Shown piece by piece: positions 1 through 64,000 of a DNA stretch of 64,000 bases. A model generated the notes under the pieces. It was not told where the DNA came from. It was given only the letters and a program-made list of their open reading frames with translations, and ran no database searches. The stretch is from NCBI GenBank assembly GCA_965644295.1, contig CBFFRP010000399.1, forward strand, positions 124,001 to 188,000, in the 5' to 3' direction. The number at the start of each line of letters is the position of its first letter. Positions within the stretch are counted from its first letter, which is position 1. Source of the DNA: Paraphysomonas bandaiensis (Eukaryota; Protista; Chrysophyceae). A program made the position numbers and the translations under genes.

Positions 1-3000
1 TAAAGAGACCGGACATCTTCGTAGATCATATTCGCCTGCTCTAAATCTATTGTCCGGTGGAGATACACTTCATATTGCTTCTCTTCATACGCTTTTTGAG
101 TGATATAGGCATACTCTGTCATTACAGGAAGAACAAGCTGTATCACCTGTTTTTGGTATCTGCTCCATATATAATCTTTCAAAGGTTCCCACGCCAGTAT
201 TCCAGGTCCATCATTCGGGACAAATGTGTCCGCCAGGGCACTTGACTGTATCGTGATAGGGTTCTTCACCGTCGGTAGCCGATGAGGATCAAATGCAGAC
301 GCTAGGGAAGGGGGCAAGGTTTTGTAAAGCATGCCATGTAGTAAGTTGTCGGAATACGACCTACGGAATCTCCCAAGAATTGAGAATTCAGCTGACGCCT
401 CCAGAAGAGCACGCGATATATTGTCGCGAAGTGGATTGACCTCTATCAATGGTTTTATCGCACCAAATGACTCACCAAAGAGGGCGTTTACGTGATCAAT
501 GGACCGCTTTCTGGTCTCTGTGTACGCCACCTCAATGTATCTTCGAAATTCTTCAGAGGTCAGGACTTTCGAAAATCGGGTGCTTGTAATAGGATCATAG
601 CACTCAACTAGCCAAGATTCTGGCCCCTGCACCAAAATACATGTACAAGGAGCTCTATCATTGTAGTATGTATGAGTGTAATTGTTATACTTGCGGACTA
701 TACACTCAGCTCGACAGGATCGGCAGAGGTTTAATGATTTCCTTAATCCGCGCGCTCGAGCAAAAATGGATACGACCATCGGAATACCTCCCAGGTTAGC
801 AGACACTTTGAATTGAGGACGACCCTGATGTTTTACCTGGTTGCTCAGGCCAGTGGAAATGATGGAGGGTACGAGGCTTTTCACGAGGATGACGGATTGC
901 TCTTCAGTGCACATTCGTTTGGCATGTGCTTCCCGCTTCGCCCTAGTAGCCTCCCACAGAAATCTGCGCACAATATGACCTCGCCCTACCCTCTGTACAT
1001 CAATAGCACAGACAATAGCTTTCTTCCTATTTTCCAAGTACTGCTCAGCTCGAATGATATCGAGATCGAGAACGGACCCACGAAATTTATTCGACTTGAT
1101 AAGTAATTCCTTGATGTAAGGGACATCGCATGACACATAATCTACTGATATAGCAGCGCGTAGCTTCTTCTGTAAATCTGCGCGCTCGTCGGCTTTTCTT
1201 CTAGCCTCATTCTCGAACCGTTCTTCACTTTCGAACTTCTTCATTGCGCGACCTTTCGTTTGTAGCCCAGCCCACTCTCCAATATCGCTACGACACCATT
1301 TATTGCGAACTCGGTGCGCAATAGGTGCACGCTTCTGTACAGTCGACAGAGTGGCTCCTTTATAAGTGTAAGAGGAAACAGTATCCACTGGAAGGCGACG
1401 GGGTTTGCCCCCCCCACCTTTAATAGCATTTGTCGTCTTACTGAATAGAGGTTTCGCTGTTTGCGAGGTGCGAGTGGAGGGTGCAGTGTCCAAAGCTGTT
1501 CTTCCGGTTTCAATACCAGCCCTAGTTGAGGGTAGAAGGGAGTCGTCACGGGACTTGTGTGCCTTCAAAAAATCTTGTTTCAACGATAGAGACTGTCCCA
1601 ACACAATCATGGCTCGTTGCAACCTTTCTTCAGGGAACGAATCTGTTCCAAACTCTATAGTTGACAATATGCCGCTTTTCTGATTCCTGCTGGCATCGCT
1701 GGTGTACCCGTATGTTGACATCAACGCAGAACTATCTGGAATTAGAGGGGGCATGTGCAGAGGTGGTTCCACAGTCTCCGTTTTCTTGCACGCGCGAGTC
1801 GACATGGCCGTTGCTTTGGAGTTAAAAGTGATCGCTGAAAACGTAGACACACCAGTCCCGACAGACATATCATCAGCAGCGTATTTTGTAGACAACTCCA
1901 TTGACTCCTGCATGTTTGACGATTCTACGGTGTTGCCCAGCGGCCCAAGCCCAACAATTTTTCGCTTTGCTGGTGGACCAAAGTAATCTGCATCAAGATT
2001 CGGACGAGTACCCGCCATTCGATAGGCGATTCCATCAAAAGTGAACTCTTTCTCTTTCATTCCCAACTTCCGAGCATCTGCCACGGCCAACTGAGTGAGT
2101 TCCATTCTAGCTTTCAGATCGTTCAAAAGGGTTAAATCAACATCACTAGCCATCCCGAAATTCCGCTCCCCGGATTTGCCTTCTTTATTTCGAACTACAG
2201 AGTTCAACAATGATGTCATTCTGTCTTTCGTTAAAAAGAGAGGATTTAGCGCACACTCGAAATCTTTTGACATTTTCTTCAGCAGGGTTACATTCTTTAA
2301 AAAGTGGGAATCTGTCCACATTTTATCGAGATAATTTTCTCCATGCCAGATAAACTGTGGAAACAATTTCTTGGCAACACGTGGTATAAATGTCTTGACG
2401 CTTCCAGCTTTCTCCGATTGGCATTGTTCACATGGGTAGTCAGGCGGCACTCCCAAAGTACGGATAAGGTAGTGGTTCCCACATGCCCTCAAACCAATAA
2501 ACATTTTCGGAGCGGAGTCTACATAAGGGGCGTAGCGCTGTTCCAAGGGAAGCGCTGTAGCAGCATCATAAAATGCTTTAATTGCAGTGTCTTTGTCATC
2601 ATATACGCCCACATACTGTATTTCCACAGCTGTAGCGGCTGGCTCTAGCCCACGCCTTATTAGCCGATTGTTTGATTCAACCAGAGGCTTAGATGGAGGA
2701 TAGAGTTGCGCCCCCTTCTTAGATATCGCAACCGAATACTTTCTCGCCGCCTTACTGGAATCTTTAGCTGCCAAGTAGTTTTTCGCAAGTTTCTCTTTCT
2801 CTTCCAACTTAGCTGTAACACGGGCCCATGCCCCGATCGACTCTGCCACATCAATAGTTGCGCCTCTGAGCTCCTCAAATAAGTCCACTAACCGTGCTAA
2901 ACTCTTTTCATTGTCGACTACATTGCTCAGTTCTTCTGCTTTCACATAACGCTTTTCAACTTCTGCAGCTTCTATCTTTAGTTGCTTCAGAATTTCCTCT

Positions 3001-5297
3001 CGTTGCTCAATACGGGCCAAAGTTTGGATAGTAACATCGGCCTCTTCAGCAGTGGCTCCGACAGTTTTGTTGTGAATATGAAGATATCCTTGCGAGCCAA
3101 TCTGGTGCTGTACATTCTTCCCTACCAATACTTTAAAATCTAAATTATCGTAACTATCAACTGGCTTTCCCGTTGTAACTGCCCCACTCTTTAGACGACG
3201 AGTTCGTCGCCCACTACTAGCAGCATTGCTTTCAGCGGAAGGAGTTCGCGTTAAAGGGAGTGATTTTATCTTAGCATTAGATGTACACTTCGGTCCAGGA
3301 GAAGGCGATGCTTCTGATCGGAAAGTTACAGCAGCGTCTCCAGGTTTGGCAAAGTCGAACGACTCCAGAAACGGGCTAGTATCGGTGGCTGCAGTGGGGG
3401 TCTTTGTCCCGGTTTCGTTGCCCTCCAGCTCCGTTTCAATAGCATCACCAGTATCAGTATTTTCACTGACACCTGTCGCTATGCGCCTTGTCTCAGCGGC
3501 AGCCATACTGACCGTAAGCATCATTTCTTCATCGGATTTTACGCGTGCATTAGCCTTGAGATTCTCACAGCGTATCAAGTCGAGTTGATGATCCACGGTA
3601 ACCATACGGTTTCCCGTCCTTGAAAGCTCCGCAAATCTGCGTTTAAAACCAGCACTTCCGTCTTCCACTCCAGAGTCTGGTTGTATAAGTTCATCCACGA
3701 CCCCACCTAAAGTATTTCGCAATTACAAGCAATATAAACGGTTTCCCATATTAGCTTACCAGTTCGCTTGTACATTCGCTCCGAAATTGTCTCACCAGTC
3801 CCCTCTTGAACAAGAGGTGCATAGCAGTTGTTAGCAAGAATATCCAGTTCGGGTATCTCTTCTAACGAGTGACGAAATATTGTCCAACCGTTGACGTTCG
3901 AAAATTTACGTGCGTGACATGCGCGACCATTCTCCAAATATCTACCATTGACCTCTCCTAAGCTACAGCCAGTTACGGTCACTTTCTGTACAGTGGTCTG
4001 GACTTTCTGGCCTTTCAACGTCATAATGACAATCGCATCGCTCATGGAAGTAGTAAGGGTATCATTCTTTGCGCGTACCAGTGTCTTATCTGTCATTTCA
4101 TTTCCTGCACGCGACACAAGCAAAGTTAACGACGTGATAATAATCGATGTTCTCTATACCATGCTCTTCTCGTTGGTAATAATCCATGTCGTCCCCTGCA
4201 TCTGCAGATCCGTCTCTTGCAGCCTGCATGTAATCGTCTAAAATGATTCGCTTGCCGATATACGTCCATCCATTATCCGGAGGAGATGACGACTGCGTAA
4301 ATTGCCCGAACAGGAGGTGAGTAATATTTCCTTCTGCCGAGAGTCTTCCGAGGATCCAGCCGTATACCATACTGATCTCTTCTCCTGCCATGTTTATTCT
4401 CGTTTCATTCATCGCTGTTATGTCCACAGAGTCATCGAAGCTCGTTGACCCTAACGTACAATGTGGCTGCTGCCGGTCCAAGATACCTAACGACATGGCT
4501 GCACTCATGTCCGGATATTTGCGAGCCATCACTTCTTGACTATGCTTGAGCTGTGCTTCCGCATGCTCCAAATCCTCCTTTTCCACAGCTACCTGGGCCT
4601 GAAGTGCTCGGATCTTGTTATGCATCATCAGAAGCCAGTCGAAATTGTCGTCCTTGCGGCTACGTTCTATCTCTACAGAGTACGCACCAATTGCCGCCTC
4701 TTGATCATTGATGGACTCATTTAGTTCCTGGACACGGAGCTTCGTGTCCAAACACTTCTGATATAAACTCAACCGGTCAGACATCTGCTCTACATAGCGT
4801 TTTCGCTTTTTCAGGGTCATTTTATGCGCCTTCGACACTGGAGGCAGGACGACATTCCCTACTCGCATGGTTTCGTATGTTTTCATCGACTGGGAGTTTT
4901 TGACTGTTTCAGCAGCGTCGAAATACATCTTTCCCTCAAGCTCCGCATCTTGCATCTGCTCCTTCGCCACATTGCGCATGATGTGATCTCCGCGACGATA
5001 ACGCTCCATGAGGGCCTCGTATTCAGAGTCTATTACCTCATTATGAGCTTTCTCAAATTCTTTGGCTAGGAGGAGCTCTGGGTCCAGAGATGCTGTCATA
5101 ACACGTGCCTGTTGGAGGGATTCATGACGGGCAGTCGACATCTCCCGCTTATGGGTGACTCTGTTATTCATTCCTGTTGTTTTTGGTCCAAAGTCACGCG
5201 ATTCTCGGGCAATTTTCGGACTAAGAGAGAAGTCATCGGCGAACTCCTTTTCAAGTAGAGAACGTCTTAAGTCCTTCCGAAATGTGTAAGATGTCAT
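1..5297 (-). CDS. Very large (>1,700 aa, 3'-truncated by window) uncharacterised protein with coiled coils and an IQ motif; exons 5297-4160, 4104-3760, 3706-<1
   Basis: ATG at 5297 (MTSYTF). GT-AG introns 4159-4105 and 3759-3707 join the 414-aa and 138-aa ORFs in frame to a stop-free reading frame running from 3706 to the window edge (hand-translated). IQ-like AIDVQRVGRGHIVRR at ~960-1005. Confidence 0.8.
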
Positions 5298-5675
5298 GAT
5301 TATAATGTAATAACAAAGAATCACATATGATATAATAAACACATCACTATTTCATAATATATCAATATCATATATGCCAATCACGGAAACTAATCAATGG
5401 CAGAGCATGTATTTCTTGATACAGTGTAGCTACCACTATTTAAAGTATATTTAAATAGATAAGAATAAATGAGATTACTCTATGAGTTGAGTTGGTTATA
5501 TCTATAATCAACTACAATAGTGTAATTTTATATTAAGGAGGGATTCAACATGTATGAGGTCGAGATGTACACTGCTGTGATGTAGTGATAGATATGCATA
5601 CATATACTGCTGTATACAGCAGGACCATATCAATGCAATGCGATTGGAGAAAGTCATATATAAGGTCACTTCATA

Positions 5676-5866
5676 GTTAAACACTCACAAGGATAGTACT
5701 CATCATCAGCAGACCTCGGAGATCAGTTATACAGCTATGTGTGGCTAAATCTCACTGTAGTCCACAGTATACAGCAATATATTCCCCCCCCAGCCTAACC
5801 AGACAATGTAACTGACAATACGGTCTGCTGCTGATGAGGATAATTATTCTTGTGAGCAGTGTTAAC
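5676..5866. repeat. Imperfect long inverted repeat (fold-back / MITE-like)
   Basis: Left arm ..CTCACAAGGATAGTACTCATCATCAGCAGACC..TCAGTTA pairs with right arm TAACTGA..GGTCTGCTGCTGATGAGGATAATTATTCTTGTGAG; the core matches at 16 of 17 positions. Confidence 0.6.
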
Positions 5867-5957
5867 AACAATAATTTAAATCTATTCAGCAGAGGTTCAT
5901 ATTTATTAGTGGTATATATACTGTCCCCGTTAGTTAACGAAAGAAGATTCTTGAAAG

Positions 5958-6789
5958 ATGGACGCTTATCAAGCTCAGATGATGGAAAGGGTGGGTGATG
6001 GAATTCTGGCGGTTGCTGAAATGGAGGTAAGCGAATACAGCCGCTTACCGAGTCATTTCACTCATTATTTTTATGAATAACAGGAAAAGAAACTCGATGC
6101 ACAAATAAAAGGGTTGGAACAGATGGATGAAGATGATTTTGAAGCTCTACGACAGCGAAGACGGCAACAGCTGCAGCAGAAAATGAGACAAGAACAAGAC
6201 TGGAAACAACTGGGACATGGAAGGTATTGACACGTTATTTTCTTAGTCATTTTATAATATACATTTTTATAGATATTTGGAGTTGACAGATCCCAAGGAG
6301 TTCTTTAATGCAGCAAAGAAATCGTCGAGGATGGTTGTGCACTTTTACCGCGGGGTCACCCCTCGTTGTGAGATAGTGGATGCGCATTTTGAAAAACTCG
6401 CTCCCACTCATTTGGAAACTAGATTTGTTAAAATTAATGCCGAAAAGAGCCCATTTTTAGTAGAAAGACTCGGCATTATTCTACTCCCTACCATCGTACT
6501 CATTAAAGACGGAAAAACTCAGCACTCACTTCGAGGATTTGATGAACTCGGCGGCACTGATGACTTCAGCACAGATGATATGGCTTACGTTCTCTCCACC
6601 CATGGAGTGCTCAACTTTGATATGGATAGGTAGGGTAATGTTAGACATGTATGTGATAGCTTCTCACATTCTGTTTACAGGTCAGATATGATAGCGGCGA
6701 ATGCGGCCAAGTCTGGACTTAACCATGTTGGGATATCACAGATTCGTAGCTCAAGCTACTATAGTCTATCAGACGATGAAGATCTTTAG
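5958..6789 (+). CDS. TXNDC9: Thioredoxin domain-containing protein 9 / phosducin-like protein 3 (4 exons)
   Basis: MDAYQAQ... DFEALRQRRRQQL..W.QLGHG; VVHFY, RCEIVDAHFEKLAPTHLETRFVKINAEKSPFLVERL, GFDELGGTDDFST; acidic C-terminus SDDEDL*. Confidence 0.92.
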
Positions 6790-7177
6790 ACATATATTTG
6801 AAAGTTTTGAAAGTGTGATTGGCCTCGCAGTTGGCAGATATCATAGCCAGTAGAAGGAATTAATTAATTATTTTCTTATTCAATATTATTCTGTTGAGTT
6901 AAGCTCTTAAAGAGCATTTATAAGCTGTAGTTCACAGGTATTTGAATTATAAAGTGTCTTATAAGTTCATGTCGTTAGGTTGATACCATTCATTATTGCT
7001 CCAACCTACTCAACACTGACATTAGCTGATGTAATTATCCCCACTCCAAAGAAATAGTATCATAAAAAAACATACATTTCTTAGGTATTGCTATGCATAC
7101 ACTTCAATAGCGCCCCACAAAATTTTAAAGCAAATGCAGTGCACATGGACGCAATTGTGTTAAAAATGTACTAGATC

Positions 7178-9953
7178 TTAAATAGACACATCCGATATTC
7201 TGGAGTAACCCTTACTGAAGTAGTTGCTTCTAATAAAATCAACGAGATAACTAAATCCAATGCCAAGAAGAAAGCAAGAAATTCCAATAGCCCAAGAGGA
7301 GTACCCGTCGCTGGAAGTTGTCGGGGTAGGAGGTGGAGGAGTGACAGGGTTGCTGTCATCAGAAGGAGCATTGCTGTCATCCGGAGTGGTGGTGGAGTGA
7401 ATGTAGTACTTAGTATCTACCCCTGCGGGATATACTTTCTTATATTCTTCCACGCTGGCCTGCGTATTGAACACCATCGGGCGAACCCCATCAGCAGCAG
7501 CTTTACCAGTGGCTGGGGTACCTGGTGGGCCCCAGAACCCAACCTACAGAGTAAAGGCGATGAAACCTAGTAAAACCCCAGTGCATTCACAACAAATAGC
7601 TTCACCAATACAAAATTGTGGTATGACATGCACGAATAATCCAAATTACCATTTCCATCCACCAACGAGGATAGCTTATCCACGTCACCGCATTCACAAA
7701 GTTCTCCGCATGAAAGTCGTCAACTCTGCATTGTAACAACACATTCGCCACGTGACATAGAGCAAGAGCACTTACACAATCGGTACCTGAGAATATCCCG
7801 ATACTTCGGTATCATGGCATAAAAGAACGACCACCATCGCTCCACCACATCTGAGGCAATTTCGCTCTATAGACGAAGTAATTACAGAGAGATAAACCAT
7901 ACGTGTACCACGTCGTTTATTTCAAAAGCGTTAAGGTAACACACATACTGCTATCTAGGCCATACCTGATACTCGTTCAGCATGCTCAGAGCGTCCTTCC
8001 TGTTCCCTTTCCCAAGGGCTTTGACAGCTTTCGATTCAATCTTATCCTGCTTTGAAAATATGTCCGCTTCAATTTCTTGCTGCAAAGTACGCATCAGAAT
8101 ACACCAAAAAATAGTAAGACAACAAATTATGGGTTCACACACTTACACACCTGAAATTGCTTGACGTCATCGATAGTCCAGGCGAACCATCGGCTAAGGT
8201 AATTTCCAACAACGAGATGCACCCAATAGTTCTTCGAACGATCCAACTTATATTGAGTGATATTAGTCAACGTCTCAGGAACTTCATTCACTGCGGCATA
8301 AACAGGCACATATGTACTGTGGTGTGGCGCATACTGAGCCACCCAGGTCACTCCGCCAATATCATTGGGCAATTCGCTACGTGCCTGAGCAATGGTGGAG
8401 TATGTCGTCCGCCAAATAGAAATCGCACGGACAGGAAACGCCATAGTTTTTTTCTGTGTTGGAGTGAGGCCATTCACAGGATCATGGGCAATACTGCTTC
8501 CTCCACTGCGAATCACATCGCCAAATGGACCTCAAATCACAAAGTTGAGACAATACATAAGCATATAGAATATACACGTTGTATTACACGTACCAGCATC
8601 AGGCGTCTGCGTGAGGTCGAACGGAGTCCCCTCAAAGTTATCTCTCATAATACGCATGACATCCTGTAGGGATAAGGCCTTATCGGGCTTGACACTGAAT
8701 GGTACCGGTTGATTTAAGTCTTCACCAAAGCCAAAAGTAGCATAGTAGTCAGTGAGAGGCGAGTACACAGGAAGGAGAGACGGGGCCGCCAGAGTGAACG
8801 CCCGCCAGCGGCGGACGTTCATACCATGTGCCTCGACGCCCTGAGATAACCCGTATATATGGAGGAAATTGAACGGTATGCCTGAAGCAGGGTCCCAAAG
8901 CTTACTCCGAACTGCTACATCAAAAATATTATCCGAAGCCATAAAGTTATCTGTGTCAGTGAGATTGATTTCGTTTATAATAAACTGATTCGCTATGACG
9001 GTAACGTGGTCATCAGGAACTCTCTGCGCAACCCACACCGCACTTGCATGCGTGTCGTCGGCAACAATGTGAAACACCCAAACTTCTTCAGTATCCCCTA
9101 TAACTAATCCTTCCCCACTTTCAGCCTTAGGACCATCTCCATCTATCGCATAGAATCCATACTCAACTGCATACCTGTGAGAAAATATAATACACATCTT
9201 GACAACTCCCTCACACTACCTGCCCATGGTCACAATCGCACATCGAGCCGTGGCACACCTTTCCATTGCAATTTCCATTAATGATCGAAGGTTAAACTTG
9301 GCCTGACCACCTAAATATATAGGAATAGACCAAAATGTTGTGAAGCAAGTGCTCTCTCCCATAGTGAGCTGCTTTTCGTTCTGCAACGGATAGTGCCCCA
9401 TTGTATATGCATATGTATGATTCACCTAGTATTAAACAACCATTATATATACATGCATTAGTATACTCATGCGAACCTGATCGACAAAGAACACTGGGTC
9501 CAAGGGTTCCCATGGGTAGATAGTGGAGTCTTCAGAGCCAACAAGATATTCGGGTCCGTGAATATTGTTTTCTTCAGTTTCTAGCAATCTAGGGTACGCC
9601 AAACGTTCACGAAACACAGGACGCTTATTCAATCCCGCCTCCCAATCTCTGGCAGGAACATGGGTGACACGTACATCACATTCTTGACCTGATATCGTGT
9701 GATGAGAGGGAATACTGCTCTGTGAAATAAATACTTACAATCTGCATTGTGAGTGGTAACGGTAGATAAATCTTTCATTGCCAAACGACCAACACCAAGT
9801 GCTGTATTAACATAAAGTCAATGATTGCTGTCTGTGGCAGAGAGAGCGTGTACCTGTGCACATGCCATCATCTTGATACTTCGCTCTCTTCTCTGCATGG
9901 GCCAGAAGTAAGATAGAACACAACAATCCAATAAGATTGTACAAAACTTTCAT
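7178..9953 (-). CDS. Peptidase family C69 (dipeptidase A-like, Ntn hydrolase) with signal peptide and C-terminal TM helix; multi-exon
   Basis: Signal peptide, then MCT|ALGVG..TTHNADC; QNEKQLTMGESTC; AMERCATARCAI; VWVAQRVPDDHVTVIANQF; MRDNFEGTPFDLT; RAISIWRTTYS; TM segment SWAIGISCFLLGIGFSYLV. Confidence 0.9.
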
Positions 9954-10413
9954 ACTGAAGAAATCTATAAGGAATACTTAATAATTACAGATTTCATTCA
10001 ATTGTTTCTGCATTATTCTATGAATGGAATCTATTAGCTATGATTAGATTTTAAATGGACGATACGTGAGCTGAGCTGCTACTCTGTTTGTGCCATCCAC
10101 TCCAACAGCTAAAAAAAAAAATGATAGAATACAGCAGTATTCGGAAGTATACTCTCTGAAAATATGTTGCTCAAAGAGTGAGAATACAGCAGTATACGTT
10201 AGACGATATACGTTATAGGATTTGGTTCATAACCAAACCTAATCAAAAAATATGCTTTTTTTCAATTATATTTTCCCAACTTCTAAATAAACCCTATATT
10301 TTGCTCCAAAACTCTAGAGGTTTCTTCTTCCCTTCTGTCCCTTCTACTTCAACCTCCAAAGAAATCGATGGAATTCTATAAACCATAATACCATATGATA
10401 CCATCATATTTCT

Positions 10414-11049
10414 ATGACGATCTATCAAATCTTGTTGATCGTATGTGTTCTCCCCTAAGTATCATCATGTTGTATCATATCAACCTGAGCCAGAATAGTG
10501 CCAGGGCATTAGAACACTAAAGGCATATCTACTTATATAAAAACTGATCTTATCATCTATTTGATGACTAAACCATCTGCTATTCAATGCGTGGATTATC
10601 ATGATATAATCAACGTCAGAACACTCTATCAAACACTATTGAATTTATCTCATTTACCACTGAGAGAACGAGATGCTATACTGATATTTCTCTGTGATTC
10701 TTGCTTCAACACATCTTATTGTAGTAAAGATCTTAAAGAGTCACTACACAGCAACTTTGCATTATCATTAAGTGAAGATGCATCCAGTGACCTCATGTCT
10801 TACGTCATGCTTCATATGCCTGAATATATCTTGTCTCAGCAGCATGCTCTGATGCATATTGAGCAAGTGTGCAGACTTCTTCCTCCTCAACTCAATCATC
10901 TGGAGGCCTGGAAAGCTGCCATCAAAGCTTGCGAACAGAAATTATCAAAGCAGAAAACTCTGCTTGGGAGATTCATCTCCTTTTCAAAGCCCCCCATCCC
11001 TTCCAAGTATTGCATTCTCGAATTTGCTAATACTCGTCGCACTATATAA
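10414..11049 (+). CDS. Hypothetical protein (5' structure uncertain)
   Basis: 162-aa ORF 10561-11049, extendable through a possible intron 10441-10512 to ATG 10414; divergent from the C69 gene; no recognisable domain. Confidence 0.4.
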
Positions 11050-12554
11050 GTCTACAATGTATATATTATTTTGGTGTGACCTTGTACAAATGAGTTCTGT
11101 ATAAATTATCCGAACCGTTTCCCTTCCCATGGATCTGTTTTTCAGCGTGTATATTATCCACGTGATTTTGTGTTATTCTTCTTTGGTCCATGACAGTGTA
11201 TATTTGTGGACTCGCGTGGACGACTCGTTGCACTATCAGTGCGCACGTTTTGTCACTGCGGCGTACTTGCGTCATTGATCGAAAAGATAACGTATTTTGT
11301 ATGTTATGCGCTTGTAAACTTCTCAGAGTTACCGTACATATATAGTTTTACAAGCATGCGTACAGCATCGCCTCTCTCTAAAGATTCTTCTATGTCTAAT
11401 AAATGTACCGTTATAGAGTGTTATGTTTTTTTTCTTCGTTTAATTGAGCGATCAGGCGGGCACTTATGCCACATGTTCAGTGACTGACACAAGCAATATG
11501 TTCAAAAAGTTAAACGCTACATTTATTGCGGGAGTATATAGTATATATATTGCCATGACTCCCGTAGAGATTACTTTTGGGGAAAAAGTTAGTGTTAACT
11601 ATTGTTGATGTTATTTTCTGCTTTATGCATCGCTCTCTCGTGCATGTTACATATGCATTACTAATTACTATATTATATACCCACTCTGTCTCAAAAAAAG
11701 CTTTTTTTGACCTGCTTTTGGCTCAACAGAACTTCAATATTCGGTTCAACAGAAGCTCACTTCTATCTTAACTTTGTATGTGAATTCATTATATTACACA
11801 CTTGTAGAGAAACCACAGTGATGGGCCAACTATCCAAAGCTGATCATCAAACACTCCAGTAGTGTTATATTCCATCCTTCATCCTTCAACTGCTGTTGAA
11901 GATCATAACGATGCCAGTGCAAGCGACCTATCTAAACTTGGAAACAACTAATATTTCACCAGGTTTTGGTATTACCTCGACTTCTTCAAGAATATTACAG
12001 GAGCGTTTAAGTGCCGTATCTGATGCTGTATAGGTGGTTAAGGGCCGTGACATCCAGTTCTTGCTATCAGGATATTGTGTGCCTCATATCATACATACAT
12101 CATTCAATCAGGTGCGCTAGCAGAGGTTAAACATATTGGATATAAATGTGATGATGATGCTAATTATGGCAATAAGAAGCCTTTCGTACGACTACAACTG
12201 TTCACATTCATCATCACACTTATATGCGAATTTCAAAATCTCGCAGTCGCTATTTCCTCAGTATCCTTCTGTGGTAGGAGTACATTAGTTGTAGCTATTA
12301 TAATATATATAAATTTGGGTGTTTATTGTTTGAGTTGATCTATAGTGTGCTTGCTTTTCCCTAAGCATACACAGTATACATACCACTCATTTGCAATAAT
12401 ATGAAATGTCATTTGCTTTCTAAATATGTTAATCAGGAAGCGCATATTTCTTCTTACAGCAAGAAAGCTACTAATAGCTATATAAGATCCAATATTAAAT
12501 TTTCAACATCATGATGATAAGCTACAATTTAACCTAGGGATAAAGAGTATCGAG

Positions 12555-12620
12555 TATCGTCCCTTGACAAAATTTTAAAACATTTTGCTCTCGTTTCAAA
12601 ATTTTGAGCGCGGGACGATA
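12555..12620. repeat. Short hairpin / degenerate MITE-like inverted repeat
   Basis: TATCGTCCC-ttga-CAAAATTTT ... AAAATTTTG-agcgc-GGGACGATA, bounded by TA. Confidence 0.5.
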
Positions 12621-13189
12621 TAGCCTCCATATTGCCCGTGATTAAATATTACTATGGTTATATTATAGACTCTGTGGCCAAGTGTCCCCTATTAATCTTT
12701 CTGTGCTGCCTTCTTGTACTTCGACGTTTCGTTTGTACAGCCCAGTGTCTGAGTGCTCTGGTTGCCTTCCTACTATGTTTCTCTGTCGTTTCTTACGACA
12801 ATTTTTTATGGCTCTCCTTTTTGTCGTGCCTGATCAGCACTTAGTCAATTTCATGGGAAAATAAAAATACATTGCGACTTAGTAACACTTACTTCTATTC
12901 ACACTTAGTTATATATAGATTACAAGCGAATGACACCTTGAAATGCTGAAGTTTCTGCCTGATGAGATATGTACTGACAAAATGTATCAGCAGATATTTT
13001 AATTTGTAACTAAGACACTAGTTCTTGAAAATTATTACATATTACACGTTTCACGAGTGCACACTGCACAGTAGCAATACAATAGCAGTAAAAGTGCAAG
13101 ATGGCAATTAAATTCAGTGCCATGTATAGTTATTACTAATCCGAAATATTAAACAGCACCACATGCAGACTTCACTACGATTCAAGAGA

Positions 13190-16026
13190 CTACTCCTTTG
13201 CATTCTGCCTTTCTTTCATTCTTTTCATTCTTTCTCTAGATTTCTTGTGCTGCATATCCGCTCTTTTTACTACATTTTCATTTTTCCTAAATACATTATA
13301 AATGATGGTAATTATATCTTTTACGCGTGAATGACCTTTTCTTTTCGTTCACTTCTTTTCTAATACGACATGTCAAACAAAGGGCTGGAAATCCATTTGC
13401 CTATAAGAGATAAATAAATTTCATATAAGACTGACAGCAATATGCACACTATTCTCCATACAAATTAGTGCCCACAATGCAGTCCATTGTAATAGTGTTA
13501 CCTCACAACAAGACTGTCTGTTAGCACAGTCAGAGTCAGCCAATACTGGCAAAGGTTCTGAAGGGTTCCGAAAGCACTCCATAGGTACAACACGTCTCTT
13601 TGCGATCTCAAGCAACACCATCTAGTGTACACCACACACCACATCAGAATCAAATAATCATATACCAAATATAGATAATATTAAACATGCTAAATGAAGA
13701 AGACGTAATACTAAAAATGATGAACAAGTTAATAGTGAACCTAGTTCAGTTGATAGGTCACCAAACTGTAATCACCTGCATATAGTCAAGAATTCCTTCA
13801 CGCGAAATGTACTCGTCGTGAAGCTTCTTAGCATTGGCTGCAATTTCTCGACACTTGTCGTCGTTAGCCCTACACCACTCTATAACCTCCGCTAAATCAC
13901 TCAAGTCGGATTTCACTGGGACATGGTCCACGTACGGCCGAAGCAAAGGAAAGTACCACATCTCATCTGCGACACACAGACTATCTACTTTCAGAATTAC
14001 ACTCCCGAGACACATCATAAACCCATAACGACAGGCTGCACAGTGACCTTCAATATAGAGAAGATATTTGAATGAGCTTTGCTCATAGATGGGAGTGAAA
14101 TTGGCCAGTCCAAAATCGAATGAATCTTTCTTTAAAAAGGTCATTTTATCTCCCGCGATTTTTTTGTCTCGCAAATTCCACTTTACAACTCCAGCATCAA
14201 GATATCCCTTGTATGGTGACCCCTCTTGTTCCCATAGATGACAGAGACGGGAAACATTCAGGCGCTGGTTCGTTTCACATGTTACACCTCCACCTGTCGC
14301 TGAGCCTCGAAAGAAGGCAACGTTGCGTTTATCTTCCCATGGTTTCTCAAACTTCTGTAAATTTGTTGCGGTAAAAAGGTCTCGAATTTTCGGGAAATCT
14401 TTCATCTGGTCAGTGGGCTTCCACGACATGGAAGGGGGGAAGATCTACATATCGCGCATAATCAGATCCCCCATAGTAAGCATAGAATATATGGTCATAA
14501 TATATATATCTTTTCACAGAAAATATATGCAGTGCTGTAGGTTTGCAAGATATCACGTATCCCATGCCAGCTTAAGTACCTGTCCGGTGGCGGCCTCCCA
14601 GTCCTCTGAAGGCGGGAATGGTACATCTGCAAACCGGTCGGACGAATAGAATGACCTATATGATATCAAAAAAACGCACCAGCGGACACCAAACAGCAGT
14701 ACCGCCATAATAACGATTTCATAAAAATTACACAATTCATAACCATTATTCATTGACAGTCAATAACTCAAAAGACGCGTCTTCATATACAATTACAGCA
14801 GTCGATATTACACACTCACAATATGGGGGCGTATGTTGCATACTCATGCTCTGCGAGAGGAACATCTTCATCCGGGTTACGATCATCTTTGTTAAATATA
14901 AACCCATATGGCTCAACTGGCACCTGCCGATCAGCGTTGAATTTCAATTGGGGATAGTCACGTTTATTGATAAAGAAATCGCAGTCCGGAATCTGCCTCA
15001 AATAGTCAAACCTAAAATAAGCAGCAAAATATATAGTATTCTAGTCTTCCTACAGTCGTGACAAAAAGGATAGTACAACTACGCTTAGCACATATGAAAG
15101 TTGACGATTTACCTCTCTATTGGCACATGTCTCTGCAATCATATCCTTCAGTTGTAACAAAAAGTGATCTCCCCAGTACTGCGTATGCTCCACCCCGGGT
15201 TGCGTGTGTTCACAACAGATAATATTTCCATTGGCCCACCATTGGGATTTGTCTATAACATTTTCCGGTCGGTAGTACCTACTCTTCGCAGAGAAATAGG
15301 CATTAACACTACCTCCCTCAACCTCTAATTTGTCTGCCCATGTATTGGTGTAGTCCTTGTTGACAAAAGGACAAAATACAACCACCTCATTTTGTCGTAT
15401 AGATACTAAGATTCCACATCGCATATGATGGAAAAGATAGTGCAAAGTATTGAGGGTGGAGTGGTCCGTCAGGAATCGATGCACCGGAAGTTGAAGGCGG
15501 GACAATACATACTGTCTCACGGGCTCCGAAGATACATCACTATATGAGTCAGACTTTCCATTGCTATCGGAATCTGTGGCAGGGACGAAGCGGTTGTCTA
15601 CGACATTGACATCTTCTATTCCTATTGGAGGCAGTCTACGACATGCAATATATCAACAAATTCGCAATAAAACATATCACATTATTTTAACATTCAATAC
15701 AAGATTGATGAAATACCTATTATATTCTCTTAGTTTAGGTAAGAGATACTTCTGTATCTGTTCCCAAGATACAAGTGTAGTTATACTATGAGTCAGGCCT
15801 GGATAATCAGGATTACTATTACTGCCTGAATATCTGTATATACACTTTTAGTCATACAAAAAAACATTATATATTATATAAATACATACTTCCTAATGAA
15901 TGATTTACATTCTTCCACACTATCAAATCTAGGCACGAGATTAGGGAAATCTTGTACTGCATCTTGCCACTCATCAGGGTCCTCAATTGCACGAAAAATA
16001 TTTCTGAAGCACCCTTGTGAACTCAT
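13190..16026 (-). CDS. Glycosyltransferase family 90 (CAP10 domain) protein; multi-exon
   Basis: IPDCDFFINKRDYP; FADVPFP; PWEDKRNVAFFRGSATG; FKYLLYIEGHCAACRYGFMM..GSVILKV; WYFPLLRPYVDHVPVKSDLSDLAEVIEWCRAND..IAANA. Confidence 0.88.
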
Positions 16027-16606
16027 CAGTTAAAGGGGTGTTAAAAGTATGCCACACTTCACTTAGTAGAGATTAATATTCATGCAGTAATGAGATTATC
16101 GTCGCTTACGTGATTCTTCATACTGTATACCTCTCTGCTTCACAAAGACACTAATATGCCCCCTATACTGAGTATAGTACTGTATAAAATCGTGAGTTTT
16201 TTTTAGAAATATCTCTACTTTTAGCTGAAAATATGTAGAATTGGGCTCCAAAAATCTAACCAGCACTTCTTCTTTGGTTTTTGAGAGGAAAACTCCAAAC
16301 CATTGAAATATGAGGGGGAGATTATATAAGACTTCTAGGTTTTTATATTAGAATATCTAGATATATAGGATTTTATATTCTTGTAATTTAACGTATTGTT
16401 TTCTACACAGTATCACTATATGACTATGTGTACATGTACTGCTGCAGTAGGAAGGTAGTAGTTACAAGTCCATGTCTGCTCTATTGATTTGAAATTCTCT
16501 GTATATACATGTAAGTATGGCATATACTAACAACCCACCACTTGATCACATCATAAGATAGTAACACACACATTTAATCATAAGAATATATAGAAGATAA
16601 TAAAAT

Positions 16607-19311
16607 ATGAGTAAATCAGGCTTTGGAGCCCCGAAGCCATTACCTGGTCAATCCGGCTATAAGTAATCAAACAATCCTCTATATATATATACTCATTCCT
16701 CATATATGTTATATATAGAGTATCAATATCTCAATCACTTGAAAGAGAAGCAAAAGAAATGGAAGATCGATTAAAGTATGAGTTTCATATATGTTTAGTA
16801 CTGTTATGTCATATGTATATATAGAATGCTACAAGATAAAATGCAACAACAAAGTGTTGAAGATACTACTAGTAAATCTCATAGCAGTGGTTCTCGTTGG
16901 AAGAGTGCTAGTGATAAAGCAAGTATACGTTCATATGCTAAGGATGTTCAAGAAAAACACAAGAAAAAGACAACTATGAGAGCCGACCCTGCTGCCAAGG
17001 CTACTGCTGCTGCGAGGCGTACTGCAAGACAACAGAGCTCATCTGGTGGCTTCAAATCTAAAGGTTCATGTTTCAGCGTAATGTTGAGTTATTTTCTAAA
17101 CTGACAGCTTTTAAGTAGTCGCATATACTTTGCTATTACATCAGTGCCATATATTGCAATATTCATGCGTCGTTGCGTCAGTACGTATGCCTAGATATTA
17201 TATACACATCTAAAGGCTAGAATTTAATATGTGCTGATATCTTGTTCATAAATAGATGTCGAAAAATGGACTGTATCGGACGTAGGCGACTGGTTGGAAT
17301 CGTGCATGCTCAGTGTGCATAAAGACGTTTTCGCATCCAACCAGATATCAGGACCTATATTACTGGATATATCATTAGATGATTTGGATTATATGGGGGT
17401 GACTATACTCGGACACAGAAAGGTAGAGTTGCGTATGCTGCAATTGAAATGCCACTACTGTTCTGCTGGAGCTGGCATTCTGTTGTTCATCCATTATGTG
17501 ATTATGTGAGACAAGTATGCTGTTTTTTTTTATGTGGCTCTTATGTATGCAATATATTTCCTTTGAGTATATATTCGTACACTTTGTTACGATAGTTGAG
17601 CCTGTTGTGTTGCATACAGGTCATTTTAAAAGGCATTGAGGATCTACGCCAAAATAAACGTGTCACGAAACAGCTCTTTGCACCTACTGATGACACTACC
17701 GTGGCCCGTTCTTCTCATTCATCTGAGGTAACAAAACAAATATAACATAGAATATAGCGAGAAACCCATGCGTATCAAGCGTTTGTAAACGACGTGGTTA
17801 TAGTGCTATTATTTGACGTTGTGACAAGTGTTGTGGGCACGCCCTGGATGCAGGTGGTATATAACGTGCTTTGATGCAGGGACGAAGTGCAATGAAAGCT
17901 CCTTCAGCGAGTACTTCTGCGTCCAACACTAGTCATAACAATGCATCCAGCAGTAAGCATGATGGAAAAGTGCATTGGTCTGCACTGGAGCCGCTGTCTT
18001 CGAATCCGGTAATATAGAGATTGGTGTATGTGTATTAGCTGTCGAGTGATTGTGGTTGAAAATGTTGCATAATTATCCAATTCTGATTCGATGTTCGTTT
18101 ATTTGTAATGTACATTTGCTACAGGTTTCAGGTGGAGGGGACTACGATATGGTGAATGGAGCAGACAGTCAAATGATGCTCGATGAAGAGGCAGAACGAA
18201 AGGCTTTTCAGGAAGCGGTAATGGAATGGCGAAGGGGAACCTCTACAACGGAAAAAGGGGGCAAATCAATGAGTATATCTGCCTACGGAGACGCTAATAC
18301 CGATCCGACGATGTGGTCTGATCCATTCGCCTCTGAATCCTCACAGAGAGTTCCTTCGTTGACAACGGATGCAACTGGTATGGAGGAAGGTAGAGGCGGT
18401 GGAGGTGTAATCGTCAGCGCCAGAAGTCAAGGAGGAGCTGGAGGGAAAGGTTCTCTAGCGGAGGGCACTCTAGATGAAGAGAAAGAGCAAGCCGTAAGTA
18501 TTCCCACCGCGTCAACGAATTGCTAGTATAGTGTTGTTGCATTCTATATGCGTCATATCCAGATATGTTATGCTTTTAAAGGATTCACCGTCTAGTGTAG
18601 CTTGCTATACCAATATCATTGCTCAATTTGTATGTGCTGCCATATAGGAGTTTAAGGCAGCTGTAGAGGCCTGGCGCACTGGCAAAACTACTTCTCATCT
18701 GAAATCTACTGCTGAACGACTTGCACAAGATATGGACAGAGACCACGAAACGTCGGCCCAAAAGCTATTAGAGAACCAAAATAACATGCGACTAAAAATG
18801 GAACAGGTGAACACTATAGTACCATAGTTTGTGACTTTCATAGTCTACAGTATCTTCAGTTATTTGCTTTGCTTGATTTTGTGGAACTTATCTGTGGACG
18901 CAGGCTTGCCGCGAGCTCGAAGAAGCAAAGAAACGCTTGGCCTCATCCGCAGGAGATATGACTATTGAGACAGCAGAGGACGACGTAGAGTTGGATGTTA
19001 ACACGACAGAGTATGTTAATTTCCCGGCCTCTCAATCTGAGGAAAAATTCCATGCCCTCCAGGGCCATAGACACAATTCGGGAAATCTCTCACCTTGTTC
19101 GTCGCTTAATGATAGCGATGGTGAAGACGAAGAACACGCGCAGAGTCATGTAGAGGTGTCCCTTATTGAGTCCACGCTACATGTTGGTGAAGTTGGGGCA
19201 GTGGACAGCGCTCCATATTCTGTTGATGAACCTTCTAGTGATGAAGAGGACAATAATGTGGATGAGATGAATGATGGAAATTCTTCTGGGGTACAAGTTG
19301 ATGAAATATAG
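16607..19311 (+). CDS. SAM-domain protein with ZBBX-like N-terminal and DEE..F..A..W-R motifs (9 exons)
   Basis: SAM: VEKWTVSDVGDWLESCMLSVHKDVFASNQISGPILLDISLDDLDYMGVTILGHRK|VILKGIEDL. Exons joined by canonical GT-AG introns. Confidence 0.82.
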
Positions 19312-20171
19312 TGTTGACTGAATTGTTTATTGAAAACTGCATTTACTGTAATCGCTAGATGCATTTTGTACTGTGGTGGGTGCTAATGCTACAAGAATTA
19401 ATAATATATGTTTTAAATGGTATTGGTTATTGGAAGTATTTGTACTAGATTACGTCATTTGTGTTGGGTTTTGCTGTTTGTGAGTAATTAGTTGATAATT
19501 AGATCTAAATATTAACTATGTGTTGCCCAGTTAAATGCTGTAGTATAGGTCAGTGACGAATACATGAGTTCAAGACTGATGACACTGGTATATGCAGCGA
19601 TAGGGAACAATATAGTGAAGTTTAATGAAGGAGATCTCCTGCTGGACCTAGTCCGTTTTGCGTAATTTTATAGTCACAAAAAATAGAGTTGAAAATCTAG
19701 TAATTAAATAATTCATATATTCAGTTTCAATGACGAGAAGCCTATGGCAAGACCGAACCTGGTCAATTGGGCTGACCAACAAGTATTTAGTGTTTGTAGT
19801 GTAGAATCTGAAAAGTAGTTATTTATAATGTAGAATGTTATTAAATATTAAAAGAATGTTCTGTTCCGAACTGTAAATTTAAGTCCGAAAGATACCTTCG
19901 GTAGTTGGTCTAATAGGGATAGATATAGCTTAATAATAATATCACGATATAATACAGCAAGTACAAGACGGCGATATGCTAATATTATTAATAACATGAA
20001 GACGAGGGCTTTCTTCTACCTAAGAATGATATCCACACGTACATCTTTTGGTACTAGTTTCCATTGTTTTCTACTTCACACACGACCGTTGGGACATCAA
20101 ACCCAATGAATAATGAACGCTTGGTTGTTTCAAAGTATGCAGGTCATAACAAGCATACTTCTCGTACACAA

Positions 20172-20979
20172 CTAATCGTCCTCATAGAGCCACCGCTGAC
20201 TGATCTTCTGGCGCTTCTTCTTTCGTTCTTCCTTGTATTTCCTCCAGTCTATGCCCTTCATCTCTTGTAGCTGCTTCTTCTTTAACTTCGCTTCCTCTCT
20301 ATTCCTTTCAAAATCATTCAGGTCGAAGAAGGCTGAATCAAAGAGTTAACAATAATTGAAAAGTATATTTCGAGACACTAGATATAGATATTTGGCGATC
20401 TTGACAACATCGACAACAAAAAGGTATAGCGGTGTACATATCTGAGTTATAAAGAGGTACCGTACCTGACATCTGTCTACCCGCCCTGTCATCTGGTCTA
20501 CCATTTTGTTCCCAGTAGGTCCCCTGTCCAGTTGACGAAAACGATCCAGTTTTCGCATTAAATGTAGCCGCGTATCCCGCAGAACTAGTGGTGGATGCAG
20601 CAGTTACAGAAGCAGCAGGTGCAACCGGAGCAACTGTGGGGGTCTCGATGAACCCTTCGGGGCGTTCCCACTGACTTTGTCCAGTCTTGTAGTTGTAGTA
20701 ATAAGGTACACCATAGGTGGGATCAAACTGTTTAATCCAATCAAAAGGAGATGATATATCAGCTGCTGATGATTCACTAGTATCTGATGGCTCATGTTTA
20801 CGTTTGGAATCAATAGCATCCAATAGACTCCCTAATTTATCAGTATCTGTTGATGCAACAGGTGGTTCAGTAGATAATTCAGGGGTTGCTGTGGTTAACC
20901 CATGAGCTTTGGGATTGGCAAGCATCTGCTTAGCCATATAGTTTTGATATGATGGATTTTGTGATGTTAAATCGTCCAT
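20172..20979 (-). CDS. WW domain-containing protein (2 exons)
   Basis: WIKQFDPTYGVPYYYNYKTGQSQWERP; RQMS|AFFDL followed by a basic tail ending WLYEDD*. Confidence 0.85.
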
Positions 20980-21287
20980 ATTTATATCCACACTAGTCTT
21001 CTATTATTATATATAAGGACACCAGTGGGTGTTGGTATGCTAGTCCACCAGTGGTTCTATCAGAATAGAACAGTTGAATTTTATAATTAGATGGGTATGA
21101 GATGTTAACGATTCGAAAGATTGTATAGTGGTGTTTGTTACGTGTAAAGTGGAGTGATTGTTGTGAAGGGCTGCTGTGTAGAGTTGTGTGGGTCTATATA
21201 CAGAGTACTCTACCGTAGGTGACTATATACATATGCGAAATACGATAGTAGTTCCTATACGATTCGTAGTCGAGTGGACTATGTACA

Positions 21288-21784
21288 GTATGTATGTATG
21301 TATGTATGTATGTATGTATGTATGTATGTATGTATGTATGTATGTATGTATGTATGTATGTATGTATGTATGTATGTATGTATGTATGTATGTATGTATG
21401 TATGTATGTATGTATGTATGTATGTAGGTATGTATGTATGTATGTATGTATGTACATGTATGTATGTATGTATGTATGTATGTATGTATGTATGTATGTA
21501 TGTATGTATGTATGTATGTATGTATGTATGTATGTATGTATGTATGTATGTATGTATGTATGTATGTATGTATGTATGTATGTATGTATGTATGTATGTA
21601 TGTATGTATGTATGTATGTATGTATGTATGTATGTATGTATGTATGTATGTATGTATGTATGTATGTATGTATGTATGTATGTATGTATGTATGTATGTA
21701 TGTATGTATGTATGTATGTATGTATGTATGTATGTATGTATGTATGTATGTATGTATGTATGTATGTATGTATGTATGTATGTA
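21288..21784. repeat. (TATG)n tetranucleotide microsatellite, ~0.5 kb
   Basis: Near-perfect tandem TATG with two variant units. Confidence 0.98.
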
Positions 21785-21901
21785 CTGTGTATGTATGTAC
21801 AGTATGTACGTATGCACTGTGAGGTCAGATTGTATCATTTGCGGCTGTCACATGACATCTTGCTTCTTAACATCTTTCCATTCAAAACAATGTAACAGAA
21901 T

Positions 21902-23862
21902 ATGTTCTCCCCATTAGATTTTGATAGTTGGATTGCTTACCTCTCATCTCTCAATGAGTCTCACTCCCTCTCTGATATCAACTCTGCCTATACCAACTTC
22001 TTATCTATATTTCCATTCAGCTCATCTCAATGGATCAAATATGCACAACTCGTATATAAAATAACAAAAGATGATCATGAATCACTACATATTTATCGTC
22101 GTGCTGTTGAACAGTCACCATATTCACCGGCATTATGGCACAACTACATTACATTACTTGCTTTTGACTTTTCTGATACACCACAACCGGTTGACGTGAT
22201 GTCTGTAATAACATCAGCTGGTACATATATGGCGGGTCATCCCGATTCCGATAAACTATGGGCACTTATTATACATGTTGTTTCCAGACGAAGTAATCTA
22301 CTGTTAGTGCTTCAGCACTATGCTTGGGCCCTTTCTCATCCATCTCCCTATCTGGAGTCTCTCTGGAATGGATTTGATCAACTTGAGCGCACTGTAGATA
22401 TAAGAGATGAATCCATATCTGCTTTGGGGTACGAAAAAACTGTAGAGTCAGATATTCCGAAGGTGTTATCGCTTTTAAAGACAGTGAAGGCTACTGTAGA
22501 GTCGTCACGAATCGAATGGAGAAAGCGAGCCTCCTTTGAAGCAAAGTTGAATCGCAGAGAATTTTTGGGTGTCCCTTTACCCAGTGAAGAGCTAGTGGCA
22601 TGGCACACATATATATCTGCTGAGCAGGGATGGTACCAAGTTATGCAGGAAGCAGATGTTGAAGGAAACGAGTCTTCTGCTCAGGAGGAAGGCGCAACTC
22701 AAGCAAAGCGTCGGGTTGTCATGCTGTTTGAGCGCTGCATATCAGTGTGTGCGGCTTATCCGGGTATGTGCGCGAGACATGCGCAGACTTGTGGAACAAA
22801 TCAACTTGTTTTAAATTTACTTTATGTCACATATTTGTATTTTGCTGCTTGCGCATATTTTAAGTAGTAATTACTTCCTGCAGAAATGTGGAAAAGGTAT
22901 GCCCTCTGGGCGCACAAGCACTGTACCCCTGCTGATGCGCTTCGAATCATCCATAGAGGGGTGTCTTCAGTACTACGTGAATGGTAAGTATATGTTGTAG
23001 TTTGTAGTATTGCTGTATTTCTGCAATAATTATCCACCTCTCTTGTCGATACGTTATGCCTTACAACGAATTACCCGCAGTGCTCCGGTACACCTATTCT
23101 ATGCAACACTTCTGGAATCTGCTGGTGCACTCTCGGAATCGCGGCAAGTCTACATCTCCTTGCTAAAGTCCAGTTTCGTTCAGACAACTTCCGCATCTAA
23201 GAAAGAGGGTGATGTGGAGATTGTTCTCCGGGCAGCAGATTTCGAGCGGCGTGTGGGCAATTGGGATAAGGCTGTAGATATTTACGACGAGGCCCTTGAA
23301 TCCTCCAGCTTCAATAGGGGAGCTCGAAATTCAATTGTTGTGAAGAAAGCGATGGCTCTAGCTCATCGAGTAGGGATATCGAACGGTATTCGGGTTGCAT
23401 TAAATAGGGGAAAGGAGAATGGCACTGTGTCCCCGGAGAGTATAGTAGCGTTCTCCACCGTCTTCAAGGCAGATTCAGATTTGATTCTTGTCAAATGTAT
23501 ATACGACATGCTCCTCCGTTTTGATTCAAGTGAAGATCGAGACAAAAAGGCAACTTCGATTGCATTATTTCTTATGTGTTGATTAATAGTTGTCCCAGGT
23601 ATGGGCATTACTTTCCAGTTCGCTGGTAGCATCAGTGTACGGACCTACTTCACAAGAAGATGGTGAGCTCATAGACCCCTCAGGGACTGATAGTAAAACA
23701 GTAGACAGGCGGACATGTGCGTCAAGCCCAGCAATAGTACAGCTCCTTAAGTGCTATTCGGAAAACCACTGCATTGATGCTGCATGGATAATAGAAGCAG
23801 AAAGTTTGGTAGATGTATGTAGTACTGCGATGAAGAGTATGATATGTGAATATGGAAGTTAG
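21902..23862 (+). CDS. PRP39: Pre-mRNA-processing factor 39-like HAT-repeat protein (U1 snRNP); multi-exon
   Basis: LDFDSWIAYL; YTNFLSIFP...WIKYA; YRRAV...SPALW; SDKLW; RASFEAKLNR; RVVMLFERCISVCAAYP|EMWKRYA. Confidence 0.8.
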
Positions 23863-24835
23863 CTCAGCAACAATACATGTTTATTGTGGAGTGTTTTTTT
23901 ATATAGTACTGATTCAAATAAATTATTCACACTGGATGCGTTAGATGTTGCTCGATTGATAAAGTTTCTCAATCGCCCCCACAGTTTATTTTAGTATACA
24001 CTTTCTTTGACTACATCAACAAGAAAATAAATCATTTTGATTGTTCGACAGCTGTGCCAGATTTGTGTGTACAGTATGACAACTCTTACTAGAGAATGAG
24101 AATAATATGTTGAGTTCTGCAATATGATGTGATATATATTGTGCTATTGAAGTGAGGTAATAGTGTGCAATAGGTGAAGTCAACTCATAGGTGTAATGGG
24201 TGATTATAGGTACTAAGGAATTAAATTCAGTTACTGATGTGTGACTATACAAGATATAGAACTGACTGATGAACATATGATAAACAGATGTTGCTGAGAA
24301 CAGATGGTTCATCAGATGTTACTCGAATATGTAGTGAAGTGTTCAGAATATAATTATAATTTTTTACTTAAAAGTGCATTGTGTTCAACATAGCAAGGTT
24401 AAGGTTTACGTGTAGAGCACAGTTAACTTCAGTGAAATGTCCAATTCTAACATAATAAATAACAATAACACGTGTCTCGTTTAACTTGCTCTGAAATGTG
24501 TATAATATTGCATTATGCACTCAACCCATAGTCCTAGTAGCAATGGATTAGTCTGTCTAACCAGAATATTATATTTTGTCTGTCTTGTAATGTTTTTCAA
24601 TGACTAGATATAATTCGCCAAGAAAAGTTATTGGGGACGATGAGTAGTAAATGTGTTGCAACATTAATAGCATTTTAAACCGATATAAACTATTATAATG
24701 AAATAATATATGTAGCTATAAAATAGTATAAAAAAATAAAATACCTACATCACAGAACAAATCCGCATTTAAAAAAACATGGTCACGAGCTATACAAATC
24801 AAACAACTCAGAATTTGGATAAGTGAAACTATAGT

Positions 24836-25776
24836 CTAACCCAAATCTCCTTTGACAACATGCTCCAATTGATTATCTGGTAAATGCATGTCGTATCCAT
24901 CTGCTACAAGAACAGTGTGGCTCAGCGCGATATCACTGTATTGCTCTTCAGTCAAATTTAAAATTTCATCCACTGTTTTATTCGGAAGTAGCTTCATGCG
25001 CCGACGTGATATGTCCTCCCAATAGATTTCATTCCATAAACTTTGCCGCAGTGTACGTTGGAAATCATATAAAGGCTTGAGAATAACATGGTTCTGATTC
25101 TGCTGGTGGTTGTGATGACCGTGCGAAGTATCCATATAATTCATAAACTGACGCAAAGTGATATCCCCATGTTCATCTGTAGGTAGTGCTTCAATAGCCT
25201 CCTTGACGACGAGATAATCATGTTCAATGCCATAGACACACTCAGCAATTCTCTTAATAACTGAAAGGTGAAGTTTACATTGATTGTGCTTATCGTACTT
25301 TCGAAAGGCGAAGTGAGCTATATTGTCGGATAGAAAGTCCCATATATACACCACGAAATCCTCAAAATTCAATCTATCTTTGGGGAATATTAAGCGTGCA
25401 AACGGACCTTCTTCAAATCTACCAATATAGTACAAATTCCATTAAAGGTATATCATAATCATGATCAGTAATATGTACCTGTTAAAATGATGAAAGAGCT
25501 CTTCAACAGTAATATACCCATCATGATCTTCATCAATAAGACAAAACATATCGTATAAGTGTTTTACAGCTGGGTTAGTCAGACCCTATCCATGAATAAA
25601 CTATAAGAGTAATAATACAAAACAAATATAACATACCAGACGTTCAAACACTATGAGTGTTTCAGGACCTTGTCCCTCTACCTGATAAATAAACGTCATC
25701 TCAATGGAATAATACTCTTGAAAGATTTCTCACTTACTGTGAAATCTAATTCAATTCCTTGCTGTTTATTTCCCAT
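24836..25776 (-). CDS. EF-hand calcium-binding protein with putative N-myristoylation (calcineurin-B-like); multi-exon
   Basis: Starts MGNKQQG; EF-hand IDEDHDGYITVEEL; LNFEDFV; FAFRKYD; DEHGDITLRQF. Confidence 0.75.
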
Positions 25777-27280
25777 TACTATGATGTGTTCCAATAAGAG
25801 ATCGTATGATTACTAAGAATTCTCTTTGTATGTAGTGATAATACATAAACAGTCAACACTAACTATCAAATGATTGTATTAGTGTACTGGAGTAGTAAGT
25901 ATTATATCAACAGGTCACTTCCACTCTATTTATGCATGTATATCATATATAATTATGCATATATATGATTCCATACATGAACCTTCTATATAAAGAACTT
26001 CAATATGAACCTTCTCAATCATGTCATCAACTTGAATTTCAAGTTCGAAAGATAGTGTTGTTTTTAACAAGGACATACAGCTGTAGATTGAAACCTGTGG
26101 TTTTTATATCATGTTGGTATTTTTTACTCTGTAGTGTTAGAAACCAGTGTTTTTTTACCACACAATATGAGAATACAGTGTATACGACAGTTAGAGATAT
26201 GCATCCAAGTTGACACACACATCCAGAGCAGATATCTTTCTTGCTTCAATCTAACGAGGCAAACGATTGAGGTGCAGACGAATGCAGAGTGACGTGGAGT
26301 AGTTTGTAATATCACTTAAGAATTTTGTAACCATTACAACTTTAGTTCATGAAATTAAGAGCCTAAATGTAATCGAACTCGTCAATAGAACTTGTAGCTC
26401 TATGTATATATGGAGCATTCTTTCATATAGAAGGCTGCGATTTAAATTTATTGAATACATGAGCGATTATTATTTAACATACCTTTTTTATGGTCTAGAT
26501 AAAAGTGGTCGAAAATATATCCAAAGAAAAGTAGCTTACTATATGCCATACCACGCCTTCATTCGTTGATTGAGCGGTATGTCAACAGCACTAGTAAACT
26601 ATATTTGATTAAGGAACAAACTTACTTAGAAGCCAGTACATGATATATATTAAGTATCGTTGTTTATCTGCTGTGAATAGTACTAGTTTAGCATTCACTG
26701 AGGATGAGTGGTTTAACATGTAAGGAGACATTACTGCAGTCAGTAACAGCAGCATATTATATTTATTCTAGCAAATGGTAACAGTATAGGGTATTTGTGT
26801 AACCATGATAACACCGAATATTAAAGTAAAATTAATTGTAAGTATCTAATGGCTTTTAATTTGTTTGATGAGAATAATTTATAGTCCATAGTCAATTGTT
26901 CATTGTAGGGTGATTTTACGACCTCGTCAACAGAACTAAGAGCTGATTTCAAGAAGTAAATGCAATAAACACTTCCAATCATAATTCATAATATTAATCT
27001 ATGGTGACTTATTAAATATCTCTTTATTTTGAGAGCTACCGCTCACCCTCTTTCCATTGCTATTCTCAAAAACTTTCCTATATAAAATTATCAAATGGCA
27101 AAGACGTATCCTTATACGATGAATTTAACGAAGCAAGAACGTTATATTTATATGTGCAGAGTTATTCCGATATTCTGCAAGCTATGAAGGTTTTGGAAAT
27201 GCAGCAAAACCCATATTCCTAGTCAAATATATATTCTTTACATACTTCTTCCAAAAACTACTCAATCCTTACATATCAAT

Positions 27281-28011
27281 TTATGCTTTACTGCGCTTAT
27301 GTCTCCTCTTTTTTGTTGGTCTAACATTTTCTGTTCCATTCTCAGTACTTTCTTCCACTTTATCGGATTTCTCAGGCTCCAATAACTCGGACAATACTGT
27401 GCCCATATCGGTATTCTGAAGAGGTAGCGAATGTTCACCTAGGTAGAGTTTGAATCCGGGTACATTACTGCAGGATGAAAAAATTAGTATTTTCATATAG
27501 ATAAATTGCAAGAAACATGCATACCTGAGAATAACTTGCATAGAATAGGAGCAGTTGTAAACTTCAGGGAATATATGAAAATGTTCTGGGGTGTCGGTGC
27601 CGTAGCCGTTCAGCTCCAGAAAAGTCCGCACATTGATTTCATAATCAGATTTACTACCTACTACCATCGACTGCAAAATGTCTGATATTGAATATAGTTT
27701 AGCCTCATTTTCTTGAATTTTCTGTGCAAGCGTTTAGTACAACTCTAAATGGGTGAATCACAAACCTTAATTCTATTAATAATAATTTTACGTTTGGGAT
27801 AATCGAAAGCCGTAACAAAACCAATTTCAGATTCAGTCAGGCTATTATCCGCAAGCCAGCGCTTTACTGCTTCTTTCTCTTTATCACTGGAACATATCGA
27901 GAAAATGGACGGCGAAGGTAAATAATTCGGCATCACTGGTGGCCGCATGTGCGGTGCACTGCTGTTTAATGCAGAGTCCAGATCAAGCAAAGCTGTTTCG
28001 ATGTTATCCAT
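27281..28011 (-). CDS. Hypothetical protein with basic C-terminal NLS-like tail (3 exons)
   Basis: MDNIETALL...; GT-AG introns join ORFs 27745-28110 and 27281-27676; ends PTKKRRHKRSKA. Confidence 0.6.
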
Positions 28012-28387
28012 GGCACGACAGTTGGAATATTGTTTTATATATCCCTCAGATGGTACCAATGGTCTTGATGCATATACAGTGTATGAATAGTACCATAAAG
28101 TACCACACATATTTCCCCTTTTTTTATATCAAGACAATGGCCTTTGCCAACCATATGAGATAACAAATTACAAGGGTCATAGTAGATATGATAGGATGTA
28201 ATTCTTCCACCAGTAGGAGCAGCAGATACACTACTATGTACTCAAGTACTGGTACCTGTTTGCATTGCTATCTGGTATATTGTCTACCAGTGTAGGTATA
28301 CAGCAGCACATAGTCAATCAGTACATAGAATATGGAACATTAAGAACAGAATAACCATCTCACATCTGCATATAGAGATATATACAT

Positions 28388-29023
28388 ATGGATTGTGAAT
28401 TAGAATTATATAGTGCTGTCTATGATGGTGATCTTGAGCTAGTTAAGCGATTACTAGAAAATGGTGAATCTGCTAACAGCGCTGTTGCCAATTCTGGTAT
28501 GAATTTATGCCATTTGGCTGTATTTCATCAATATCCAGACATATTATCTCTTTTAATTCAATATGGAGCTGATGTAAATGACTGTAATGATGGAGTGTCT
28601 ACTGTTCTTCAGGTAGCGATTGATTCGTATACAACGAATCCAGACGTTTCTTTGAAACTAACAGAAATATTGACGAAACACGTAAAAAATCGTAATGTGC
28701 TTGGACAAGCGCTTCAGGTTGCCAGTGGTATGGGTTTTATCCCCATAGTGCGTCTTCTATTGAACGCTGGAGCAGATCCCAACTATTTCCCTTCAGATGA
28801 TGAGTTTGAGATGACACCACTTGTTGGTATGATATTTGAGAATGAGATGATGCCAGATCATCTAGAAATCGCAAAATTATTGGTAGAAGCTGGTGCTGAT
28901 ATAAATCATGTTTCAGCGGGGAAAACTTTGATAGATTACGCAACTGAATATGGGAGAAACGATTTACTACCCTTTCTAGAGGAGAAAGGCCGAATGGAGA
29001 CCGTAGACAATCAAAATTCATGA
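28388..29023 (+). CDS. Ankyrin repeat protein (intronless)
   Basis: LYSAVYDGDLELVKRLLENG; ILSLLIQYGADVN; IVRLLLNAGADPN; IAKLLVEAGADIN. Confidence 0.9.
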   Translation: MDCELELYSAVYDGDLELVKRLLENGESANSAVANSGMNLCHLAVFHQYPDILSLLIQYGADVNDCNDGVSTVLQVAIDSYTTNPDVSLKLTEILTKHVKNRNVLGQALQVASGMGFIPIVRLLLNAGADPNYFPSDDEFEMTPLVGMIFENEMMPDHLEIAKLLVEAGADINHVSAGKTLIDYATEYGRNDLLPFLEEKGRMETVDNQNS

Positions 29024-29848
29024 CTTCATGTATTTTCAAGTACAAACATTTTAAATGGAATTCAGATATTGCTATGAAACGTGTAGTATTGGCTATGCTT
29101 GCCTTTACTTATGGATGTGGCTATTCCTATCGATATATTTGACTCGAATTGTGGTGCATGAATTAGTTTTCGCTCCAGAAACAATAATTGATAGAGATAG
29201 TGCTACCCAGTATGATGCAGTATATATTACAAATGTGATGCAAAATTTTTCGCATCTGATTGTGAACTATAACAGCTACCTCTGCCACTATAGCATATCA
29301 CTTCGTAGGGTTAGAGGGTAGATCCTCATTTCATTTTTCATTGAGACAAGCGTAGAAGACTGAAAATATATTTGTCCCTAGTCCCTACTAAATTTATCCG
29401 ACAAGTGGCAGCTGAGCATACTAATGTTATCAGACGTTCCTACTAAGTTAAAAATTTATCGATTCTACTAAACTTCAATGCGGCTCCACGACTGTCATTT
29501 TTAGATTAGTAGTTAGTAGGAACAAGGAAGTTTCTGACAAATTAGAAGGAGCAAATAGAATATTCTTTAGTAGATTTAAAAATGACGCCGCTGTAAAGGC
29601 ACTATCTTAGCAGCGTGCCTATGACCGATGCCCACACACAAGTTTATATTTCCATGCTCTATCAAAATACTGATCGATTATGTAGAGTTGAACAATGCCG
29701 AGTTTTGTGTACTTGTGTGTGTGATCTAAATGAATGATTGCGTATCCCGGAAGGCACAAAAGGAATTATATCTTCGCTACTACGTCATGATCCTTAACAC
29801 ACCGAATAACCATGATTATTACAACCCTGGCAAACACACTCGTAAACG

Positions 29849-32282
29849 CTACTCATCACCACTACGATCGACTTCTCCGCTATCAGCACTACTAACGGCA
29901 CTTTCTTCTTGCTGTTCAGCAATACCCTGCCCTATGCTAAAGTCAACATCTGCAGTTGAAACATCAGTTCGGTTCTCGGCTGTACTTCCTGAGTTCGAAG
30001 TTGTAGCGGCAGCCAGCAACGCGTTCAGGCCCTCATTCTCTGGATCTTCCTCAGCTACGCTCTGCATCGCATTTATCTCCTCTGCATTCATCAAAAACTT
30101 TCCATCGGGACAAACTTCGTAAAATATTTTTTCTGCCTGAACCACTGCTTCGTGGATATAAAGTAGATGTTCATGACTGGCATCACACTCCAATAGGTTA
30201 TTGTACTGCCCAGAGGTAGCAGCTGCTGGGATTTCACAGATTTCCGGGTGTAAAAACGACGCAAACATAATCTCTTCCAAGCTTCTTTCATTAGACAACG
30301 ACAGACGTCGCAACAGCGATATAGTATTTGTCATCAATTCCGCTGCTCTGGTTTCAATATCACTCTCTCCCTCAGTAACCATATAAGTCATCGTGTACAG
30401 TACATACACACCAGTAGGTGCAACTAGTGTAGTGGGGTCCAATTGTATTGCATACACTGCGTAGTCGTTGTCCAAAGAGTCTGTATGTGGAGGAATAACC
30501 AGCACTCCCCTCACAGCCTCCTTGTCGGGCAATATTGAGTGGGTAATCAGTGAGTGTCGCTGCACCAGTCGGTATCCCCTCTTCGATGATGATATCCGGG
30601 TGGGCTCCTCAGAATTGCTTGTGCCTACAAGAGTCGATTTGTTTTCATCCGCTGTGCTCAGAGTTCTTACGGTTTGGTCGGTTATCAAGTGCCCACACCC
30701 AATTACCCGACCACTAGTAAGTCGCACAGCAACCACACGCTGATTACAATTCAATGCATCATTGGCCCCTGCTGGTGTACACTCAGTCGGCAACGTCACA
30801 TCGGAATCGCTTCCTTTACTACGGGGATTCAGGTGCGCTGGGTCTGCAGGGGTAGTCAATATAGCTTGTACTGTATCCCGCAGTACAAATATACCCCCCC
30901 ATACGGCACTGAGACGACAGAATGCTTGTGCAAATTCGCTCGTTCCGTAAATAGGCATCAAGAAGGATGTATGGCCATAGCGTCCTGATGCGTTAATGTG
31001 ACGATATAGTCCATCTAAGGATGATCGTGCAGTAGCTGTCACACTTGGTTCCAAACAAAGACCGTGAGATATAAAAGCGGCTAACTTATTTGATACTTTA
31101 GACTGAGCTAGAAACTCGGTAAACAACTGATCCGGCTGCGTATCAAGTGTGTCACTACTGATACTGGATTTAGTATCTTTGTTTTGAGGACGAAAAAGAG
31201 CTCGGCCCTGTGCGAGCTCCGTCTCATTTAGTGTTTCTACTGGCAATCCTTCTGCAGCTCGTCCACGATCTACCGCGAACTGCATTAGTTTCATTAAAGA
31301 TCTTTTCTCTAAGGCTGTAAAGAGTTTGGAATTAAAAATATCACTCTTCGAGCTGGGTACACGGTGCATCGAAACAGGAGAGTTGGCAGTGTTCGATGGG
31401 GCAATGTAATATACACTGTCGATAGATTTGAACTCCAAGTAATGCCCCACTCCACTTTCAATAATGGCATCAACCATCTTTCCTGCTGAAAGCAGAAGCT
31501 TTGGGTTACTGTCAATATTGAATTCACGATTGCGATAAAGAAGCCGAGAAAGAGTTGGTTCATGATTCTCCCTGTAGCCCATGAACACAGGGTGAATATT
31601 AGGGTCAGATGGAGGTGCATTTGTATGTTCCATGAGGTATCCGAAACAAGCCGGTGAGCCTACAGCCGAACGTCGCACATCAGTTATTCCAGAGCTATGA
31701 CTCGCATCTTCGGTTGAGTTATACGACAAAATATTCGAGCTACATTCAACGCAAGTCACCCTATCAGTAGTATTGCCTCCTCCTATGGATTCAACATCTC
31801 TCCAAGCAAGGGCATCTATAGGACAATCAATAGCATGTCCACCAGCGGCCAATCGAGAGATACTACTTTGAATGCTCTCAGTTACCACTTGCGTCACTGA
31901 ATCACTGTCCGTTGAAGAAATTCCAGTTGTAGAGGGTAATCTCTTGGAACAAATATCCAGGAATTGAGTTAAATTAAACGTAGCGTGATCATTACCACCA
32001 TAATAGTCATTCTACCACACACAAATCAACCAAAATACAGATCTCAATATGGTTATAAACCTTATCTAAATGCAACACTTTCTTTCCTTGTTTGCTCAAA
32101 GCACTAAAGAGTTATTAGTTAATATGTTTTGTCGGTATGTATATGTATACCTGGAGACTATAGACTGCACGAGACTAACACACACATTGTCAGATTGAAT
32201 AAAGGTAATAGACTAGGAATAATGACCTGGTTCCGACTATGACACAGTCATAGTGAGGATCGAATCCATCGTTGTCATCCAT
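29849..32282 (-). CDS. Rab escort protein (Rab geranylgeranyltransferase component A; GDI/REP family); multi-exon
   Basis: YDCVIVGT..VLHLDK|NDYYGG; REFNIDSNPKLL; SGVGHYLEFK; RVPSSKSDIFNSK..LEKRSLMK; GRYG..FLMPIYGTSEFAQAFCRLSAVWGGIFVL. Confidence 0.88.
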
Positions 32283-32368
32283 GTTTATATCCTGGAGTAT
32301 ATTATGATATGGAGAATAATGCCTAAAGACCCTACACCTCCTATGCACAGATTAACATACCCTACATG

Positions 32369-32526
32369 CATACATACATACATACATACATACATACATA
32401 CATACATACATACATACATACATACATACATACATACATACATACATACATACATACATACATACATACATACATACATACATACATACATACATACATA
32501 CATACATACATACATACATACATACA

Positions 32527-32556
<30 letters not shown>
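32369..32556. repeat. (CATA)n microsatellite (reverse complement of TATG), ~0.19 kb
   Basis: Perfect tandem CATA. Confidence 0.98.
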
Positions 32557-32558
<2 letters not shown>

Positions 32559-32904
32559 CAAACTGTATACCGGTATATACACATATACAGAGCGTATTCT
32601 TTTAAAAGGTATGAAAATCATCACGTTATATTTTTACATGTACCAGTCTCCATATTCAATTTTAGTACCATGTGAGTGCATATATAAACACCCTTTCACA
32701 TATATATACATACATACATATACACTGAACTCATTTCTAAGCTATAACTTACTTATCATACATAACCCCAACAACACATACCATAATTCTATTAGTACCT
32801 TGATACCAATTATATTTGGTACCTTGAGTGCTGACTTTTTCTACTGGATTTAACGTATTAATAGTTTGATTCTATATTATTCACACGATCACTCTATCTG
32901 TAAC

Positions 32905-35900
32905 ATGAGACTGGAAGAGGCTGCTGCCATTCTTGGTGTGTCAGTCAATGCCGATATAGAGGTTCTGAAGCAAACTTATAGGAAACTCGCCTTATCATGG
33001 CATCCTGATAAGGTATGAAGGGTTCTCTAGATATATGTTTGTATATATGGACTAATAGTATATATAACTTCTTGTATAGTGCACTGATCCTCGTGCAAAA
33101 GAAAAGTTCCAGCAGATATCTGTAGCTTATACAAGATTAATATCCTCGCGTGGAGGGGGTGATGATTATGATAGTGATGAGGAGAACGGACATCCCTGTG
33201 ACGACGATGCCCACGAAATGAGGGCTTTTATGCGAATGTTTATGGATTTGGTGGGGATATTCAACGATGAACAGACTATTCCTGAAGATGGTAAGCTTCC
33301 AGGAGGTAATTATTGCATATTACGTTGTAAATATACCCTGATTGTGTGACATAGGTGTATCTTTCGGTATGATGTTTGGAACCCCCCCGGATACTAATGA
33401 AGACTGGAGTAGTGAGGACGAAGAAGATGGCGACGATGAAGACTATGACTCCGAGGGAGCAGATGATGGTGAGAACCTGTGGGAGCCCATGGCAAAGCAT
33501 TATTTCCACATGAATCTCAAAGAAGAAGTCAGTCAAGCTCGCGATTTTAGCTGTCCCTCAGGGAGCAATGTTGTCCGTGATGTGGACGAGGAAATGGAGG
33601 CCAAGCGTAAGCAGCGTAATGCCAAGAAACGGGCAGAGAAGCGGCGGAAACAGAAAGAGAAAAAGGTTCGTGAAGCTGCCGTGAAAGCTCAGGAGGACGA
33701 AAAGGCTAGATTAGCAGAGGAGATTAGCAAACGCGAGCAAGAGGACGCACTCCGGAAGCGGAAAGAAGAGATTCGTCAGGCACAAGAAGCTGAGAATGCT
33801 AGGCGTAAGCATCTCTTCGATCTTGTTTCGTGTGGACAGTCTGAAAAAGTGATAAGTCTCATAGAAGACCCTAAGTCGGGTGTGCGTGCAACTGAACGTT
33901 TGGCAGGGGGTGGACGGTCGGGATCGGGACTGCTCCACTATTGCGTTGCGAAGCTAATCGGGCAGGAGGTGGACACGAAGGAAGCACAGGAGGGCAAGCT
34001 CGCCATTGCTAAGTTCCTCCTCTCACTTCGGTCTCCTAGTGTGGATCTTGGACTGATCGACGAGGAAGGCCGTACCGTACTTCATGTGGCTGCCATGAGT
34101 GGGGATGTTCGCATGATAGAGTTGCTTCTGGAGCAAAGGGCGGAGCAAGACAGGAAATGCCAGTCTGCTGATATTAATGCCCGCTGTCTAAACTCGGGTT
34201 GGACACCTCTTCATTACGCAGCTGTACATGGGGTTGTTTCCTCGTGCAGGATCCTCATCAAATCTGGGGCTCTACTTAATGTACACGCCTATTCACCCGG
34301 ATCCATCAGAGATCCCGATAGTAAGGGTCCGACACCTCTTGAGCTAGTACGACAAAAGCTCGATGAACCTGGGAATTCTGCTGCTTTTATGGCTATGCTA
34401 GAGGAAGTGGTTGAAGAGTTGAGTGCTGCAGTCGCCAAGCTTGAGGCTATTCGCATGCAAAAAGAGATCGAGAGAAGCAACCGGGAGGCTAAATTGAAGG
34501 CAGAAAAGGCCAGGCTAGCTGAGAAAGAACAAACAGAGAGGGAATTGTTGGAGCGAAAACAGCGACAGCTTAAAGAGAAACAAGAGAAGGAAAGACTTAA
34601 GGCAGAGGAGGATGCGCGTAAGAGGTGTTATGTGTTGAAAACGTTGTGTAAGTGATATTTCAGGTGCTGCTGCTGCAGTGGAAGAGAAAACAGGAGGAAA
34701 GAAAAAGAAAAAGAAGAAAGACAAGAAGAAGAATTCCGAGGAGGCGTCAGTTACAACTTCCGAAGCGCATAGTGCCACTAATTCACGTGAAGTTTTTGTG
34801 GGAAAAGAAAGCGCACAGCGCGAGTCATCTTCGGCATCTGTTGCCGCAGCGTCTGCCCATTCTCCCTCTGCGAGTTCGGTGGTAGCAGCGGTAACATCTT
34901 CATCCGCTCCAGTCGCCGACGCCGTAGCAGAAATAAAATCACGTGATGAACTACTCGACCATCTTCTTGCAATGGGATTCGCGGAGTCAGACTGTATGGC
35001 CGCCATCACTTCCTGTGGCCTGAATGTTGACTTGGCTATCTCTTGGCTCTGTGACCGTCCCTCCCCTTCTCCACCCGGCACGCAGAAACCTTCTCAAGCG
35101 TCAATACACCCTACTAGTGAGGCTAAGGAGACCGCGAAGAAGTCTGGCGTAGTAAAAGCAGGAGGGACAGATGTTGATGCGGCATTGAAGGCCCAGAAAG
35201 ACAAAGAGCACAAGGAGGAGCTTCGGAGGATTAATAGGGCATGGAACGCGAAGGTCCCACAACAACGTGCTGAGGAAGAGAGGAAAAAGGTACTTTGCTT
35301 ATACCACACCATGTCTTTTTTGACACACCGAACTTGTTTATACGCAGCTCGAAGCTGAGAGGATACAAAAGGAAATGGAAAACCAGAGACTCTTACAGCA
35401 GCAACTCCAACAACAGTACTCGATGCATAGCATGTTCAACCCTACCGTGCACATGTACAGTATGCCACACCACGGCGGAGGATCAATGAACCCACCATAT
35501 ATGCACCAACAGCAGACCCCCCCAGGATCTGGCCATATGATGATGCCCCAGCAGCAGGGTATAATGCATAACAGTCAGCAGTTTCCGGACTTGTCGTATT
35601 CATCGCCTGGAGTAGGTGGAGGAGCTGGGCCTGCACCTTTGTATGGATCTGCTGGAGGACACACTGGAGTAGTGGGTGGGTCGCCAGGCTATGGCCCCAT
35701 GCAGACACCTTCACAGAATTCGCAGTCGTACGACCAGCACTCAGCGTACCAGCACGGCTACGGTATGCTTGGTCCCCAGCATGCTCAACCTGGCGCCCCG
35801 GGTGTACCCAGCATACCTACACGTTCTCGTGGCCCGTCCTCTGTCTCTCTGGGCGACAGTGATAGTGGTGTTCTTGACATGCCCCCGCCCATGTACCCTT

Positions 35901-36784
35901 CCATGGGTCAGCATAGTTCTGGAACTCCAATGCAGCCGCAGCCGCAGACGCAACCCATACACCACCAGAGCCACAGCGTGCCCCCAGTTTACGACCCAAG
36001 GAAAAGCAACCAAGTAATGTCCTCGCCCCCTGGCCAGCACACACGGCCTGGTTATCATGGGGGTATGGTAGATGCAAGTGGGATGGGGTTGAACGGGAAT
36101 GAGTACGGGTATGGTAGGGAGTATGATGGTGGAGACGGAAGCGAATTGGGCGGTACTGGCAATGGGAGTGAGTACATTGATGGAGCTGTGCACCTATCCG
36201 CAGGGGCGAAACCCTTTGTACCGAAGTTCGCAACCTCTCCCGCAGGGGTAGGATCAGTATCACAAGGTTCCCATATTGTACCTGAAACAGGTGTTGGGTC
36301 ATTCGCACTTCCTCCTATGTCTGACAATTCGGCTCCCTCATGGGGCGATAAGCACCTGGGACAAAGCGATAATGATAATATAGACACACTCTCCGGGTTT
36401 GGCGAAGGAGTTTCACAAACACACCCGAGCGAGCCGGAGACGGATATTGACAATATTATTAATGTTCCGTTAGACATTCTCTCTTTCGACGGTATAGGAG
36501 ATCCCATTGCAGGATTGGACACTACAGGTGATGACGACTTAAGCGAGTCTTTACTCGGACGGCTTGCAGTAGGAGGAGGACCCTCGTCTGACCGTAGAAG
36601 AAATAGAGGGTTACTCTTCCAGTCTTCAAATTCGTCATCGAGATTATATCCAGAGTTAGGTGGTGATGATCACTATACAGACGATGGATTGCTCCCATTC
36701 AATCAAATTATATCTGACGTTATAGATTCACCTGACGGCACATCATATCATACTGGCTCAAGTTTTTCGGAAAATGCATCTTAG
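32905..36784 (+). CDS. Multidomain protein: J-domain, coiled coil, ankyrin repeats, UBA, Q/P/G-rich low-complexity region, PAM2 motif; multi-exon
   Basis: AAAILGVS..LKQTYRKLALSWHPDK|..AKEKFQQISVAY; GRTVLHVAA; GWTPLHYAA; LLAMGFAESDCMAAITSCGLNVDLAISWL; LSAGAKPFVPK. Confidence 0.85.
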
Positions 36785-38180
36785 TCTCATTCGGTGAAAT
36801 ATTATGTAACATTGTTCGCATTAGTTATTGATATTCCGTCGATAGAAATAGTATTTTGTTAATAAGAAGTCCATGTGATTAATGGGGGGGCTATTTTTTC
36901 AGAATTCCAAGTACTAACGGTATAAAATAACCAGTGTTTAAATATTAATTCTACTACTACCTCTTGTACTGAAAGTAACTGCGTTGTCAAGGTTTGACAT
37001 AATATGAGAAGTATTAACTTAACAACAGAAGGTAACTTATACTCAATGCTGAGACATAAATTATAATCAATATCTCTTATCATTCATCAATATCATGTTG
37101 TCTCCACTACCACTCATTTCTCGTACGACGATCTTACATCGTCACTACAACTTGCATCGTCACTATATTCCGTTTTACCGCTATATGCTTATCGTCATTC
37201 ATTCTCACAATACGATTAACAAGACTACAACTGTATAATACAGTAATTTAAATACCTTATAACTACAGCTTTCAATTGCTCTCATATAGCAGAACTCAAC
37301 ATGCGTCATACTATTATAGTTTATAGTGACAAATAGTGGTCCTCAACGGATACACAACATAATTAAAACCGTAGACATGTTATTACGCTTGCGTGCCACT
37401 CAATTATGAATAATGATGATAAAGTAACTGTGCACGTACATTCAAGTTCTTCTATGATCTAAGATAATGTGTTTAAACGTTTATACCTATCAGTTGCCAT
37501 GTGCCATGTAGCCATGTAGTCATACAGCTTAAGATGCTATAATAAGCCAGCCAATTCAAGTAATTGGCAACATTTACCAATAATAGTTGCTATTGTTATC
37601 TTAATTGTTACCCAAGTCTTCCAGTCACCCAGTACACATTATCGCGCTATTAACTCATTTCAATCTTCAATTGCACTTATGTATTGTGTATTGTACATTG
37701 CATCATGCAGCAGAAGTCAACATGTAATTTCGACAACACAATATAATATAGTATATAGTGTTCCTAGCTAGCAGTGGCGGAATGTGATATATCTCAAGGC
37801 CTGGTAAGCATTAATGGATTACGGTATTGGCATTGATGGCCATTATACATTATACTTGCGGGATACTGATACCAGGCTCTGATATCTGATATACGTCTGA
37901 TGGGGATACTGTACGTTGCCCATTACAGCATTATACTGCAACTACTACCTTGCTTAAGTGCATAATATTAAATATTCACCGCTTTCTTATTATTCAGTGC
38001 TCCCAGGAAATAGTACATCGCATAAGACGTACATGCAAGCGACAGTGAATAATTAGCCACAAGAATCCATAAGACAATAGACCATGATATGCCGACATGA
38101 ATATCATGGGCGTAAAAAAAGAAATGTCTAATTACGTAGCGCATATTATTCCGAATCGGAGACACATTGCCACGAAGGAA

Positions 38181-39170
38181 CTAATACAGCTGGCGGTAGT
38201 ACTGTGTGATAGTTTCTACCGACATCAGTATAATCATCGCATGGGGCGCACATCGACCGTAGTACGCTCCGAACCCAGTCCAAAAAGCAAGTAGGCCCTC
38301 CTAAACAAGTGAATTACGAACAATACACACATATATATGAGTTTTAACCTTTCTGAGTATTTGTGAAGCACAGTCAATTATGCCTTTGTACTTGGTCCCA
38401 TCTTGTAGCCTTGATTTCATGAGGTCAAATGGCAAAGAAAACCACGCAGCGGTAAATCCTGCAATCATAGATGATCCAATCCTGGTTGACATCTGAGGTT
38501 TGCTAGGGTCAGGATCATTCAATATGCCAGCCACAACCTCCTTGGCCTAAGTAAACAGGGTTTAAAAATTACTCTGAGCAGCAAGGAACAACGTAACCTG
38601 GTCATAGCATGACATCATGCCAACGTTCATTGCCATTCCACGCAAAATATTAGGTAGAAGCCCCGAATAAAGACGCGCAGCACCTTCCTCCTTTGCAATC
38701 CGCGTGAGAGCATTGAATACATGCGTATAGTTACGTCGACTCTCTACAGGTTTCATACTGTCTGCCTGCATGCGTACCAGAGCGACATCGAATGGAGTAC
38801 CTATACAAACTGCAATAGAACCAGACGCCATACCACTTGCAGCTTTCGTCAAAAACGATAATGGTTTTCCATCATTAGCAGCAGTCAAGTGGTCAGATAT
38901 GGTGCGGTGGAGACCTATACGGGCAGTCCCATATATAGCCTGTCTCATAAGAGCTGCTGATAATCCAGCATAGACAGATGTCACCCCTTCCTCTTTAACC
39001 ATCTTTGCAATCATTCCTATAGCATTTGGCTTCTTTGTTCCCTCTGGATTGAGTGTAGCAAATAATTGAAGACGTACTTTAGCTAGATCAATTGGATGGA
39101 TGCAAGATGATGCCAGACAGGCTGCCAACCCCCCGCAAACAAATGGTTCTAATGTAGATAATATAGGCAT
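38181..39170 (-). CDS. Mitochondrial carrier, 2-oxoglutarate/malate or di/tricarboxylate subfamily (3 exons)
   Basis: Three PxDxxKxR signatures (HPIDLAKVR, TPFDVALVRMQAD, LPFDLMKSR); GLSAALMRQAIYGTARIG; YYGRCAPHAM. Confidence 0.93.
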
Positions 39171-39911
39171 TGTTTTAGTTATTCTATTCGAAGGGTATTG
39201 TTAGAATGTGTTGTGAAGAGAATGGAAGCGAGCAATAGATATGAGCGACTTGTTTCTATGGGATTGTATGCACATGGCACTATGTATGTATGTATATAGA
39301 GGGAGGTGTTAGCAGTACAGAGTACTCTGCTGTACTCTTCCACATCTAGAGTGCGGTGTGTATGTATGTGATGTACTTGTACTGCTGTGTGTACGAGTGT
39401 AGTAAGAATTCCAACCCTCAACATCAATAGCATCACCAGCAGCACCAATATCGTCATCATCAAACGTCATCACCACCTGGAAAAGAGTACGTACAGGACG
39501 GAAATTCGAATTCTACCATATGTTCTGGTGACTGGGAATATACAGTTTTCTTGAAGTTACTCACCAAAATGCTTACTTTTATCACTTCTTCATGTTTTTG
39601 GTTGTATAAAACGGAGGTTTTCACTGAACAGAGATCTATTATTTTGAGAGGAAATATTTTTGATGTACGCCAAAAAGTGTGCAGAGAGTCAATGATAATA
39701 TACGTAGAAATGTATATGTAATTGCAACCTAACCATAGTTTGATCACATCCTAATATTAGTATTAATATACTTGTATATCAGACAATAGATACTATAGAT
39801 ATTACATCATTATCATGCTGTTATTATCGTGAATTGTGTTGTTTATTTTACTGAAAAGGGCATCACTTTTCCCACCGTCTATTTGGTGTATTTCTGTTAT
39901 ACAATTGTAAC

Positions 39912-42900
39912 ATGTCGAGTTTTGTATTATTCATACTCTCATATCTCACTATCAGTGTATATTCTACACAAGATATATTCAATCCATCTATTGGTGAATT
40001 AGTATCAGATGCAGAGCATCGAGTGTCTATTGTTCGACAAGATGAGGATTGTCCGGACCCTCTTAGCTGTTGGCTAGAGAGTTTAACGTTTAAGATCCCA
40101 GATGTTTGCTTTATGGTTGAAAATGTTGAGTGTTGCATAACAGATTTTGTGTGCACTGGAATTGAAATTTCGGGCATAGATTCCAGTTACATATACCCGA
40201 CAACGCTGTCTATGGAGCTCGAGGGACTCGGAACTCCCTGCAAAGGAGAGTGGAGTTATGGTAAATTCGGTGGCAGTATATCAGCGGTTATCTCCAATAC
40301 AGATATTGCGACAACGACAGTAGTAGGAAAAGAAGATATCTATCCGGTTTCTTTGGAGTTTACCACCTGCACTGTTCCTAGCATAGATATCGAGCTAAAA
40401 TTTAGTGGAGGTCTTGTGGGGGTAATATTGCAACTCATTTCCAATAAAGTGGAAGAGGGATTGGAGAAGGCTGTATACACTGTCGTATGTGAGGTTGGAG
40501 AGCCCCTCATTGCAAATAAAACTACTGAAGCTTTGGTGCACACAATTGACCCTGCCCTAGCCGAGATGGTATCACATGGCCCCACCCCACCACCAGAACT
40601 CCCTGCGAACACATACATTGATTGGAGTACCTCCTTACCTGGTCTCATGGAGAATATTGAGGAAAAGCATGCAAACGATTACCTGAACAAGTTGGTTGAC
40701 TCAATTACGAATGGAACTGGTTCCTTTCATATTGATCTTCACAACACGTCTCTCACGTTTCCTGTTGTTGACCCTACTTCTGGCCCGCTAGGCAATATAA
40801 CTCTGACACTGCATTACCTCGATATTTCAGGTCTAGACTCGTTTTATGATATCTCCCTGTTGACTCCGTCTCCACCCTCTCCGTCCTATTCCCCGTATTC
40901 TGTGTGGTCTGCATTCTCTTTACACTCCTTCAGTATTTCTCTCGGCGTTACTGTGGACGTGGTTCTTGATCAGGGAGCACTCAGCGGTGGAGAGCTGAGG
41001 GAGACGTTTGCTCTTGACCTCGTTCTGTCCAACAGCACAATAGGAGTGGACCTGTTACTGCCTGTAAACATTGAGAGACTAGGGGAACTGTATCTGGATC
41101 AGATTGCCGATCTTTCTTGTTTACTTTCCACGGCCGATTACCTAAGCGTTACATCTCTCATTCTGGACACTCACATAGATAGTATGACTCTGGTGCAGAA
41201 AGATGCTACAGAAGACTCCCTCGAGAAAGATATTGATGATCTCATTAATAATATTGTCGAATTAGGCGTGGAAGGTTTTCCGGAGTTGCTGACAGACCTT
41301 ATATCGGGAGTTGCTCAAGGACCTGTGAAGTCATTGTTAAACAATAAACTGTCCGAGTTGCTAGTGTCTGCAGGAGACAATTGCATTCCACATAAGGAGA
41401 CAGATGATGATGAGTCTGACTGGATTGTATGGTCTGATAGCATTGTTGTGCAGGGGTTGGACTACCTTCTGAACAGTATGATTGGGCCAAGTGGTGTGAA
41501 TAGCATCGTCGATGCTGCTACCGATGGTACAGGTTCAGTCACAGTTCCCCTCTCTGCTGCTGATTTTGCTCTCACTGTTTTTGGTTTGGACTCCTTCTTC
41601 GATTTCACGATCCTAAAACCCTCATCGGACCCAAACAGTCCGTACACCTTGGATTCATCTGTGGGGCTGGGTTACTGTGAGGGACAGGATAGAACCCAAA
41701 TCTGTACACCTGTGGGCATATCTCTTGTGAGTGACTCGGATGCAGCACAGAGCCCGTCCAGTGCAAGTCTCACCGCCAGTTTCTTTAATTTCATGTTTTC
41801 CACGTCTATCCTCACGAAATTTGATCTTAATGCCGTTAAAGAGCTTCGTGTGGCTGATTTGTTCATCTTCAGTGGAAACCACTCGGGATGCTTTTTATCG
41901 TCATTTGATGAGATAGCGATAGAGTCCCTTGATATGAGTATCACGCAAGCGGAGCTGACAAAAGGGCCGTTGGTGTCTAAAGACATCACCAGTGGTGTGG
42001 AGCAGTTGTTGAATAAAATCACAGGAGAGGAGTCTATCGCGGCCATCAATGCTGCGTTGGTCAATTTGATAGCGGAGTCTGCAGAAGCATGTGAATCTGG
42101 TTCGTGGCCCCCTCTTCCGGGCGATGACGACAGTCCATCGCCTGCTGATGACTGCGACGGCCCTGTGCAATGTGCGCTCAACAGTATTGTAATTGGACCT
42201 TTGGATGACCTCTGTTTTGATATAAAGGATAGTGAACTCGAAATATGTATTAAGGCCTTTAGCTGCTATGATATTGACTTGGTAGGGTTGGAGTCTGGGA
42301 ATCCCGACCCTCAGACGATTCTCCTTGGGGTCGAGGAGTTTGCAATAACCTGTGGGGCTGATTGGAACATCTCCGCCTCCTTGTCTAAAGACGACGCCTC
42401 AAATGTTGGTGGACACTCGCTATCGTACGAAGGGTCTGTCAGCATTGCGATGACTGACTTTACAGGGTCAGTGGAAGCTGCCTTTGGAGCCAGCAGTGTG
42501 TCGGAGGAGTATCCCCCTATGCCGGCGTCGGTGAAACTGCAAGAATGTAAGACGAGTGGGACGCAATTTGATATTAAATTCGCTGGTGGTGTATTGGGAA
42601 CAATCCTGGATAAAGCAGTAGCTCCTCCTTTGGAAGATGCGTTGGAGAGTGCTGTTTACTGGGCTTTGTGCGATCTGTTGAACCCTTTTCTCAGCAGGGT
42701 GATGACAAGAGTTCTTAAGACTCGTGTGGATCCCGCTATTGAGGATGTAATTGACATGCGAGCCCCTCCTGCACCAGTTGTTATGCCAGGCTACCTTAAC
42801 TGGAATGAAACAATTCTGAACACTGTCCACAACATTATATCAGGAATTCAAGTCAATGAAGGGAAGGTAATCCAATGCATGCTGGACGCAGAGAACCCCC

Positions 42901-45900
42901 CAGTTGATGGGTACAACATCAATACACTGATCGATTTCATGACAGACGGATCTGGAGAGTTTGTGATTAGCATCGACTCCACTGTACCTATCGGTAGCGC
43001 AACTCTTACTTTTGAGACATTGACGATATCTGGACTTGACACATTCGGCGACATATTTTTATTGGATCCTTCGCCTGATTCTGGAGTTACGTTGTCTTCA
43101 TCAATCGAGCTGGCCTCTATGGATCTCCAACTGGCAGTTCTCCTTGAAGAAGCCGAGGAGGGCTATAAACAAGAGGCAGTTGTCGACCTTCGCCTGTCAA
43201 ATGCTACTCTAGCTTTCGATATGGTCGCTGCTCTACGGCTCTCAATTCTGAATAACTTGTACAGTGATCAGATCTTGCATCTACCTTGCATCATGTCGGC
43301 ACTAGATGAGCTATATATCTCCTCGCTTGTGCTCTCAATGAATGTTGAGAATCTATCTGTGCAGCAGGTCTCTGGTGGAAATGCAACATCACTTGAACTG
43401 GAAACCGCGGAGCTGGTCGACAGTTTGTTTCGTTTGTTGCTGTCTGGATATCCTGAAATGGTTACAGAAATGATTGAGGGCATCGCTCAGGGGCCTGTGA
43501 AGGAGAAAATCAATGAGAAGTTGCTTGCCATGATGCAGGCATATGACCTTAACAACGCTGACGCGTGTCCCCATCACGGGAACTATAGTGGCGTAGACTG
43601 GATCGTCTGGAGTGAAAGTACCCTCATAGAGAAGGTCGACACACTGTTGAATACCCTTCTTGGGTCTGATGGCGTCAACAAGTTAATGAATTGCATCACT
43701 GACGGAACTGGCAATGTGGTTGTACAAATTCCCACAGATGCCCCTCTCTTAGCTGGTTGGAAAATTACTCTCGGTGGCTTGAATTCTTTTTCAGACTTCG
43801 CATTGGTGTATCCTGTGGAGGGTGAGCCCTATGATCTTGGCAACTTGCTGGGGTTGGGCGATTGTAATTCTGCAAGTGACTGCAATTCTTTTCTGCTTGC
43901 GATGGAGGGTGATCACATGGACCGGCATATAAGCATCAAGCTAACGATGGATAATCTTTTGCTATATCTGGACATGCTCACGGAGGTGGATATGACGGAG
44001 TTTATGAATTTACAGTGGGCAGAGTTTCATACTCAAGGGTGTATGATGACCACTGTAGACGCACTCTCTATATACGACCTAGGTCTTGGGGTGTCTGACG
44101 TCGAGTTGTATTTCAACAATGGTGCTGGAGAAGTAAATCTTACTGCTATGGTGAAGTCACTTTTAGACAAACTGACTGAACCAGAAACTCTCGCCACTTT
44201 CAATGGAAAAATTACAGAGAGCTTGAGCACATCCGATGAAGTGTGTGCGGGGACGTACGAACCCACTGTAGACGGATCGAACTCTTCTGACTCCCACAAT
44301 GCTTGGCGATGGCAGCTTGCTGTACTCATATCTGGGTGCATTGTTGCACTTTTTCTGTTGGTCTGGATATACTTTAACTACGGTGTGGCCGGTATGAGCA
44401 AGACCTGTATGGTCGATTCCAAGGGCGTTCCATATGACGGTGTTGGGGAAGAAGCGGCGAGTCAATATTCTGCGTGGGATTGGGAAGAGGAGGCCTACCC
44501 TGTGGGGCAAAATGTGTGTCTCAGTAATGCGTGGATAGAGTCTTGGCTTGGGTGGCTTTTCGGTTATGAGGAGGGTGAATTTGTATATGATGCTCTCATT
44601 GCTCAGGACAGTATCTATGCATCTGTCCGTATCCTCATTCCGCTAGCCATACTCGGCAATATTGCTCTCTTTATATCCGGAAATATTGCTGTTGGCGCCA
44701 CTGTCCTGGCTGAGGTGGATGTAGGCAACCAGGTTATCAAGCCAGATCCCATATTTGAATTCGGTCTCGGTAACACCGTCAGAGATATGTAAGTATATAT
44801 GTGATGTTTTTTCGTCCCTTTATTTTGTGTTAGGTGGGATGCCAAAGTATACCCGCTATCAATGTTGATTGCTTTTTTCTCTGGAGCATGGCCATATATT
44901 AAGCTCGTGGTCATGCTTTTCTCGTGGGTACTGCCGACATCGTTGCTTCCTCTTCCCAGGCGCGACAGTGCTCTTATATGGCTGGATATCCTAGGAAAGT
45001 GGTCACTCATTGATACGTACGTTATGGTTCTGATGGTACGAGCATTGTGTATGCTGCTTCTCTTCTAATTTTTTTGTAGATGGTCGCTTTTCAGTTTACA
45101 CTCGAAGTTGCACCAGGGATAAAGGTCATAGTTATTGTTGAGCCCAATTGGGGTTTCTATGCTTTCCTACTTGCAACGATGTGCAGCTTAGGACTCGGAC
45201 ATCTTGTTTTAGCATGTCACAGACTTATCGCAGAGACTAAAATTCCGCCATATGAACTTAAGACTGAATCTTTGATGAATCACACATTTACCACGGAGCT
45301 TCGTTGCAGTGCCACGGGCTCATCTTTTTCCACTGTGGATTCTGGTGATGATGCTTCAAAGAAGTACGTATGGAAGACTCATCAGGTGTCGGTAACCACG
45401 GCGGGTAAAGTAACGATGGTCGTTGTGCTGCTATTTTTAGCCCTGTCTGTAATTGCGGGGACTTTCGTGAAGACTTTCAATTTTGAATTTAAGGGCCTCA
45501 CGGGGTACTTAATGGGTGATGGAGCTGTCGATCCCTACAGCTTGGTAACCGTTGGCACTACACTCCCAAGCGCATCTGGATCACCCCACGATTTTGGTGT
45601 TCGATGGATTCAAGCTGCTTACTTTGCTTTCGGTCTTGGTATGCCCCTTGCTTTCTGTGCCGCCCTCCTCGCTCTGTGGGTGACTCCGTTGACCTTGAAA
45701 TTCCAGAAGGGATTCGTTGTCCTCACAGAAGTGTTAAACGCTTGGAACGCACTGGATGTGTTTGTTGTGTCCATAATAGCAGCATTGGTACGTATTGACG
45801 TTGTGGTGTTGTATACTGATCTCTTACGTAATTCTTTCAGTTGGAGATTCAACAATTCGCTGCCTTTTTGGTGGGTGACAACTGTGACACTATCAATGAG

Positions 45901-46532
45901 ATCCTAGAAGAATATATGGACGATGAGTTAGACGGTGACGATAAGTGCTTCGATGTGGTGGCTACTCTGAAACCTGTAAGTGTAGTGGAAACTCATGTGT
46001 GTAAATATCTTATATATTAATGCATTAGCAATCATGGATGTTGTACCTGGCTGCATCCTGTCTTGTCATAGTCGGGCTTCCAATGATGGGTCTCTGCCAT
46101 AACGTGGTTGCTGAACGTATGGATGAGTATGAGAGCAGGAAGGAGGACGCCGATATGGGATCCTGTCATGAGAGGAGCACGTCAATGTCAGCATCTCGCG
46201 TGCCACGGCTGTTTTCCTCTGCAGAAGAAAGAGCTGCACTTGAGGCTGAAGAAAGCGGGTATAATGCACTATCTGGTGGCGAAAGTCCTGCATATTCTGA
46301 AGGCAGAGACCGCATACTGACTGTAGACTTGGAACCCACAGATCCTGCATTGGAGGAGGATAGAGGGGCTCTTAGTTCCTCGGCTCTGGACTTATCTGGA
46401 CGCAATAGAGCGTCCGAGGACTTGGCCTCGGAGGATGATGGAGAGGATAAAACACCCTGGACTAAGTGTGTGATGTCTACTTTTATCCACTCATGCCATA
46501 GGGTGGGACTTGTCTCATTCGGTGACGAATAA
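39912..46532 (+). CDS. ~2,140-aa membrane protein: signal peptide, duplicated luminal array of BPI/LBP(TULIP)-like and GLD[ST]F repeats, TM helix, two PqiA/LetA-like membrane repeats; exons 39912-44788, 44834-45035, 45080-45787, 45841-45975, 46029-46532
   Basis: PqiA-like signatures TVRDMW..LIAFFSGAWPYIKL..WLDILGKWSLIDTYV and VLNAWNALDVFVVSIIAAL; BPI-like C..DIELKFSGGLVGVILQLISNKVEEGLEKAVYTVVC. Spliced length 6426 nt stays in frame. Confidence 0.85.
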
Positions 46533-47555
46533 ACCATGTGCGTGTTTAGTGTCGAAGCAGTTTCCCTGTTAAATTACCGTTGTTTTATCAATATCACGGT
46601 CATCACGGGTCAAAAGTGAATGGTGTATAATTGTGTGATAGTGACATCTGCGTACTCGCTTTCGTTTGTTGCAGTTTGCGAAAGGTTTATTGCTATTGTC
46701 CCTATCATTCGATTGTTGTTGAGGTGCGATTAACTTTATCATGTTCTAGTTATAATAAGTATACGGTTTCGAGATGTCTGTAATTTCTTATCACTAAGAG
46801 CTACGTAATCACAGTGTCGCTATAGAGCTAGTTATATATTACAGTGTGCGTAATGGTTGACAATATGATATTGCGGATGCTTACTGCCTTGGTCCTGCTG
46901 ATATTCTGTAGCCTATTTTCAGTTATTGTGTAGTCCGTGCTCTGTGCGTCCTATTCTTTAATCATGATTGCATTCTGAATTCTGATACTTCATGTTGGAA
47001 AGAAAAATATCAAGCAGTAAATTTTCCTTCTCATGTGCAATAGATATACTATACTGGATACAGGATACTGGTAATAATTAATTAAAGAAGAGTTGTGATC
47101 TAAAAGCTAAAAGGTAGATGTTATCTATTAGACATTCTTCTCACCTTCCCACGACGCACCGCGTTGTATTATATCTTTCCATGTTACTTGGTGCTTTCTT
47201 GTATATTGTATACAACTTGCAATTCAATTTATTGTTACGCAACCCTGTATACTACGCAATTACTGCAGTTCTAAACATATATATAAAGATTAAAATAATT
47301 ATTCTGCGTAAGAGGTGAAGCTATTGCAGATTGCAACTCATATGAAAGCACAATAGCGGATAGCAGAGATATGAGAAGCATCGTCAACAAGAAATTGATA
47401 TAATTTATTACAACTGCCAGAGATCAATATTGATATAATTATTGTATATTAAGAACCGCCTCGAAAGCTTATATATCCGATAACAAATCAGAGGCATGTG
47501 TAACAGATGAGGAATTCTTTATAAGAACAGTTACGTCGACTACCCATTTATCCAT

Positions 47556-48353
47556 TTATATAACATACACAGAACCATCCGCAAGCATCAACTTATTGTC
47601 ATCCTCTAGAAATAGAAGTGCTTCTTCTACATAGGCGGGCGTGCAATTTGGAATCAAGTCACAAAAAAATGTTTCCAAATCAGCGACCGAATATGCTTCA
47701 TCTGCAGCACATGAACACTGGCGAGTTGCCGCCTTAAAATTCTCAACGACAACTTGCGCAATATCTGATAGGGTTGAAGAGGTAGCCGGGCCAGCGCACG
47801 CAGAATCCGTTTCTGCGTGTGAAATTGAGTCTGAGAATGTGTCGACCTCAGGAAAAGATACATCTTTCTCCAAAGCTATTGCGGGGACAGGTAACTCTAA
47901 AGGACTACAATCAACTTTCTCTGTAGGTTGTCGCGCAGGTTTAGGGGTCCGTTCAGAGACAACCTTAGCTTTTTTCTTCACACGTGTACATGTTACAACT
48001 TCAGGTTGAAGTCTACTGGTAGGACGTCGACTCCTCTCTGGCTTCTCATCCATATCCTCCTTAAGAGAGATATACTGAGGCTCAATACTATCTTCCTTTC
48101 CACCCAACACATACGATACTGAGTATGTATTACTGTTCTTATCAATGCTCTTTATGAACCCCGTCCCACCCAATTTATTTATCCCTGTATAACACACATA
48201 TCATATACATATATATGTAACTATACATGGATGTATGTATGTATGTATGTATGTATGAGGTCACTTACCCGGCCATGTCCTTGCCTCAACTACAACAAGA
48301 TCACCCACTGAGAACATAGAAGGGGAGTTACCGTATATGTTCTCCACATCCAT
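47556..48353 (-). CDS. Small protein with N-terminal Tudor/SH3-like barrel and C-terminal MCM3-like winged helix (intron 48268-48185)
   Basis: FSVGDLVVVEARTWP|GINKLGGTGFI...YSVSYVLGGKEDSIEPQYI; C-terminus VEEALLFLEDDNKLMLADGSVYVI*. Confidence 0.7.
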
Positions 48354-48497
48354 GTTATGGTAGATATGTATGTACCTTAAGAGATGCTGTGATCAAGAGA
48401 TGAGCGAGATTAATGTATGTAGAAATACACTGCATCTACATCTCCGGTATACGGAATCATACCAAGAATTTGAAAATACTGACCCGTTAAGCACTCT

Positions 48498-49056
48498 GTA
48501 TGTGTGTATGTATGTATGTATGTATGTATGTAGGTATGTATGTAGGTAGGTAGGTAGGTACGTATGTATGTATGTATGTATGTATGTATGTATGTATGTA
48601 TGTATGTATGTATGTATGTATGTATGTATGTATGTATGTATGTATGTATGTAGGTATGTATGTATGTATGTATGTATGTACATGTATGTATGTATGTATG
48701 TATGTATGTATGTATGTATGTATGTATGTATGTATGTATGTATGTATGTATGTATGTATGTATGTATGTATGTATGTATGTATGTATGTATGTATGTATG
48801 TATGTATGTATGTATGTATGTATGTATGTATGTATGTATGTATGTATGTATGTATGTATGTATGTATGTATGTATGTATGTATGTATGTATGTATGTATG
48901 TATGTATGTATGTATGTATGTATGTATGTATGTATGTATGTATGTATGTATGTATGTATGTATGTATGTATGTATGTATGTATGTATGTATGTATGTATG
49001 TATGTATGTATGTATGTATGTATGTATGTATGTATGTATGTATGTATGTATGTATG
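48498..49056. repeat. (TATG)n microsatellite, ~0.56 kb, with TAGG/TACG/TACATG variants
   Basis: Tandem TATG. Confidence 0.98.
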
Positions 49057-49103
49057 TGCATATGCCTCTTAAGTGGCTATAGAACTTCATTCAACACACT
49101 CTA

Positions 49104-50478
49104 ATGTCATCTACTATTCTTCGCACTGGAATTATCCTCCTATTCACTGCTATCCTCATTTACCGGTTAGCATCTAATCCCTCATTAGCTACATTCGGCT
49201 ATATAGCTGTATCATGGGCGCTGGACTATGACAGGGATCAGCCCACTATACAAAACTATGACGGACAAATAGAAGATCATATATTTAAACATCGTTTTAT
49301 TCCAATTAATCAAACATATCATGGTCTCCCTGTAGAAGCAACATATCATGTAGTGGAATGTGGTAAAGAGGATGCTGAGCCGATTGTATTCGGACATGGA
49401 CTATGTGAGAACTGGCGTGTATGGAAAAAGATTATGACAGAGTTTTGCAGTACTCATAGGGTTGTTGCATATGATTCAGAGGGAATGGGTCAGAGTGCTT
49501 GGCCTAATGTTCTCCGCGATCTACCGAAGGGACAGTCGACAACTTTTATGGCTGATATGCAAATGGAAATGCTCAGAAAAATCGGCATTCGTCGTTTTAA
49601 TTTAGTGATTACTGATTACAGTTTTTGGACAACTCTCTCAATGCTAAGTGATTTTGGTGACACTATATTACGGTATGGTAAGCTGCAATCGGTACGTGTA
49701 ATTTACTTGTATTGTTACTGTCTGACGTATGAACCAGACGGTTGGTGTTGAAGATGTGAACAGAATCCCGCAAGGCAAATTGATGAAAGCAATTCCTCGC
49801 ACAATGGACTTCATAACGAATTTGAATAAGTTTGCTTTGGCGCGAGTACTATTCGGTAAGCCGTTGTTGCAGTGGCCAGCTGTAGTGGGGAACCGGAGAA
49901 ATGCCCGAGAGATTCCTGACAGCGAGTTCAATGAGGTCATCCTCAGTGGTCTCCGAGAAAACGGTCTCACTGCATGGGTGTACTTCTACAATTATGGACG
50001 GGATATGTGTGCGCAGATGGACTACCAGATTGATGTCTTCAGACAGGCCCGCTATCCTGTACTTATTCTCCAAGGTGACTCCGATAGAGGACAGGTGAAC
50101 CCCTTCGTGTCATGTCGTCTACTCTTATTCCTTCGTCTATTTTGTAGCCCAAAGAGCTTTTTGATGGTACTGCAGCCATGGAAATCGTAGAGCGTCCAGC
50201 TGTATCGATGAGGGAGAAGATGTCACGGTACAATCACACTCACGTAACTGTTACCACGTATTCTGGAGACGGGAGTGTGATTGGCCCTAAAGCGGATGAG
50301 TTTTTCCCGAACAGGTTAGTATCAAGTTCATTTGCAATCACCATGCTAATTTTTTTTGCGTAGTCCTTGGAAAAAATTGCGCATGCTGGAGGGAATAGGA
50401 CACTTTCCTCATATGGAAGCTCCTGATGTTGTTGTCAGTTCGCTGAAAGAGCTCTTTGATGTTCCATTATCCGAATAA
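49104..50478 (+). CDS. Alpha/beta hydrolase (epoxide hydrolase/dehalogenase-like) with N-terminal hydrophobic anchor (4 exons)
   Basis: IVFGHGLCENWRVW; VVAYDSEGMGQS; LVITDYS; PVLILQGDSD; EGIGHFPHMEAPDVV. Confidence 0.85.
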
Positions 50479-51308
50479 GATTCCTTGGGCATATTAGATA
50501 CCAGAATAACAGCTGTTATATATTCTTTTGAGGGTTTAAACATGCTACATAGTAGTATATAGAATACCTTACGAACTTGCAACACTATGTGATTGCAATT
50601 TTCCATGGTGGAATTTAGTCTAGACACTGTGCTAGTGCTCGCTAATGCAATATCCATTTTTCTTTGCCTCGTTTTATGCATATTGGGAAGTTCACTGCCA
50701 CTATACGCTCTTAGTTTATTAATTCATGTAGTATTTGTACGTCTACATGTCACCTATAGGCTGAAAAACAGACGTGGTGATTTTATGTGGAATAATGCTT
50801 TAACAGAACTAAGAAATAGATATCCAGACAACAAAATAATAAAGATGTTGGGAAGTAAATTATAGGGATGTTTAAGTAAGTCAAATGTAATAAAAGAACA
50901 CTTCACGTAATCAACGACAAAGTTAGATTTAAGAAACGGTAAGTACAGATTGGCGAAGAATACTTTGATTAAGTCAACAATATATAAAGTATACAGGGCT
51001 ACAATAGACAATAGAATATTAATGGTAAAATATTAATGTTATTTTTTGTCAAAGTGGCAGAGCAAGTTGCACAACAACTAGGAAGATCTGCGTTTTGCTA
51101 TCATATCAGACATTCATCGTAACGCGTGAACTCTTACCAAAATACAATAGCATTTTAGTATACCATAAAAAATCTTGCTATCGAAGCGTTGATTCATTCA
51201 GCCACAGAATTGAGATCATAAAACAATTTATTAATTACTAGGTAGTAGAAGTCAATCCCATTCAAGCTAGTATAACATCTATTACTCGAAAATACCACAT
51301 CAAGCATT

Positions 51309-52391
51309 TCACTTCTTGAAATCTGTTTTCAGCAAAGGGATATGGTCTTCATTGGTTTTTGAAGTAGGCTTCTCTTGTGAACGCATGGGTGCTTGCTGGT
51401 AGAACATACCAGCCAATAGGCATACACACACAGCTAAAATACCACTGGGTGTGGAATGCTTGTCCCACATTATGACATTCAAAAGAACTGTGATAAATTT
51501 GTTCACGACTCCTACCAGGGTATAGGTTGTTGCGCTGACCATGCCTCTACACAACCAGCCAGTGTACCTGCACATCAATTTTTACAGTCAATAGATAGAT
51601 AGATAGCAAAAGCATACCCAATCATGGTTCCAGCAAAGCACGAGAATAGAAGAATGGCCCATCCATTTGCAGGCATCTCTGCAATACTAATAGATACATC
51701 TTCAAACTCCCCTGATGCGTAACCCAGCGCAAACATAGGAACAAGAGCAAGAATATTGCAGTATAACACTGGACCCCATACTGAGTCCATCTTAACGGAC
51801 GAGGTAAGTTTCTTTCCGTATGTCATTTCAAAGGTGATAAGGAAGAAGTAGAGGATGACCCAGTAGTAGGCCTCGATCCCGCGAAGGGCCAGCTCGGAGT
51901 CCGTAACACAATAGAACACAGCTCCACAAGCAACCACCAACAAAGCCATCGTTGAGCGATACGTTGGCCAGGAACGACCCATGAAAAGGTACTCAACTAT
52001 AGTTACTGCGAGAGGTGAACATGATCTGAAGACAATAACAGTTTCCACGTTCGAATGCGACAGTGCTTTCATGTTCGCAAATATTGCTGCCACGAAAGCA
52101 AGAATATAAAGAGCATATGGTCGTACTTTATCCCATTCAATATCATCAACTTTAACCCCAGCAAACTTAATTCCCAAAACAAACACTGTTGTCGACACTA
52201 ATTGAATAAAACTTACAACTGATGGCCGGGGAATATAGAGCATAGCAGCTTTATTCGCTAACAAGAGTGTAGAGGAACATAAGGAATATCCAGCTATTGC
52301 CATAATGACCTATAAATATCTATGAAATACACTCATGGGATAGGTTAGTATGTACCTGAGAGGATGATGATGTGGATTCAAGTTTTTGCAT
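51309..52391 (-). CDS. GDP-sugar (GDP-mannose/fucose) nucleotide-sugar transporter, GONST/VRG4-like (3 exons)
   Basis: YSLCSSTLLLANK; FANMKALSHSNVETVIVFRS; VSATTYTLVGVVNK (GxxNK motif); about 10 hydrophobic segments. Confidence 0.9.
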
Positions 52392-53132
52392 GTTATAAAT
52401 AGTGTGAAGATACTGTTATATAGTTAGATAATAGAGTGATATGATTGAATGAGATGAACCTGTCTGTATAATGTAATAAATTTATAATCAACTATCCACT
52501 AATTAATTAATCTTAGTGCTATGTACTGTGTATGCTCTGGTGTTGAGATATATGCAGGTGTTGATATGTATGTATATATATGTATGTGTATATATGGTGT
52601 GGGATACGTGGACTGTATATCCAACAGAGGGTGTACACAGAGGGTACCTACACTATGGTAGAGTACGATGTCCAGTGTGTAGGTATATGTATATGTACTG
52701 TATATGTATATGTATTCTATTCTACAAAATTAGTGGAATATTTCAGTGTCCATTGATTGTGTATACCAAGTACACTGTACACTGTGGTACACGAAGCTAC
52801 CAACCATTATAATAAAATCTGATTTGATTGGATAAAAAAGAATAGTTTGATTGGCTTGGAAGATGAGTTGACTTTATAACTTTTGTCCAGTTTTTTTTTT
52901 TAATTTCTCGAATTAATTATACAGAGTATTTCTTATGTTACAATTATTGTCCAATAAACAAAATTACAATACAAAATTCCCCCTACCTCCAATCCATCTA
53001 TCTATTGAGTGTTAATCCACATACTTTAACCACTAAACTCTCATTCATTTAACTCCTTTAACAATCAAATTCAAATCTATCATTCATTCCATTCCATTCT
53101 TATAAAAATCTTACTATAATTCATACTTAATA

Positions 53133-54612
53133 ATGTTACATAACTTTAATATTAATAGTGCAATTCATATTATTAATACTTACAAGTTTGCACGTGTGGT
53201 ATTACAATTCCCTGATATTTACTTATCAATATGTACAAATATATATAATTATATTATCAATCATATCAATCCTACTATAGATTTATATATTACAGCAGAT
53301 GCTACATATGGTAGTTCAGTAGATGATATATCAGCTGCTCATATTGATTCGGATTTATTAATATATTTTGGTACTGATATGAGTGGTACGGCATCTATAC
53401 CGGTATTAATTCTACCACAACAAATGGAGATTGATGTACTTTTAACAACTCAATGTATATGTGATTATCATGAGTTTGATGATTCATCTGTAGTGTCAGA
53501 AGGATCTGTTTTACTCATATGTGATCCGAGTTATAATCATGTATTGAATTCTATCGGCGATGCACTACAAAACAAGTTTAAAGGCCTATGTGTTGGAAGA
53601 ATAACACCTCGTGCTGATCCCGATAACTGGACACCGGAAATATCAAAGTTTGATAGTGTAGCTGCTGATATGGAAAGTATTGGTGGTCTTTACTTCAATC
53701 CTGAAGCCGTCATGAATGCTCATACAGTGATATATATTGGCGAGAAGAAAGAACAACTAGTCGGAATTTTGCTCCGTCTAAGCGATTGTCGAGTAATTTC
53801 ATGCAGTCCCCAGTCGTCTAATAAGATGGAGCTTCATCGTGGTCAAGAGACAAAGGAGTTCCGGGAGCGGTACGTGGGGGTCATGCGAGTCAAGGAGGCA
53901 GAGATAATCGGGCTTATAGTTGGCTCTATGGGAATTGATGATGCCACCATGCGTACTCTAGTGGACCAGTTAACTCGATATATTGAAGCTGCTGGAAAAA
54001 AGTGCTACTGCTTTGCTATGGGAAGAATAAATGAAGCCAAGCTTTGCAATTTCCCGGAGGTAATCACGATGTGGCTTTTACGTCCCATGAATAATATGTT
54101 CTCCAGATAAATGTTTTCTGTTTAATATCCAATGATGATACCGCAAGAGTACCTGCGAAGTAAGTGTCTCAGTACTATCGTTTAATATGTCATACTCTTT
54201 GAGCAGGACATTTCATGTTCCGGTCGTGACCCCGTTTGAGTTGGAGCTGGGACTTGGTGCTAGAGAGTGGGACTGTATGTATGTCAGCAGTGCCTCGTAT
54301 AGTCTGGCAAGTGACGAAGAGTATTCGCAACGCCTTAAGCTCATAGAAAGTGGTCGTTCACGGTCATCATCCTATAGCAGCAATGATACAGATGAAGTTG
54401 CTCTACCCTCGACAACTGTTACAGACTCATCCGCCATGACAGTGAAGAGCGGTTCGCAGTTGACTGTATTTCACAGTGCAGCTGCAGACTATTTGGCTCA
54501 ACGCGATTATAGAGGACTAGAATCTACTGTTCCTGTTGACCAAAGTGTTGATGTGTTACCTGGTCAGTTCGGTGTAGCATCCGGATATGATCGGAGTGGT
54601 GTGAATAAGTAA
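53133..54612 (+). CDS. DPH2: Diphthamide biosynthesis protein 2 (3 exons)
   Basis: RVVLQFPD; ADATYGS; IIGLIVGSMG; AAGKKCYCFAMGRINEAKLCNFPE; VVTPFELE; SAAADYLAQRDYRGLE; GQFGVASGY. Confidence 0.88.
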
Positions 54613-54764
54613 TACATGAACATGTGTAGATACCATAAGCTTTAATACGTACGTTCGAAGAGTCATCTTGTGTTTTTAAGCTTTCTAGAGGTATGCTGCT
54701 ATTAGAACATTATAAACGTTTTGTTAGTTCTACTCTTTAGGGTATATAGCTTTCACATTGGTTC

Positions 54765-55071
54765 TATTAATTTACGCTTTTAGTTAGTGCAATATTGACT
54801 GATTGATATTATAGGAGATATAGTAAGTTTATGATGTTGTAGCCCTGTGAGTTAGGAACCACGTCATTCACCAACATCAACATTCTGTTCTACAAATCAT
54901 ATCTTTAACAGCTACTATATTTTCAGTTTCTTTGTATACTTGTAATAGCTACTCCTATACTGTAGTCATGTATATTCTGTATTTCATTGCTACATAGAAT
55001 ACAGGATAACTACTAGCGATTGACTTTACCAAACTTCAAGTACGCACGTAGGAGTTGGTTGTAGTTCAATA
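54765..55071 (-). repeat. 3' LTR (307 bp)
   Basis: TATTAATTTACG...GTTCAATA on +; preceded in sense orientation by the polypurine tract GAGTGGGAG (55072-55080). Confidence 0.95.
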
Positions 55072-55119
55072 CTCCCACTCAATGAACATATCAGAATATA
55101 CTGTGATGAGCAAGTCTAC

Positions 55120-58100
55120 TTAGTGCGATACCATAGTGTGCACATGCTGATAGTGCAGCTTCTCGGACAAGGCTTTAGTCATCACGTCTGCTGTCATCTC
55201 TGCCGTTGGCACATGATTCAGCCTGACGATACAGCCTCCCACTTGCTCTCGAATCCAATGATACTTGATCCGAATATGCTTGGAACGTTTATGATTTACC
55301 GGGTTCTGAGCTAGATCAATCGCACTCTTGCTGTCCATATTCAAGATTGTTGGAGACGCATTCTTACTGAGCTCAAATCCACGAATTCCGAGCTCTGTCA
55401 TCACCCCTCGTATCCATACAATCTCCTGAATTGCAGCATATGCAGCCATATATTCAGCTTCCATAGTCGACGTAGCCACTGTTGGCTGCAGTCTGGACTG
55501 CCATGCAATTGGAGCACCCCACAGATATACGATATACCCTGTAGTGGATCTGCATGTATCCAGATCTCCGGCCCAATCTGCATCAGAGTACACACATAGA
55601 GGGTCTTCATCTGTGAAATTAGGAAATATGATACCTTGATCAACTGTATTTTCTAAATACAATAAAGTATGCAGAGCAGCTTGACATGCAGCGTACGTGG
55701 GTCTTGTGGTGAACCGGGAGAGAAGATTTACTGTATATGCCATGTCTGGTCTAGTATGCACTGCCAAATACATTAAGGCACCAATAACAGATTGATAGGG
55801 AAATGCATCAACGTATTCTCTCTGTTTTCGAGTTTCTTCCTCTTTTGCATCCTTGGACAACTTTAGGCCAGGTGGTAGAGGTGTGGTTGCCTTGCACCGT
55901 CTCTTCTTTTCTGACAACAAGTGATTGAATCTGGCCACAACATCTTTAGCATATGCAGACTGATGTAACTTAATCTGGCCATTATGACGCTCAATGGTAA
56001 GACCTAAATAATGCTTAAGGTCCCCCATATCTTGCATGGCATATTGAGTCTTAAAGGCGCTGATGACTTCTTCAATATGACGGCTGTCAGAGCTGAGCAC
56101 AATGATATCATCTACATACACAAGTATCATATGTAGGTTATCATCAGTACCCTTGAGTACAAATAAACATGGGTCAAGAACACATTGTTTATACCCCATC
56201 GCCTTTATACTGTCCTTCAGCATTGAATGCCAATTTCGAGGCGCTTGTTTTAGGCCATACAAACTCTTCAGAATCTTCAAACAACAGCCTTGTGGAATAT
56301 CTATTCCTGCAGGTGGAGACATAAACACGTCTTCGTCCAGATCTGCATACGGAAATGCCGTTTCTACATCGAGTTGACGGAGTTGCAGATTGTATCGCAG
56401 AGCCAGTGCTAGTGCTAGCCTAAATGATACACCTTTAGCTACTGGGGAGAATGTCTCATTATAGTCGACTCCTTGTTCTTGAGTAAACCCTTTCGCCACA
56501 AGTCGAACTTTGAACTTCTTAATTTTTCCAAGATGGTCGCGCTTTACTTTAAAGACCAATTTAGATTTTATGATTTTTCGGTGTTTCGGCCTTCGGACAA
56601 TCTTCCAGCATGTCCTTCGTTCAAGCTTGTGCACCTCCTTCCTGGTAGCTTCAATCCAGTATGTTCTCTGTGGAGTCTTCTTTGCTTCTGCCAGCGTCTG
56701 TGGCTCTTTAATTGTGCTGTTGGAGGAATCAAGAAACAATGAGACATCGCCGAGGACACCAACGTTAACAATGTGCCGTTTTTTTCGAGGTCGTTTTTCA
56801 GTTCTGGGATTTCGATCTGCCCCACCTGTTGAAGATGCGCCCCGATTTGAGCGGTCAGGAGTCCTCTGTTCATTGTCACTGTCATTACAAGTCTGATCCA
56901 ACTCATTTCGCAAACTATTAAACTTGTCGGTCTGACACTTTGTAGAGTGAGTCATCTTTACTACATCTTTGATATGAATTGGAGTTTGCTCCTCGGTAGT
57001 ATTTCCTTTCATATCTAATCTCCTATATGCAACAATGACTCCTCTTCTCTCTATCACTCTGGTGGTAACATAACACAGGTGTCCATCAAGATGTCTGAGG
57101 CCCACCAGGTACTGATAGTCATTTACACTCTCTGCTGTTTCTGAGGTGTCGATTTGTAGATTATCTATTTCGTCGAAATACTCCTGTGAACGCTCTGGAA
57201 TTGACTCATCAAACTGTGCATTGACTGCAACAATAATAGCATTCAGGTCTGGAATATATATTTGGTGTCCAACAGGTTGTTGACATTGTCCCATATAGTA
57301 TCCAGGTTTTCCCTTTTCTTTCCACTCTTTGCGGCGCTGCTCCTTCGGCACAATAGCCCATGCCTTGCAGCCCCAGATCTTCAAGTCACTCACATCTGGT
57401 GCGGTTCCAGTAATATACTCAAAAGGTGAGATGTATCCTTTCGTTGTCTTCGTAGGTAACCTGTTGATCAGATATACAGCATGCAAGACTGCTTTGAACC
57501 AAAATACTGATGGCATGCCACTATCGAGCAATATAGCAAGGGCCATCTCCTTCACTGTACGATTAGTGCGTTCCGATAGCGAATTCATTTCGGGTGTGTC
57601 ACGTGGAGTCCAAGTAACCTGTACAGTCCTTGTGCTGGTGGTTTCACGTAAGTACTGCCTGACATGTTGCCCTACTAGTTCTCCTGCGCCATCTGCATGA
57701 TATCGTCGTAGTTGCAATCCTTCTTTGACAAGTTGGGTCTCTACCATGTCCTTCATACACTTTAACACTTCACTCCCAGTCTTGTTTTTCAACCCATAAG
57801 CCCATACATGTTTTGCATCACTGTGCTTGAATAGTAACACATGTTTGTAGCCTTCCATCGATGGCGTGTTTAGGACTTCCATCGTATCTGCACTGAGCAC
57901 CCCTCTCTCCTTTGGGTTGTTGTCTAAGTTCATCAACTGGCGTGGAGTCCTGAAGTTCTTTCTCGTGAGTTTCGATCGCATGCAGGTATTACATTTGCAT
58001 ATCGTTTTTTTGTGTTTTTTTCTGAAATATTTCTTGTCCAGATTTATTCCATCAACTAGGCCTCGGCGGTCGGACTCAGTCAGTTTATCATAGTTGACAT

Positions 58101-59637
58101 GGCCAAGTCTTTTGTGCCATAGAATTCGCTGGTCATCAAACCCCTGCTCCTCAAGTGCTGCTGAGGATTCTTCTCCAAGCTGAAGTAAGTCTTCGAGTCG
58201 AACTGGATATAATCCATTAACACTTCTCTGTCTAATGAGTGTCTTGTTCGTAGTCTTATTTCGAATGACGACTTCATCATTATCGAACGTCACAACACAA
58301 CCCCTATCTGTGATGCTCTTCATATCTACGAGGTTCTTACTTGCTTCAGGTGCGTAGTACACCTTTTTAAAGCTTCCTACATCGCCAACACTGTGTATTG
58401 ACAGTTTACCTTTGTTCGCTGTGGACATCTGCCTATCAGCGCGCTGAAGGTTGGTCATGTGGTTTTTGGAGGTAAGGATCATCTTGTTGCACCCGCTGTC
58501 TAAATAAATAACATCTGACATGCTCTGTGCTAGATTCACCTCTTCTTCCACACATATCATCGATTCGTATCCCGCTTCATCTTCTGAATCATGTACAGAC
58601 ACTCGCGGTTTCTTCTTGTTCTTGTAGGGTGCCGTTTCCCTTCTAGAGTCTCGCCCCCGTTTAGAACTGACCACTGCAGCTTTAGCAGTCTTCAAGTGGA
58701 AGCAGTCTTTAGTCTGATGGCCTGGGATGTCACATATCTCACACACAGGTAGCTTTGTTTTGTTATCACCCCTGTTTCTGTGATCTCTATCTTTTCTCTG
58801 TGATCTTGTCCCCTTCATCCTCTTTATGACATGCTCTGGAGTCTTGCACTCCCTAGCAAAGTGGCCAAGTTTCTTGCACTTATTGCATCTGCCCTTTCTC
58901 TTGTGCTCTTTCCATTTACTGTCATCCACTGCTTGATTGACACTGTCTTCCCCTGAATTTTGCAACGCATGCTTGCCGAATGATGTGTTTTCATACCCTT
59001 TGATTAGGCTGCTTGCTCTTGCGTATGTCACATCGTTTGCTGTATACAGGCTGTGTGCTAGTTGGGAATATCTCTTGTCTGTGAGACCTTCCTTTAGTCG
59101 AGTGAGCTTGTCGTCTTCCGTGACTTCACGACCTAGATTCTCGAGAATCTTGGCCTGGGCTTCAACGCTGTCGACGAACTCTGCTCCTGACTGACTTGAG
59201 GTAATCTTCATTGAATTGAACTTTGTGACCTCTGCCTGTACTGTATTCTTTTCAACATTGAGAAATCTCTCTTCCAGTGCCTGTAGTAACCCTTTTGCTG
59301 TACTTCCTTCGTAGAGAGCCGCTGTTGTGCCTGCTTTTGGGTGAGCATTGCACACTTCCATCAGGAAGGAGTACGCGGTCTCGTTCCGGGTGTTCCAGAG
59401 TTTCTTCGCTTTGCGTAGTCGCTTCTTCTGTGCATCAGTCATATGAGCTCCCGCTGGGACTGTAGAGTCTAGATCATGAATGTGCCTTGGTTTATCCTTT
59501 GAGAGGACAAGATGAGCTCGATTGTGTCTCATGAGGAATGAGGTGAAGAACTTCTTGAATTTCTTGAAGTTCAGTTCCTCGAAGGGAGGTACCTTTGAGC
59601 CTGAGGCGACATTCGTGAAATTTCCATCCGCTGCCAT
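55120..59637 (-). CDS. Copia gag-pol polyprotein (gag, 2 CCHC knuckles, protease, integrase, RT, RNase H), 1505 aa
   Basis: CNKCKKLGHFAREC; CEICDIPGHQTKDC; YLDSGC; LWHKRLGH..CNTC; D..HADGAGE..NSLSERTNRT; KSLYGLKQAPRNW; YVDD; YSDADWAG; EAEY; KHIRIKYH; ADVMTK. Confidence 0.97.
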   Translation of the reverse strand: MAADGNFTNVASGSKVPPFEELNFKKFKKFFTSFLMRHNRAHLVLSKDKPRHIHDLDSTVPAGAHMTDAQKKRLRKAKKLWNTRNETAYSFLMEVCNAHPKAGTTAALYEGSTAKGLLQALEERFLNVEKNTVQAEVTKFNSMKITSSQSGAEFVDSVEAQAKILENLGREVTEDDKLTRLKEGLTDKRYSQLAHSLYTANDVTYARASSLIKGYENTSFGKHALQNSGEDSVNQAVDDSKWKEHKRKGRCNKCKKLGHFARECKTPEHVIKRMKGTRSQRKDRDHRNRGDNKTKLPVCEICDIPGHQTKDCFHLKTAKAAVVSSKRGRDSRRETAPYKNKKKPRVSVHDSEDEAGYESMICVEEEVNLAQSMSDVIYLDSGCNKMILTSKNHMTNLQRADRQMSTANKGKLSIHSVGDVGSFKKVYYAPEASKNLVDMKSITDRGCVVTFDNDEVVIRNKTTNKTLIRQRSVNGLYPVRLEDLLQLGEESSAALEEQGFDDQRILWHKRLGHVNYDKLTESDRRGLVDGINLDKKYFRKKHKKTICKCNTCMRSKLTRKNFRTPRQLMNLDNNPKERGVLSADTMEVLNTPSMEGYKHVLLFKHSDAKHVWAYGLKNKTGSEVLKCMKDMVETQLVKEGLQLRRYHADGAGELVGQHVRQYLRETTSTRTVQVTWTPRDTPEMNSLSERTNRTVKEMALAILLDSGMPSVFWFKAVLHAVYLINRLPTKTTKGYISPFEYITGTAPDVSDLKIWGCKAWAIVPKEQRRKEWKEKGKPGYYMGQCQQPVGHQIYIPDLNAIIVAVNAQFDESIPERSQEYFDEIDNLQIDTSETAESVNDYQYLVGLRHLDGHLCYVTTRVIERRGVIVAYRRLDMKGNTTEEQTPIHIKDVVKMTHSTKCQTDKFNSLRNELDQTCNDSDNEQRTPDRSNRGASSTGGADRNPRTEKRPRKKRHIVNVGVLGDVSLFLDSSNSTIKEPQTLAEAKKTPQRTYWIEATRKEVHKLERRTCWKIVRRPKHRKIIKSKLVFKVKRDHLGKIKKFKVRLVAKGFTQEQGVDYNETFSPVAKGVSFRLALALALRYNLQLRQLDVETAFPYADLDEDVFMSPPAGIDIPQGCCLKILKSLYGLKQAPRNWHSMLKDSIKAMGYKQCVLDPCLFVLKGTDDNLHMILVYVDDIIVLSSDSRHIEEVISAFKTQYAMQDMGDLKHYLGLTIERHNGQIKLHQSAYAKDVVARFNHLLSEKKRRCKATTPLPPGLKLSKDAKEEETRKQREYVDAFPYQSVIGALMYLAVHTRPDMAYTVNLLSRFTTRPTYAACQAALHTLLYLENTVDQGIIFPNFTDEDPLCVYSDADWAGDLDTCRSTTGYIVYLWGAPIAWQSRLQPTVATSTMEAEYMAAYAAIQEIVWIRGVMTELGIRGFELSKNASPTILNMDSKSAIDLAQNPVNHKRSKHIRIKYHWIREQVGGCIVRLNHVPTAEMTADVMTKALSEKLHYQHVHTMVSH

Positions 59638-59943
59638 ATTAATTTACGCTTTTAGTTAGTGCAATATTGACTGATTGATATTATAGGAGATATAGTAAGT
59701 TTATGATGTTGTAGCCCTGTGAGTTAGGAACCACGTCATTCACCAACATCAACATTCTGTTCTACAAATCATATCTTTAACAGCTACTATATTTTCAGTT
59801 TCTTTGTATACTTGTAATAGCTACTCCTATACTGTAGTCATGTATATTCTGTATTTCATTGCTACATAGAATACAGGATAACTACTAGCGATTGACTTTA
59901 CCAAACTTCAAGTACGCACGTAGGAGTTGGTTGTAGTTCAATA
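59637..59943 (-). repeat. 5' LTR (307 bp)
   Basis: Same sequence as 54765-55071; followed directly in sense orientation by PBS-like TGGCAGCGGATGG. Confidence 0.95.
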
Positions 59944-60679
59944 GGTTCTTTTATTGGCGAGTTCGTGTATTTGTTCTCCATTTCTCGCAGGACCCTCGGT
60001 AGCTATCATCGATAACAGTTTGAAATAGCAATAGATCAGTTACATTAAAAGCAAGGACGAGAAAACGGCTGAAATCATTGTCTTCTTTATCAAATCCTGT
60101 TTAATTTGCTGACGGGCTTTTCTAAAACATCCTAACGTTTACAGTTTATATCCTATTTGGTGAGTTATCTAACTTCTGAGCTCACTTTCATTATATGCTG
60201 ATTTCAAATGTCGGTCCTAAATTGACAATCTTTATAATTGACTACAACCTACGCCAATTAGTTGTTACGTATTCTAGTTGGATATTGATAGGAAATATTC
60301 ATACTTCACACATCATAACTATTCCAATCGGTTTTACTAGTAGAGGGTAAGGGTTACGGGTTTAGTTTATTTTTCCCCTCGCATCTCCGACCCCCGTTTT
60401 TTTCTGTGGACTAGCTTTTTGCTGTCACTACTCTCTACTCTCACCTTTTGGTGGTGTTCTGGGGGATAAGTCGCACCTTTTCTCCGGGAAATTAACGTGA
60501 GTAGATGTTGTAACGCTTGTGTAGTACAAGGTACAAGGGACACTAAAAATGGTACTTGGGTCTTGACAAATAAACAGGCATCTGGGAATGGGACCACCTC
60601 AAGGGGCAGCCAGGGCATTGGGCTGCCAACTGAAATCTAACATTCGGGCTAGTTTACCTCTCTTAAGGACAGAGAACTA

Positions 60680-61371
60680 AAGTGGTCGCACCTTGGTGCT
60701 TGCGATGACGCACAAGCAGCTTTTGTAGCGCAAAGTAGTAGGATGTCAGAGTTAAGCGCTAGTTAGTAAATTTGTTTCGTTAGACTATTTCTGACTCTCA
60801 TACGCATATATCGCTAATATAACTTCAGGCTTATGTAGCTATAAATTGAATTGCCAAGTAATTTAATTTGGTTATAAAATGATAATTGTAATTATTACTG
60901 GTAAATATTTCCAAAAAAATTCTAAATAATTGCTTGCTTTTAATTATATATCACCTCAAAATGAAAAGTACAAACGTGCGTACATAGAAGAGCTTTACAG
61001 TGTTTAATCCTTGCATGAAAGAGTAAAAACATGTCCAAGATCGTTGGCAAAGAACAAACTGAGCACCTCCACAACATGTTGTATTTGCGTATTCGCTGTT
61101 TGAACGAAGGAGATGCTGTGGAGTCCACGGTGACGACGAAGATTCCGACATCCAATCATCTGCGTGGGTGTGATTTTTGTGTTGATCCCGATCCCAAGTG
61201 AGGTGTGTCATATGTCATTCCAGGATAGGGGCACTTGGTCTCACTTAGAAAGGTTTAGCAATCAGACTTGATATAGATAAACTGATACAATCAACATTAA
61301 GAACGGAAGTGGTCGCACCTTGGTGCTTACGGCGACGCACAAGCAGCTTCTGTAGCGCTAAATAGTAGGAT
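60680..61371. repeat. Pair of imperfect ~65-bp direct repeats (60680-60744 and 61307-61371)
   Basis: AAGTGGTCGCACCTTGGTGCTT.CG..GACGCACAAGCAGCTT.TGTAGCGC.AA.TAGTAGGAT in both copies. Confidence 0.8.
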
Positions 61372-61672
61372 AATAGAGTCTGTGCTGATTAGTTATGGGT
61401 AGAGGTCTAAATAGTCTGTCTAGCATTCAACTAGCCACTACATTGGTGCAGATTTTTAACGCCTATTGCTAAAGAATAAGACTTTCAGTATATAACTGAA
61501 TACAATAGCGATGTAACTTTATAGTGTGCTAGAGTAAGATAACATTCTTATTACAAGAAACAACAAGATTGAACTAGAGCATAAAAATTAATTATTCGTA
61601 AAAACCATCCAGCAATCTACTTATTTACATATATCATCTACGAGAAGTGCATCCTTATAAAAAAACGCACTA

Positions 61673-64000
61673 CTACAAGTCTTCAATAAAAACTAAACCC
61701 GCACTGCAGAGCACCCTCAAAACTCTAAGTCGAAACTCTGTCGAAACCGAACGAGTACTGCTACTTCCTTCTGAAAGAAATGATCCACGCTCGCATAAAG
61801 TCGTTATTTTCTCCTGGGCTGGAGTGTCACCGCTACTCCAAACAACATATTCTTCTTCAACAGTGTTTGCAGCAAACAGCTGAGTGATAGAGGCTGACAT
61901 TGACGTACTCCTTTTGCGACGAGATTCCATATCTTCAGCGTTCACCTTGCACTCATACTCGCTCATGCGCTCGGCCACCACATTATGACACAGACTCATC
62001 ATCGGAAGCCCCACCATAACTAACACTGCCGCGGCAGTACATACCGCCCAGGTACTCTAAATATTACGTTACACAACAACGTCACATATAGCATGCACAT
62101 ACCGTCTTCATCGTAGCAACCACGTCAAAGCATTTATCGTCACCATGTAGCTCCTCGTCCATATACTCCTTCAGAATTTTATTGATTGCATCACAATCAT
62201 CGCCAACCAAAAACTTTGCAAACTGTCTTATCTCCAGCATCGCGGCAATAACCGACAAGACGAACACGTCTAGAGCATTCCACGCATTTAGCATCTCCGC
62301 AACAACGATCATTCCTTTCTGAAAGGTCAACGACAGCGGGGTGCACCACAAAAAGAGCAGTGCAACTAAAAATGCAATTGGCATAGCGAGTCCGAATAGA
62401 AAGTATGCCAACTGAATAAACCGCACCCCGAAATTATGGGGGATGCCAGACGCTGCAGGTAAGTTCGACCCTACACTGATCAAACTATACGAATCTGTCG
62501 GGTCACTCATCAAGTATCCCGTTAGCCCGCGGAATTCAAACTGAATTGTGTTCAATATAGCACCAGTCAGCACAAGAGCAATGCCAATCACAATAACCGA
62601 ACCAACAGTCAGCTTCCCTGCATTTGTGAAACCAACTTTCTTGTAAATAGACGAACTGCTAGAGTCGGCACCATCTTCACTGGTCACAATCTCAACCGTA
62701 TGTATGTGGTTCATGAGTGCCACTTTCATGGTGTCGTCATTCTCGAGTGGGGTTGGACTCTCTGACACTATTCTGTGGCACGCTAGTGCGAAATGGCCGA
62801 TTGCCAAGCTCCCCATTGTTGCCAGCAGAAACGCATAAAAGCTCCAGTGGGGAACCACAGTCATTGTCAATTTTATGCCAGGCGCAATAGAAAAATGGAA
62901 GTGAAAAGCAACCATCTAGTAAAGAAGGAGTGAAACAATATACACACACTGCACTCTAACTTACCATTAGAACCATAACAAAAGTATCGACTAGAGACCA
63001 CTTTCCGAGTATGTCTAGCCAAATGAGAACATTGTCTCGAGTAGGGAGAGACACAACTGATGTAGGAACAAACCACATAACAAGCATCGCAAAGAGCTTA
63101 ATGAATGGCCATGCCCCAGTAAAGAATGCAATGATAACAGCCAGGAAATACGTGCCGGCTTCCCACCTACGCAACATACACATGACTTGACAGAAAAATG
63201 TATACTTTTATGCTTACATCTCTCTCACTGTGTTGCCCAGTCCAAATTCAAAAACGGGATCCGGGGTTATCACTTGGTTTCCCATGTCGATCTCAACCAT
63301 CACAGAAGACGCCGGATGCATATCTGACACCATGAATAGGAAAAATATTGATACAATAATAATCGGCACTGAAATCCGGACAAAGAGAGAAAGTGAATCC
63401 TGGGCAACGAGTGCATCATATCCGCATGTCCCTTCGTCATACCCCATCATAATATTGACATATTTGTTTATCCACGCATTGCTCATCACTTTGCATTCTC
63501 CACTCGTCGCAGTCTCCACTGTATCGATATCCACTGACCCAGATACCGGGACATAGTTCATCTTCATATCATCCACATGTGTAGGAATTCTGAAATTATA
63601 AAACGTCCGGACAAGTAGGTATACAGCTACAACACATACAACAATAAGGGTGGCCATTTTCCATTGCCAGGAAAAGCTGAACTTGTTATCTTTCGTACTG
63701 CTGCCATCAGTGGACGGCTGATATGTGCCATCACACATATCTTTCGAGGAAACCAGTCTCGAACTGATTTTATTATTTATTGCCTCGATCGCTTCCGGCG
63801 ATTGCAAGGAGTCTAAGATTTTCTCTACTAATTGCAATATGTCTACCTCAGAAGTGCCTTCTATGAAATAAAAGTTTACACCACTGACAGACAAATCTAG
63901 TCCAGCGATTGACATGTGGTCAATTGCCGACGCTACACAGCCATCCGTATGATAGTCTGCGAGCTTCATATTATGTATGGAGGTTAAGTCCATTTCCATC
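61673..64000 (-). CDS. Paralog of the TULIP-like/PqiA-like membrane protein, 5'-truncated by window; exons >64000-63218, 63166-62965, 62915-62103, 62056-61673
   Basis: DPVFEFGLGNTVREM|W..IIAFFTGAWPFIKL..WLDILGKWSLVDTFV; MLNAWNALDVFVLSVIAAMLEI; DDKCFDVVAT; colinear with the 39912-46532 protein. Confidence 0.88.

Follow-up and report, generated by a model that had tools for sequence, protein, structure and literature searches.

A long-armed TUPAL-class candidate with six TULIP-type modules in the chrysophyte Paraphysomonas bandaiensis

Does a single gene of the chrysophyte Paraphysomonas bandaiensis encode both an array of TULIP lipid-carrier barrels and a membrane transporter of the bacterial PqiA/LetA kind, and, if so, is such a fusion a new type of machine? 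The question was raised by a preliminary description, made from the sequence alone, of positions 39912 to 46532 in a window of 64,000 nucleotides (assembly GCA_965644295.1, contig CBFFRP010000399.1, positions 124,001 to 188,000), which is the whole stretch of DNA analysed here.

One spliced gene for array and membrane module

A spliced protein of about 2,140 aa had been expected, and the gene model gives 2,141 aa from 6,426 nt in five exons, all on the + strand, with GT..AG introns read from the sequence. Exon 1 (39912-44788; 1,625 codons plus 2 nt) lies within a long open reading frame listed at 39912-44792, ends at a donor GT at 44789 and is joined to exon 2 by the RNA junction 44788>44834. 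It carries the signal peptide, the whole ectodomain, a transmembrane helix termed TM0, a cytoplasmic linker and the first transmembrane helix (TM1) of the LetA-like module, and it also takes in the start of the first beta-hairpin of that module. Exons 2 (44834-45035), 3 (45080-45787), 4 (45841-45975) and 5 (46029-46532) are defined by GT..AG boundaries together with RNA contigs, as are intron 1 (44789-44833; 45 nt, phase 2), intron 2 (45036-45079; 44 nt), intron 3 (45788-45840; 53 nt) and intron 4 (45976-46028; 53 nt).

All four predicted introns are precisely spliced out in RNA contigs from four studies. Two of these contigs, X1 (4,131 nt) and X5 (2,747 nt, with poly-A), lack every intron and extend from the ectodomain right through to the 3′ end, and at least one unbroken RNA contig carries ectodomain and membrane module together. 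The gene is real and expressed, and one spliced mRNA encodes the array and the membrane module, as had been supposed. The rival reading of a gene-model artefact, with ectodomain and membrane module belonging to separate genes or transcripts, found no support and is already refuted: contigs are in principle no proof of a single molecule, but ectodomain, TM0 and TM1 share a single open frame within exon 1, spliced contigs cross every junction, and the whole architecture recurs in no fewer than nine relatives, one of them a paralogue within this genome. That paralogue, of the same architecture and exon structure, lies about 15 kb downstream, with its 3′ half in the window (61673-64000, - strand) and its exon 1 running past the window end to about 192014 of the contig; a 3.4-kb near-identical tract is common to both genes.

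The extracytoplasmic TULIP array

The protein begins with a signal-peptide-like segment of about 19 aa (39912-39968), in which a hydrophobic core is followed by small residues before TQD; this was read from the sequence, in agreement with the preliminary description, and hydrophobic leaders likewise stand at the N-termini of homologues. The ectodomain that follows (aa 20-1462) is acidic and rich in cysteine, again as claimed, with a pI of 4.05 (215 acidic versus 55 basic residues), 31 Cys and 14 N-x-S/T sequons. It consists of a tandem duplication of a unit of about 700 aa, and the resemblance of aa 1-730 to aa 731-1460 (28% identity, E 2e-87) places this internal duplication far beyond chance.

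Each unit is laid out as three helix/beta-sheet/helix modules, A-B-B′, so that the whole ectodomain reads as (A-B-B′)x2, or six modules. In unit 1, module A (40050-40604; aa 47-231) was delimited by its PF01273 match, the fold match to BPI, the alignment of its Cys to LBP and HMM segmentation; module B (40629-41393; aa 240-494) by the helix/sheet/helix pattern of an AF2 model and fold matches to LBP, BPI and CETP; and module B′ (41421-42113; aa 504-734) by its BLASTP match to B and the AF2 pattern. In unit 2, module A (42153-42782; aa 748-957) follows from the comparison with unit 1 and from an HMM score for A of 151.6 bits, and modules B (42804-43577; aa 965-1222) and B′ (43599-44264; aa 1230-1451) from the unit comparison and HMM segmentation. 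About 12 residues separate the last module from TM0.

The preliminary description had likened parts of the ectodomain to the disulfide-bearing barrel of TULIP carriers, and several lines of evidence bear this out. In searches run exon by exon on the window exons, PF01273 matched aa 116-195 (E 2.2e-8; 34.4 bits, exceeding the cut-off of 28.8). Module A contains a Cys pair in both units (Cys153/Cys193 and Cys879/Cys920), and in a phmmer alignment both Cys flanking the DIELKFSGG...VVC segment align with two Cys of LBP, within a match of exon 1 to PDB sequences that is weak by single-sequence phmmer (E 0.12). The AF2 model of unit 1 (pLDDT 90.7, pTM 0.75) found LBP (1.5e-11), BPI (3e-11) and CETP (3e-9) as its best PDB matches in Foldseek, over about 500 alignment columns, and all 28 of the 28 matches at E<=1e-3 were TULIP-family proteins. 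Module A superposes on residues 26-192 of BPI 1bp1, its N-terminal barrel (VIA Z 10.8, rmsd 4.3 Å, 154 aa), and LBP 4m4d matches the unit 1 model over 19-448 with a VIA Z of 11.2.

Modules A and B together align along the whole of LBP (55-450) and CETP (29-439), with an rmsd of 22-23 Å, a value above 20 Å that reflects a different geometry between the paired barrels. The similarity of B and B′ (26% identity, E 6e-9 by BLASTP) and the helix/sheet/helix pattern modelled for B′ as for B (pLDDT >90) indicate that B′ is a diverged copy of B and a third predicted TULIP-type module. PF02886 had no match at E<=1 in a Pfam search of the window exons; an ESM Atlas shape search related residues 197-669 to a PF02886 cluster at a TM of only 0.26-0.33, and LBP and JHBP clusters appeared at low TM (0.24-0.28 by query). 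The family to which these likenesses point (BPI/LBP/CETP; PF01273 and PF02886; 1bp1, 4m4d, 2obd) comprises soluble secreted proteins of about 350-500 aa with two barrels, whereas the window protein is membrane-anchored and strongly acidic, with six modules in 2,141 aa.

The LetA/PqiA-like membrane module and its topology

One transmembrane helix had been placed at WRWQLAVL, and it was found there (44304-44399; hydropathy 2.66). The feature as delimited here, TM0, covers 44301-44399, is kept in homologues, corresponds to helix 3-33 in the model of homologue P0003, and is predicted to be an extra single-pass helix that takes the chain back to the cytoplasm. It is followed by an acidic cytoplasmic linker of 70 aa (44400-44609), which occupies the position of the N-terminal zinc ribbon of LetA and has no CxxC, and then by two LetA-like modules. 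Module 1 (44610-45220; exons 1-3) comprises TM1-TM4 and two extracytoplasmic beta-hairpins, and module 2 (45383-46115; exons 3-5) comprises TM5-TM8. Between them lies a Cys-free cytoplasmic connector (45221-45382) at the position of the C-terminal zinc ribbon (ZnR-C) of LetA, modelled in P0003 as a beta-hairpin with strands 292-299 and 322-329. The chain ends in an acidic, Ser-rich cytoplasmic tail of 138 aa with the stop codon (46116-46532; pI 4.5), the last residues of which are similar to the C-termini of P0003 and P0004.

The preliminary description had recognized paired PqiA repeats in this region. PF04403 matched exon 2 (E 0.015), within module 1, and exon 3 (E 9e-5; 22.8 bits, just under the cut-off of 23.8), within module 2, and full-length homologues, on which the window exons tile colinearly, exceed that cut-off with 38-42 bits in two stretches. 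Among the three Pfam families that had been put forward, PF01273 was thus found outright, PF04403 was found below its cut-off in the window exons, and PF02886 was not. A family profile searched against PDB sequences retrieved LetA as its one strong match (E 1.4e-5), with profile positions 96-157 corresponding to its TMD-C. The fold itself was modelled on homologue P0003 (pLDDT 89, pTM 0.88), and the window exons are 35-64% identical to homologue P0002. The P0003 module matches LetA chain 9n8w_A with a Foldseek E of 4.7e-6 and a VIA Z of 12.9 over 317 residues, LetA being aligned over model residues 96-538. It was the sole chain at Z>=8, the next best reaching 7.7; behind LetA came TARPs and claudins, which have been reported as fold relatives of LetA itself (PMC13017536).

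The two quoted repeat motifs are in place, as HMM alignment to 9n8w_A (the chain numbering of which is offset by 18 from that of PMC13017536) shows. GKWSLIDTY in module 1 (44994-45020) is the intact counterpart of LetA 361-GRWSM-psi-D-psi-F-369, and NAWNALDVF in module 2 (45737-45763) is a degenerate second copy. Equivalents of LetA S321, K328, S364 and D367 are present, those of S321 and K328 lying upstream in exon 2; Glu and Gln stand opposite K178 and D181, and the alignment stops short of T402. A conserved Cys pair occupies the TM7-TM8 loop of module 2, in which C478 and C499 are nearly invariant. Module 1, the one nearest to the array, holds the canonical motif and most residues of the polar network, and is for this reason probably the active half. 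No zinc-ribbon CxxC occurs in any window exon or at the corresponding positions of homologues, which fits the earlier impression that the ribbons were not visible and agrees with the zinc-ribbon-less eukaryotic LetA-like proteins already noted in PMC13017536.

By sequence and model, the C-terminal part of the protein is one extra transmembrane helix plus a LetA/PqiA-like double four-TM module. It resembles E. coli LetA (YebS)/PqiA (PDB 9n8w; PMC13017536), a pseudodimer of tetraspanin-like four-TM domains with extracytoplasmic beta-sheets, in the GRWSM-x-D-x-F motif and the Ser321, Lys328, Ser364 and Asp367 equivalents. It differs in having TM0, in lacking zinc ribbons, and in carrying the canonical motif in the first module, whereas in LetA it lies in the second (TMD-C). 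LetA and PqiA work with the MCE partners LetB and PqiB, in contrast to the covalent TULIP array here.

Nine transmembrane helices are predicted from window hydropathy and the P0003 model, and this 1+8 count would put the array and the four beta-hairpins on the same side of the membrane, as had been argued from the extra helix. The Cys pairs and sequons are confined to the extracytoplasmic side of this topology. The predicted placing of the TULIP array on the extracytoplasmic side, together with the PqiA beta-sheets, draws in addition on the signal peptide and on the Cys pair of the TM7-TM8 loop.

Family, precedents and possible function

The membrane module is present in 105 of the 159 proteins that contain the ectodomain unit, most of the others being fragments, and the two parts thus appear to be in obligate partnership. 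Across the family, arrays of 2, 3, 4, 5 or 6 barrels occur, from A-B up to (A-B-B′)x2; most relatives have two or three, and six is the longest array type found here. The motif and polar-network residues are conserved over 52 divergent sequences. Relatives occur in another chrysophyte, the phagotroph Paraphysomonas imperforata (the P0003 cluster), and in the amoeba Balamuthia (P0066).

The proposal that a TULIP array takes the place of an MCE tunnel is consistent with the fusion itself and with the genome: no MCE gene (PF02470) was found in the 62.6-Mb draft assembly, and control genomes were positive. LHC and PsbO genes were likewise not found in the 669-contig assembly, and at least seven silicon-transporter loci were present. 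The host looks like a colourless silicifier, and its phagotrophy may be inferred from the gene absences in that assembly. A plastid-related (MCE/TGD-like) role was discounted, since the draft assembly yielded no MCE, LHC or PsbO gene and the leader, as read from the sequence, lacks Phe where cleavage is predicted.

The preliminary description had left the novelty of the fusion to be checked, and the fusion proves not to be new. Wong and Levine in 2017 (PMC5507252) drew attention to BPI/CETP homologues of protists and amoebae that end in a PqiA domain, in a one-sentence mention without array length, fold or expression data; the outline architecture is the same, and the TULIP and PqiA parts were inferred there to handle the same lipid. 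Protist proteins in which a LetA-like part is joined to beta-rich domains outside the cytoplasm were reported in 2026 (PMC13017536), and a September 2026 preprint (bioRxiv 10.64898/2026.09.11.750981) names the class TUPAL and, in its main text, describes functional work in Plasmodium.

As described in that main text, TUPAL and PfTUPA share with the window protein a zinc-ribbon-less LetA/PqiA-like double four-TM module and extracytoplasmic BPI-like TULIPs in one polypeptide, and the N-terminal "2xBPI + PqiA" layout has its counterpart here in modules A-B together with the membrane part. PfTUPA of Plasmodium falciparum is described there with one divergent, C-terminal ApiTULIP domain, in contrast to six modules arising by A-B-B′ duplication, and the text mentions one or two BPI-like domains and no B′-type module such as the window protein has. 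The window protein is a long-armed new example and no new machine type, and as a discovery in itself the locus is incremental. The six-barrel (A-B-B′)x2 array is less described, at least in the preprint's main text, and the paralogue with its 3.4-kb tract is undescribed.

The value of the locus lies in what it adds to a freshly proposed, widespread eukaryotic lipid-transfer class that combines a bacterial-type transporter with TULIPs and of which, in the main text of the preprint, the Plasmodium member alone is studied. It supplies an expressed, well-modelled TUPAL from a free-living marine protist, in a homologous family within which barrel number varies and the LetA transport motif persists although zinc ribbons and MCE partners are missing. 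If array length mirrors the distance bridged, this family would offer a natural series for comparing shuttle and bridge mechanisms of TULIPs.

The gene probably encodes a TUPAL-class lipid transfer protein with a TULIP array standing in for MCE tunnels. On the evidence of sequence, models and analogy, lipid transfer is inferred to proceed through barrels that would hold lipid acyl chains, an array that would relay lipids between a source on the extracytoplasmic side and the LetA-like module with its pocket and beta-sheet "slide", and a module that would insert or flip them in the host membrane, or perform the reverse reaction; the array would play the role of LetB and PqiB. Counted against this explanation are the Glu and Gln at the K178 and D181 positions and the lack of zinc ribbons, without which LetA does not function. 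Within it, a possible though tentative setting is the limiting membrane of the food vacuole or lysosome, where lipids would be salvaged from ingested membranes. This is modelled on PfTUPA in the Plasmodium digestive vacuole, in which, according to the main text of bioRxiv 10.64898/2026.09.11.750981, membranes pile up upon knockout and the TULIP domain, in a protein whose topology was probed with pH-sensitive tags, is luminal. The plasma membrane would be an alternative setting.

The LPS-binding tip of BPI is cationic, and the acidic ectodomain (pI 4.05) is unlike it. This tells against the protein being a receptor or defence molecule at the plasma membrane, the array of which would bind LPS and recognise or permeabilise Gram-negative prey or pathogens while the LetA-like part, rather than transporting lipids, served chiefly to anchor the protein or to scaffold signalling. 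The LPS binders LBP and BPI are indeed the best structural matches, the signal peptide and the numerous sequons and Cys would suit such a role, and the LetA fold is kin to scaffolds such as tetraspanins, TARPs and claudins (PMC13017536), but a transport motif and polar network conserved in 52 divergent sequences would be needless in a mere anchor, and the ectodomain family almost never occurs without the membrane module, so that this role is quite unlikely.

Improbable as well is an outward exporter, in which the LetA-like module would extract lipids from the host membrane and the six-barrel arm would deliver them to the cell coat, to the contents of scale-forming vesicles or to a second membrane. 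Such extraction has been proposed for bacterial LetA, which in the model passes lipids out of the inner membrane into LetB (PMC13017536), the many silicon transporters suggest that silica-deposition compartments are probably present, and family members differ in array length (2 to 6 barrels) as though fitted to a distance. The sole eukaryotic functional data, however, favour uptake from the lumen, and no acceptor structure is known.

Within the preferred reading of a TUPAL-class lipid transfer protein, it is doubtful that the six modules form a single continuous hydrophobic conduit that physically links the host membrane, vacuolar or plasma, with prey or with membranes inside the lumen. BPI-like end-to-end stacking would give such a conduit a length of a few tens of nanometres, and the LetA module with the canonical "active" sequence would have shifted to the first position, adjoining the array. 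If true, the protein would be what the long LetAB tunnel is in bacteria, made by a eukaryote as one chain, with barrel number across the family tuned to the gap being crossed.

Gene structure and expression

The main gene is carried on the forward strand by a long open reading frame (39912-44792, +) with a GT donor at its end (44789), and by four further exons, giving 6,426 nt in total and a protein of 2,141 aa. Its four introns, all on the + strand and read from the sequence, are short and bounded by GT..AG (44789-44833, 45036-45079, 45788-45840, and 45976-46028). When contigs of four RNA libraries, each from a different study, were aligned on window 43000-46600, exactly the four predicted joints were seen. 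Two of these contigs, X1 (4,131 nt) and X5 (2,747 nt, with poly-A), run from the ectodomain through every junction to the 3′ end at an identity of at least 99%. In a single frame, exon 1 alone runs from the ectodomain through one transmembrane helix (TM0) into helix 1 of the membrane module, and the fusion is therefore independent of the splicing model. These data agree with the ∼2,140-aa spliced protein of the preliminary description and speak against its refuting case, in which ectodomain and membrane module were separate transcripts.

The TULIP ectodomain

The ectodomain is built of repeats. Residues 1-730 (unit 1) and 731-1460 (unit 2) share 28% identity (E 2e-87), and the second and third thirds of a unit are themselves related (26% identity, E 6e-9), from which the array is read as (A-B-B′)x2. 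Module A is recognized by PF01273 at 34.4 bits, over the curated Pfam cut-off, and the two cysteines on either side of this segment align with the two cysteines of LBP. A model of unit 1 (aa 40-745, alignment of 66 sequences; pLDDT 90.7, pTM 0.75) comprises three modules in series, each with long beta-strands flanked by long helices. Its top Foldseek matches in the PDB are LBP (1.5e-11), BPI (3e-11), and CETP (3e-9), and all remaining matches at E<=1e-3 are also TULIP proteins, namely Der f 7, JHBP, Takeout, BPIFA1, and OrfX/P47. With VIA-align, module A superposes on the BPI N-barrel with Z 10.8 (rmsd 4.3 Å, 154 aa), in support of the resemblance to the BPI/LBP N-terminal barrel noted in the preliminary description. 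Modules A and B together match LBP residues 55-450 with Z 11.2 and a large rmsd, and the inter-barrel geometry accordingly differs from that of LBP. The assignment of B′ as a TULIP module rests on its homology to B and its predicted secondary-structure pattern. A pI of 4.05, 31 cysteines in a pattern recurring from unit to unit, and 14 sequons fit an ectodomain located in a lumen or outside the cell.

The LetA-like membrane module and its proposed role

Hydropathy places TM0, the extra helix of the preliminary description, at 44301-44399, followed by eight more helices across exons 1-5. The exons were searched one by one, their peptides are colinear with full-length homologues, and the membrane module was modelled in the database homologue P0003 (AF2, residues 1540-2085, 52-sequence alignment; pLDDT 89, pTM 0.88). 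This model has TM0, a disordered linker, and eight helices, with four beta-hairpins after TM1, TM3, TM5, and TM7. The expected PqiA/LetA identity emerged from both sequence and fold: a profile of eight module sequences found E. coli LetA (YebS, 9n8w) among PDB sequences (E 1.4e-5), and LetA was the sole Foldseek match to the P0003 model at E<=1e-3 (4.7e-6), with VIA giving Z 12.9 over 317 residues and 7.7 for the runner-up chain. TARPs and claudins came next, repeating the published match pattern of LetA itself (PMC13017536).

In an HMM alignment corrected for an 18-residue shift between chain numbering and that of PMC13017536, module 1 keeps the equivalents of LetA S321, K328, S364, and D367, and its GKWSLIDTY (44994-45020) matches the LetA TMD-C motif GRWSM-psi-D-psi-F. 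Module 2 aligns with TMD-N, has E and Q at LetA K178 and D181, and carries a degenerate motif copy (45737-45763). By sequence, the canonical motif thus lies in the first module of the main protein but in the second of E. coli LetA. CxxC occurs nowhere in the exons of the main protein or at matching positions of homologues, in line with the earlier remark that the zinc ribbons of bacterial PqiA are not visible. At the position of LetA ZnR-C, the cytoplasmic connector between the modules (45221-45382; P0003 model residues 292-329) is modelled as a cysteine-free beta-hairpin plus a disordered loop, and this hairpin may be a remnant of ZnR-C without zinc. The TM7-TM8 extracytoplasmic loop (exon 4, 45880-45950) has 12 D/E in 33 aa and two nearly invariant cysteines, which probably form a disulfide adjoining the array.

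Beyond the established architecture, folds, predicted topology, motif conservation, and expression of the main gene, a mechanism can be proposed by analogy with LetA (PMC13017536) and the Plasmodium falciparum protein PfTUPA (bioRxiv 10.64898/2026.09.11.750981). Lipids would enter the TULIP array from the extracytoplasmic side, be exchanged between it and the LetA-like module's pocket and beta-sheet, and be carried by that module into or across the membrane. For a phagotrophic organism, lipid salvage in the food vacuole would be the most attractive setting; the plasma membrane is an alternative location, and lipid export an alternative role. The genome assembly (62.6 Mb, 669 contigs) has zero matches to LHC/chlorophyll a/b-binding proteins (PF00504) or PsbO (PF01716) and 15 to the silicon-transporter family at no fewer than seven loci, which together suggest a colourless, non-photosynthetic silicifying protist that may be Paraphysomonas-like. 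The MCE domain (PF02470) was not detected in the same assembly.

Family, paralogues, and relation to published work

An exhaustive search with unit 1 returned 381 clusters (50% identity) at E<=1e-3, 205 of them at E<=1e-10; that of P0003 includes a Paraphysomonas imperforata transcript. The membrane module is present in 105 of 159 proteins with an ectodomain unit, the remainder being mostly fragments, and co-occurrence of the two parts is near-obligate. HMM segmentation of those 159 proteins into A, B, B′, and membrane module gave 22 of the form A-B-module, about 49 of A-B-B′-module, and nine, main gene included, of (A-B-B′)x2-module, with a few scattered forms of 4-5 modules such as Balamuthia P0066.

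The novelty of the fusion, flagged earlier for checking, does not hold, as it has been published three times over. A 2017 review mentioned protist BPI/CETP proteins that carry a PqiA domain at the C-terminus (PMC5507252), the LetA paper noted protist LetA-like proteins without ZnR joined to extracytoplasmic beta-rich domains (PMC13017536), and a 2026 preprint supplied the class name TUPAL, a survey, and functional data (bioRxiv 10.64898/2026.09.11.750981). Relative to the available part of the preprint's text, the locus adds B′ as a third kind of module, the duplication that yields six modules, the span of array lengths inside one family, a canonical motif whose position is reversed, and a paralogue pair with a putative conversion tract.

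This paralogue, of identical (A-B-B′)x2 architecture and five exons, lies tail-to-tail downstream of the main gene (window 61673-64000, -, continuing to about position 192014 of the contig). Its exon 1 (L010:2215-7014, continuing past the end of the window; ORF of 1,599 aa) has 83% identity overall to the main gene in a mosaic pattern, and the exon-3 stretch of its membrane module only about 55%. A ∼3.4-kb tract (∼40300-43750 against L010 ∼3230-6680, inverted), within which RNA evidence for the two genes is indistinguishable, has 97-100% DNA identity, and its flanks about 68%. This mosaic suggests recent gene conversion between the inverted paralogues; assembly collapse is the alternative explanation of the near-identical tract.

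A third PqiA/LetA-like gene, on another contig (C182:313815-315203; L008:667-2055, -), is a single 462-aa ORF without a TULIP ectodomain; it has the motif twice, first as GKWSFVD and then in degenerate form. Upstream of the main gene, the neighbour at 38301-39170 (-), split by a short intron, resembles a mitochondrial carrier-type gene from its ORF translations alone.
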